Source: Candidatus Heimdallarchaeota archaeon
GTDB lineage: Archaea > Asgardarchaeota > Heimdallarchaeia > Heimdallarchaeales > Heimdallarchaeaceae
Length of the DNA stretch: 36,308 nucleotides
Assembly: GCA_016839945.1 (NCBI GenBank)
Contig: JAEOTE010000038.1
Span: forward strand, 1-36,308
Direction of reading: 5' to 3'
Positions 1-36,308 of this stretch are shown here, one piece after another (position 1 is the first letter of the stretch; each line of letters begins with the position of its first letter). A model generated the notes under the pieces. That model saw only the letters and a program-made list of their open reading frames with translations. It was not told where the DNA came from and searched no databases. Made by a program: the position numbers and the translations under genes.

Positions 1-47
1 GTAAAACGTTGAAACGGTTTGAATAGTAACAAGAATTTCGAAGCCAA
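1..47 (-). CDS. secY: Preprotein translocase SecY/Sec61-alpha, N-terminal fragment (runs off window)
   Basis: Manual translation from TTG at 47: (M)ASKFLLLFKPFQRFT..., resembling Sec61-alpha N-termini (xFLxLxKPF); SD-like GGTGA at 53-57; canonical position after uL15. Confidence 0.85.
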   Translation of the reverse strand, partial: MASKFLLLFKPFQRF

Positions 48-87
48 TGAAATCACCGGTCTGATTTTAAACTCATACATGTAGTTC

Positions 88-96
88 TATTTATAA
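88..96 (-). promoter_or_regulatory. Putative TATA box for secY
   Basis: TTATAAATA on the minus strand about 40 nt upstream of the secY start, in the rpl15-secY gap. Confidence 0.4.
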
Positions 97-148
97 GTAT
101 TATTTTGCAATACTGTCATAAATAATATAAGATTTTAATTAATTTTAT

Positions 149-172
149 AAAATAAATAAAAAAAAGAGAAAA
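149..172 (-). terminator. Putative oligo-T terminator after rpl15
   Basis: Minus strand reads TTTTCTCTTTTTTTTATTTATTTT immediately after the rpl15 stop. Confidence 0.45.
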
Positions 173-173
173 T

Positions 174-617
174 TTATTTGTTTATTGTTACTTTTCCACC
201 AGCTTCTTTTATTTTCTCAATTGCTCTCTCACTTGCTTCTTTTATAGTGATTTTGAGAGGCACATTTACGTCTCCTTGAGCTAATAGTTTTTCGTAACCT
301 AATTCTGTTAAATTAATTTCAAGTAAATTCCCTTTTTGAACAGCGTTTCCTTCTTTTAAAAGTGTTGGAACCATTGCTTCAAGGTGAGATATGTTAACTA
401 CTTTCTTAACTTGCGGTATCCTTTGAGGGCGTTTAAATCCTCTTTTTCCCAATGGAGGTTGTATTCCAATAACTGTTTGTATCCAGTGATGAGTTTTTCG
501 TCCTGCTTGTCCAACTCCACCTCTCATTCCACTTTTTCTATGAGCTCTTGTTTTACCCCATCCATGAGATCTTGAACCTCGGTATTTTCTTCTTTTCTTT
601 TTTGTTCTTAAAGTCAT
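174..617 (-). CDS. rpl15: 50S ribosomal protein uL15
   Basis: RKYRGSRSHGWG...HRKSGMRGGVGQAG, GKRGF, KLLAQG, ASERAIEKIKEAGG; spc-cluster position. Confidence 0.97.
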   Translation of the reverse strand: MTLRTKKKRRKYRGSRSHGWGKTRAHRKSGMRGGVGQAGRKTHHWIQTVIGIQPPLGKRGFKRPQRIPQVKKVVNISHLEAMVPTLLKEGNAVQKGNLLEINLTELGYEKLLAQGDVNVPLKITIKEASERAIEKIKEAGGKVTINK

Positions 618-621
618 ATTA

Positions 622-1110
622 TCATGCCATCCTTACTATCAGCTCATTAATAGCTTCTCCTCTGTAACCTACATCTCCTCCTTCAGCAAAACCTTTCTTT
701 ATTGCTCTAAATCCTTTCCTCGCAGGATGTAGACGGAAGAATTTTTTCATATTAGGGATTTCTTTTAGAGATAGCTCCCCTTTATGTAAAGCTTTAGCTA
801 AGGAAGTTATGGTTGGGTAATCTGTGTTTTCCTTCACATACTTATCAGTTATACTAATTCTTCCTCTAAGTTCACCTCTTTTCCTAAGAACATGTTCTAA
901 TACCTTCGGGTTTATCTCTCCCCAAGTAATAAAATTTCTAGCTTTATTTAGCATTCCTAGATTAGATGGTGTGTTAGACATTAAAGTCATATAGTTTGTT
1001 CTTCTAACATTCAGTAAATCTAGAGTTTCTTGTACTTTGAAGTGAACGTTAACTGTCCCTCTTAAACGAATAACAGCAAGTAAAGTTGTTTTTTCTTGTT
1101 CTTGACTCAA
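622..1110 (-). CDS. rpl30: 50S ribosomal protein uL30 (long archaeal type)
   Basis: AVIRLRG, FITWGE, FRLHPARKGF, GYRGEAINELIVRM. Start moved to TTG at 1110 because AGGTGA lies just upstream and the track start (1137) overlaps rps5. Confidence 0.95.
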   Translation of the reverse strand: MSQEQEKTTLLAVIRLRGTVNVHFKVQETLDLLNVRRTNYMTLMSNTPSNLGMLNKARNFITWGEINPKVLEHVLRKRGELRGRISITDKYVKENTDYPTITSLAKALHKGELSLKEIPNMKKFFRLHPARKGFRAIKKGFAEGGDVGYRGEAINELIVRMA

Positions 1111-1124
1111 TATTATCACCTGTT

Positions 1125-1769
1125 TTATCTTGTCCAATCATAAGGAGCCATTATTGAGTATGTGTTCTTCAATGCTTCAAATGTTGCTTTAGCAAAGTTT
1201 GATGTGGTTCTGGTTTCACCAAAAGTTTTACTCCAAACATCAGCAATTCCTGCTAGTTCTAGTACAGTTTTTGCTGTATTCCCAACAACTAATCCTAAAC
1301 CTCGAGGTGCAGGATAGAGGATAACTTCTGTTGAACCAACTTTACCAGTAACTTTGTAGGGAACTGTGTGTGGAGTACCACAAGAACATTCCCATGATCC
1401 ACACCCGCTTCTAATTGGTCTAATATTGAGTTTAGCATTAGTCATCGCTTTCTTAATAGCTGGTCCTATCTCTTTTAATTTAGCTTCACCTACTCCAACA
1501 TATCCCTTCTTGTTTCCAACAACGACAGTTGCACGAAACTTACGCTTTCTTCCTGCATCTGTTTGTCTTTGTACTAGACTAATGTCTACAACATCATCTT
1601 CAAGAGTGTCTCCAAAAAGCAAATCTACAATTTCTGGTTCAGCCAGAGGTAATCCCTGTTGAAAGAGTTCATCTATTGTAGTTATTCTGCCTTCTTTTAC
1701 TAACCTACCTACGTGTGTTCGAGGTTTCCATTCCTCCAAATCTAAATACATATTACTGCTCATCTTCAT
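1125..1769 (-). CDS. rps5: 30S ribosomal protein uS5
   Basis: [48 protein letters not shown]. Confidence 0.98.
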
Positions 1770-1770
1770 C

Positions 1771-2418
1771 TTACTCCGTAGTATCTATTTTTGCTTTTGT
1801 TTCCTTGAATATGTTAGGTATATCTTCAGGTTTAACATTTACTTCAATATATTTTGAGAAATGTTTGTTGTATTTTTCTTTATCTTCTTTTGCTAAAATC
1901 TTAGCATACGATTTAATGTGTTCTCCCTTGATTCTATCTTCAGAAGGCAACATTTTTTCATTACATGGAATTTCAACTCCAGCATCAACAACACCTTTTA
2001 GTGTGGCAAATATTTTAGTTCCTGGATTTGGTGTATGAATACCTATATCCAAAATGGCTTCTTTTATTTTCAACTTCAAAGCTCTTTTTCCAGCAAGATA
2101 ACCTGTTAGGTATGCGGCTGGAAGATTTGATGTTGTTATTTGCCATCCATATTTTTTCAAATCTGAAGATCTTGTTTGGGTAAAAGTTCTGTCACCGCCT
2201 ACTTTTGACTCAACAAATTGTACTAAAACCTGTTTGTTCGAAGGTCTTGCAACAAATCTTATTTTACCTGATTTTAAGAGGCGCTTTCGTTGTTGATAGT
2301 CTGTCTTCATTTCTCTGCGTCTTCTAAAGGGGACTCTATATAAAGGTCCAAATCTTCTTTTCTTTTGTTGTAAACTCCTTTTTTTCCTAATAGCTCTTTT
2401 TCCTCGTCTTGTAGACAT
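1771..2418 (-). CDS. rpl18: 50S ribosomal protein uL18 with basic N-terminal extension
   Basis: [52 protein letters not shown]. Confidence 0.97.
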
Positions 2419-2430
2419 CTTCTCACCTCA

Positions 2431-2895
2431 TTACAATTCCGGAAGACGTTTCTTTGCTAAACCATGCTCAGCAATATAATTCCGTAAATAGCGAACGGAT
2501 CTGAAAAGACCACCTTTAGATTGGAGATACAATTTACGATAGTTCAAGGTATCTATGTATCCTTCATCTCTTAATTGTTTCAGAAACTTTCTTTGTGCTC
2601 TAATTTTATTTATCCACCTTTTTTTACTAGAAAGACGAGAGTACTTTGGTCCTTTACGACTTCCAGGACCAATTCTTTGTCCTCTTTTCTTTTTAGCGGC
2701 AACTGCTCGAGCACGTCCTCTACTAACACCTTGAATCTTTCTTTTTCTTATGTCTCCATCATCAATATGGCGTCTAACATCTTCTCTGGTTATTGCTAGA
2801 GAAAGATCGCTTAAACTATCAGGATCAATTTTAACTCTATTAACGCCAACTTTCATGATTTTAGCTGCTATTCTTCTTTGTGTTTTTACGTCCAT
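2431..2895 (-). CDS. rpl19e: 50S ribosomal protein eL19
   Basis: QRRIAAKIMKVGVNRV, AITREDVR, GPGSRKG, WINKIRAQR, YRKLYLQSKGG. Confidence 0.97.
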   Translation of the reverse strand: MDVKTQRRIAAKIMKVGVNRVKIDPDSLSDLSLAITREDVRRHIDDGDIRKRKIQGVSRGRARAVAAKKKRGQRIGPGSRKGPKYSRLSSKKRWINKIRAQRKFLKQLRDEGYIDTLNYRKLYLQSKGGLFRSVRYLRNYIAEHGLAKKRLPEL

Positions 2896-2915
2896 ATGTA
2901 ATCACATCATCTATT

Positions 2916-3452
2916 TTAACTAGAATCATCATCTGATTCATCTAGTTCATCTAATTCTAGGTCTTCATCTAGTTCGAAATCTTCTTCGAACTCATCATCA
3001 ATATCTTCAAGTAATTCATATTCTTCTTCAAGTATAGCTTCCTCTAAAACATCACCAATCTCTTCAATCCTAGCTGGTGGGTTTAAGATTTTTAAGCCTA
3101 AATCAGCGGCATTATCAAGAATTTGCTGTCTTTTTCTACTCCCCACTGTATGTTTAATCATTACAGCTTCTGTTTCTTTATCAACAGCTTCTAATTCATA
3201 GATATTAGCAACATGAACTACCTGATATCCTGAAGGATGTAAACCTCTGACAGCTTTAGGGCCACGATAACCTATTTTTACCATTGGAGGATAACCTTTA
3301 CGTTTTTCTTTCATCTTGTTGTCAATTCCTTTAGGTTTTCTCCAACTTTTTTTTACTCTTTTATAGCGCCAGCTCTCTTGTCTGACAAATTTAGGTCTTC
3401 GAGCACTAATTTTGCTGCGTTTTTTCAATAATTTCTTTATATCGACTGTCAT
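2916..3452 (-). CDS. rpl32e: 50S ribosomal protein eL32 with acidic C-terminal tail
   Basis: RPKFVRQESWRYKR, WRKPKGIDNKM, GYRGPKAVRGLHPSG, KILNP, then a 49-aa D/E-rich tail. Confidence 0.97.
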   Translation of the reverse strand: MTVDIKKLLKKRSKISARRPKFVRQESWRYKRVKKSWRKPKGIDNKMKEKRKGYPPMVKIGYRGPKAVRGLHPSGYQVVHVANIYELEAVDKETEAVMIKHTVGSRKRQQILDNAADLGLKILNPPARIEEIGDVLEEAILEEEYELLEDIDDEFEEDFELDEDLELDELDESDDDSS

Positions 3453-3644
3453 AGGTACTCACAGTAGAATGTTACCTAACTTATGTGGTATGCTATCACT
3501 TTTACTGGAGTTTTTAATACTTTTTATTGTTAAGATTTTTATTAATCAAGAAAAAAATCTGAATATACACAATTTAGTGTCATTTTTTATTTTCAATCAT
3601 GCCCCCCAAATTGTTTTAAAGTTATAAAATATACAACACTCATC

Positions 3645-4460
3645 ATGGCGAAAACATTAGAGGATATTATTAACTCTCTTGGAAACCTTTGTGATAAAGA
3701 AATCCATCAAAAAAAGGGCTTCGGAATAGAGTTTGGTACAGATTCACTTATTAAAATTCAATCCACAAATGTAAAAGGGATCGTTGTTTCACCTTTTGTA
3801 AACCTAAAGTTAACTCACTTTATGAACGACAATAAAACAAATCTAGCAATAACCGTTCTTCCTCTTTCTATTGTTAAAAATAAATTTCCTCTTTCTGAAA
3901 GAGATTTTGAATTGCTTCGCTCACTAGTACTGAATAATTTGAAAACAGCAAGATTGCCAGAAGAATGGTTGTATCTTTCAAAAGGTGCTTTTCCATATTT
4001 TCTTCAAACATTAGGCATAAGCAAAACTAAGCAAGATTTAATACCTCTTTCTTCAGAAAAGAAGATTCCAAATTGGGTACTCTCTTCCATTGTGTATGAT
4101 GATTTTCTTAATTCCTTAAGCCATTCATGTAAAAAATGGGTGACATATTCCTACGCTCCAGAAAATGTTGAAATATCTTTAGTGTTAGAAAAAGACTTCT
4201 TCAATCTAGATGAAATTAAATCACTTAAAGAAAATGGTGCTAATACTGTTATTAGTTTTGCACTAGATTCAAGAAATATTCCACTGTACAAAGAGAATAA
4301 GATGAATATCCTTTATTTACCATTTCTTGATTATTGTAATCTATCACTGAGAAAATTCTCTCAACTCTTGCAACTAGAGTCAGATGTCAATACATTATTT
4401 TATCCTCAAGAAACAGATAGCTGGCTATCATATAAAGAATTAAAAGATAAATCTCTATAA
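3645..4460 (+). CDS. Divergent Nif3/DUF34-like protein, probably lacking metal ligands
   Basis: N-terminal pattern LEDIINSL..GIEFG..VKGIVVS..NLAITVLPL parallels Nif3 (GLQVG..VKKILVA..DLIITHHPL) and the length fits, but the His ligands are absent. Confidence 0.5.
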   Translation: MAKTLEDIINSLGNLCDKEIHQKKGFGIEFGTDSLIKIQSTNVKGIVVSPFVNLKLTHFMNDNKTNLAITVLPLSIVKNKFPLSERDFELLRSLVLNNLKTARLPEEWLYLSKGAFPYFLQTLGISKTKQDLIPLSSEKKIPNWVLSSIVYDDFLNSLSHSCKKWVTYSYAPENVEISLVLEKDFFNLDEIKSLKENGANTVISFALDSRNIPLYKENKMNILYLPFLDYCNLSLRKFSQLLQLESDVNTLFYPQETDSWLSYKELKDKSL

Positions 4461-4491
4461 AGAGTCTGTAAGTTAAAATTGGGGGAGTAAA

Positions 4492-5817
4492 ATGGAATCT
4501 CTAATACCTACAATTATCTATGTGTTAACAGAAATAGATACTGGTAACTCATCGAGAGTAACATTAAGATCAACTGTCTCTAATAAGAAACTAACTAGAG
4601 ATGATGAATCAACACTTTACTATCTAACATTTGAGATTCTAAGAATAATGAACGTTGTAGATCTTTTTATAAAAATGAGTTCTTCTTCATTCTCACTCAA
4701 GAAAATAAAACCTAAAACGAGGTCTCTTCTTCGATTAGCGACATTTCTTCTAAAGGTAGAAAAAAAACCCATTGAATATGTAAACGAAATTCTAGAACCA
4801 CATTATAAACAAATTGAATCTTTACAATTAAGCACAATTCTAGTCTCAATCCAAGAAATTACAGAAACTCAACTTTATGAGAACAAACATGATTTAGCTT
4901 CAAGATTTTCGATAAAATATTATACACCAACATGGATAATTAGGAAATTTCTCAGTAGATGGAATGAGAAATTTACAAAGGATTTACTTGCTTCATTCTT
5001 ACAAAACCTTCCAATGTATGTAAGAGTAAACGCACTCAAGGCTAATCTCAAGCAAATTATCAGTGTATTCGAAGATAAGAATATAGATTATGAGTTGGTT
5101 AAAGAAATTCGAAATCTAATAAAGATTATTTATAGTGAGACCCCTATACCTAGACTGCCTGAATTTGATGAAGGGAAATTTGTAATACAACAAAAAGCTT
5201 CAGCTCTAGTATCTCATGTTTTAGATCCAAAACCCGGTGAAAAAATCTTAGATATGTGTGCATCACCAGGAGGAAAAACATCCCATATTGCAGCAATACT
5301 TGGAAGTGGTGAAAACATAGAAGCTATTGATATTAATGAAGATCGAATAAAGATTCTAGTTAAAAGGTTAGAGCTCTTAGGAGTAAAACCAACAAAAATT
5401 ATTAAGTCAGATTCAAGAACGTTTTACAAAAAATCTAAAACTAAATTTGATAAAATCCTTCTTGATCCCCCTTGTTCAAGTTCAGGAACTTATTCTTCAA
5501 GACCTGAAATGAAATGGAGGTTAAAACAACGCGATTTAAGATGGTATACAAACCTACAATCTGATTTGCTTAAATCTGCTTCCAAACTTATTGAAACGGA
5601 AGGTTGCATTGTGTATTCAACATGTTCACTGTTTCAAGAAGAGAATCACAATATCATTTCAGCATTTCTTAGAGAGAACACTAATTTTTCTTTAGTTGAA
5701 GCAACCCCAATGCTAGGTCTGTTCTCGGAATTATTAGAGAATAAAGCTCAAGAGCTATATCCACATCTACATGAAACAGAAGGTTTTTTCATTGCAAAAA
5801 TAAAAAAAGAGGATTAA
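4492..5817 (+). CDS. RsmB/NOP2/NSUN family RNA m5C methyltransferase with NusB-like N-terminal region
   Basis: RVNALK, QQKAS, LDMCASPGGKT, LDPPCSSSG (motif IV Cys), YSTCS (motif VI Cys), EEN, EGFFIAK. Confidence 0.93.
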   Translation: MESLIPTIIYVLTEIDTGNSSRVTLRSTVSNKKLTRDDESTLYYLTFEILRIMNVVDLFIKMSSSSFSLKKIKPKTRSLLRLATFLLKVEKKPIEYVNEILEPHYKQIESLQLSTILVSIQEITETQLYENKHDLASRFSIKYYTPTWIIRKFLSRWNEKFTKDLLASFLQNLPMYVRVNALKANLKQIISVFEDKNIDYELVKEIRNLIKIIYSETPIPRLPEFDEGKFVIQQKASALVSHVLDPKPGEKILDMCASPGGKTSHIAAILGSGENIEAIDINEDRIKILVKRLELLGVKPTKIIKSDSRTFYKKSKTKFDKILLDPPCSSSGTYSSRPEMKWRLKQRDLRWYTNLQSDLLKSASKLIETEGCIVYSTCSLFQEENHNIISAFLRENTNFSLVEATPMLGLFSELLENKAQELYPHLHETEGFFIAKIKKED

Positions 5818-5847
5818 GTTAATCCATATTATTTTATGTTGTTGATT

Positions 5848-6477
5848 TTAGTATATTTTATCTAACAGAGATTCTATTTTTTTGATTAATTCTGCTTTTA
5901 ACTTATGTCTTGGTGGTTTTTCCATTTCTTTTACGCTTTGAACACTTGTGTCAAAAAGTATTTTGTTTGCTAAAGTTTTTACAACTTCTTCTACATCATA
6001 GGTACTTTCTGTTTCATAAGAACTTAATCTATCATGACTTACTTTTGTTTCTTTAGGAATCTCGATTGTTTCAAAGATATCTTTACTCATGGCGTTTGCA
6101 ATAGGTTGAGTTAATGTTCTGGTTTTCTCACCATAAACATAACTAGGTTGTTGAATATCTGCTTCAGGCTCTATTTTAATGTCTGTAGGTTTTTCTTCCA
6201 GTTTGTTAATTATGTACGACAATAATCGATCCTTGTCTTCAGGTTCGATATTTATCACTTGATATTTTGATCCTTTTTTTGTCCTCAGGTTAGTTGCAGC
6301 TCTACCTGCTGAATAAGCTAACGAGCTTGATATACCTGTTTTTCTAAAAATGAATATTTTTCGATCTTTTCTATCTACAATTAGGAATGCATCCCCTTCA
6401 TGTAAGAAACTTTCCTTTATCGGAGGTACTTCATGATAACTCCCATCCTTTTGTACAGAGAATATTCTTAGAACCAC
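5848..6477 (-). CDS. Single-domain gelsolin-like protein with linker and C-terminal helical segment
   Basis: LRIFSV..EVPPIKESFLHEGDAFLIVD..KIFIF..AGRAATNLR..VINIE matches the gelsolin-repeat pattern (RLF.V..EVP.S.SS.N.GD.FILD..IY.W..A..LA..IR). GTG start after GGGGTGA. Confidence 0.65.
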   Translation of the reverse strand: MVLRIFSVQKDGSYHEVPPIKESFLHEGDAFLIVDRKDRKIFIFRKTGISSSLAYSAGRAATNLRTKKGSKYQVINIEPEDKDRLLSYIINKLEEKPTDIKIEPEADIQQPSYVYGEKTRTLTQPIANAMSKDIFETIEIPKETKVSHDRLSSYETESTYDVEEVVKTLANKILFDTSVQSVKEMEKPPRHKLKAELIKKIESLLDKIY

Positions 6478-6542
6478 TAAGTTTCACCCCATTTAAAATA
6501 ATAGGGCAACTTCATAAATAAGAATTTCCTTTTCCATCTAAA

Positions 6543-7283
6543 TTAAGAATCATATACCGTAGGATCACTATTTTTTGTGTCTAGGAATGCTCTTTTTCGT
6601 CTTTGACATGATTCACATCTACCACAGTGAATAGGTTTTCTATCATCAGACCAGTTCTTAACATTATAACAAGATGAGGTATAAACTAAAGGTGCTTTTT
6701 TCTCAATTAGAAATGAAACAATGCCTCCCTTTATAGAATCACTAAATGGAGATTTGACAGAAACTTTATTTACACACCCTAAGGATATTGCTTGATTCAT
6801 TCTATTTACGAATTCTAGAGTATTATCTGGAAAGCTTTCTCCTTCCTCCTTATTTGCACCAAACACAATGTCAACAGGTTCCATAAGACTATCTGCTAAA
6901 GATGCAGCTGTTGACAAGAATAAGATGTTTCTACCTGGTATCCAAACTTTCTTTGCAGTCTCAAGTGTTAGATTTTTGTTGTTTAACTGACTAAAATCTT
7001 TAATTTCAGGGGGATCATCAAGTGTTTTAATAAGGGATGATTTGGAATTCAACCCAAATTCTCCTAGAAATGGAAGAGAAATGATTTTTGATTCAATGGA
7101 GAGTAGAGATGAAAAATACTCGTTTGTAAATTGAATAACTTGATCTTCTTTGCTATTATAAATGAAGCTCAAGAGAATTATATTACTATATTTTTGTTTT
7201 GCCCAATATAAACAAGCAGTTGAGTCAATTCCTCCTGAAAACAAAACAATTGCTGTTGTGATAATTACCACCTTATATTTCAT
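6543..7283 (-). CDS. queC: 7-cyano-7-deazaguanine synthase
   Basis: LFSGGIDS PP-loop, WIPGRNILF, FPDN, Zn motif SCY...HCGRCESC..R; cluster context. Confidence 0.95.
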   Translation of the reverse strand: MKYKVVIITTAIVLFSGGIDSTACLYWAKQKYSNIILLSFIYNSKEDQVIQFTNEYFSSLLSIESKIISLPFLGEFGLNSKSSLIKTLDDPPEIKDFSQLNNKNLTLETAKKVWIPGRNILFLSTAASLADSLMEPVDIVFGANKEEGESFPDNTLEFVNRMNQAISLGCVNKVSVKSPFSDSIKGGIVSFLIEKKAPLVYTSSCYNVKNWSDDRKPIHCGRCESCQRRKRAFLDTKNSDPTVYDS

Positions 7284-7315
7284 GTTTATTTTGTATTATT
7301 GCTGTATTATATACC

Positions 7316-7771
7316 CTAATTACCTGAATATATCACCTTACATGTTGGAGTTTCAGCAATTTCTACTGTGATTTTAAATTGTGGATATTCTTCTTTAATT
7401 AAATCATGTATGTATTTAGATAGAAGCTCTACTGTTGTTGATTCTAATGGAAGAAGTACGACATCTACTTTGGGAAAACGATAACGTCTACCATCACATG
7501 TCAAAATAATTACTTGTTTATCATCCATTTCAATATCGAGATCTTTACTTCTCTGAGGGAGAAGAATTTTGTGATCAAGTTTTACTAATATTTCTCCAAC
7601 TTTTGATTTAAATATACTAAAATCAATTATCATATTGCGCTTATCTAACTCACCTTCAATTTCAACTTCTACTTGATAATTATGACCATGAAGTCGAGCA
7701 CATTTATCATGTCTTGTTAACATATGGGCTGATGCTATAGTTAATTTATCTCCAGATATTCTCAATTTCAT
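7316..7771 (-). CDS. queD: 6-carboxy-5,6,7,8-tetrahydropterin synthase
   Basis: SAH...CARLHGHNY, IDF, LDHK, TTVE, C-terminal ET. Confidence 0.93.
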   Translation of the reverse strand: MKLRISGDKLTIASAHMLTRHDKCARLHGHNYQVEVEIEGELDKRNMIIDFSIFKSKVGEILVKLDHKILLPQRSKDLDIEMDDKQVIILTCDGRRYRFPKVDVVLLPLESTTVELLSKYIHDLIKEEYPQFKITVEIAETPTCKVIYSGN

Positions 7772-7780
7772 GTTCTTCCC

Positions 7781-8407
7781 CTATATAGATCTAGTTTTCA
7801 TTATATCTTCTTTTACTTTATGAATCTCTTCAATGTATTGTTCAGTTATCTTTAAAATCCAACCTTTAATCTGACTTTCTTGCATACCTATTTCTAATAA
7901 TCCTAATGCATCCACATGAGATGGGAAACCGGTATTCCCTACATTAATTCCAAAATGAATTTTACCACTTGATGCTCCAATTGTAGCAATCCCAACATTA
8001 AGTTTCTTTCCATTTATATAAATATCAGTTCCAATTCTATTTGTCTTTATTCCTTCTTCTTCCAGCTTCTCAATGACAATTTGAGTAAGAATTCTTAATC
8101 TGTAATATTCTATTTCAAGATTAGGAGGCTGAGTATCGAACTCTTCAATAATGAAATGAATGCAGTCATCTGAACTAATTAAAATCTCGTTTAAATGCGA
8201 TTCCCTTAAGATGTCTTTGATGTCTACCATCTCATCGGGTGATAGTTTCATCCCACCTCTAAAGATAAGAATACTGTTTCCTATGGTTTCATAATTATTT
8301 GCAGTGTATTGGCTTGATAGCTGTGATCCATTATAGATTATTTGATTATTAAAATCTTCAACCACAATTTTGTATGTTTGTTTTTCAATTATTTCCATTT
8401 CCTTCAT
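7781..8407 (-). CDS. DUF366 family protein (biotin/lipoate-ligase-like fold)
   Basis: YNGSQL, IFRG, EMVDIKD, HFIIE, GTDIYINGKKLNVGIAT, KIHFGIN; ATGA overlap with mptA. Confidence 0.8.
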   Translation of the reverse strand: MKEMEIIEKQTYKIVVEDFNNQIIYNGSQLSSQYTANNYETIGNSILIFRGGMKLSPDEMVDIKDILRESHLNEILISSDDCIHFIIEEFDTQPPNLEIEYYRLRILTQIVIEKLEEEGIKTNRIGTDIYINGKKLNVGIATIGASSGKIHFGINVGNTGFPSHVDALGLLEIGMQESQIKGWILKITEQYIEEIHKVKEDIMKTRSI

Positions 8408-9351
8408 CCCACTAGTTGCTCTTTTAATTTCTTAAGTGTGGTTCGTACCTCTGCTACTGCATTGTGTTGATGAATACTTTCATAATTTATTTGTTTCACT
8501 GAAATTACTGTTTTATCATGTTGATTCTTATATTTGTCTACCACTTTTTGTAATATTATCCTTACAACATCCTCAACGAATACAGGTCTAGAATGAGAAT
8601 AGACAACTACAGCTTGCTCATCCTTTCTCTTTAGCACCTCATGAACAGGGGAACTCATTGATGATTCAATTATCTGAATAATATCCTCGAGTTCAATTCT
8701 TTCTTCTTCTTTCGGTTGCTCAAATAATAGAATTGCTTTAGATCTTTGATTATGGGCAGCTAGTGGAACAACATCCACTATTCGATCAATTTGATACTCA
8801 GAGAATCCTTCTTTCACTAACTTCTCTTTAGCGAAATCCTTGGACAATTCTTGAGAACAAGGACAAACTGTGGTTCCCTCAACTTCTGCTCCTATAATTT
8901 TCGAAATCTTTACAGTATCTCCAATTTTCTCTGCATGTGCTCCAGCATGTAATTTATAAACACTAGTCTTATCTCTTGCTATTGCATCAGAATATGTTGT
9001 CATTTCATAATCTGCAACTAAATTAACTTCTGCATAATTTGCACCAGGTTGTACTTCCATCACTTTTTCTGCTATTTGAACACATAAATCCTCACTATCA
9101 GAGACTACTTCGCTAGCTAGTTCAGATATTACATCATTAATGGCTTCAATATTGCGGGACATGTGAATACCTCTTTTTGTCGGTTGTAAGTCTACATAAA
9201 CATCTATTAATGCAGACAATTCATTATAACTCCCAAACCTTTTTCTCCTAATTATCTTGGGTATATCACATACTCCTACTCTTCTAATTCCTATTTGTAT
9301 TTTTGAATCATGAGACTGAATATCTGATAGTTTTTTACTATTCCATTCCAT
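8404..9351 (-). CDS. mptA: GTP cyclohydrolase MptA (FolE2/GCH-IB/IV family)
   Basis: DIQ, RVGV, KRGIHMSRN, TVCPCS, AHNQRS, LKRKDE, PVFVEDVVR, ESIHQHNA. Confidence 0.92.
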   Translation of the reverse strand: MEWNSKKLSDIQSHDSKIQIGIRRVGVCDIPKIIRRKRFGSYNELSALIDVYVDLQPTKRGIHMSRNIEAINDVISELASEVVSDSEDLCVQIAEKVMEVQPGANYAEVNLVADYEMTTYSDAIARDKTSVYKLHAGAHAEKIGDTVKISKIIGAEVEGTTVCPCSQELSKDFAKEKLVKEGFSEYQIDRIVDVVPLAAHNQRSKAILLFEQPKEEERIELEDIIQIIESSMSSPVHEVLKRKDEQAVVVYSHSRPVFVEDVVRIILQKVVDKYKNQHDKTVISVKQINYESIHQHNAVAEVRTTLKKLKEQLVG

Positions 9352-9365
9352 TCTGTTTTCTCCAT

Positions 9366-10175
9366 TTATAATATGTTTATGAATTTGTGCATTTGCACTG
9401 AAATGCCTGTTTTATCAGAGGAGAGATACTTTGCTGCTATTCCTGTAAATTCTTGAATTTGTCCCCAAGAAGGCTGAGTTATTTCTGAGTCCATCTTAGG
9501 TGTTACTAACTGAACTACTAAAGGGATGTCAATTTCACCACATAGCTTTGCAATGATTTCAAAGTCTTCTTTTTTTGTTGAACTAGTAATAACACATTTA
9601 GCAAATATTTTTGTACCTGCTACTTTTAAAATCTCGCACATTTGAATCTCTTCTTTTACAAGTATTTCCCATTGAGATGAAGCATTTGCACTTTTATCTT
9701 TGATGTCAACACATGCAAAATCAATCTTGTTTGCGATTTTCTTAAGAAATTCCAAATTATTAGTATAAGCAGTTTCTAGAAAGATTTGATAATCATTTTC
9801 TTTTAGCCTCTGAATAACCTCTTCTAGAAATTCTGGTTGATAGAGTGGTTCTCCTCCTGTAAGGCTTATAGAATGTAGGTCTTTGGTTTCAAGTCTTTTC
9901 ACAATATCTAATACTTCTTTTGAAGTTAAGGGATTATTTTTTTCTTCAAAAGATTGTTTTCCAGCTTGAATTTCTACTAAACACTTTTCTGGATTTGAGT
10001 TCCAAGCTAATGGAGAGTCACACCAAATACAACCTTTTGTACCGTGAATTCCTTGTGCAATTGGACATCCTGAAAAGCGTAAAAAGATTTGCCTTAAACC
10101 ATAACAACTACCTTCTACTGAGGTTCCTTCACCTTGGAAACTTGAAAATATCTCTTGAATATAACCCTCTAACAT
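9366..10175 (-). CDS. queE: 7-carboxy-7-deazaguanine synthase (radical SAM)
   Basis: EIFSSFQGEG, FLRFSGC, CX11CX2C, SLTGGEP, LET, QMHKF. Confidence 0.93.
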   Translation of the reverse strand: MLEGYIQEIFSSFQGEGTSVEGSCYGLRQIFLRFSGCPIAQGIHGTKGCIWCDSPLAWNSNPEKCLVEIQAGKQSFEEKNNPLTSKEVLDIVKRLETKDLHSISLTGGEPLYQPEFLEEVIQRLKENDYQIFLETAYTNNLEFLKKIANKIDFACVDIKDKSANASSQWEILVKEEIQMCEILKVAGTKIFAKCVITSSTKKEDFEIIAKLCGEIDIPLVVQLVTPKMDSEITQPSWGQIQEFTGIAAKYLSSDKTGISVQMHKFINIL

Positions 10176-10193
10176 TGAAGTTAGTATCTTTTT

Positions 10194-10201
10194 TATATAA
10201 A
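10194..10201 (-). promoter_or_regulatory. Putative TATA box of the que operon (probably leaderless)
   Basis: TTTATATA on the minus strand about 19 nt upstream of the queE ATG; no SD motif. Confidence 0.4.
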
Positions 10202-10257
10202 TAAGACTTACCTATGCAGTCTACAACATTCTAATAAGAAAATTGAATTGTTGGTAC

Positions 10258-10725
10258 CTAAAGGTCATACTTACCTATTTGATCAAAAGTAGCAAATTTC
10301 TCAATATATTCGTTTACTTTTCTTGCGTATTCTTTAGGATCTCTTTTCATCAAATTTGCAGCAGTAGAATTTAATGGATCATCAGGGTTTGGATTACTTA
10401 AAATGAACCTGATCGATTCTATAACATCAACAAGATTATTTGCTGGTGTCCAGTCAACACCTAAAACACCAACACATATTCGTGTATCAAAAACATTAGC
10501 ATGAAAAACTTTAGTTAACATTTTAACTTTAGGAGGTTTAAATGGATATTCTCTTGGAATTTCGATTTCTAAAACAAAAACTCCGCCTTCATAAAGACCT
10601 GCACCAAAAATGAACCCTCGCCAAAACAAAGTATTATTATTCACTGGTTTAAATGTTGGCAATTCCTTTCTGAGTTCGTTTGCTTCAATAGCTATCCTTG
10701 GCCAGAACTCCTCCTCTGATAACAT
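10258..10725 (-). CDS. Ubiquitin-conjugating enzyme E2 (UBC fold)
   Basis: WRGFIFG..LYEGGVF, YPFKPPKV, FHAN (HPN variant), RICVGVL (catalytic Cys), WTPA, PNPDDPLN. Confidence 0.95.
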   Translation of the reverse strand: MLSEEEFWPRIAIEANELRKELPTFKPVNNNTLFWRGFIFGAGLYEGGVFVLEIEIPREYPFKPPKVKMLTKVFHANVFDTRICVGVLGVDWTPANNLVDVIESIRFILSNPNPDDPLNSTAANLMKRDPKEYARKVNEYIEKFATFDQIGKYDL

Positions 10726-10763
10726 TGTTTCCTAACCTTTTATTTTTGTTAAGGTTAATCTAG

Positions 10764-10928
10764 CTAAAAGCCCCCTGTTTTACCTTTTTGCATTTCTAGT
10801 AAAATCATTAAGATAGCTGCGATTAATCCCTTCTGATCACCTGCTATTCTCTTAAATTCCTCTCTCTCTAGCATCATTGCTAAAGATCGCCATCTTACTA
10901 ATAATTCCACGATTTCTCTTTCGCTCAT
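10764..10928 (-). CDS. Unannotated 54-aa helical protein ending in -GGF
   Basis: Manual translation MSEREIVELLVRWRSLAMMLEREEFKRIAGDQKGLIAAILMILLEMQKGKTGGF*; fills much of the gap upstream of E2, same strand, stop 38 nt before the E2 ATG; below the 60-aa track cut-off. Confidence 0.7.
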   Translation of the reverse strand: MSEREIVELLVRWRSLAMMLEREEFKRIAGDQKGLIAAILMILLEMQKGKTGGF

Positions 10929-11071
10929 TAGCCTTCATCTAAGTGTTATGAGTTGGATTTATTAACCTTGTGTCTCTGTCCGTAATAAGCCATTGAATTG
11001 TTGTTTAAGCTTGTCCTTCCTATTCCAAAAATCTTTTTAAATTTAATGTGTTCATTAAGTTGTGAGTACAT

Positions 11072-11752
11072 ATGAGTAATCCAGAAGAAATGCTAGTTCA
11101 ACTAATCAATTCGATAAACAAACTATCAAATCTTGTACAAAATGTTAATGAAGCTATTAACAAGTTGTCTACACAGATAACAAACCTAGAAGGAAAAATG
11201 GCAGGTTTTTCAACAGTAGAAAATCAAGTGTCAGAGGTTGGACTTAAACTAGGTGAAATACCTGGTATTAAAAGTATGATTGAAAACCTAACTGCAAAAA
11301 TTGATGGACTTTCACCAGCAGATGCAAAAAAAATGGCTAAAGCAGCTAAAGCTGCTAAAGCAGCAGCTCCCCCTGCAGAAACAAAACCAACAAAGAAAGA
11401 AGAATATGTGTCTCCGGGAGTGGAAGAAGAACCAACATTTTCCACATCAGATGAAGCTGATGCAGCTTTTACTGCTGTTTCTGCAAAATTTCAACATATA
11501 ACACAAATGATTAGTCCACAATCCAGTTGTGGAAACATCTCTAGTATGTTGGAAGAATTAAGAGATGAAGTAGAAACACATGTGGGAATGTCACCAATGC
11601 TTTATGAACTTAATTCTTGGGTTCAACGAATTGGAAAAATGCCTGAAGCAGATATTTTACTCCCAGACGTTCATAGTGAACTTGTAGAGAAAATAGAAGA
11701 CTGGTTGCAAAGAGTAACAAAAGCAATTCATCTCAAATATCAGGTAGAATAA
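11072..11752 (+). CDS. Hypothetical protein: N-terminal coiled coil, Ala/Lys/Pro linker, C-terminal helical domain
   Basis: Heptads LINSINKLSNLVQNVNEAINKLSTQITNLEGKM; linker AKAAKAAKAAAPP; C-terminal GMSPMLYEL..W...KIEDW. Confidence 0.8.
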   Translation: MSNPEEMLVQLINSINKLSNLVQNVNEAINKLSTQITNLEGKMAGFSTVENQVSEVGLKLGEIPGIKSMIENLTAKIDGLSPADAKKMAKAAKAAKAAAPPAETKPTKKEEYVSPGVEEEPTFSTSDEADAAFTAVSAKFQHITQMISPQSSCGNISSMLEELRDEVETHVGMSPMLYELNSWVQRIGKMPEADILLPDVHSELVEKIEDWLQRVTKAIHLKYQVE

Positions 11753-11835
11753 AAATACGTTGAAGTAATACCCCCGTTCATATTGATGTAATAGCTATTT
11801 TTTAACTTTAAATTATTAATGTTTTTATTAGTATT

Positions 11836-12468
11836 ATGATGAATCTTAATGATATAAAGGGGATAATAGAGATAAATGGAGAATCATATGATCCTAGAAG
11901 TCTACTTCAAGCTTTAATTGATCAAGGTTTAAAAATTCATGCTCTTAATGGTTCTTTATTAATTGGTCGAACTTTTATTGATCCTTCCCCAGGATTGAAT
12001 TATAAAACAGATTCATGCCCAATTGAGAGTCATTGTAAAATATTTGATAAAGTAAAACACAATACATTACCTAAACAAAACGAGTTAAACAATCAAGATG
12101 ATTTAGATTCAACTTTTCCATCATTGGATCTCTTTTCTCCATCAAAAATAAGTAATGATCGAGCTTATGTTGACAAAATACATGTTGATAATAATGCAGT
12201 TGATATCCAAGATCTTTTCTCTGATTCTTCGTTTGACAATCTAGATTCTCTTTTTGAGGATAATGACTATAAAATGCAGAAAGACAAAACAAATAGAAAA
12301 AACACTACTGAAATGATAGGTATCTCTTCACTGACACGTTATGGTAATCCCTCAAGAATTAATCACGAAAAAATTCCTAATAAAATGAGGGGAAAATGCC
12401 ATTATTGCAGTTCTATAGTGAATGTAAGCTGGAAATATTGTGCATGTTGTGGAAGCTTAATGGATTGA
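11836..12468 (+). CDS. Hypothetical zinc-ribbon protein
   Basis: C-terminal CHYC-X10-CACCG zinc ribbon; acidic low-complexity middle; additional CPIESHC. Confidence 0.75.
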   Translation: MMNLNDIKGIIEINGESYDPRSLLQALIDQGLKIHALNGSLLIGRTFIDPSPGLNYKTDSCPIESHCKIFDKVKHNTLPKQNELNNQDDLDSTFPSLDLFSPSKISNDRAYVDKIHVDNNAVDIQDLFSDSSFDNLDSLFEDNDYKMQKDKTNRKNTTEMIGISSLTRYGNPSRINHEKIPNKMRGKCHYCSSIVNVSWKYCACCGSLMD

Positions 12469-12484
12469 TTACAAAGAAAATCAA

Positions 12485-13807
12485 TTATTCGGTTGTATCT
12501 GCATCAACACATCCTTCAGGAGTTATTGCAAATACTGCTTCTGATTCTGGTAAATATGGTGAATCAAATATACGTATTATCCTTTTTTCTCCTTTTGATT
12601 TACGTAAATAGAACCTTGTTATAGCCCAATGACCAAGAATGTGACCACCTGCAGGTTGTGTTGGATCCCCAAAGAAAGCAGCAGGATTTGCTTGAACTTG
12701 ATTTGTTATTACTACGGCTACGTTGTAAGTATCAGCTATTCTTCCCAAAGTACTTAGGTGATAGTTTATTGTTTGTTGTCTTTCTGCTAGTGTTCCTCTC
12801 CCAGAATACTCAGCTCTAAAATGTGCGGTTGCTGAATCTAAAGCAACAAATGCATACTCCTCCTTATGATTATAAAGCAGTTCAAGAAGTCTGTCAACTA
12901 ATGACATTTGATGATCCGAGTTATAAGCTCTAGCGTAAGTAATATCTCTTAAAACATCTTCAAAATTCTTTTCCCAGCCTAAATCCCTTTGAAGTCGAGC
13001 GTGAATAGCTTTTATTCTACTTGGTGAAAATGTACCTTCTGTGTCAATAAAAACAGCTTTCTTTTCAACACCACCTAGCTCTGGAGGAAGTTGAACAGTT
13101 ACACAGAGTTGATGACATATTTGTGATTTACCAGATCTAAATGGACCAAAAAGTTCAATAGTTTCTCCCAATCTAACTCCAGCCACATCTAGTTCTTCTA
13201 TTGTAGTTAAGGCATCAAGAGCTTTTATTCCATATGTAAAGGAGGGAGCTTCTTTTTGCTTTTCCATTATATCAAAAGCATTTATGAATTCAGTCCCACC
13301 TTTCATTTCAACCAAAGAATCTTTATATTTCTTAGCTGCTTTTTCAGTAATTCCATATTTTTCTTCTAGCTCTCTGATTGGTGTAGTTTCAAGAAGATAA
13401 ACGTTCATTCCTTTCTCCCGTAGCATCTCTGCAGTGGTTTTACCAACTCCAGGAATGTCTTCTAAACCAATTTCTTCCTTGAAAAACTTATATCTAGGAA
13501 CCATCTTTGTTATTTCGTCTCGAGCTTTTTTCACTATTGATCTTTGCATTCCCATTGCTTGTAATTCAACTAGCCTTGTTGTCATTAATTGATCTATACT
13601 AGTTATATTGTTTTCATTGAGGATATCTAAGCTCTTCTTTCCTAAGCCTGGAAGATCCTTAAGTTGAATATTTGATTTGCTTTTCTTCTGTTTTTCTGCT
13701 TCTTTTTCTTCTTCTTCTTTAGCTAATTCAATCAGATGCTCTTCATATTTTTCTTCTATTTCTTTAGCATCTGGTTCATCGGATTCTTTTTGAGCTTTTT
13801 TACTCAT
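12485..13807 (-). CDS. radA: DNA repair recombinase RadA with extended, duplicated N-terminal HhH region
   Basis: Walker A GPFRSGKSQ, QLCVTVQLP, FIDTEGTF, ARAYNSDHQ, FRAEYSGRGTLAERQQ, TNQV, GGHILGH, DSPYLPE. Start set at ATG 13807 (GGTGT upstream). Confidence 0.95.
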   Translation of the reverse strand: MSKKAQKESDEPDAKEIEEKYEEHLIELAKEEEEKEAEKQKKSKSNIQLKDLPGLGKKSLDILNENNITSIDQLMTTRLVELQAMGMQRSIVKKARDEITKMVPRYKFFKEEIGLEDIPGVGKTTAEMLREKGMNVYLLETTPIRELEEKYGITEKAAKKYKDSLVEMKGGTEFINAFDIMEKQKEAPSFTYGIKALDALTTIEELDVAGVRLGETIELFGPFRSGKSQICHQLCVTVQLPPELGGVEKKAVFIDTEGTFSPSRIKAIHARLQRDLGWEKNFEDVLRDITYARAYNSDHQMSLVDRLLELLYNHKEEYAFVALDSATAHFRAEYSGRGTLAERQQTINYHLSTLGRIADTYNVAVVITNQVQANPAAFFGDPTQPAGGHILGHWAITRFYLRKSKGEKRIIRIFDSPYLPESEAVFAITPEGCVDADTTE

Positions 13808-13845
13808 TTTAATACACCAATACTGATTCACCGAAGAGGTTAGAG

Positions 13846-13888
13846 TATTTAAAGATAATACTTAATCTAACTAGTAATTAGTTAAATT
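13846..13888 (-). promoter_or_regulatory. Putative radA promoter: TATA box plus upstream inverted repeat
   Basis: TTTAAATA at 13846-13853 (minus strand); TAACTA-N5-TAGTTA inverted repeat at 13868-13884. Confidence 0.35.
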
Positions 13889-13967
13889 TAACTTCTTCGT
13901 AGGGAGTCTCTGTTCTAAAAGTATTTGAAATGAAAAATGTAAGTTTTCACACAGTTGTTTCTCTAGT

Positions 13968-14477
13968 TTAATATTCTATACCTCTTCTTGCTTTTAATCC
14001 ATTTGAAAATGGGTGTTTTTTTTCTTCAACTAGAATCAATGTATTAATTTTTTCTTCGATAGATAAAAGTGCGTTCCTCCCAGTTATGATTATTTCATCA
14101 TTAACATAAGTAAAAAATTCCTGTATTTCCTCCCATTTGATTAATTCATAAGAAAGGGTAACACAAAGCTCATCAAGCAGAAGAATATCTGTTTTTTCTG
14201 TTTTTAGTTTCTCTCGAAGTGTAGATAAACCAGTTCGTATTAGTTCTATATATTCTCTTTTTCTTTCATTTGGAACATAAAAGTCTGTTTTACCAATAAA
14301 AATGAAACTAGTTTTTTCTTTATTTTTAAGAAAATTACATTCTCCACAATTATCTCCTGTCTTAAGGAATTGAACAATAACAACACTTTTTCCTTTGTTT
14401 ATTTGGGTTAAAAGATATCCAAATGCACTCGTGGTTTTTCCTTTTCCTTCGCCAGAAATAAGAGTAATGTTGTTCAT
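13968..14477 (-). CDS. cobA: Cob(I)alamin adenosyltransferase, CobA/CobO/BtuR family
   Basis: GEGKGKTTSAFG, VQFLK, LLDE, IITGR, KHPF..G..ARRGIEY. Confidence 0.88.
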   Translation of the reverse strand: MNNITLISGEGKGKTTSAFGYLLTQINKGKSVVIVQFLKTGDNCGECNFLKNKEKTSFIFIGKTDFYVPNERKREYIELIRTGLSTLREKLKTEKTDILLLDELCVTLSYELIKWEEIQEFFTYVNDEIIITGRNALLSIEEKINTLILVEEKKHPFSNGLKARRGIEY

Positions 14478-14534
14478 TGGTTTGTACTTCTTTTTATTTT
14501 TTTAAATTTAAGCAACACTTACCTAATCAAAGAA

Positions 14535-14990
14535 CTAGCCTGAACCATTAGTTCCTTCTTCCTTTAAGTTAGGATCACTTTCTATTGCCTTCTTTTCTTC
14601 TTCAATTTTTTCAACTTCTTCTAGATGTTTTGTTGCTTCATCATACATCTTTCCTGTCCCATCACATACAGGACATATCTCCTGTCTAGCTCTTTTTCCT
14701 ACACCTTCATCTACATACCCTGTTCCATGACAATAAGGACAATTTGTTCTAATTACTTTAGCTCCAGTTCTTGAATACATGAAAGAAAGAACAACAAATA
14801 TCAAACCGAGAACTATTGTTATTATTCCTGCAATTTCCAATCCTCTCCCATCAAATCCCTGTTCAGTAATAGCAACTCCCTTGTCATACATGTATAAACC
14901 TCCTATAAAGAGAAAAGCCCCAAACAGAAAAATGCCATAATAAATAACGTAGATATTAATATTGGAAATTTTTCGCACTTTCTTACTCAT
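14535..14990 (-). CDS. Membrane protein with two TM helices and a DnaJ-type CxxCxGxG zinc finger
   Basis: Hydrophobic IYVIYYGIFLFGAFLFIGGLYM and IAGIITIVLGLIFVVLSFM; CPYCHGTG and CPVCDGTG; no J domain. Second ATG (14990) preferred. Confidence 0.8.
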   Translation of the reverse strand: MSKKVRKISNINIYVIYYGIFLFGAFLFIGGLYMYDKGVAITEQGFDGRGLEIAGIITIVLGLIFVVLSFMYSRTGAKVIRTNCPYCHGTGYVDEGVGKRARQEICPVCDGTGKMYDEATKHLEEVEKIEEEKKAIESDPNLKEEGTNGSG

Positions 14991-15059
14991 TATTCTTCCT
15001 TTTGAATAAATACTGAAAAACATTGTGTTTTCTTTAGAATATTATCCTAGAACTACGAT

Positions 15060-15611
15060 TTATTTTCCTACAATTTTCATTTGAGAACTTGTAATAGCGG
15101 AACTAATTAATGATTTTGCAAATTCTGCTACTCCTTCCCCTGTTAAAGCGGATGTTTCAACATATTTACAACCCAACTTTCTACTGATTCGTTCAACATC
15201 TTCTCTTGCAATTTCACGTTTTGAATCTGTTTTATTACCAACTAAAGTGATTTGTAACTCCAGATCTTGTTCTCTTAATTCTCTGATCCAATCTGCACAT
15301 TCCTTGAATGATGCTTTCTTTGAAAGATCAAAAACAATCGCGGCTGCATTGGTGCCAGGATAAAGAATTTTTCTAACAACACTAAATCTCTCTTGACCCG
15401 CCATGTCATAAAAAAGTGCCACAGCTTTTCCTTTTCTGGTTTTAAAAGAATAAGAATGAAATTCAGCTCCACATGTAGGCTTATATTTTTTAGAAAAGAT
15501 ATTCTCTGTCAATCTTTTACAAATTGAAGTTTTACCTGATTTACCAGGACCACATATAGCCAATTTGTAAATGTCATAATCGCGAAATTTCACTTCTACC
15601 TTCGAGCTCAT
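15060..15611 (-). CDS. Rab-like small GTPase
   Basis: G1 GPGKSGKT, G2 YKPTCGAEF, G3 DMAGQERF, G4 NKTD, G5 ETSAL; RabF-like segments; no C-terminal prenylation Cys. Confidence 0.92.
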   Translation of the reverse strand: MSSKVEVKFRDYDIYKLAICGPGKSGKTSICKRLTENIFSKKYKPTCGAEFHSYSFKTRKGKAVALFYDMAGQERFSVVRKILYPGTNAAAIVFDLSKKASFKECADWIRELREQDLELQITLVGNKTDSKREIAREDVERISRKLGCKYVETSALTGEGVAEFAKSLISSAITSSQMKIVGK

Positions 15612-15780
15612 TTAATGAGCACCAATTAACTAACTTCGAAAAATGAATAAAATTCAATGTAATACTAAGAGGTTACGAGAATAAGTACCCACATAATTTA
15701 ATGAAATCATATGAATTAAAGATTTAATTATAAATTTCTTGGTCAATTTTTAAATAATACTTGTTCATATTTCTGATTGT

Positions 15781-16641
15781 ATGAATAACTCTTTTACAAA
15801 GATTGCAATAATTGGTTCTGGAACTATGGGGAGTGGGATAGCAATAGTTTTTGCTTCAGCAGGAATAGATGTAAACCTAGTAGATGTGGAAAAAAGATTT
15901 TTGGACAAAGGAGTGGAACGAATAAGTAAATTTCTGGAAGTTAGTGTTAAAAAAGAAAAAATAACAAAAGATGAGCAAAGTTCAATTCTAAATAGAATAA
16001 AACCTGGATTGGACTTGGAAAAAGCTACAAAAGAAATTCAATTAGTAGTTGAGGCTATAATTGAGGAAGAAGAATCAAAAAAAGAACTCTTCAAGCAGCT
16101 TGATTTGCTTTGTGCTGAGGATGTAATTTTCGCCTCAAATACTTCTGCTATAAGTATAACAACGCTCTCCTCTGTAACAAAAAGATCAGATAAATTCATA
16201 GGAATGCATTTCTTTAATCCCCCCACTATTATGAAACTAGTTGAAGTAGTAGTTGGATCAAATACTGCTGAGAATACAGTTGAAAAAATCATGAATTTAT
16301 GCAAAAGATTAGGAAAGGAACCAGTTCCCTCCAATGAAGCTCCAGGTTTCATAGTAAATAGGATTTTATGGCAATTTCTGAATGAATCTTATAAACTACT
16401 TGAGTCTGGAGTTGCAGAGAAAGAAAACATTGACAAAGCTGTGAAATTAGGGTTAAATCATCCTATGGGACCTTTAGAACTATCTGATTATATCGGTTTG
16501 GATGTTATGTTATATATTGGTGAATATCTAGCTAATCAATTTGGTGATTCATATAAACCTGCACTAATTCTTCAGAAACTAGTTGGAGAAGGAAGATTAG
16601 GGAAAAAAACAGGTAAAGGATTCTATGATTATAATAAATAA
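15781..16641 (+). CDS. hbd: 3-hydroxybutyryl/3-hydroxyacyl-CoA dehydrogenase
   Basis: IIGSGTMGSGIA, VEAIIE, ASNTS, GMHFFNP, PGFIVNR, HPMGPL, LGKKTGKGFY. Confidence 0.95.
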   Translation: MNNSFTKIAIIGSGTMGSGIAIVFASAGIDVNLVDVEKRFLDKGVERISKFLEVSVKKEKITKDEQSSILNRIKPGLDLEKATKEIQLVVEAIIEEEESKKELFKQLDLLCAEDVIFASNTSAISITTLSSVTKRSDKFIGMHFFNPPTIMKLVEVVVGSNTAENTVEKIMNLCKRLGKEPVPSNEAPGFIVNRILWQFLNESYKLLESGVAEKENIDKAVKLGLNHPMGPLELSDYIGLDVMLYIGEYLANQFGDSYKPALILQKLVGEGRLGKKTGKGFYDYNK

Positions 16642-16671
16642 AGAAGAGAAATTTTGTAGTTTTATTGAATT

Positions 16672-17355
16672 TTATCTCCTTTTTATATAAAGAACAGAAG
16701 ATGCTATAATCCCAAATCCAATTGGAGCTACTGCGAAAATAATCCAAGCCCAAGTGTTAGAGATTTCTTTTCCAATTCTCCAATCAGGTAGAAGAGGATT
16801 GATTTCTATTTCCTCTGATTCAAAAGTTACTTCTAAACCACTTCTACTTTCCAATTCCTGAAAATCTGTCCAATTGTCATAATATGTCATATGAACTCTA
16901 GGTAGTATTGCACGAGTTTCTTCATTTGAGGTAAGATTGTAGAAGAAAACGAATTTTGTATCATAAACAATTTCTGATACATTGAATTCTAAATACTTAT
17001 TTGTCATATAACCGTATGTTATGTCTGTTGGAGTAAAACCATATTCAGATGAAGATTGTATTGTAGTTTCTAAAGTAACATTTTCATCTGTTAAATAACC
17101 AAAAATACATGAATTGAAGTAAATATGATTAACTTCTGTTATATTTAGAGAAATTGTTATGTTTGTAATAGTATAATTGAGATAATTTTTGATATTAATT
17201 GCAACTAATAGGTCTGTTCCCTCATCCACAGATTCAATTAAATTTTGTTGATCTAGGATTAATATATCTGAGGGGATATAAGATGAAGCTGGTTGTATAA
17301 ACAAGAAAGCTGATGTAAACAAAGTCAGTATAAGTATTATGTTTATTTTTCTCAT
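16672..17355 (-). CDS. Type I membrane glycoprotein, TRAP-beta/BatD-like Ig-fold domain
   Basis: Signal peptide; VDEGTDLLVAINIKN like TRAP-beta AVEGRDLTLQYNIYN; LPRVHMTY like FTSATITY; C-terminal TM plus KRR; 7 N-X-S/T sequons. Confidence 0.55.
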   Translation of the reverse strand: MRKINIILILTLFTSAFLFIQPASSYIPSDILILDQQNLIESVDEGTDLLVAINIKNYLNYTITNITISLNITEVNHIYFNSCIFGYLTDENVTLETTIQSSSEYGFTPTDITYGYMTNKYLEFNVSEIVYDTKFVFFYNLTSNEETRAILPRVHMTYYDNWTDFQELESRSGLEVTFESEEIEINPLLPDWRIGKEISNTWAWIIFAVAPIGFGIIASSVLYIKRR

Positions 17356-17433
17356 CGCTTATTCTCCTTGAAAGCATAAAAAGTGAGCTCGTTTTTAACT
17401 TTAACTCTTGATGTCAGAGTCTTTCAATTACTC

Positions 17434-18153
17434 TTAATTTTGTATAAGAGCTAATGTGTTCTGGTATGCTCTCACTATATCAACATTTTCCAAAATTGTA
17501 GCTTTAGCCACAAGTTCAGGGAGTTGTGAGTTAATCCAGTTCATTGTGTCTTCCATATTCTTTCTCATAATAGGGTCTGTTTTTCTGTAGATATCAACAA
17601 GATTATCGAAATTTACTGAATTGTTAGAATCGATAACTTCTAACCAACTTTTCAGTGTTTCAATTCTTTGAGTAGGCATGACAAATTCAATTGTTTTGCT
17701 TAAGTTGTTTGTTATAACAATGCCCTTTACTTTGACTGGCATAAGAGAAGTAAATTTTCCTCCTAGTTGCGATCGAAATAGTAAAGCAAGTATTTTTGTT
17801 TTGTCATTAATCCTTATTCTTTCACAAATATGATCATAATCAACCATTGTAGAACCAAAAAATATCTGTGTATTTTCATGCTGAATATTTAATGCTGATC
17901 TTTTCTCAATTGAAGGCCCATAATCTTCCTTATGAAACCTAAGAGAAATTATACTTGGTAAATCCTGTGAAAGCTTTTCCAATACTTTGTCAATTTCACC
18001 TTCTATAATCAAATCATCGCCAGAAAAAGAATAACGTGGATCAAATATTCTTTTTATTATGATTGATTCCTTATCTAAAGCGGAATAAAGTTCTTCAAGG
18101 GTTTCAATATTCAGTGATTTTTGAGATATTCTTATCATAGCTGTTTTAATCAT
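17434..18153 (-). CDS. Hypothetical protein (possible N-terminal ACT/ferredoxin-like domain)
   Basis: Full-length ORF 13 nt downstream of polB with AAAGGTAG upstream; no recognised catalytic motif. Confidence 0.7.
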   Translation of the reverse strand: MIKTAMIRISQKSLNIETLEELYSALDKESIIIKRIFDPRYSFSGDDLIIEGEIDKVLEKLSQDLPSIISLRFHKEDYGPSIEKRSALNIQHENTQIFFGSTMVDYDHICERIRINDKTKILALLFRSQLGGKFTSLMPVKVKGIVITNNLSKTIEFVMPTQRIETLKSWLEVIDSNNSVNFDNLVDIYRKTDPIMRKNMEDTMNWINSQLPELVAKATILENVDIVRAYQNTLALIQN

Positions 18154-18166
18154 CGAAATCTACCTT

Positions 18167-20920
18167 TTATTTAAACCAAGTATCAAGCGATTTTTGACCT
18201 TCTATCGATTCTTCCCAAGAGATTCCTATCGTATCTATTAACTGAATTAAAGTGGATTTAAGTAATTCTTTAACTTTAGGAATATCTACATCAGTCTTAG
18301 CCGCTAATTGGATTGGTTTGACTGAGCACTCATTTGATCCTATGATTTTATCAGATAATTGAATAGGGAAATTTTGAATTTTAAAGGATTTGGTCTTAAT
18401 AAAACTAATTACACTACCTATATTCGGCTTTTCACCTTCAGGATAAGCTTGCATCAATTGTATTGCAGCTTGTAAAGGTTGTGTCCAGCTATCATATTGT
18501 TCAAGTCTTTTAGAGAGTGTTACACTTATAGCTAAGTCTCCCAAATCAAATTCTCTCTTTGATATTTTTCTCATTTGTTCTTGAATTATTTTCACAATTT
18601 TTTTCTTAGCTTCCTCTAGTTCATCTTGTGTTTGCACTTCAGAAAGAATTGCTAAAGCTTCTTCAAAAGGCTTCTTTGCTAATAAGGGGGTATTCTTCTT
18701 CTTTCCCATTAGTCCTTTAACAATAGGAGAACCTCTCGTTGTTATGCCGAAATAATTCTTTTTTCTAACAGAAAGACCACAATATCTGAAAACATAGTCT
18801 GTTGAGAGTTCTATTTGAAAAGTATTCATGCTCCATTCTTCTAATTCCTTGATATCTTCAGATTTTGGTTCAAGTACAAAAATACTATCTGTATCTCCAT
18901 AAAGAACTCGAAGTCCCAACTTTTCTTCACAGTATTGTTTTGTTTTAGAAATTGCTTCTCTTGCCAATGCTGCAGTGGATTCAGCAACTGGTGGGCAATA
19001 TAAAGCAAAATTATCGGAGCCAAACACACCATAACTTGCATTAAGTAGAACTTTCAATGAAGACTGTATAACATCACTTAGATTTCTTTCATCATCACTT
19101 AGATTTTTATCTTTTGCTCTGTCTTTAAACCAATATACCCTTATATCTCTAATAAAGCCAACTAACATCGAACTAATTCCGGGATTCTGGACACAAACCC
19201 AATGGTTCGTTTCTGGTATTTTATTAGATTTGCATTCTTCATGATTACAATTTATTGTCTCATATGAAAGATTTCGAGTTTTAATTATTGATGGGTAAAG
19301 TGATGCAAAATCCAAGACATGAACATTCCACCAAACTCCTGCTGCTGGTTCTATAACAATAGCTCCTTGATACTTCTTCCCTTTAATTATTGCTTCTGTT
19401 GTTGTATCTCCTTTAAGTTGCAGAATATCGACAGGTCTTGGTATCAAGTACTCTCGAAGACGATGCTCATAGTACATCCAATTTTGTATCCAAATACTTA
19501 CACTTGACCTTGTAAAATCATCAATTGGCATTTTCGTGATTCGAGATAACATGAAAATAAGTTCCATTGCTTGATTATTGTTATAAGTAGTTAATTCTAT
19601 TGTAATTTCTGCATCTCTGGCATTGTATTTAATTAAATCTTCTAACTCCAAATCCCATATGTCTTTTTCATGTTGCATTTTTTCTTTGCCTAAGAGCGTC
19701 TTTCCTAGTTCATCTAATGTAACTTTATCATAAGCTGCCCCAAAAGCATAAATTCTCATAGCTGGTTGCCTAAAGAATCGATAAAGGTCTATGTGAACCC
19801 CATGAGCTAGATAAACATCTTGTGACCGAGTTCGAACAAATGGTATTAATTTTTCATCAATTTTGAGTTTTTTTGCTCTATTGTCTAAATACAAAAAATC
19901 GAAATTATCACCATTGAATGTAATTATTATTGGATATTTACCAATTTCTTGAAATACAGAAGTAAGTAAATCCTTCTCATTATCAAATTCCTTTATTTCT
20001 GTTTCAATATGCTCTTTGTTTATTTTCCGCTTTTCCTCATTCAGAACAAATACAATAGTTTTGCCTTTATTATTAGTCATTCCTATTGAAATGACTTTTT
20101 CTTCTGCAGCATGAGGATTTGGAATTTTATTTTTTTCACTATGCAATTCAATATCAACTGAACATCGGTTTATATCCGGTATTGAGGCGAAAAACACGGG
20201 CATGTATTGTTCCACTAATTCAATTATCTCTGGCTTTTGTTCATCGAAAATTGTTAGAACCCCCTTTCGTGTTTCCTCGGAAATTTTTGGCTCTATTAGA
20301 ACTAGATTGCCGTCTTTTATTGAATATCGAAGACAAGGAATTAAATTTCTGTCATAAATATAATTTAAATGATATCTAATATTAGCTTCAAAGGAAGGAG
20401 AAATCTTTTCTCTGTAACTATTAGACCTTCCTCCAATCGCTAATGGATTAGTTGCCAAAATTTTAGTTAGAGTAAGTTCTTTTTCTCCTAGAAGGCTTTC
20501 CTTCTTTACAATTTCACACCCTACAAATTCCTTTTGATTAGCTAAGAAACTTTCTACGTCAGCTTTTTTCATCGTTGTAAGTAGATATGGTAGATGATTT
20601 GTATTATCATACCATCTGTAGATTTTTCCATCTTCAGGATTGAACAACTTCACATAAGCTTTCTCTTTCTTACCATCATACTTCACATCTATTAAATAAG
20701 AAGGAGAAAGATTTTTTGGTGAGAGTATAACATACTCACTCCCCTTTTCTTCATTGTTTCTATCTTCGATGTTTTGTTTTTTTACTGGTTTTTTGTCTAT
20801 GCTAGATGCAGATTTCTTCTCTGAAGGAATTTCCTCATCATTTTTCTCATTTTCTTGAAAATAACTAGCTAGATCTCGATTGATACTAGTTTTATTGTTA
20901 TTTTCTTCCATTTCTTTCAC
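18167..20920 (-). CDS. polB1: Family B DNA polymerase, PolB1 type
   Basis: N-terminal DVKYDG..WYDNTNH (PolB1-like); Exo DIE, FNGDNFD, YNARD; Pol KYQGA, DFASLYPS, KVLLNASYG, YGDTDS, KKNY; C-terminal PIP box QKSLDTWF; no intein. Confidence 0.95.
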   Translation of the reverse strand: MKEMEENNNKTSINRDLASYFQENEKNDEEIPSEKKSASSIDKKPVKKQNIEDRNNEEKGSEYVILSPKNLSPSYLIDVKYDGKKEKAYVKLFNPEDGKIYRWYDNTNHLPYLLTTMKKADVESFLANQKEFVGCEIVKKESLLGEKELTLTKILATNPLAIGGRSNSYREKISPSFEANIRYHLNYIYDRNLIPCLRYSIKDGNLVLIEPKISEETRKGVLTIFDEQKPEIIELVEQYMPVFFASIPDINRCSVDIELHSEKNKIPNPHAAEEKVISIGMTNNKGKTIVFVLNEEKRKINKEHIETEIKEFDNEKDLLTSVFQEIGKYPIIITFNGDNFDFLYLDNRAKKLKIDEKLIPFVRTRSQDVYLAHGVHIDLYRFFRQPAMRIYAFGAAYDKVTLDELGKTLLGKEKMQHEKDIWDLELEDLIKYNARDAEITIELTTYNNNQAMELIFMLSRITKMPIDDFTRSSVSIWIQNWMYYEHRLREYLIPRPVDILQLKGDTTTEAIIKGKKYQGAIVIEPAAGVWWNVHVLDFASLYPSIIKTRNLSYETINCNHEECKSNKIPETNHWVCVQNPGISSMLVGFIRDIRVYWFKDRAKDKNLSDDERNLSDVIQSSLKVLLNASYGVFGSDNFALYCPPVAESTAALAREAISKTKQYCEEKLGLRVLYGDTDSIFVLEPKSEDIKELEEWSMNTFQIELSTDYVFRYCGLSVRKKNYFGITTRGSPIVKGLMGKKKNTPLLAKKPFEEALAILSEVQTQDELEEAKKKIVKIIQEQMRKISKREFDLGDLAISVTLSKRLEQYDSWTQPLQAAIQLMQAYPEGEKPNIGSVISFIKTKSFKIQNFPIQLSDKIIGSNECSVKPIQLAAKTDVDIPKVKELLKSTLIQLIDTIGISWEESIEGQKSLDTWFK

Positions 20921-21085
20921 ATCTAGTAGTTTGTTTTAGTATTATAAATCTGTTCAGTGATATCTATGAAATACTAAGATATTGTTCGTGATGTAGTTAC
21001 ATCGAACAGTATTAAAATATTTCATTAGAAAAGATTGGTATTGACTTTGCAATAGTTTTATTTAGTGTTTTATTTCGGTTTATTT

Positions 21086-21520
21086 ATGAAATCTTTTCGT
21101 GATAATATAAAACAAATTCATTACCTTAAATTAGAAAAAGGGGAAGATATACTAGACAGCATAATCAATTATTGTAAAGTAACTAATATCAACTCTGGCG
21201 CTATTATTGGTATAGGTGCTGTGGAAAAAGCTTCTCTTGGTTATTACGATCTCAAATCTAAATCATATCTTACAAACAATTATGATTTTAATGCTGAAAT
21301 TATCAATTGTACTGGTAACATCGCAATTAATAAACAAACAAAAGAATATATCGCACACATTCATATGACAATAGGTGATGATAAAGGAAGAACTTATGGG
21401 GGACATCTATTACCAAATAATCCAATAAGTGTGACTGGGGAGTTCATTATATTCGAAACTACTACAAAGCTTTCTAGAAAAATTGAGAATGAATTTCAGC
21501 TATTACTCCTTGATTTATAA
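21086..21520 (+). CDS. PPC/DUF296 domain protein
   Basis: LKLEKGEDI, GIGAV, EIINCTGNI, HIHMTIGD, GGHL, TGE. ATG at 21086 preferred over GTG at 21065. Confidence 0.9.
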   Translation: MKSFRDNIKQIHYLKLEKGEDILDSIINYCKVTNINSGAIIGIGAVEKASLGYYDLKSKSYLTNNYDFNAEIINCTGNIAINKQTKEYIAHIHMTIGDDKGRTYGGHLLPNNPISVTGEFIIFETTTKLSRKIENEFQLLLLDL

Positions 21521-21616
21521 CTACTTTATTTACAATCAACAATTCGTTTAGATATTATCCTCTAACAAACTTTTAATAATGTGATATGAGTTTATCATAT
21601 TGAAAAAAACATCACA

Positions 21617-22630
21617 GTGGTTGCATTGTCAGATATAATACAAGAAATACTAGAAAGTGGAGCAATATTAGTTGTTAACCCAATGATTTTAGAAACAGAC
21701 CCTGATGATTTTCTTGAGCACTATGGTCACGTTTTAGATACAATAGCTTTAGTTGCAAAAGAAAGATCAGGATACACATTTTATCAAAGCAATAGTGCTC
21801 CTCAAGCTCCAAATAATAGCGTATTTTTCCACTCATTTTGCACGATCGCTGATAATATGGGAATAAAAGTAGATGCTTTCCTTTATGTTCATGGAGATAA
21901 TTTTCTATCTCAAAACACTGACTTCAGAGTAGTAAATAGCGAGGGGGCTACTATTTCCTCATATGCTTGTCCCAGCCAAGAAAATCTAAGCAAATATATA
22001 GCTTCCATTTCTTCCGAAATAGCTCAATATCCTATAACCTCATTAGTTCTTGATGATTTAATGTTGGCAAACAAAAGAACTTGTTTCTGTGATAGATGTA
22101 GAAGAATTTTTGCTAGTAAATGGAACGTAGAAAGAGATTTTAGTTTTGAATTTCTAGAATCCAGAGATTTACTGGTCGACTGGTACGAATATAGATCAAC
22201 CTATATTAATCAAACATTAAGAGAAATAACTGACACAATAAAGAGTCAAAAAAATATTGATATAGCCGTTATAGTTAAAGCTGATAAAGAAACTGAATCT
22301 TTAGCTGGCTCTCCAGAGCATTTTGGTCAAAATCTAGGAGAATTAGCAAAGATAACTAACAACCTAATAATCCATGTTAATCCTTGGAGTGAAAGTTTTC
22401 CTGCTGCAAACAGTCCGGAATATAAGCAAATACTCAACACTATATCTTTGGTTGAGGAATATTCTGGTTCTGGTTTGAAACCTTCTCTCTATTTTTGGAA
22501 CATAAATTCAACAGAGAAATTAAATCTAACAATTAAACTTAAAGATGAGATTAAGGCTGAAAGCTTGTTCATAGAACCTTCTCTTCCACACGATTTTACA
22601 AAAAGAAGAACAATAAATCTTGGGTTTTAA
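21617..22630 (+). CDS. Putative glycoside-hydrolase-like TIM-barrel protein (GHL10/DUF4015/GH42-like) with Cys cluster
   Basis: YACPSQE..EIAQYPITSLVLDD..TCFCDRCRRIF..WYEYR..HFGQN parallels the CP....DGI.LD...C.C..C...F...W..FR...GQD pattern. Confidence 0.55.
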   Translation: MVALSDIIQEILESGAILVVNPMILETDPDDFLEHYGHVLDTIALVAKERSGYTFYQSNSAPQAPNNSVFFHSFCTIADNMGIKVDAFLYVHGDNFLSQNTDFRVVNSEGATISSYACPSQENLSKYIASISSEIAQYPITSLVLDDLMLANKRTCFCDRCRRIFASKWNVERDFSFEFLESRDLLVDWYEYRSTYINQTLREITDTIKSQKNIDIAVIVKADKETESLAGSPEHFGQNLGELAKITNNLIIHVNPWSESFPAANSPEYKQILNTISLVEEYSGSGLKPSLYFWNINSTEKLNLTIKLKDEIKAESLFIEPSLPHDFTKRRTINLGF

Positions 22631-22632
22631 TA

Positions 22633-23970
<1,338 letters not shown>

Positions 23971-23981
23971 ATAGATAGCCT

Positions 23982-24407
23982 ATGATACACCAAGTGCATT
24001 TTTATTATGGTGACAGATTAAGAGCCTTTCATGCAGGATTAGGGATAGTTGTAAGAGCATTAGGTCACTCTATTAATTCAAAAATTCTTTTCTTAGATCA
24101 ATCTTATGAGTGGATTGAGGATATAATTTCTTTGGAAGAAGTTCCAGTAGAAATTATCTCGATTGATGATCATCCTAAAATTCAAGATTTCTTTCTTAAC
24201 GAAATTAAAAAAATTGAAGACACAATCTTTCTTATAGCTAATATTGATTTAATTGTTCAACACAAAGTGTTAGAAATGAAAGAATTGCTTCATTTGTTAA
24301 GTAAGATTAAGGAAAGAAATGAAGTAATACTAACTAGCGAAACAAAATACACAGAATTTGAGAAAATCGCAGAATATGTGAGTTTTATATCAGTTAAAAA
24401 AATGTAA
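23982..24407 (+). CDS. Degenerate CobA/BtuR-like protein lacking the P-loop
   Basis: VHFYYGD-RLRAFH-AGLGIVVRALGH versus CobA VYTGDGKGKTTAALGLALRAAGH; EVILTS..IAEYVS versus EVILTGR..IADLVT. Confidence 0.65.
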   Translation: MIHQVHFYYGDRLRAFHAGLGIVVRALGHSINSKILFLDQSYEWIEDIISLEEVPVEIISIDDHPKIQDFFLNEIKKIEDTIFLIANIDLIVQHKVLEMKELLHLLSKIKERNEVILTSETKYTEFEKIAEYVSFISVKKM

Positions 24408-25187
24408 ATCAACTGCGAAATGACCTATTCTTGGTGAAAGCCATCGAATAAATCGTATTATTTCAATTGTGAAATCGCACTCAATTTTATTGTTTCTTAA
24501 GATGTGATGGATTTTTTCTTCAATATCTTCTTTTCTTATTTGTTTGGTTTGAGTATGGTTTGTTACTTGCCAATGAATAACTCCTGATTTTTCCTTGAGC
24601 GATTCGTAAGCTACTGGGAGTGATTTCTCTGCTTCAAGTGGAAGAGGAAGCAAAACTCTATCTACATTACTAAAGAATAACTTCGGTACTAAAACAAATG
24701 CATCGCCAGAATAAGGGTAGATATTATCTTGGCATTTATTTAGAACTATGTTTTTACATAAATAGTCATATGCTATTTCATTAATTTCGATGCTGTGAAT
24801 TTTGCACGAATGTTGCTTTGTTGAGATAGCTACATCAAATGGTCCAACGCCTGCAAAAAAATTGAGTATTGTCTCCTCCTCTTTAACTAAATTGGCTACT
24901 CTCTGTCTTTCATAACTGAGTTTTGGAGAAAAAAAAGTGTGAATAGGATTTAGCAAAAAGCTATTTCCGTGCTCTCTGTAAGTTGTTTCAAATTCCTCTT
25001 CTCCTAGTAAGAATTTTAGTTCTCTTTTTCTTTCTTTTCCATATATCTTTGAAACCTGGACTAAAACTGTTCTAATGTAAGGGTGTTTTAACATTTTTTT
25101 TCGTGCGAAATCTTCCATTATCTTTGTATCTTCTGTTTCTCTTAAAATCATAATGTGTCCAATAATCTCAAATGGAATACTTTTCAT
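24390..25187 (-). CDS. Trm5/Taw2 (Met-10+) family tRNA-modifying SAM enzyme
   Basis: FEIIGHI, REHG, FFSPKLSYER, NFFAGVGPF, EIN, GDA, DRVLLPLP; lacks the D1 domain. Confidence 0.88.
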   Translation of the reverse strand: MKSIPFEIIGHIMILRETEDTKIMEDFARKKMLKHPYIRTVLVQVSKIYGKERKRELKFLLGEEEFETTYREHGNSFLLNPIHTFFSPKLSYERQRVANLVKEEETILNFFAGVGPFDVAISTKQHSCKIHSIEINEIAYDYLCKNIVLNKCQDNIYPYSGDAFVLVPKLFFSNVDRVLLPLPLEAEKSLPVAYESLKEKSGVIHWQVTNHTQTKQIRKEDIEEKIHHILRNNKIECDFTIEIIRFIRWLSPRIGHFAVDLHFFN

Positions 25188-25203
25188 TTAAACCAGTTTT
25201 AGT

Positions 25204-27345
25204 TTATTTTATTTCACGAATTGATGGTCCTTTATACACAGCTTTATCGAATGCTAACCTTCGCATTGGAGATTGTGTAGTTACTTCTTCATAGTAGTGT
25301 GCCCCTAATCCAGCAATTCTTCCAAAAACAAATACTGCTTTTGCCAATTTGGGATTTATATCCATATCTGCAATAATTGCCCCAATTACCCCATCAACAT
25401 TAATAGGAAGATTCATACCTCTAACTCTAAAGAAGACATCACTCACTAATTTTGAAACAGTAACACACTCTTTTGCGTAACCTGCTTTTTCTGAGAGATT
25501 CCAAAGAACATCCCTTCTTGGATCTCGAGTATGGATGCGGTGACCTAGACCTTCTATTCGTTTACCTGTTTTTATTATCTCTTTCATTATTCTAAAAGTT
25601 GCTTCTTCTAAATCGATATTATTTTCTTTTGCTTTTTCTACAACAGATAAGAAAAATTCTGCTGCTTTCTGTCCAGCACCACCATGAACATCTGTTATTG
25701 CTTGAATTCCTGCAGATAATGCTACCTCGAACGATGTCCGTGTTGATGCAAGAATCAAGGTTGCTTGAGCAGATGGAGGTGTAACACCATGGTCCACACA
25801 TGCTGTAATTATAGCTTCAAGTAATCTGGTTTTTTGCTTCTCCTGTTTTTCTTCACCTACTAATCCTAGATAAATCATATCTGCAAAGGAGATGTTATCT
25901 ATAGAAATCTGATTTAAAACTTCTAGATTATCAAAAATAATCGCTAGATATCTTAAAGCTCTTCCTAAGCTAAACGCTATAATCGCTGATTCATCAGTAC
26001 TTTTTTTCATAAATTCAGATATATGTGAATCAAGAAGTAAACAAGTACCAATTATTTTAGATACGTCAGAATTTGGTGATATATCAAGTCTTTCAGAAAA
26101 TTTCTCTTTTGCAGCTTCTTTTGCTATTTTTTCAAGTTCTTCTATTTTTTCTAAATTTGGAAACTCACCAGTAACTAAAAGATGAGAAGTTTCTAATAAT
26201 CCTTTATTAGCAATAACTTCCTGAAGAGGATATCCTCTTATCAATAAATTATTTGGCATCACATTTGTCACAAGTGTTCCCCAAGTGGGCTCTGGTGGCT
26301 TAGCATTCCATTTTTCTTTCATTTTCTTATAATAATCCTCAATTTCAAAGTATGTTTTATTTAACTTTGATTTCACTACGTCGATCAAGTCTTTTTGGTG
26401 GTTTACAACCGTTACTTCTGCCTTTTCTAAGATCTCTCTTTTTGAATTATATGTTCCATATCTTTGACCTGGTGCAATTACAGCTCCTGCATGACCCATA
26501 GTTTTTCCTTCTGGTGCGTTTGCTCCGGAAATCATAGCAACCAATGGTTTGGTGTATTTTTCAGGATGAGAAATCATATCCTGTGCAAGTATTTCTTCTT
26601 GCATCCCCCCTATCTCTCCAGCAATAACAACTAAATCCGTATGTTCAAAATTCATCACCAATGAGACTAAGTCAATGAACCTGGATCCAATTGCACCATC
26701 TCCACCAACTCCTAATACTCCATTCTGTGAGATTCCTGCACTTGCTAAAGCATCAGATAAGTGATAAAGAATTGCACCACTTCTTGATAATATTGTGACA
26801 CCTTTAGGTCCTACAATGTCATCAACTTGTTGAGCTTGAAAAATATCTGGAAGCATTCCAACTTTAATACTTTCAGGTGGGAAGATTATTCCAGGTGTAT
26901 TTCCTCCAAATAAAATTGTCTTGTGTTTTCTTGCTTCTACTAAAATATCTCTAACATCTCTTAAAGGAATGAACTCTGATATAAGAACAACTATTGGTAT
27001 TCCTGCTTTGATTACTTCAATAGTAGAATCTTTTGCTGTAGAGTAGTGTTTCCAAATACTGGCTACAGCAATATTTGGGTGGTTTTCGACTGCTTCAGCT
27101 GCAGTTTCATATATAGGAATAGTTTCATGTACCTTTGTACCTCCTCTTCCTGGAGCTACACCACAAGTAACATTTGTTCCATATTCCATCATGAGTTGTG
27201 CATGTCTTGTTCCTTGTCTTCCAAGACCTACAATCATTGTTTCAATTGTTTCAGCTTTCGATATCTTCTCCGCTAGATCCGGTCGGACTTGTTTAATTAG
27301 ATAATATAACAACCCTTGGTCAACTGATATTTTTTCAGTACTCAT
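25204..27345 (-). CDS. Acyl-CoA synthetase (NDP-forming) alpha subunit fused to a citryl-CoA lyase/citrate-synthase-like domain (ATP-citrate-lyase-alpha-like)
   Basis: N half: GVAPGRGG, GGNTPG, SRSG, GVGGD, GEIGG, MGHAGA (phospho-His). C half: W.T.VT..PN..IRGY, DHGVTPPSA, HGGAG, GLGHRIH..DPR, NVDG. Confidence 0.85.
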   Translation of the reverse strand: MSTEKISVDQGLLYYLIKQVRPDLAEKISKAETIETMIVGLGRQGTRHAQLMMEYGTNVTCGVAPGRGGTKVHETIPIYETAAEAVENHPNIAVASIWKHYSTAKDSTIEVIKAGIPIVVLISEFIPLRDVRDILVEARKHKTILFGGNTPGIIFPPESIKVGMLPDIFQAQQVDDIVGPKGVTILSRSGAILYHLSDALASAGISQNGVLGVGGDGAIGSRFIDLVSLVMNFEHTDLVVIAGEIGGMQEEILAQDMISHPEKYTKPLVAMISGANAPEGKTMGHAGAVIAPGQRYGTYNSKREILEKAEVTVVNHQKDLIDVVKSKLNKTYFEIEDYYKKMKEKWNAKPPEPTWGTLVTNVMPNNLLIRGYPLQEVIANKGLLETSHLLVTGEFPNLEKIEELEKIAKEAAKEKFSERLDISPNSDVSKIIGTCLLLDSHISEFMKKSTDESAIIAFSLGRALRYLAIIFDNLEVLNQISIDNISFADMIYLGLVGEEKQEKQKTRLLEAIITACVDHGVTPPSAQATLILASTRTSFEVALSAGIQAITDVHGGAGQKAAEFFLSVVEKAKENNIDLEEATFRIMKEIIKTGKRIEGLGHRIHTRDPRRDVLWNLSEKAGYAKECVTVSKLVSDVFFRVRGMNLPINVDGVIGAIIADMDINPKLAKAVFVFGRIAGLGAHYYEEVTTQSPMRRLAFDKAVYKGPSIREIK

Positions 27346-28659
27346 CTAGTTCACTTCCTTTTCTATTAACTGTTTTTTGACCTTGAAACCATAATCAATG
27401 CCATCTCTAATTACATCAGCCATTATTTTCTGATTACCAATAACTATGTGTAAATCTTTCAAAGGTTCTGGAGTTTCCCTTTTAGCTTTTTCAAGGTATG
27501 CCCTAGCTGCAGCTAAATCTGTTCCAACCATTCTACCAAAAACAGGAATCATCCTCTTCTTAGACATAAACCTGTCTCTTAGTGACATTATTAACCCTCT
27601 TATGAATATATCACAGCTGGAAATACCTCCAAATCTACTAGTTATAATAATGTCAGTAGCAGGATGATCCATTAATAAATGAAACATATCTGCCACTTTA
27701 ATAAGTGAAGGACCTCCCCCGCTGTCCATGAAATTTATTGGTATAACTTTACCTTCAAAATAACGGTTCCCTATATTAACTACTTCATCAATTGAAAAAA
27801 TTCCATAACCAGCACCACCTGGTACTAATCCTACATACAATTTGTCTTTATCTTTTACAAAATCTTCTGGATGTTCTATCAAATCAAGATAGGGAAATCC
27901 AATTTTATATGCTTGTTCCTCGTATACAGTCTGCTCTGATACATCGTGTCTTTTACTGCGAGGATCAATATTAATTGATTTCAATAAAGGCGCTTGTCTG
28001 TAAAGACTATTATCATCAAGAACAATTTTTGCATCTGCAGCAATAACACTATTATCTTTTGTTACGATTAATGGATTTATTTCACAAATTTTTGCTTCAA
28101 CTTGCTGAAAAGCATTATAAAGTGATCTAATTGCATTGCTTAATTTATCTTTAATTGTTAAGAAATCTGCATTTTTCTCAACTAAAAATATAGCAGCTTC
28201 TTCTGCAATATCATCTGGTAAATCTTTAACGTTATCTTTTATTATTTTCTTCCAAATCTTTTCAGGGTGAGTTCTAGCAACTTCTTCAATATCGATACCA
28301 CCACTTGCAGATGTTACAATTACAATATCGAAGGTTGCAGGATCTGTGGTTACAGACATATAGATTTCATTCGCAACATCTACAGCTTTCTCAAGAAGAA
28401 TCTTTTTGACAGGACATCCATGGATTTTCATTTCAAACATTTTTTCAACATTTTCTCTGGTTTCTTCAATATTGGAACATAACTTGATTCCACCTGCTTT
28501 TCCCCTTCCCCCTATCAAAACCATAGCTTTTACCATTACTGGAAATTTCAAAGATAAATCGTCTAATTCTTCTATTTGTTCTATTGCTGCAACTTGTTTT
28601 GGTATAACAAGCCCATGTTTTTCAAAAATCTGTTTCGCTTCATATTCATATAATTTCAT
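27346..28659 (-). CDS. Acyl-CoA synthetase (NDP-forming) beta subunit, ATP-grasp (succinyl/citryl-CoA synthetase-like)
   Basis: MKLYEYEAK, VKA.V..GGRGKAGG, GGIDIEE, EINPL, ADAK..DDN, GGAGYG, NFMDSGGG, FGGISSCD. Confidence 0.88.
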   Translation of the reverse strand: MKLYEYEAKQIFEKHGLVIPKQVAAIEQIEELDDLSLKFPVMVKAMVLIGGRGKAGGIKLCSNIEETRENVEKMFEMKIHGCPVKKILLEKAVDVANEIYMSVTTDPATFDIVIVTSASGGIDIEEVARTHPEKIWKKIIKDNVKDLPDDIAEEAAIFLVEKNADFLTIKDKLSNAIRSLYNAFQQVEAKICEINPLIVTKDNSVIAADAKIVLDDNSLYRQAPLLKSINIDPRSKRHDVSEQTVYEEQAYKIGFPYLDLIEHPEDFVKDKDKLYVGLVPGGAGYGIFSIDEVVNIGNRYFEGKVIPINFMDSGGGPSLIKVADMFHLLMDHPATDIIITSRFGGISSCDIFIRGLIMSLRDRFMSKKRMIPVFGRMVGTDLAAARAYLEKAKRETPEPLKDLHIVIGNQKIMADVIRDGIDYGFKVKKQLIEKEVN

Positions 28660-28671
28660 CTATTATTACCT

Positions 28672-30525
28672 CTATTCTGAATATTGTTTTTTGTAGTACT
28701 TTATCAAACCACCAGCATTGAAGATTTTTAGCAATTCAGCTGGTAACTTACCTGTATTGTAAACACTATCTCCGTTAGTTATTTGACCTCCTTCTAAATC
28801 TATGGAGGTTAGAAAATCTTTGTTGAAGTTATCTACAAATTCTGGGTGAACAATGATTGGTAATCCTTGGTTAATAGCAGATCTATAGAAAATACGTGCT
28901 ACTGATTTGACAATCACAGCTTTAACACCCGCAGAAGCTAGCCCTACAGCTGGATGTTCTCTTGATGAACCACAACCAAAATTACTACCAGCAACTATGA
29001 TATCATCATTTGTTACGCGAGATGAAAAAGTTTCATCTAGACCTTTGAATAAATGAGGTATTATTTTTTCACCATCAGCTGATTTAATGTCGTAAGTTAA
29101 ATTGCCTGCAAACATTTGATCTGTATTTAAATCATCTATTTCGCTATAATCCCAGGTACCCTTAAGGTAACGGTTATCATCAGTTGATATTTGAAGAGTT
29201 CTCATTTCTTTAACTCTTGATTGTAGCTGTAATTTCGATTCTCTTTTTTCAACTTTTATAGGTAGATAATCTCTTGGATCAACAATCCTTCCTTCAATTG
29301 CTGATGCAACCACTGTTGCTGGTGAGGCTAGAAATACTGAACTTCTTTTGTTTCCCATTCTACCAAGAAAATTCCTATTGGCTGTTGATATAACATTCCA
29401 GTCATCAGCTGGTAAACCTTGTCCTTTACCAAGGCATGGGCCACAGCTGCAAGATAGAATTATAGCCCCTGCTTCAACAAGTGTTTGAATAACCCCTTGT
29501 TTCATAGCATTAAGATAAATCTCTTGAGATGCTGGTGCAACAAGAAACTGAACACCTGTTTTTACTTTTCTATCTTTGATTATTGATGCTGCAATGACTA
29601 AATCATCTAAACGAGCATTAGTACAGGTACCAAGGAATGCTTGATCGATAAATGTTTCATCAATGTTTCTTATAAAATGAACATTATCAACTTGGTGTGG
29701 AACTGCAACTAAAGGTTCCAACTCATTAAGATTAACAATTAATTCTTGGATAAATGAAGCATCGTTATCTGACCACATTAGGTTGTCTTGTAGAGTTGTG
29801 TCTTCTGAATCATGTTTTTCCTTCAACCAATCAGATAATATTTTGTCAGGAGGAAAAACCGCTGTTTTGGCCCCCATTTCTGATGCTAAATTTGCCAAAG
29901 TCATTCGTTCTGAAATGCTAAGCGATTCCACTCCATCTCCATGAAACTCAATTGCTTTGTATGTGGCCCCTGCTGAACCAATTGCATTCATAAGGTATAA
30001 AGCAATATCTTTTGCATAAACTCCTGGAGGAAGTCTTCCATTTAGGATTACTTTGATGGTTTCAGGTACTCTAAACCATGTTTTTCCAGTTAACCATAAT
30101 CCAGCAGTTTCAGTTCTATCAATACCAGCTGCAAAAGCTGAAAAAGCTCCACTTGTACAAGTGTGCGAATCTGATCCTACAATAAGCATTTCTGGCAATG
30201 CATGGTTTGCCATTAATTGATGACATATTCCTTTTCCCTCATCGTAAAAATTAGTAATTTCTTGATTTTTGACTAATTCTCGAATAATCTTATGATCATT
30301 TGCAATTGTAACACTTGCTGGTGGTGAATCATGATCCAAAACAATAACTAAACGGTTAGGATATTTGATTTTTGTATCACCCATTTTTTGAAATGTTTTA
30401 TAGATTGAAGCAGAGTTATCATGAGATAGAATTAAGTCGGGTTCAGCAAAAACAATATCTCCTGCACTAACTTCTTGACCAGATTTTTTTGAAAATAATT
30501 TTTCTGAATAAGTCTTACCACTCAT
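28672..30525 (-). CDS. Aconitase-family dehydratase, fused LeuC+LeuD (homoaconitase-like)
   Basis: SHDN, LDH, GICHQ, DSHTCT, GTCTNAR, CGPCLG, NRNFLGRMG, LASP; swivel domain NTDQM, NFGCGSSREH, ARIFYRSAIN. Confidence 0.92.
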   Translation of the reverse strand: MSGKTYSEKLFSKKSGQEVSAGDIVFAEPDLILSHDNSASIYKTFQKMGDTKIKYPNRLVIVLDHDSPPASVTIANDHKIIRELVKNQEITNFYDEGKGICHQLMANHALPEMLIVGSDSHTCTSGAFSAFAAGIDRTETAGLWLTGKTWFRVPETIKVILNGRLPPGVYAKDIALYLMNAIGSAGATYKAIEFHGDGVESLSISERMTLANLASEMGAKTAVFPPDKILSDWLKEKHDSEDTTLQDNLMWSDNDASFIQELIVNLNELEPLVAVPHQVDNVHFIRNIDETFIDQAFLGTCTNARLDDLVIAASIIKDRKVKTGVQFLVAPASQEIYLNAMKQGVIQTLVEAGAIILSCSCGPCLGKGQGLPADDWNVISTANRNFLGRMGNKRSSVFLASPATVVASAIEGRIVDPRDYLPIKVEKRESKLQLQSRVKEMRTLQISTDDNRYLKGTWDYSEIDDLNTDQMFAGNLTYDIKSADGEKIIPHLFKGLDETFSSRVTNDDIIVAGSNFGCGSSREHPAVGLASAGVKAVIVKSVARIFYRSAINQGLPIIVHPEFVDNFNKDFLTSIDLEGGQITNGDSVYNTGKLPAELLKIFNAGGLIKYYKKQYSE

Positions 30526-30543
30526 TTTCTAATCCTCACTTTT

Positions 30544-31050
30544 CTACATCCCTTCTCCTAGTTTTAACAAACCTCCAGCTTCCATAATGTCTAATACTGG
30601 TTTTGGTATAGATTTGCATTTAATCTCATTCCCTTTGTCTAAATTAACAATGATTGCGTCTTCTATATTGATCTCCAAAGCATCAAGGTTATCAATTGGT
30701 AATTGTGAGATACCTGGGGCTTCTATAAGTAATAGACCAGAATTCACAGCATTACTATAATAAATGGGACCAAAAGATTCTCCAACTATTGCCTTAATTT
30801 TATGGGCTAGAAAGCCAGTTACAGCTTGTTGTCTTGTCGATCCTTTTCCAAAATTCTTTCCAACAACAATAATCTCTCCTTCATGATTTCCTTTTCCAAA
30901 ACTCTCGAAACCTTCAAGATTTCCAAATATGTGTGGCTTAATTTCTTGAGGATCGTGCATTGTCAAGAGGGACTGATGAAAGATTTGATCAGTATCAATG
31001 TCATCTATAATGACTAATTTTGCTTTTCCACTTATCTTCTTTATGCTCAT
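30544..31050 (-). CDS. LeuD/HacB-like dehydratase small subunit (divergent)
   Basis: DDIDTDQI, GKNFGKGSTRQQA, SFGPIYYSNAVNSGL, AGGL. Confidence 0.9.
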   Translation of the reverse strand: MSIKKISGKAKLVIIDDIDTDQIFHQSLLTMHDPQEIKPHIFGNLEGFESFGKGNHEGEIIVVGKNFGKGSTRQQAVTGFLAHKIKAIVGESFGPIYYSNAVNSGLLLIEAPGISQLPIDNLDALEINIEDAIIVNLDKGNEIKCKSIPKPVLDIMEAGGLLKLGEGM

Positions 31051-32331
31051 TTAATCATCTCTAATCTTTGGTCTTGCAATTTTCCCTTGAATCGCAGTAG
31101 CTGCAGCTACCACTGGACTCGCCAAATAGACATCAGCTGGTCCAATTTTTCCTTGAGTATTGCGGTTACCTGTTGTTAAAGTAACTGCTGTTTTCCCTCC
31201 AGTCAAGCCATATTGACCTTTTGCGCAAGTTGAACAGCCAACTCCAAAAATATTACCTCCGGCTTCTAGAATTGTAGCCATAGCACTTTGATTATGTATT
31301 GAAATAAAGTCTTCACGAGTTGCAGGAACAATACCAAGTCTTACATCTGGGTCAACTTCCTTATTTTTTAGAATTTTAGCTGCATCTTGGATATCAGTTG
31401 CACTTCCATTTGTACAAGATCCTATAATAATTGAGTTAATTGGAGTTCCCAATACATCATCAATAGGTTTAACATTATGAGGATGAGGAGGACACGCAAT
31501 CTGTAAATCCAAATCTTGAATATCTATAATGAGCTCAGAGCAATATTCAGCATTTTTATCTGCGCTTATTAATTCTAGATTGATATTGAATTGTCTGTAA
31601 TATTCTGCTACTTGCTCATCTGGTGGGACGAAACCAATCATTCCAGAAGCTTCAGTAATTAGAGAACATAGTGTAACTCGATCTTCAATGCTTAATTCTG
31701 ATATGCACTCTCCATAGAACTCAACAGCTTGACCAGTTATTTCATACTCATGAAGTTTCTTAAGAACAAATAAAGCCAGATCTTTAGATGTTGTAGGCCA
31801 TTTGTATGATCCTTTTAAAATAACTTTTACCGTTTCAGGGATTTTTATCCAAGATTTTCCAGTTTTCATGGCAAAAGCAAGCATTACATCACCAGCTCCT
31901 TGACCTAAAATACCCAATGCTCCTAAAATGTTGTAATGGCTATCAGCCCCAAAAACAATATCTCCAGGTTTCGCAAAACCCCTTCGAAACAATAGATGTG
32001 ATCCAATACCTGAACCTAAATCAGTAACTTGAATATTGTGTTCCTTAGCAAACACACGAATTTTTTCCTGATCAATTGCGTGTTTTGGGTCGTTTCCATA
32101 TGGATAACAATCTGGTGTGAAAATAATCTTTCCATTGTCAAATGTTTTTGAATTAGAGTAATGTTTTTGGAATAAATCCACAACTTGAGGTCCTGCATAA
32201 TCCCTTGCTGTAACTAAATCGATGTTAATCCATACAATATTTCCAGGAAAAATCTCTTCATCTGATACACTGCTGTGTGTTTTAATTATTTTTTCAATTA
32301 TAGTTAAACCAGTCATCTCGCCCAATTTCAT
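31051..32331 (-). CDS. LeuC/HacA-like dehydratase large subunit (divergent)
   Basis: TIIEKI, DSH, GSCTNG, CSTC, NRN, YLASP; substitutions ARDY, PDC, GIGSH. Confidence 0.9.
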   Translation of the reverse strand: MKLGEMTGLTIIEKIIKTHSSVSDEEIFPGNIVWINIDLVTARDYAGPQVVDLFQKHYSNSKTFDNGKIIFTPDCYPYGNDPKHAIDQEKIRVFAKEHNIQVTDLGSGIGSHLLFRRGFAKPGDIVFGADSHYNILGALGILGQGAGDVMLAFAMKTGKSWIKIPETVKVILKGSYKWPTTSKDLALFVLKKLHEYEITGQAVEFYGECISELSIEDRVTLCSLITEASGMIGFVPPDEQVAEYYRQFNINLELISADKNAEYCSELIIDIQDLDLQIACPPHPHNVKPIDDVLGTPINSIIIGSCTNGSATDIQDAAKILKNKEVDPDVRLGIVPATREDFISIHNQSAMATILEAGGNIFGVGCSTCAKGQYGLTGGKTAVTLTTGNRNTQGKIGPADVYLASPVVAAATAIQGKIARPKIRDD

Positions 32332-32438
32332 CGATTAATAAGAAGGTAATAAAATTAACTCTATGTGTGTAATTATGTACAAAACGTAAAATATTATTTT
32401 ATTCATTATTAATTCAAGAAAAAAATAGGTGAGGTAAT

Positions 32439-33572
32439 TTATGCCTTCAATTTCTCACAAATAGCATCAGCCATTTCAGATGTTGTTGAAGATCCACCCA
32501 TATCATAAGTTCTGACTTTTCCTTCTAGTATAACAGTAGCAACCGCTTCCTCTATTTTCTTTGCCATCTCTTTTTCGCCAAGCCAATCAAGCATCATTTT
32601 TGCTGCTAATATCTGCGCAATAGGGTTAACTTTATTCATACCTATATATTTTGGAGCAGAACCATGTGTTGGCTCAAATACTGCAAAATTATCTCCAATA
32701 TTGCCAGAACATGCAAAACCTAATCCACCTATAAGTTGAGCACAGAGATCTGAAACTATGTCTCCAAACATATTTGAAGCAACAAGAACTCCATAATTTT
32801 GTGGGTTCTTAACTAACCACATAGCCATCGCATCAATATTTGTTTCCCAGAGTTCCAAATTGTTATATTCTTGAACAAGCTTACGAGCTTCTCTTATCAT
32901 CAGTCCACTTGTTTCTCTGATTACATTTGGTTTTTCTACAACAGTTACTGTTGGGTAACCAAAGTCTCTTGCATAATCCATACTTGCCTTAAGAATACGT
33001 TTGACTCCTTTCCTAGTAAAAATCCTAGTTGAAATCGCAACATCATTAAGATTTGCTCCTTCAAATCTTTTAGCTTTGGGATGGTTCTCGATTATTGTTT
33101 TCATTACTCCTTCAGGAACTGGATGCCATTCAATCCCAACATAAAGACCTTCAGTATTCTCACGAAAAACCACTAAATCTAGATCATCTCTGTAATTTAA
33201 TGGATTTCCTGGGTATGCTTTACATGGACGCAAATTTACGTATAAATCAAATAATTGTCTCAATCTTACTATTGGACTGAAATAGATCAAATCCTTTCCT
33301 TGTAATTCAGGTATTAATTCTTTTTCTGCTTCTTCTTTTGGTTTGGATGTAATAGCAGAGAATAAACAACAATCAGATTGTTTTAACAGTTCTATTGTTC
33401 TTTCAGGTAGTGCGTCCCCCTCTTTACACCAAAATTCCCAACCAATGTCACCCCACTTATATTCAGCAAGTTCACTAAAGCCCACAGCATCAAGAGCTTT
33501 CATTGCTGCATCAGTAACATCTTTGCCAATTCCATCACCAGGTAAAACTGCAATTTTATATTTTTTACTCAT
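32439..33572 (-). CDS. Beta-decarboxylating dehydrogenase (isocitrate/homoisocitrate family), NADP-type signature
   Basis: PGDGIG, SPIVRLRQ.FDLYVNLRP, RENTEGLY, KPNV, NMFGDIVSD, FEPTHGSAPKY, NP, TYDMGG. Confidence 0.92.
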   Translation of the reverse strand: MSKKYKIAVLPGDGIGKDVTDAAMKALDAVGFSELAEYKWGDIGWEFWCKEGDALPERTIELLKQSDCCLFSAITSKPKEEAEKELIPELQGKDLIYFSPIVRLRQLFDLYVNLRPCKAYPGNPLNYRDDLDLVVFRENTEGLYVGIEWHPVPEGVMKTIIENHPKAKRFEGANLNDVAISTRIFTRKGVKRILKASMDYARDFGYPTVTVVEKPNVIRETSGLMIREARKLVQEYNNLELWETNIDAMAMWLVKNPQNYGVLVASNMFGDIVSDLCAQLIGGLGFACSGNIGDNFAVFEPTHGSAPKYIGMNKVNPIAQILAAKMMLDWLGEKEMAKKIEEAVATVILEGKVRTYDMGGSSTTSEMADAICEKLKA

Positions 33573-33588
33573 TTTTTCACCTTTTCTC

Positions 33589-34149
33589 TTAATATCCGTA
33601 TATTTTTCTTACAGGTTCAAAACATAGAAAATCACATCTGTGGATTATCTCCACTTCTGTTAATCTTTTTATTTTATCTCCTTCTTTACTATGGAAGATT
33701 ATTGCTTGTTTGACACCTAATGGTAAATCAAACTCATAAACGATTTCTAAACCTTGAGCTGGGTGTCGAAGGATTTTCCCTGCTTTGTTTTGAACTATCT
33801 TTCCTGTTGAATCTTTTTCATATTCAACAAACTTTCCTACATCGTGTAGTAATCCCCCAGCTATAAGTTCATCCCTATTTAGATTATCTGCTAAATTAAG
33901 AAATTCATATTGTTGATAAGTTGCTATACACATCTGCGTAACAGCTCGAATGTGATCAATGATTGAGATTTTAACAGACAAGTCACTATTAACTAATTCT
34001 GGTATCAATAATGTGAAAGGAATTCGAAGAAGATCCTCCTCTGTCCATCCACCAAGTGATATTGCTTTTTCAAGTGATTTAACAACTTTTTCTTGCAATT
34101 CTTCATTTTTGATTTCTAATATTTCAGGAAAAAGATTTTTCATATCCAT
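33589..34149 (-). CDS. HD-domain phosphohydrolase
   Basis: DHIRAVT, LLHDVGK, RHP, FHS, HRCD; first gene of the tricarboxylate module. Confidence 0.88.
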   Translation of the reverse strand: MDMKNLFPEILEIKNEELQEKVVKSLEKAISLGGWTEEDLLRIPFTLLIPELVNSDLSVKISIIDHIRAVTQMCIATYQQYEFLNLADNLNRDELIAGGLLHDVGKFVEYEKDSTGKIVQNKAGKILRHPAQGLEIVYEFDLPLGVKQAIIFHSKEGDKIKRLTEVEIIHRCDFLCFEPVRKIYGY

Positions 34150-34294
34150 TTATTTGCCTCACTTCTTATTTTTAGATTTATTGATGTTAATTTAATCTAG
34201 TCAAAGGAAAATGACAAAATAGTATAATTAAGATTTTTGCTAGTGGTTTGAATCTTTACTTAGTAAAATAACACATAAAATAAACTATCGTCTT

Positions 34295-34693
34295 TTAATC
34301 AGTAATTTCTAAAAACCCAAAAAGTGATAACTTATTGTCTCCATGTAAAGAAATAACAGGTAATCCTTTTTGTCTTAACCTTAATCGGAGAGCTGAGTCA
34401 TTAGTTGCAATAATGGCATTATGTTCTTCAGCTAATCTTTCTAGTTCGAAATCAGGATTTCCTTCAGTTTTTGAATGAAGAATCTCATATTTTTCTGCTA
34501 ATTTTAATGCAAATTGTGCTTTCTGTTTAGTCGAAGGAGATGATCCTTTTATTAACTTCTTAAGTTCCTTTACAATAATTTCAGGAATAACAATTTCGAA
34601 ATCAATTGGTACAATTCGTTCTAATTCAAAAGTAATGTTTATTTTCTTCTCTAGAGGTAACATCAACATGCTTGAATCCAGTATAACTAACAT
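34295..34693 (-). CDS. PIN-domain protein (Fcf1/Utp23-like)
   Basis: ILDSSML, ELKKL, PD, IATNDSALR; conserved position after aIF2-gamma. Confidence 0.88.
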   Translation of the reverse strand: MLVILDSSMLMLPLEKKINITFELERIVPIDFEIVIPEIIVKELKKLIKGSSPSTKQKAQFALKLAEKYEILHSKTEGNPDFELERLAEEHNAIIATNDSALRLRLRQKGLPVISLHGDNKLSLFGFLEITD

Positions 34694-34704
34694 TCAAAAC
34701 CTCA

Positions 34705-36021
34705 CTACTTGTTATTAAGAATTTCACCAACACCTATCAACCGAAATCTTTTAGCAATCATTCGCGAAATGGCTATCTTACTATTAGGACGGGCAGCTAC
34801 TTCTCTGTTTAATTTTACTTTAGCTTTGTCTCCTCGAATCTCTGTTATTGAACCTGTTGTTCTTGCTGTTCCTACATTGAGCATCAGATTCTCACCTTTA
34901 GCTAATGGTTGTACCTTTGTTATTTGCTCAGAACCAACTACATATTCCATTAACTGAACTGAAAGTTCTAGTTCTGAAAGAATAGGTGGTGCTTGTCCTG
35001 GTGTTGTAATTACATTTCCTGCCATCTTATCAGCTTTAACAAATGATGGATCTAATTCAGTTCCAATAGCAACCAATCCACCCGAATGTGCACTTTTTAC
35101 TAAACCTTGTTCTCCTATTGAGATACTTATTACCTTTGTTTTAATCGGGGTGTAGACTGTTTTGTTACCTTTCTTAATGGGTATACCGGGAACAATTTCT
35201 ATCTCATCACCAACATTAACTTGACCTTTGATTATAGTTCCCCCTAAGGCTCCACCCTTAAGTTTTCCTGGTTCAGTTCCAGGTCTATTAATATCAAAAG
35301 ATCTTGCTACTAACATTTCTAGAGGACTTTCAATATCGAGTTCTGGAGTTGGGACATATTTTTCTATTTCACAGATTAAAACATCTAAGTTAGCTTTGTG
35401 CATTGCACTTATAGGAACAATGGGTGCTTTTTCAGCAATAGTGCCTTTTATGAATTGTTGAATATCTTTATAGTTACTTGCAGCATCATCCTCAGAGACT
35501 AATTCGATTTTGTTTTGAGCAATAACTATGTTTGGGATTTTGAGAATGTCCATAGCTGCAAGATGCTCTCTTGTTTGAGGTTGAGGACATTTCGAATTTG
35601 CTGAAATAAGTAAAATTGCTCCATTCATCATTGTTGCACCTGAAAGAAGGGTTGCCATAAGCACTTCGTGTCCAGGACAATCAACAAATGAAACTCTTCT
35701 TAGAAATTCAGAAGACGTTCCACATTTAGGACAATTCTTTTCTATAGTGTACGCTTCTGGTTCTGGGCATTTTGGACATTTGCGAAATTCTGTATCAGCG
35801 TAACCCAATCTGATTGAAATACCTCTCTTTAATTCTTCTGAGTGATCATCTGGAAATTTTCCAGTAAGTGATTGTACTAATGTAGATTTACCATTGTCAA
35901 CATGCCCTATTGTTCCTATGTTAACAACTGGTTGTGTAATTTTTTTCTCTTCAGCTGCTTGTGTACTCTTTTGGCTAGATTGTGTTTTCTTCTCTTGGTC
36001 AGAGGTTTCTTTTTTACTCAT
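34705..36021 (-). CDS. eif2g: Translation initiation factor 2 gamma subunit
   Basis: QPVVNIGTIGHVDNGKST, EELKRGISIRLGYA, CPKC..CPKC, DCPGHE, PQPQTREH, NKIE, RSFDINRPG, RLIGVG. Confidence 0.97.
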   Translation of the reverse strand: MSKKETSDQEKKTQSSQKSTQAAEEKKITQPVVNIGTIGHVDNGKSTLVQSLTGKFPDDHSEELKRGISIRLGYADTEFRKCPKCPEPEAYTIEKNCPKCGTSSEFLRRVSFVDCPGHEVLMATLLSGATMMNGAILLISANSKCPQPQTREHLAAMDILKIPNIVIAQNKIELVSEDDAASNYKDIQQFIKGTIAEKAPIVPISAMHKANLDVLICEIEKYVPTPELDIESPLEMLVARSFDINRPGTEPGKLKGGALGGTIIKGQVNVGDEIEIVPGIPIKKGNKTVYTPIKTKVISISIGEQGLVKSAHSGGLVAIGTELDPSFVKADKMAGNVITTPGQAPPILSELELSVQLMEYVVGSEQITKVQPLAKGENLMLNVGTARTTGSITEIRGDKAKVKLNREVAARPNSKIAISRMIAKRFRLIGVGEILNNK

Positions 36022-36237
36022 CAATTATTCCTCTTGTGTTATAATGCTTAATTATGTAGGTATTTCCATTAAGTTTTATACTATCCATATATAAGACTGT
36101 ATTTCAAACAAAAGTAGCATCTCAAAAACTTTGCGTTTTACGTATTAATACATAGTAGTAAAAGTATTTACAATAAGTATGTTTAAAAACAATTAGAATA
36201 GAACCAGCAATGTATAAGACGAAGAGATGATTTTATA

Positions 36238-36308
36238 GTGTATTACAGCGTTAAAGTCAAGGATACTCTAAGAGTTCCACCAAATAAATTTGATGAAAAT
36301 CTAGTTCA
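36238..36308 (+). CDS. rpoE1: RNA polymerase subunit Rpo7 (RpoE'), N-terminal fragment
   Basis: Manual translation from GTG 36238: MYYSVKVKDTLRVPPNKFDENLV..., matching the Rpo7/RPB7 N-terminus (MY...D.VR.PP..F). Confidence 0.85.
   Translation, partial: MYYSVKVKDTLRVPPNKFDENLV

Follow-up and report, generated by a model that had tools for sequence, protein, structure and literature searches.

A conserved seven-gene tricarboxylate module in Heimdallarchaeota that may act on homocitrate

Seven adjacent genes of Candidatus Heimdallarchaeota archaeon (GCA_016839945.1, contig JAEOTE010000038.1; genome G000, 88% complete) may encode a single ATP-linked tricarboxylate pathway, for which homocitrate (C7) is the leading, if tentative, candidate acid and is slightly preferred over citrate. 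The module has the layout of the arm that splits citrate in the reverse Krebs cycle, and a pathway for homocitrate, if that reading is true, would be undescribed. We infer its substrate, its direction, the division of labour between its two dehydratases and any role of its HD protein. The genes lie at 25204-34149 of the window, by which is meant the whole 36,308-nt stretch that was analysed:

33589..34149, minus strand: HD-domain protein (Pfam HD), 186 aa, at the head of the operon
32439..33572, minus strand: beta-decarboxylating dehydrogenase of the Iso_dh family, 377 aa
32332..32438, no strand: AT-rich spacer between the dehydrogenase and LeuC' genes, 107 nt, read from the sequence
31051..32331, minus strand: LeuC', divergent large subunit of LeuC/HacA type, 426 aa
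30544..31050, minus strand: LeuD', small subunit partnering LeuC', 168 aa
28672..30525, minus strand: fused LeuC-LeuD dehydratase, 617 aa
27346..28659, minus strand: ATP-grasp beta subunit, SCS-like acid-CoA ligase, 437 aa
25204..27345, minus strand: alpha subunit, SCS-alpha-like part fused to a citrate-synthase/citryl-CoA-lyase-like part, 713 aa

The open reading frame listing gives these as one operon of co-directional genes with gaps, from the HD end to the alpha end, of 16, 107, 0, 18, 12 and 0 nt, in agreement with the preliminary description (0-18 nt and one gap of about 107 nt), and the domain assignments of all seven are upheld in Pfam and NCBIfam. The 107-nt spacer is the sole long gap within the operon and may hold a putative internal promoter or processing site. 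Across about 25 species-level Heimdallarchaeota genomes all seven genes keep their order, with amino-acid identities of 65-96%, and the synteny takes in the flanking aIF2-gamma/PIN and Taw genes as well, a conservation of gene order far beyond chance. The earlier proposal of a self-contained module is supported, and the module is real and conserved. Parts of it recur in Hodarchaeales-like genomes, one bacterium, Bipolaricaulia and Thermoplasmatota.

With homocitrate as the acid, the HICDH-like NADP dehydrogenase would convert 2-oxoadipate, CO2 and NADPH to homoisocitrate, which would then pass through cis-homoaconitate to homocitrate, with one half-reaction probably falling to each LeuCD-type Fe-S dehydratase, as happens in the aminoadipate pathway of fungi. 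The SCS-like beta/alpha ligase would use ATP and CoA to form homocitryl-CoA via a phospho-His, and the fused CS/CCL-like domain would split this into acetyl-CoA and 2-oxoglutarate. All steps would be reversible in principle, and cleavage is the direction preferred here because ATP-dependent lyases of such architecture are known as cleaving enzymes. It is also possible, though given somewhat less credence, that the acid is citrate. The module would then be the sole link of acetyl-CoA and oxaloacetate with citrate, isocitrate and 2-oxoglutarate, using an SCS-derived ATP-citrate lyase, LeuCD-type 'aconitases' and a broad-specificity NADP dehydrogenase, and would run either in cleavage (as an rTCA arm or in glutamate fermentation) or in citrate synthesis that recovers ATP, which has been reported for Desulfobacter postgatei.

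The ATP-dependent enzyme is, as judged from its sequence, an SCS-like beta/alpha pair with a full-length CCL/citrate-synthase-like domain fused to alpha and not canonical AclAB, its scores being nearer to SCS and Hydrogenobacter CCL, so that the earlier label of a non-canonical lyase holds. The beta subunit matches Pfam ATP-grasp_2 at 153 bits and the ACL-specific Citrate_synth_N at 51 bits, under the cut-off of 83, and among solved structures it scores 176 bits with Thermus SCS-beta, 94 with the CCS large subunit and 44 with AclB; within an insertion of about 50 aa the residues R237-H238-D239 are invariant. The alpha subunit has the Pfam domains CoA_binding, Ligase_CoA and Citrate_synt, the last at full length (profile positions 20-354 of 357). 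Its SCS-alpha-like CoA-binding/ligase part bears the phospho-His motif MGHAGA, and alpha scores 181 bits with SCS-alpha, 106 with AclA and 105 with the CCS small subunit. Alpha is 38% identical to SucD of its own genome, which encodes a separate, ordinary SucCD, whilst identity to the canonical enzyme of the related, closed, Hodarchaeales-like genome G256 is 24% for beta with AclB and 24-28% for alpha with AclA.

In Hydrogenobacter thermophilus (CcsAB and Ccl; 6hxq, 6hxp) an SCS-homologous two-subunit ATP-dependent ligase is likewise followed by a CS-fold lyase. Hydrogenobacter CCL (6hxp) is the best PDB match of the C-terminal half of alpha at 128 bits, and its catalytic and 2-oxoacid-site motifs DHGxxPPS, HGGA, GxGHR, NVDG and GRxxGL are all present, the catalytic residues of CS/CCL (His, His, Asp and Arg) being kept along with the Arg and His that bind a dicarboxylic 2-oxoacid. 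These motifs match a biochemically characterised CCL with no sign of a longer 2-oxoacid, which appears to speak for citrate and against homocitrate. The module differs in that the small ligase subunit and lyase are fused, that the lyase is extended at its N-terminus by about 110 aa of CS-like sequence and that both ligase halves score far higher with true SCS than with CcsAB; to our knowledge two LeuCD dehydratases, an HICDH-like dehydrogenase and an HD protein are no part of the Hydrogenobacter system. Canonical AclAB/ACLY (Chlorobium 6hxj, human 6hxh) shares the ATP-grasp subunit and the phospho-His-bearing fusion of CoA-binding/ligase and CS-homology parts, but it is separated from the module by low identity, by the weak Citrate_synth_N match and by a Phe in AclA where the module keeps the CS/CCL His. 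Citrate cleavage has been measured in Magnetococcus and Endoriftia. The 'type II ACL' proposed for these organisms is described as a ccsB-ccl fusion (PMC6783814, PMC3522073, PMC5459899) and is alike in fusion architecture, the two being compared by description and not by sequence. The published type II ACL primer peptides are absent from the module, which is uninformative on orthology.

Both dehydratases were expected to be of LeuCD type and their scores place them with the LeuCD/homoaconitase type. LeuC' reaches 359 bits with NF001614, below the cut-off of 385, and 240 bits with M. jannaschii IPMI (4kp1); it retains the Fe-S Cys ligands (C306, C366, C369) and the DSH motif, with an active site rewritten to 'ARD' in place of the 'xHD' of LeuC/HacA in 25 of 27 sequences, including TARD in G256. 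LeuD' scores 109.1 bits with TIGR02087 (cut-off 108.95), has GSTRQQ instead of GSSREH and carries the specificity loop SLLT[IM]H, which reads YLRT in methanogen homoaconitase and YLVY in IPMI (PDB alignments, 3vba and 2pkp). The fused enzyme is canonical in its catalytic motifs (SHD, DSH, Cys301/361/364, GSSREH), with the small-domain loop LTYD, and scores 501 bits with NF001614 (cut-off 385), 362 with 4kp2 (HACN large) and 355 with 4kp1. The Arg of YLRT is missing from both small-subunit loops, which are hydrophobic as in IPMI; this counts against homocitrate and would suit an isopropylmalate-type acid.

Every complete copy of the module has two distinct aconitase-family dehydratases, both being kept even in the bacterium L025 and in G256, in which the fused and the split enzyme have changed places and the one fused in the window occurs split. 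A single dehydratase would suffice for citrate, and the ACL cluster of G256 has just one 639-aa aconitase. In fungi homocitrate isomerisation needs two aconitase-family enzymes (PMC3556520), and by this analogy the keeping of two suggests homocitrate. The module resembles the front half of the alpha-aminoadipate pathway (fungi, Thermus) in having two such enzymes in series (PMC3556520), in dehydratases closest to methanogen homoaconitase and IPMI, and in the substrate helix of its dehydrogenase. It differs in that an ATP-dependent ligase/lyase replaces homocitrate synthase, which was not found in the six genomes searched, in its NADP-type motif, in loops unlike YLRT and in that no downstream lysine enzymes were found.

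The dehydrogenase matches Pfam Iso_dh at 298 bits and falls under the cut-off of every NCBIfam equivalog, with Thermus HICDH (230 bits) and NAD-IDH (225) as its best PDB matches, ahead of IPMDH (178). It is a mosaic of an HICDH-like substrate helix (YFSPIVRLR), an NADP-type HGSAPKY, on which its earlier labelling as NADP-type rests, where NAD-type HICDH reads HGSAPDI, and an IDH-like GIEW insertion. S. pombe HICDH, IDHs and IPMDHs served as references for the helix. The Ser-x-Asn common to every aligned IDH is lacking, with S-P-I in place of S-L-N (E. coli IDH) or S-I-N (NAD-IDH 6ltf), whilst the S. pombe homoisocitrate dehydrogenase helix (3ty3, YSSPIVALR) is matched at 9/9 positions by the enzyme of the Bipolaricaulia module and at 7/9 by that of the window; 26 orthologues keep SPIV[RKA]LR and the HGSAPKY-type motif. 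The lack of Ser-x-Asn together with the fungal-type helix suggests homocitrate, but the KY motif and GIEW are NADP-IDH-like and Thermus HICDH also uses isocitrate, which would suit citrate.

Outside the module, G000 and genera g1, g2 and g4 have no CS-, aconitase- or IDH-family genes, and G000 also encodes a candidate Ldh_2-type MDH, class-I fumarase, SdhAB, SucCD and a Kor-like OFOR, so that citrate would complete a cycle there. CitF adjoins the beta/alpha genes in G256, PrpD and a Tfr/Hdr-like block neighbour the module in Bipolaricaulia, and these together with CitMHS/TctABC contexts point to citrate/TCA chemistry. However, canonical CS and AcnA are lost in the window's family whether or not the module is kept, genera g3 and g5 having neither; module-less relatives show the citrate arm to be dispensable in this family, and SdhA is absent from the module-bearing G003. 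Carriage of the module therefore does not depend on a complete cycle. G256 has all seven module parts alongside a canonical AclB-AclA-Iso_dh-aconitase cluster, a 384-aa citrate synthase and an 898-aa AcnA, and in G178 the module likewise coexists with canonical CS and AcnA, a redundancy not easily accounted for if citrate is handled by the module too, and one that suggests another acid. The canonical cluster is alike in grouping a ligase/lyase, a dehydratase and a decarboxylating dehydrogenase, although its dehydrogenase bears the IDH signature S-A-N and it has no HD gene. Of the earlier assignment to the citrate arm of the TCA/rTCA cycle, the sole CS/aconitase/IDH genes of the family still speak in favour, whereas the HICDH helix, the missing IDH Asn and the coexisting canonical sets do not, and the earlier fallback, an analogue such as homocitrate, must now be rated no less likely than citrate.

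No HMGL-like homocitrate, isopropylmalate or citramalate synthase was found in the six genomes searched (G000, G130, G003, G256, G208, G136), and thus the ACL-like enzyme must make or cleave any C7 acid. Such a synthase had been reported as missing beside the operon, and this extends to the rest of the 88%-complete genome. Run forwards, the same chemistry would reach 2-oxoadipate by an ATP-conserving homocitrate synthase route, feeding a lysine pathway of the fungal aminoadipate type that is independent of LysW and DAP. LysX/RimK and DapA were not found in G000, which has two two-domain saccharopine-dehydrogenase-family proteins, and the dehydrogenase helix is of the fungal HICDH type. This purpose is nevertheless thought improbable, the saccharopine-dehydrogenase family being unspecific and also present in the module-less G026, the NADP-type motif being unlike that of NAD-dependent biosynthetic HICDHs, and the window's family lacking IlvD and IPMS as well, so that it looks broadly auxotrophic, in a genome that is itself incomplete. 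The search of LysX/RimK, DapA and the saccharopine-dehydrogenase family identified neither a source nor a sink for 2-oxoadipate, which also weighs against homocitrate.

There is likewise little reason to expect 2-methylcitrate, citramalate or isopropylmalate-type acids, as in an ATP-driven reversal of 2-oxoacid chain elongation, or ordinary leucine/lysine biosynthesis beside an unrelated SCS. The IPMI-like loops, the Sulfolobus IPMDH helix VVVKLRQ, which also resembles that of the dehydrogenase, and the PrpD neighbour would fit such acids. Against them stand the dicarboxylic 2-oxoacid residues of the lyase, the dehydrogenase scores nearer to HICDH/IDH than to IPMDH, the absence of IlvD from the family and the separate SucCD, and because IPMS, CimA and HCS families are absent from the six genomes the module enzymes are not ordinary leucine/lysine enzymes.

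The HD gene is more than a mere neighbour, as is shown by its linkage to the module in Bipolaricaulia, Thermoplasmatota, one bacterium and G256, with orthologues at 65% identity or more found only in module-bearing genomes. It matches Pfam HD at 38 bits (cut-off 22), and its ligands H66, H102-D103, H129, H153 and D173, near-invariant in an 81-sequence alignment, form a dinuclear-type pattern. The protein is a conserved module member across phyla, small, stand-alone and of predicted dinuclear type. Its AF2 model (pLDDT 98) has one clear fold match, the YhaM HD domain (TM 0.65). Distant HD relatives adjoin CitMHS and TctABC transporters.

The seven open reading frames of the module lie on one strand of contig C4 of a Heimdallarchaeota MAG (G000, 3.0 Mb, 88% complete), and the layout given for them in the preliminary description is accurate in ORF coordinates, gaps and domains (Pfam and NCBIfam).

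25204-34149, minus strand: seven ORFs with intergenic gaps of 16, 107, 0, 18, 12 and 0 nt, in the order HD protein (HD), dehydrogenase (Iso_dh), LeuC' and LeuD' (a LeuC-like/LeuD-like pair), LeuC-LeuD fusion, beta chain (ATP-grasp_2/Ligase_CoA) and alpha chain (CoA_binding, Ligase_CoA and a full-length Citrate_synt)

The module is flanked by genes for aIF2-gamma, a PIN protein and a Taw/Trm5 methyltransferase. A scan of the genome collection with the alpha chain found 27 loci, of which about 25 are Heimdallarchaeota species representatives with all seven genes, their order and also the flanks conserved at 65-96% identity. The operon is widespread, its range taking in Asgard archaea and Thermoplasmatota as well as Bipolaricaulia and further bacteria. 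At 58% identity or above there are at least 611 database clusters of fused alpha chains (about 712 aa). Their labels include Heimdallarchaeaceae, Kariarchaeaceae, Hodarchaeales, Sifarchaeia, Borrarchaeum, Thermoplasmatota and Bipolaricaulia, and the names publicly given to them do not go beyond 'citrate/2-methylcitrate synthase', 'SCS alpha subunit' or 'hypothetical'.

Gene neighbourhoods of the module in other lineages
Hodarchaeales: Iso_dh-LeuC-LeuD-LeuCD fusion-beta-alpha
Bipolaricaulia: Iso_dh-HD-beta-alpha-PrpD, adjoining a Tfr/Hdr-like block
Thermoplasmatota: HD-beta-alpha
Bacterium with T9SS-tailed proteins (L025): HD, fused LeuC'D' orthologue, PIN, split orthologues of the window's fusion, beta, alpha

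In the bacterial module (L025:3653-8537) it is the LeuC'D' orthologue that is fused and the other dehydratase that is split, the reverse of the window, with a PIN-domain gene between the two; a PIN gene (PIN_9, window 34295-34693) also flanks the archaeal module. On the Thermoplasmatota contig (L047:1239-6615) HD-beta-alpha lies about 1.5 kb from an archaeal mevalonate-pathway-type cluster of a GHMP kinase, a UbiD-family decarboxylase with an LpdD-like partner and a split AcnX.

The beta and alpha chains share the architecture of ATP-citrate lyase (ACL; AclAB/ACLY), in which an ATP-grasp chain accompanies a CoA-binding/ligase chain fused to a citrate synthase (CS)-homology domain, together with a phospho-His motif (Pfam), although by sequence scores they fall outside the ACL clade. 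Against solved structures the N-terminal half of alpha scores 181 bits with succinyl-CoA synthetase (SCS) alpha, compared with 106 for Chlorobium AclA and 105 for the small subunit of Hydrogenobacter citryl-CoA synthetase (CCS), and beta scores 176 bits with Thermus SCS-beta, compared with 94 for the CCS large subunit and 44 for AclB. The C-terminal half of alpha has Hydrogenobacter citryl-CoA lyase (CCL) as its best PDB match (6hxp, 128 bits), citrate synthases scoring about 60 and the CS-homology domain of ACL 48, and it scores 196.8 with the NCBIfam model for citryl-CoA lyase (NF004869, cut-off 212). The ACL-specific Pfam Citrate_synth_N gives 51 bits with beta, below its cut-off of 83. The canonical AclBA of G256, a closed Hodarchaeales-like genome, is only 24-28% identical to module beta and alpha.

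Across 54 homologues the MGHAGA of alpha, which aligns with the phospho-His loop of SCS and ACL, is invariant, as are the catalytic residues of CS and CCL (the His in HGGA, the His in GxGHR, the Asp in NVDG and the Arg in DPR and GRxxG). Aligned with stand-alone CCL and canonical AclA, module alpha has an extra CS-like segment of about 110 residues and retains the His that is replaced by Phe in AclA. That the pair is merely a second SCS is ruled out, as a genuine SucCD is encoded elsewhere in G000 (C149), scoring 389 and 425, over both NCBIfam cut-offs, whilst module beta (240, cut-off 370) and alpha (210, cut-off 336) do not reach these equivalog HMMs; the N-terminal half of alpha is 38% identical to the SucD of G000. 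Taken together, the structure scores, the conserved catalytic residues, the separate SucCD and the low identity to AclA point to an enzyme that would work like ACL or CCS plus CCL but stands outside the AclAB clade. For Magnetococcus and tubeworm symbionts a 'type II ACL' in which ccsB and ccl are fused has been put forward (PMC6783814, PMC3522073, PMC5459899); its primer peptides (PMC3522073) were not found in the module alpha chain, which is uninformative on kinship. The lyase motifs of module alpha equal those of the characterised Hydrogenobacter enzyme, and this speaks for citrate as the substrate of the module, a reading that we regard as possible but somewhat doubtful. It is also favoured by the CitF, PrpD and Tfr-like reductase genes that neighbour the module in other lineages.

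The dehydratases and the dehydrogenase fit citrate less easily. LeuC'D' and the fusion both keep the three Fe-S Cys ligands, DSH and GS[ST]R with the catalytic Ser, and both belong to the LeuCD/homoaconitase Fe-S dehydratase family; in the subfamily HMMs the fusion reaches 501 (cut-off 385), LeuC' 359, just under the same 385, and LeuD' 109.1 (cut-off 108.95). LeuC' keeps its Fe-S ligands with ARD in place of xHD, and LeuD' has an invariant GSTRQQ in place of GSSREH. The small-subunit loops, LLT[IM] in LeuD' and LTYD in the fusion, are neither the YLRT of methanogen homoaconitase nor the YLVY of isopropylmalate isomerase. A Lys in the small-domain loop of the fusion was considered as a substitute for the homoaconitase Arg and dropped, since it is not conserved in the G256 and bacterial orthologues and the alignment is gapped there. 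Both dehydratases are always retained, even in the bacterium in which the fusion states are swapped, and in fungi the isomerisation of homocitrate needs two aconitase-family enzymes (PMC3556520).

In the dehydrogenase it is the substrate helix that departs from isocitrate dehydrogenase (IDH). Every IDH aligned has Ser-x-Asn at this point (S113 and N115 in E. coli), the module enzyme has S-P-I, and the helix is conserved among module enzymes as SPIV[RKA]LR. The helix of homoisocitrate dehydrogenase (HICDH) from S. pombe (3ty3) reads GYSSPIVALRKK, that of the Bipolaricaulia module enzyme TYSSPIVALRQL and that of the window YFSPIVRLRQL, so that YSSPIVALR is identical in the first two and YFSPIVRLR stands in the window. 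The enzyme is below all cut-offs of the IDH equivalog HMMs, and does not reach the HICDH one either (AksF2 equivalog, 322 against 540). Its cofactor motif HGSAPKY is of the NADP type, the NAD-type HGSAPDI of HICDH not being present, and with a GIEW insertion this gives it NADP-IDH-like features. The dehydrogenase is thus a mosaic, with an HICDH-type helix alongside HGSAPKY and GIEW.

On balance, homocitrate-type (C7) chemistry is the tentative preference, placed slightly ahead of citrate, and if the biosynthetic direction is included the chance of homocitrate-type chemistry is about even. Citrate as the substrate leaves the HICDH helix, the second dehydratase and the redundancy seen in relatives without explanation. 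Against homocitrate it must be said that a source or sink for 2-oxoadipate is missing, as all that turned up in a search for lysine catabolism was a pair of unspecific saccharopine-dehydrogenase-family genes, whose neighbours are uninformative and whose family also has members in a relative without the module (G026). The two proteins (G000:C77:1478-2716 and G000:C138:1191-2330) are of the two-domain Sacchrp_dh_NADP plus Sacchrp_dh_C type with no NCBIfam equivalog match, and could serve lysine, saccharopine or polyamine chemistry.

A further point for citrate comes from the gene content of G000. When CS, aconitase and IDH were sought elsewhere in the genome, as the preliminary description had proposed, the only Citrate_synt, Aconitase and Iso_dh genes were those of the module, and the same is true of three genera of its family (g1, g2 and g4). 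Also encoded in G000 are a candidate malate dehydrogenase of the Ldh_2 type, a fumarase of class I, SdhAB, SucCD and an OFOR resembling Kor, so that citrate would close a cycle; a haem-copper oxidase and an acetyl-CoA synthase were not found. This gap-filling argument is weak, since CS and AcnA have been lost family-wide whether the module is present or not, with none of these genes in two closed genomes of genus g3 or in g5, and since SdhA is absent in the module-bearing relative G003.

A further control is offered by G256, in which all seven parts of the module are present but dispersed, with LeuD'-LeuC' and LeuC-LeuD divergent, HD-Iso_dh gapless and beta-alpha beside CitF. The same genome has a canonical cluster of AclB-AclA-Iso_dh, whose dehydrogenase has S-A-N, and a 639-aa aconitase, as well as citrate synthase and AcnA, and in another relative (G178) the module occurs together with CS and AcnA. 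This coexistence counts against citrate as the substrate; in the family of G000 a promiscuous enzyme set may serve both acids. G256 is, by its predicted proteins, unusually rich in citrate-type enzymes. Its canonical cluster (G256:C1:3850262-3856683; L067:2262-8683) has AclB of 429 aa, AclA of 612 aa, the S-A-N Iso_dh of 399 aa and the convergent 639-aa aconitase, with a LarA-like gene adjoining; G256 also encodes a 618-aa protein that matches citrate synthase over the full length, and its sister genomes have CCL-like genes that stand alone.

An ordinary pathway for making leucine, isoleucine or lysine is ruled out. No member of the HMGL-like family, to which the synthases of isopropylmalate, citramalate and homocitrate belong, was found in G000 or in five other genomes, one of them closed and one 99% complete; IlvD is absent from three genomes of the family, and RimK/LysX and DHDPS (DapA) from G000. 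No homocitrate synthase is therefore found elsewhere in G000, and with SucCD encoded separately the suspicion that the module might be ordinary leucine or lysine enzymes beside an unrelated SCS falls away. A bolder proposal, which we consider improbable, is that Heimdallarchaeia make lysine by a fungal-type aminoadipate route with the ligase/lyase running in reverse as an ATP-conserving homocitrate synthase in the first step. Put more cautiously, the module could be a hitherto unknown ATP-dependent homocitrate lyase pathway by which 2-oxoadipate is shortened, with uptake of CO2, to 2-oxoglutarate and acetyl-CoA. Heimdallarchaeia are the closest archaeal relatives of eukaryotes, and were the aminoadipate reading true, the aminoadipate pathway of eukaryotes would have an archaeal forerunner in this module.

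Whichever the substrate, the result would be new. With homocitrate, C6 and C5 2-oxoacids would be connected in anaerobes by an ATP-dependent lyase pathway not described before. With citrate, the module would contain an ATP-citrate lyase that was assembled independently, has a CS-like domain of full length, works with non-aconitase dehydratases and bears on the origin of citrate synthase and ACL. It belongs with the ACL and CCS-CCL systems, its substrate possibly being new. There are general reports of ACL homologues in Asgard archaea (bioRxiv 10.1101/2022.10.25.513756; PMC11976288), and the literature covered, which was incomplete, yielded no description of the operon, a homocitrate lyase or homocitryl-CoA. 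As the public annotation of the module is generic, metabolic reconstructions of Asgard archaea in which it figures as SCS, ACL, aconitase or IDH may be wrong.

The HD protein is a genuine member of the module system and a predicted member of the HD phosphohydrolase superfamily. It matches Pfam HD with 38 bits (cut-off 22) and has the HD fold with His/Asp metal ligands, which are near-invariant and of the dinuclear type. Its model (pLDDT 98) has no close solved relative and matches nothing more specific than generic HD folds, YhaM coming first with a TM of 0.65, and no function can be assigned from such matches; in a protein atlas, too, the clusters recovered were all simply 'HD domain'. Complex prediction with beta and alpha (1-345) scored 0.00, which bears neither way on interaction. 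The family is compact and comprises about 539 clusters at 50% identity; its members are stand-alone proteins some 180 aa long, and orthologues of at least 65% identity occur only where the module does. The HD gene abuts Iso_dh or beta in four lineages, and CCL and an aconitase-family gene in an unfused variant, whilst more distant members adjoin TctCBA, CitMHS, DctPQM, CitF, oxaloacetate-decarboxylase-type and 2-hydroxyacid dehydrogenase genes. Taken together, the family seems to be connected with hydroxy- and oxo-carboxylic acid metabolism rather than with nucleotides, and through the module a small HD family gains a reproducible metabolic context. On five metagenome contigs (L052, L053, L054, L065 and L066) HD relatives of 30-39% identity lie by TctCBA, CitMHS and DctPQM transporters, and also by CitF, OAD_beta/carboxyltransferase, RraA-like, HMGL-like, 2-Hacid_dh or Ldh_2 genes.

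Elsewhere in the window, candidates were flagged at 5848-6477, 7781-9351, 10258-10928, 13968-14477 and 23982-24407, and include a gelsolin-like protein, a DUF366 gene within a preQ0 operon, a small ORF that ends in GG and precedes a lone E2 enzyme, and an atypical CobA-like gene pair.

What the first reader, a model, noticed from the sequence alone, without database searches (positions are those of the whole stretch)
25204..28659. ACL architecture with an SCS-like substrate loop: possible independent origin of an ATP-citrate lyase
Seen: the alpha chain has the phospho-His motif MGHAGA fused to a complete stand-alone-type citryl-CoA-lyase domain (W.T.VT..PN..IRGY...DHG...HGGA...GHR..DPR...NVDG). 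The beta chain reads RFGGISSCD where canonical ACL has GGIANFT and SCS has FGGIVRCD. Established: ACL is thought to derive from a citryl-CoA synthetase plus lyase fusion. Inference: this is either a separate fusion event or an enzyme for a different polycarboxylate; the Arg before FGG could bind an extra carboxylate.
Basis: partly seen in the sequence, partly recalled or inferred. Interest (0 to 1): 0.7.

Follow-up and report, generated by a model that had tools for sequence, protein, structure and literature searches.

The report
Separately built ATP-citrate-lyase-like enzyme
A Heimdall-group (Asgard) archaeon encodes an untested two-gene enzyme laid out like ATP-citrate lyase but built from succinyl-CoA-synthetase-like parts and a full citrate-synthase fold; it is this genome's only citrate-synthase relative, so it probably makes or splits citrate here.

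Summary
Two back-to-back minus-strand genes encode a SucC-like ATP-grasp chain (437 aa) and a SucD-like chain fused to a 373-aa citrate-synthase-fold domain (713 aa). Every quoted motif is present.

The pair belongs to a widespread, uncharacterised family. It occurs in Asgard archaea, Thermoplasmatota, Bathyarchaeia, Aminicenantes, Acetothermia and Fraserbacteria.

It is not canonical ACL, not Hydrogenobacter-type CCS/CCL, not the Planctomycete fused form and not "type II ACL". Its synthetase chains group with succinyl-CoA synthetase (support 99). A sister relation to canonical ACL is rejected on the concatenated chains (AU p=0.018). Its lyase domain falls in its own "long" clade, whose basal members are stand-alone proteins. 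A separate fusion is therefore the best reading. Single-module tests and the missing root leave this short of proof.

Citrate is the likeliest substrate, but this is unproven.
- For citrate: in related loci the same seven-gene module carries a CitF citrate CoA-transferase in place of the synthetase. In Heimdallarchaeaceae the enzyme is the only citrate-synthase-family gene.
- Against citrate: the ACL citrate loop is absent. The linked dehydratases and dehydrogenase are homoaconitase/AksF-like. Some genomes also hold ordinary CS and ACL.

The scan had already noted this family in other genomes.

The parts
27346..28659 (-). Beta chain, 437 aa. SucC-like ATP-grasp domain plus C-terminal acid-binding domain. 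Family-specific loops: PGGAGYG (27802-27822), NFMDSGGGP (27709-27735), SRFGGISSCD (27610-27639).
   Evidence: Best PDB match is Thermus SucC 3ufx_B at 176 bits, against CcsA at 94 and AclB at 44. NCBIfam SucC scores 240 bits, below the cut-off of 370. PF24948 scores 51 bits, below 83. There is no PF16114 match.
26359..27249 (-). SucD-like part of the alpha chain (aa 33-329). Contains the CoA-binding Rossmann motif GLGRQGTRH (27202-27228) and the phospho-histidine loop MGHAGA (26482-26499, His285).
   Evidence: Best PDB match is A. pernix SucD 2yv2 at 181 bits, against CcsB at 105. NCBIfam SucD scores 210 bits, below the cut-off of 336.
25207..26325 (-). C-terminal 'long' citryl-CoA-lyase / citrate-synthase-fold domain (aa 341-713). 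His519, His602, Arg610, Asp651, Arg676 and Arg695 align with the catalytic and oxaloacetate-binding residues of citrate synthase.
   Evidence: AF2 mean pLDDT is 93.8, with TM about 0.75 to citrate and methylcitrate synthases over about 385 columns. Best sequence match is Hydrogenobacter CCL 6hxp at 126 bits.
25204..27345 (-). Whole alpha-lyase ORF (713 aa plus stop), translationally abutted to beta (TAG followed directly by ATG).
28672..30525 (-). Fused LeuC/LeuD-type (hacA family) dehydratase, 12 nt upstream of beta. It is a conserved neighbour of the family.
30544..32331 (-). Second, split LeuC/LeuD-type dehydratase pair (small 30544-31050, large 31051-32331). It is a conserved neighbour, and is fused in the bacterial versions.
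32439..33572 (-). Iso_dh-family beta-decarboxylating dehydrogenase. Best NCBIfam match is AksF2, below its cut-off. It is the only member of this family found in the genome.
33589..34149 (-). HD/HDIG-domain protein, first gene of the block. In many phyla it lies directly beside the beta gene or beside CitF.

Best explanation
The two genes encode a heteromeric, ATP-dependent citrate lyase that is equally an ADP-forming citrate synthase. It belongs to a lineage of its own.

Inferred mechanism, by homology with SCS, CCS and ACL:
1. The ATP-grasp beta chain phosphorylates His285 of the alpha chain.
2. The phosphoryl group activates citrate, bound at the beta C-terminal domain.
3. CoA attacks to give citryl-CoA.
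4. The fused citrate-synthase-fold domain cleaves citryl-CoA to acetyl-CoA and oxaloacetate.

All steps are reversible. Running backwards, the enzyme would make citrate while saving the thioester energy as ATP.

Shown here: the domain make-up, conservation of the catalytic residues, the phylogenetic position and the gene neighbourhood. Inferred: the substrate, the channelling of citryl-CoA and the direction.

In evolutionary terms, the synthetase half is SCS-like. It lacks the citrate-binding signature shared by CCS, type II ACL and canonical ACL. The lyase half comes from a clade of full-length citrate-synthase-fold lyases that also exist as stand-alone proteins. The ACL-like architecture was therefore most likely assembled separately.

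In this genome the enzyme heads a seven-gene block that holds the only citrate-synthase-, aconitase- and isocitrate-dehydrogenase-family genes. That block is the only visible link between acetyl-CoA plus oxaloacetate and 2-oxoglutarate.
For: Architecture and residues. CS catalytic and oxaloacetate-binding equivalents are invariant in 27 family sequences.

Fold: the C-terminal domain has the full CS fold.

Distinct lineage:
- The family forms a clade with 100 support in the beta, alpha and concatenated trees.
- The split {SCS + family} against {CCS, type II, ACL} has support 99 and 89/99.
- AU rejects family + ACL as one clade (p=0.018).
- The long-lyase clade is supported at 99, with stand-alone basal members.
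- No canonical AclA appears among the 150 best of 1.8 billion representatives.

Not type II ACL: the locus fished with the published acl2F1 primer encodes a 423-aa subunit with PF16114 and a 905-aa CcsB-like subunit.

Citrate as substrate:
- In L194 the same module (two dehydratases, HD, lyase, dehydrogenase 61% identical) carries CitF where the synthetase sits here. L084 reads HD / CitF / long lyase. CitF scores 463 bits on PF04223.
- A CitF homologue lies within 6 kb in 12 of 80 family loci.

Role in this genome:
- G000 has a separate SucCD pair.
- G000 has no other CS-, aconitase- or Iso_dh-family gene.
- In Heimdallarchaeaceae, 24 of 29 genomes have this gene as their only CS-family hit, while sister families carry ordinary CS instead.
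Against: No enzyme of the family has been assayed, as far as the held literature shows.

The acid-binding loops are neither SCS-type nor the ANFT type of all citrate-activating relatives. Citrate binding would need a different solution.

The linked dehydratases pass the hacA/LeuC family cut-offs. They fail the aconitase PRK07229 model, which the ACL-linked aconitases of Thermoplasmatota pass at about 970 bits. The dehydrogenase is nearest AksF2.

Some genomes hold this enzyme together with canonical ACL, and some also with ordinary CS: G205, G241, G376, G384, G497, G504, G505, G506 and G207. This suggests a non-redundant role.

Phylogenetic limits:
- The trees are unrooted and both the family and ACL sit on long stems.
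- CCS and type II ACL are each represented by one sequence.
- Single-module AU tests do not reject family + ACL.
- SCS monophyly is not rejected.
Confidence: 0.6

Rival explanations
1. The enzyme has the same chemistry but acts on a different tricarboxylate, most plausibly homocitrate (2-oxoglutarate + acetyl-CoA) or 2-methylcitrate. The seven-gene block would then be a 2-oxoglutarate/2-oxoadipate-type module running parallel to the citrate branch.
For: The linked dehydratases are hacA-family and the dehydrogenase is nearest AksF2 homoisocitrate dehydrogenase. The module carries two different dehydratases, as in organisms that split the homocitrate and homoaconitate steps (my knowledge). The acid loops differ from every citrate-activating relative. 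The module coexists with ordinary CS, aconitase and/or canonical ACL in several genomes; G205 has two complete sets. Earlier scan notes proposed the same reading.
Against: CitF, a family known as citrate CoA-transferase, replaces the synthetase within the same module. G000 has no LeuA/homocitrate-synthase family gene and no LysX, so no use for 2-oxoadipate is visible. In Heimdallarchaeaceae the block holds the only CS-, aconitase- and IDH-family genes, and its distribution is complementary to ordinary CS in sister families. All dehydrogenase and dehydratase equivalog scores are below cut-off. The three Arg that hold oxaloacetate in CS are invariant, although these could also hold 2-oxoglutarate.
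Confidence: 0.22
2. It is a fusion of two independent TCA enzymes: a paralogous succinyl-CoA synthetase whose alpha chain happens to carry a hydrolytic citrate synthase, with no citryl-CoA passing between them.
For: Both synthetase chains are closest to SucCD. The C-terminal domain has the complete CS fold and all CS catalytic residues. NCBI names members of the family 'citrate/2-methylcitrate synthase'.
Against: G000 already has a standard SucCD pair. The family changes conserved SCS acid-site positions invariantly: N to G in the GAG loop and xR to SS in the GGI loop. The CS-fold domain groups with CCLs, not CS (support 99). CitF takes the place of the synthetase next to the same lyase, which fits a citryl-CoA-forming role. 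All SCS and CS equivalog models are far below cut-off.
Confidence: 0.08
3. It is an ordinary, merely divergent member of a described group (type I ACL, type II ACL or the CCS/CCL system), so nothing new is present.
For: The overall two-gene architecture matches AclB/AclA. A preprint lists 'ACL homologs' in Asgard archaea and Bathyarchaeota (10.1101/2022.10.25.513756).
Against: PF24948 is below cut-off and PF16114 is absent. Canonical AclAB from Thermoplasmatota is only 23-27% identical and forms a separate clade with 100 support. AU rejects a sister relation on the concatenated chains. The type II ACL locus L193 and the Planctomycete 571-aa form P0149 are clearly different.
Confidence: 0.03

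Closest known systems
Type I ATP-citrate lyase AclB/AclA (Chlorobium limicola 6hxj, Methanothrix 6hxi/6znw, human ACLY)
   Same: Both are two genes in the order beta then alpha. The alpha chain combines a CoA-binding domain, a phospho-His loop and a C-terminal citrate-synthase-homology domain. The GHR His and NVD Asp are conserved. Both are often clustered with an aconitase-family enzyme and an Iso_dh-family enzyme.
   Different: Identity is 23-27%, and the family forms a separate clade. It has no Citrate_bind/ANFT loop. Its lyase domain is about 110 aa longer, a full CS fold where ACL has the reduced CCL-type module. The beta chain matches SucC at 176 bits but AclB at only 44.
Citryl-CoA synthetase CcsAB plus citryl-CoA lyase Ccl of Hydrogenobacter thermophilus (6hxq, 6hxp)
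   Same: The same two half-reactions are expected. Ccl is the best solved-structure match of the lyase domain by sequence (126 bits).
   Different: In Hydrogenobacter the proteins are three separate genes, while here alpha and lyase are fused. CcsA and CcsB score lower than SucC and SucD (94 and 105 bits against 176 and 181). The CcsA-like reference (L095) carries the ANFT loop and groups with ACL, not with this family.
Succinyl-CoA synthetase SucCD (Thermus 3ufx, Aeropyrum 2yv2)
   Same: SucCD is the closest group in sequence and in the trees for both synthetase chains. The two share the FGGIxxCD, NF[LM]DxGGG and GTx motifs.
   Different: The family carries a fused lyase domain. It makes invariant changes in the acid-site loops. 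All scores are below the equivalog cut-offs. The genome has a standard SucCD pair elsewhere.
Proposed 'type II ACL' (Hugler & Sievert 2011; tubeworm symbionts, Magnetococcus) and the Planctomycete fused CcsB-Ccl form (Thiel et al. 2017, PMC5459899)
   Same: These are non-canonical, unassayed citrate-cleaving candidates in which an alpha-type chain carries extra C-terminal sequence.
   Different: The type II ACL locus L193 has a 423-aa subunit with PF16114 and a 905-aa CcsB-like subunit without a Pfam CS domain. The Phycisphaerae form (P0149, about 571 aa) has a short CCL. Both its halves branch elsewhere in the trees.
Citrate lyase CitDEF (CitF citrate CoA-transferase)
   Same: CitF makes the citryl thioester that a lyase then splits. 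In relatives of this module CitF occupies the place of the SCS-like synthetase.
   Different: CitF has an unrelated fold and needs no ATP. In bacteria it works with CitE and an acyl carrier, not with a CS-fold lyase. G000 has no CitF.

Membership tests
Type I ATP-citrate lyase (AclAB/ACLY) | The small or N-terminal part carries the ACL ATP-grasp (PF24948) and the citrate-binding domain (PF16114) with the GGIANFT loop. | tested here: not met
   PF24948 scores 51 bits against a cut-off of 83. There is no PF16114 match. The loop reads SRFGGISSCD.
Type I ATP-citrate lyase (AclAB/ACLY) | The alpha-type chain combines CoA-binding, a phospho-His loop and a C-terminal CS-homology domain with catalytic His and Asp. 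| tested here: met
   His285 lies in the phospho-His loop. His602 (GHR) and Asp651 (NVD) align with the ACL group.
Type I ATP-citrate lyase (AclAB/ACLY) | Branches within the ACL clade. | tested here: not met
   Searches place it outside. AU on the concatenated chains gives p=0.018 against even a sister relation. Single modules are inconclusive.
Type I ATP-citrate lyase (AclAB/ACLY) | Cleaves citrate in an ATP- and CoA-dependent reaction. | not testable with these tools
   An enzyme assay is needed.
CCS/CCL (Hydrogenobacter type) | Separate CcsA, CcsB and a short (about 260 aa) Ccl, with CcsA carrying the ANFT-type loop. | tested here: not met
   Here the lyase is fused and 373 aa long. The loops differ, and the CcsA-like reference L095 groups with ACL.
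Type II ACL (Hugler & Sievert) | Homology to the gene pair amplified by the acl2 primers of Thiel et al. 2012. | tested here: not met
   The primer-bearing locus L193 has a 423-aa subunit with PF16114 and a 905-aa CcsB-like chain. In the trees it lies on the ACL/CCS side.
Succinyl-CoA synthetase SucCD | Scores above the NCBIfam equivalog cut-offs and has the conserved NGAGLA and FGGIxRCD acid-site loops. | tested here: not met
   Scores are 240 against a cut-off of 370 and 210 against 336. The loops read PGGAGYG and FGGISSCD. The family groups next to SCS; whether it lies inside SCS is unresolved.
Citrate synthase (PF00285 superfamily) | Pfam domain present with the full two-domain CS fold. 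| tested here: met
   PF00285 scores 136.6 bits against a cut-off of 27. The AF2 model has TM about 0.75 to CS structures over its full length.
Citrate synthase (functional CS subfamilies) | Scores above the CS equivalog cut-offs and branches with CS. | tested here: not met
   The best CS model scores 91 bits against a cut-off of 590. CS is separated from the CCL/ACL/long-lyase side at support 99.

The most novel reading that the evidence does not exclude
The ATP-citrate-lyase architecture was invented independently from an SCS-like synthetase and a full-length citrate-synthase-fold lyase. In Heimdallarchaeaceae and many energy-starved sediment anaerobes this enzyme replaces citrate synthase. 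It would then run mainly towards citrate, recovering the thioester energy as ATP. In relatives with CitF in its place, the energy would be recovered as acetyl-CoA. The entry into the citrate branch in close archaeal relatives of eukaryotes would then be energy-conserving and modular.
Probability: 0.3. Interest if true: 0.8.

Novelty: new variant of a known kind. Interest (0 to 1): 0.62.

Why it matters
Metabolic reconstructions of Asgard archaea, Bathyarchaeia, Thermoplasmatota and several candidate bacterial phyla annotate this gene as 'citrate synthase', 'succinyl-CoA synthetase alpha' or 'ACL'. They then infer an oxidative or a reductive TCA cycle from that label.

If the enzyme is a separately evolved, reversible ATP-linked citrate lyase/synthase, three things follow:
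- Those inferences need revisiting.
- The accepted CCS+CCL-to-ACL story gains a second, independent route to the same architecture.
- The full-length CS fold of its lyase domain bears on the proposed descent of citrate synthase from a citryl-CoA lyase.

The question is directly testable by expressing two genes.

Tried and rejected
The neighbourhoods of most stand-alone long lyases (P0121, P0125 and others) could not be read. Only L074, L084 and L194 could.
- Bona fide Hydrogenobacter, Chlorobium and Magnetococcus sequences could not be brought into the trees. Reference groups were natural sequences labelled by Pfam or PDB best hits.
- The 622-aa Asgard ORFs first taken for AclA turned out to be citrate synthases with a C-terminal extension.
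- The careful concatenated tree did not finish in about 500 s. The quick tree and AU tests were used instead.
- AU tests on alpha alone and on lyase alone were inconclusive. On the quick alpha tree the constrained tree scored better than the free one, a warning about long-branch effects.
- Nesting of the family inside SCS is not supported.
- No RNA holder was listed for the stretch, and read laying was not run. The three runs holding at least half of the sampled words are marine-sediment DNA from one study.
- Specificity could not be read from single active-site residues.
- Leucine or lysine (AAA) biosynthesis as the role of the block was rejected for G000: no PF00682 match and no LysX.


Full report
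**What is there**

Between 25204 and 28659, on the minus strand, lie two ORFs. A 437-aa chain occupies 27346-28659 and a 713-aa chain occupies 25204-27345. The TAG stop of the first abuts the ATG of the second.
- Pfam finds ATP-grasp_2 (9e-45) in the first chain.
- Pfam finds CoA_binding, Ligase_CoA and a near full-length Citrate_synt domain (1.4e-39, model positions 20-354 of 357) in the second.

These are strong family matches, not chance.

The pair ends a block of seven co-directional genes:
- HD-domain protein, 33589-34149
- Iso_dh-family dehydrogenase, 32439-33572
- split LeuC/LeuD-type dehydratase, 30544-32331
- fused LeuCD-type dehydratase, 28672-30525
- beta
- alpha-lyase

Best named relatives are Heimdallarchaeaceae MAGs. 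One locus from a marine Heimdallarchaeota MAG is 93% identical in protein.

**Nearest relatives of each part**

Against solved structures:

| Module | Best match | Other matches |
|---|---|---|
| Beta | Thermus SucC, 176 bits | CcsA 94; Chlorobium AclB 44 |
| Alpha N-half | A. pernix SucD, 181 bits | CcsB 105 |
| C-terminal domain | Hydrogenobacter citryl-CoA lyase, 126 bits | citrate synthases about 60; Chlorobium ACL module 46 |

NCBIfam puts every SCS, CCL and CS model below its cut-off.

A HMMER search of 1.8 billion cluster representatives with the C-terminal domain gave three tiers:
- First, stand-alone proteins of 350-380 aa and one fused 715-aa protein, at 38-50% identity over the full length.
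- Then about a hundred ordinary short CCLs of 240-290 aa, which lack a stretch of about 110 residues.
- No canonical AclA among the best 150.

That stretch aligns with citrate synthase sequence. An AlphaFold model (27-row alignment, mean pLDDT 93.8) superposes on citrate and methylcitrate synthases over its whole length (TM about 0.75). The 'lyase' is therefore a complete citrate-synthase fold. The equivalents of the CS catalytic His/His/Asp and the three oxaloacetate-binding Arg are invariant in 27 family sequences.

**Distribution and neighbourhood**

A scan of one genome per prokaryotic species returned 80 loci at 49% identity or more. They come from Heimdall-, Hod-, Borr- and Hermod-archaea, Thermoplasmatota, Bathyarchaeia, Fraserbacteria, Acetothermia/Bipolaricaulota, Aminicenantes and others.
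- In 79 of the 80 loci the fused gene is read, and wherever its upstream DNA was fetched a beta gene precedes it. L084 instead carries a stand-alone lyase.
- LeuCD-type dehydratases, the Iso_dh-family dehydrogenase and the HD protein recur around it across phyla.

**Is it any described citrate-cleaving system?**

I assembled reference groups from natural sequences and labelled them with Pfam and PDB hits:
- Canonical AclB/AclA. PF24948 passes its cut-off in 60 of 201 Thermoplasmatota genomes. One AclA scores 855 bits to human ACLY.
- A split CcsA/CcsB/Ccl trio from an Asgard genome. Its CcsA scores 200 bits to 6hxq_B.
- The Phycisphaerae fused form of about 571 aa. This corresponds to the 'ccsB-ccl fused' Planctomycete enzyme of Thiel et al. 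2017 (PMC5459899).
- 'Type II ACL'. I fished it with the published acl2F1 primer of Thiel et al. 2012 (PMC3522073). That locus encodes a 423-aa subunit with the ACL Citrate_bind domain and a 905-aa CcsB-like subunit, followed by a monomeric IDH and an aconitase.
- SucCD pairs from G000, Acidobacteriota, Thermoproteota and others.

Signature loops separate the groups cleanly:

| Group | GGI loop | GAG loop | Third loop |
|---|---|---|---|
| This family (near-invariant) | SRFGGISSCD | PGGAGYG | NFMDSGGGP |
| SCS | NifGGIxRCD | NGAGLA | NFLDvGGGA |
| CcsA, type II ACL, AclB | GG[TKI]AN[FN]TD | GGGAS | YxEYSGxP |

**Trees**

- Beta: {ACL, type II, CCS} against {SCS + family}, SH-aLRT 99. The family is monophyletic at 100.
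- Alpha, careful search: {SCS + family} at 89/99. The Planctomycete form, CCS, type II and ACL lie outside on a poorly resolved backbone.
- Concatenated beta + alpha (42 rows, 728 columns): {SCS + family} at 99.

AU tests:

| Hypothesis held as one clade | Data | p-AU |
|---|---|---|
| Family + canonical ACL | concatenated | 0.018 (rejected, dlnL 36.5) |
| Family + canonical ACL | alpha alone | 0.14 |
| Long-lyase clade + ACL module | lyase alone | 0.27 |
| All SCS together | concatenated | 0.54 |

The family therefore stands next to SCS. It is not shown to be nested within SCS.

In the lyase tree rooted on citrate synthases:
- The long clade (the window's domain, 17 other fused domains and 11 stand-alone proteins) has support 99.
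- Its basal members are stand-alone. Three stand-alone copies are nested among fused ones; one of them (L074) lies 1.6 kb downstream of its fused sister.
- The Planctomycete form, P0188 and canonical ACL each attach elsewhere among unfused CCLs.

The economical reading is several independent alpha-lyase fusions, of which this family is one.

Caveats: the trees are unrooted; the family and ACL both sit on long stems; CCS and type II ACL are each represented by one sequence; and most searches were 'quick'.

**What does it act on?**

For citrate:
1. L084 (Thermoplasmata) reads HD / CitF (PF04223, 463 bits) / stand-alone long lyase.
2. L194 (another Thermoplasmatota genome) carries the whole module: two dehydratases, HD, long lyase and a dehydrogenase 61% identical to the window's. 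CitF stands where the SCS-like synthetase stands here.
3. A CitF homologue lies within 6 kb in 12 of 80 family loci. CitF is the citrate CoA-transferase of bacterial citrate lyase. Two unrelated ways of making a citryl thioester are thus exchanged in front of the same lyase.
4. G000 (88% complete) has a standard SucCD pair elsewhere. Its only CS-, aconitase- and Iso_dh-family genes are those of this block.
5. In Heimdallarchaeaceae, 24 of 29 sampled genomes have this gene as their only CS-family hit. Sister families of the same order carry ordinary CS instead.
6. Fraserbacteria G206 and Acetothermia G209 likewise have no other CS-family gene.

Against citrate:
1. The citrate-binding signature of all known citrate activators is absent.
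2. The linked dehydratases pass the hacA/LeuC family cut-offs but not the aconitase model PRK07229. The aconitases next to canonical ACL in Thermoplasmatota pass that model at about 970 bits. The dehydrogenase is nearest AksF2.
3. Four of the five Thermoplasmatota genomes with the fused form also hold canonical ACL. G205 has two complete sets.
4. Several Heimdallarchaeia of another family hold ordinary CS, canonical AclA and this enzyme together. Aminicenantes G207 has ordinary CS and a large aconitase as well.

These points keep a 'homocitrate or other tricarboxylate' reading alive. Earlier notes of this scan on other genomes proposed it too. G000 shows no LeuA/homocitrate-synthase family gene and no LysX, so a biosynthetic use of 2-oxoadipate is not visible there.

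**Direction**

Direction cannot be read from sequence. By the free-energy values tabulated in PMC13147460, ATP-dependent citrate cleavage lies near equilibrium (about -8 kJ/mol). An ACL working towards citrate with ATP gain is known from Desulfobacter postgatei (my knowledge, not checked here). For energy-limited anaerobes lacking citrate synthase, the citrate-forming, ATP-conserving direction is attractive. It remains an inference.

**Literature**

I found no paper that singles out or assays this family.
- A preprint lists 'ACL homologs' in Asgard archaea and Bathyarchaeota and notes that they do not group with eukaryotic ACL (10.1101/2022.10.25.513756).
- Santana-Molina et al. (PMC11976288) treat ACLA/B as present in Asgard archaea.
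- PMC9802188 mentions a Thermoplasmatota 'ACL' of only 32% similarity.

Sources name the proteins 'citrate/2-methylcitrate synthase' or 'succinyl-CoA synthetase alpha subunit'. The scan itself had already met the family in other genomes, with similar conclusions.

**Verdict**

- The 'separate origin' reading is supported, with stated limits.
- The substrate is probably citrate but unproven.
- This is a new variant of a known kind of enzyme. It is widespread, unassayed, and central to the metabolism of this archaeon.

Noticed in passing
L194 (G243:C24:40000-52000) and L084:3127-6225: Thermoplasmatota loci in which a CitF-type citrate CoA-transferase and a stand-alone long CS-fold lyase replace the SCS-like synthetase/lyase inside the same HD / dehydratase / dehydrogenase module. 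This would be an ATP-independent citrate lyase built from CitF plus a CS-fold lyase in place of CitE.
   Followed up: partly
window 33589-34149, and L042-L094: An HD/HDIG-domain protein is a near-constant neighbour of the beta gene, or of CitF, across archaeal and bacterial phyla. Its role in the module is unexplained.
   Followed up: partly
L126:2248-5493 (G215:C54): A Thermoplasmatota genome encodes a single-chain 1082-aa ACLY-like protein, with AclB and AclA fused as in animals and fungi.
   Followed up: no
L193:1921-4638: The large subunit of the primer-defined 'type II ACL' is 905 aa. Only its first 300 residues or so match anything (CcsB/SucD). The remaining 600 or so give no Pfam or PDB sequence match to citrate synthase or CCL.
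   Followed up: no
L096:4035-5900 and L101:5396-7261: Asgard genomes of genus g11 carry 622-aa proteins with a normal citrate synthase domain (about 412 bits) followed by an unexplained C-terminal extension of about 230 aa.
   Followed up: no
Thermoplasmatota sample, e.g. G396:C91, G339:C178, G329:C8: About a dozen genomes with canonical AclAB also carry a stand-alone short CCL (256-280 aa), so CCL-like proteins have some role beside ACL.
   Followed up: no
window 30544-32331 versus 28672-30525: The two LeuCD-type dehydratases of the block are only about 30% identical. They swap fused and split states between archaea and bacteria: the split pair here is fused in Aminicenantes-type loci, and the reverse holds for the other.
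   Followed up: no
L095 (G020:C66:847-3732): An Asgard genome of a sister family has a classical split CcsA (416 aa) / CcsB (308 aa) / Ccl (265 aa) trio. Asgard archaea thus hold at least three of the compared citrate-cleaving system types: this trio, canonical ACL-type AclA-length genes, and the present family.
   Followed up: partly
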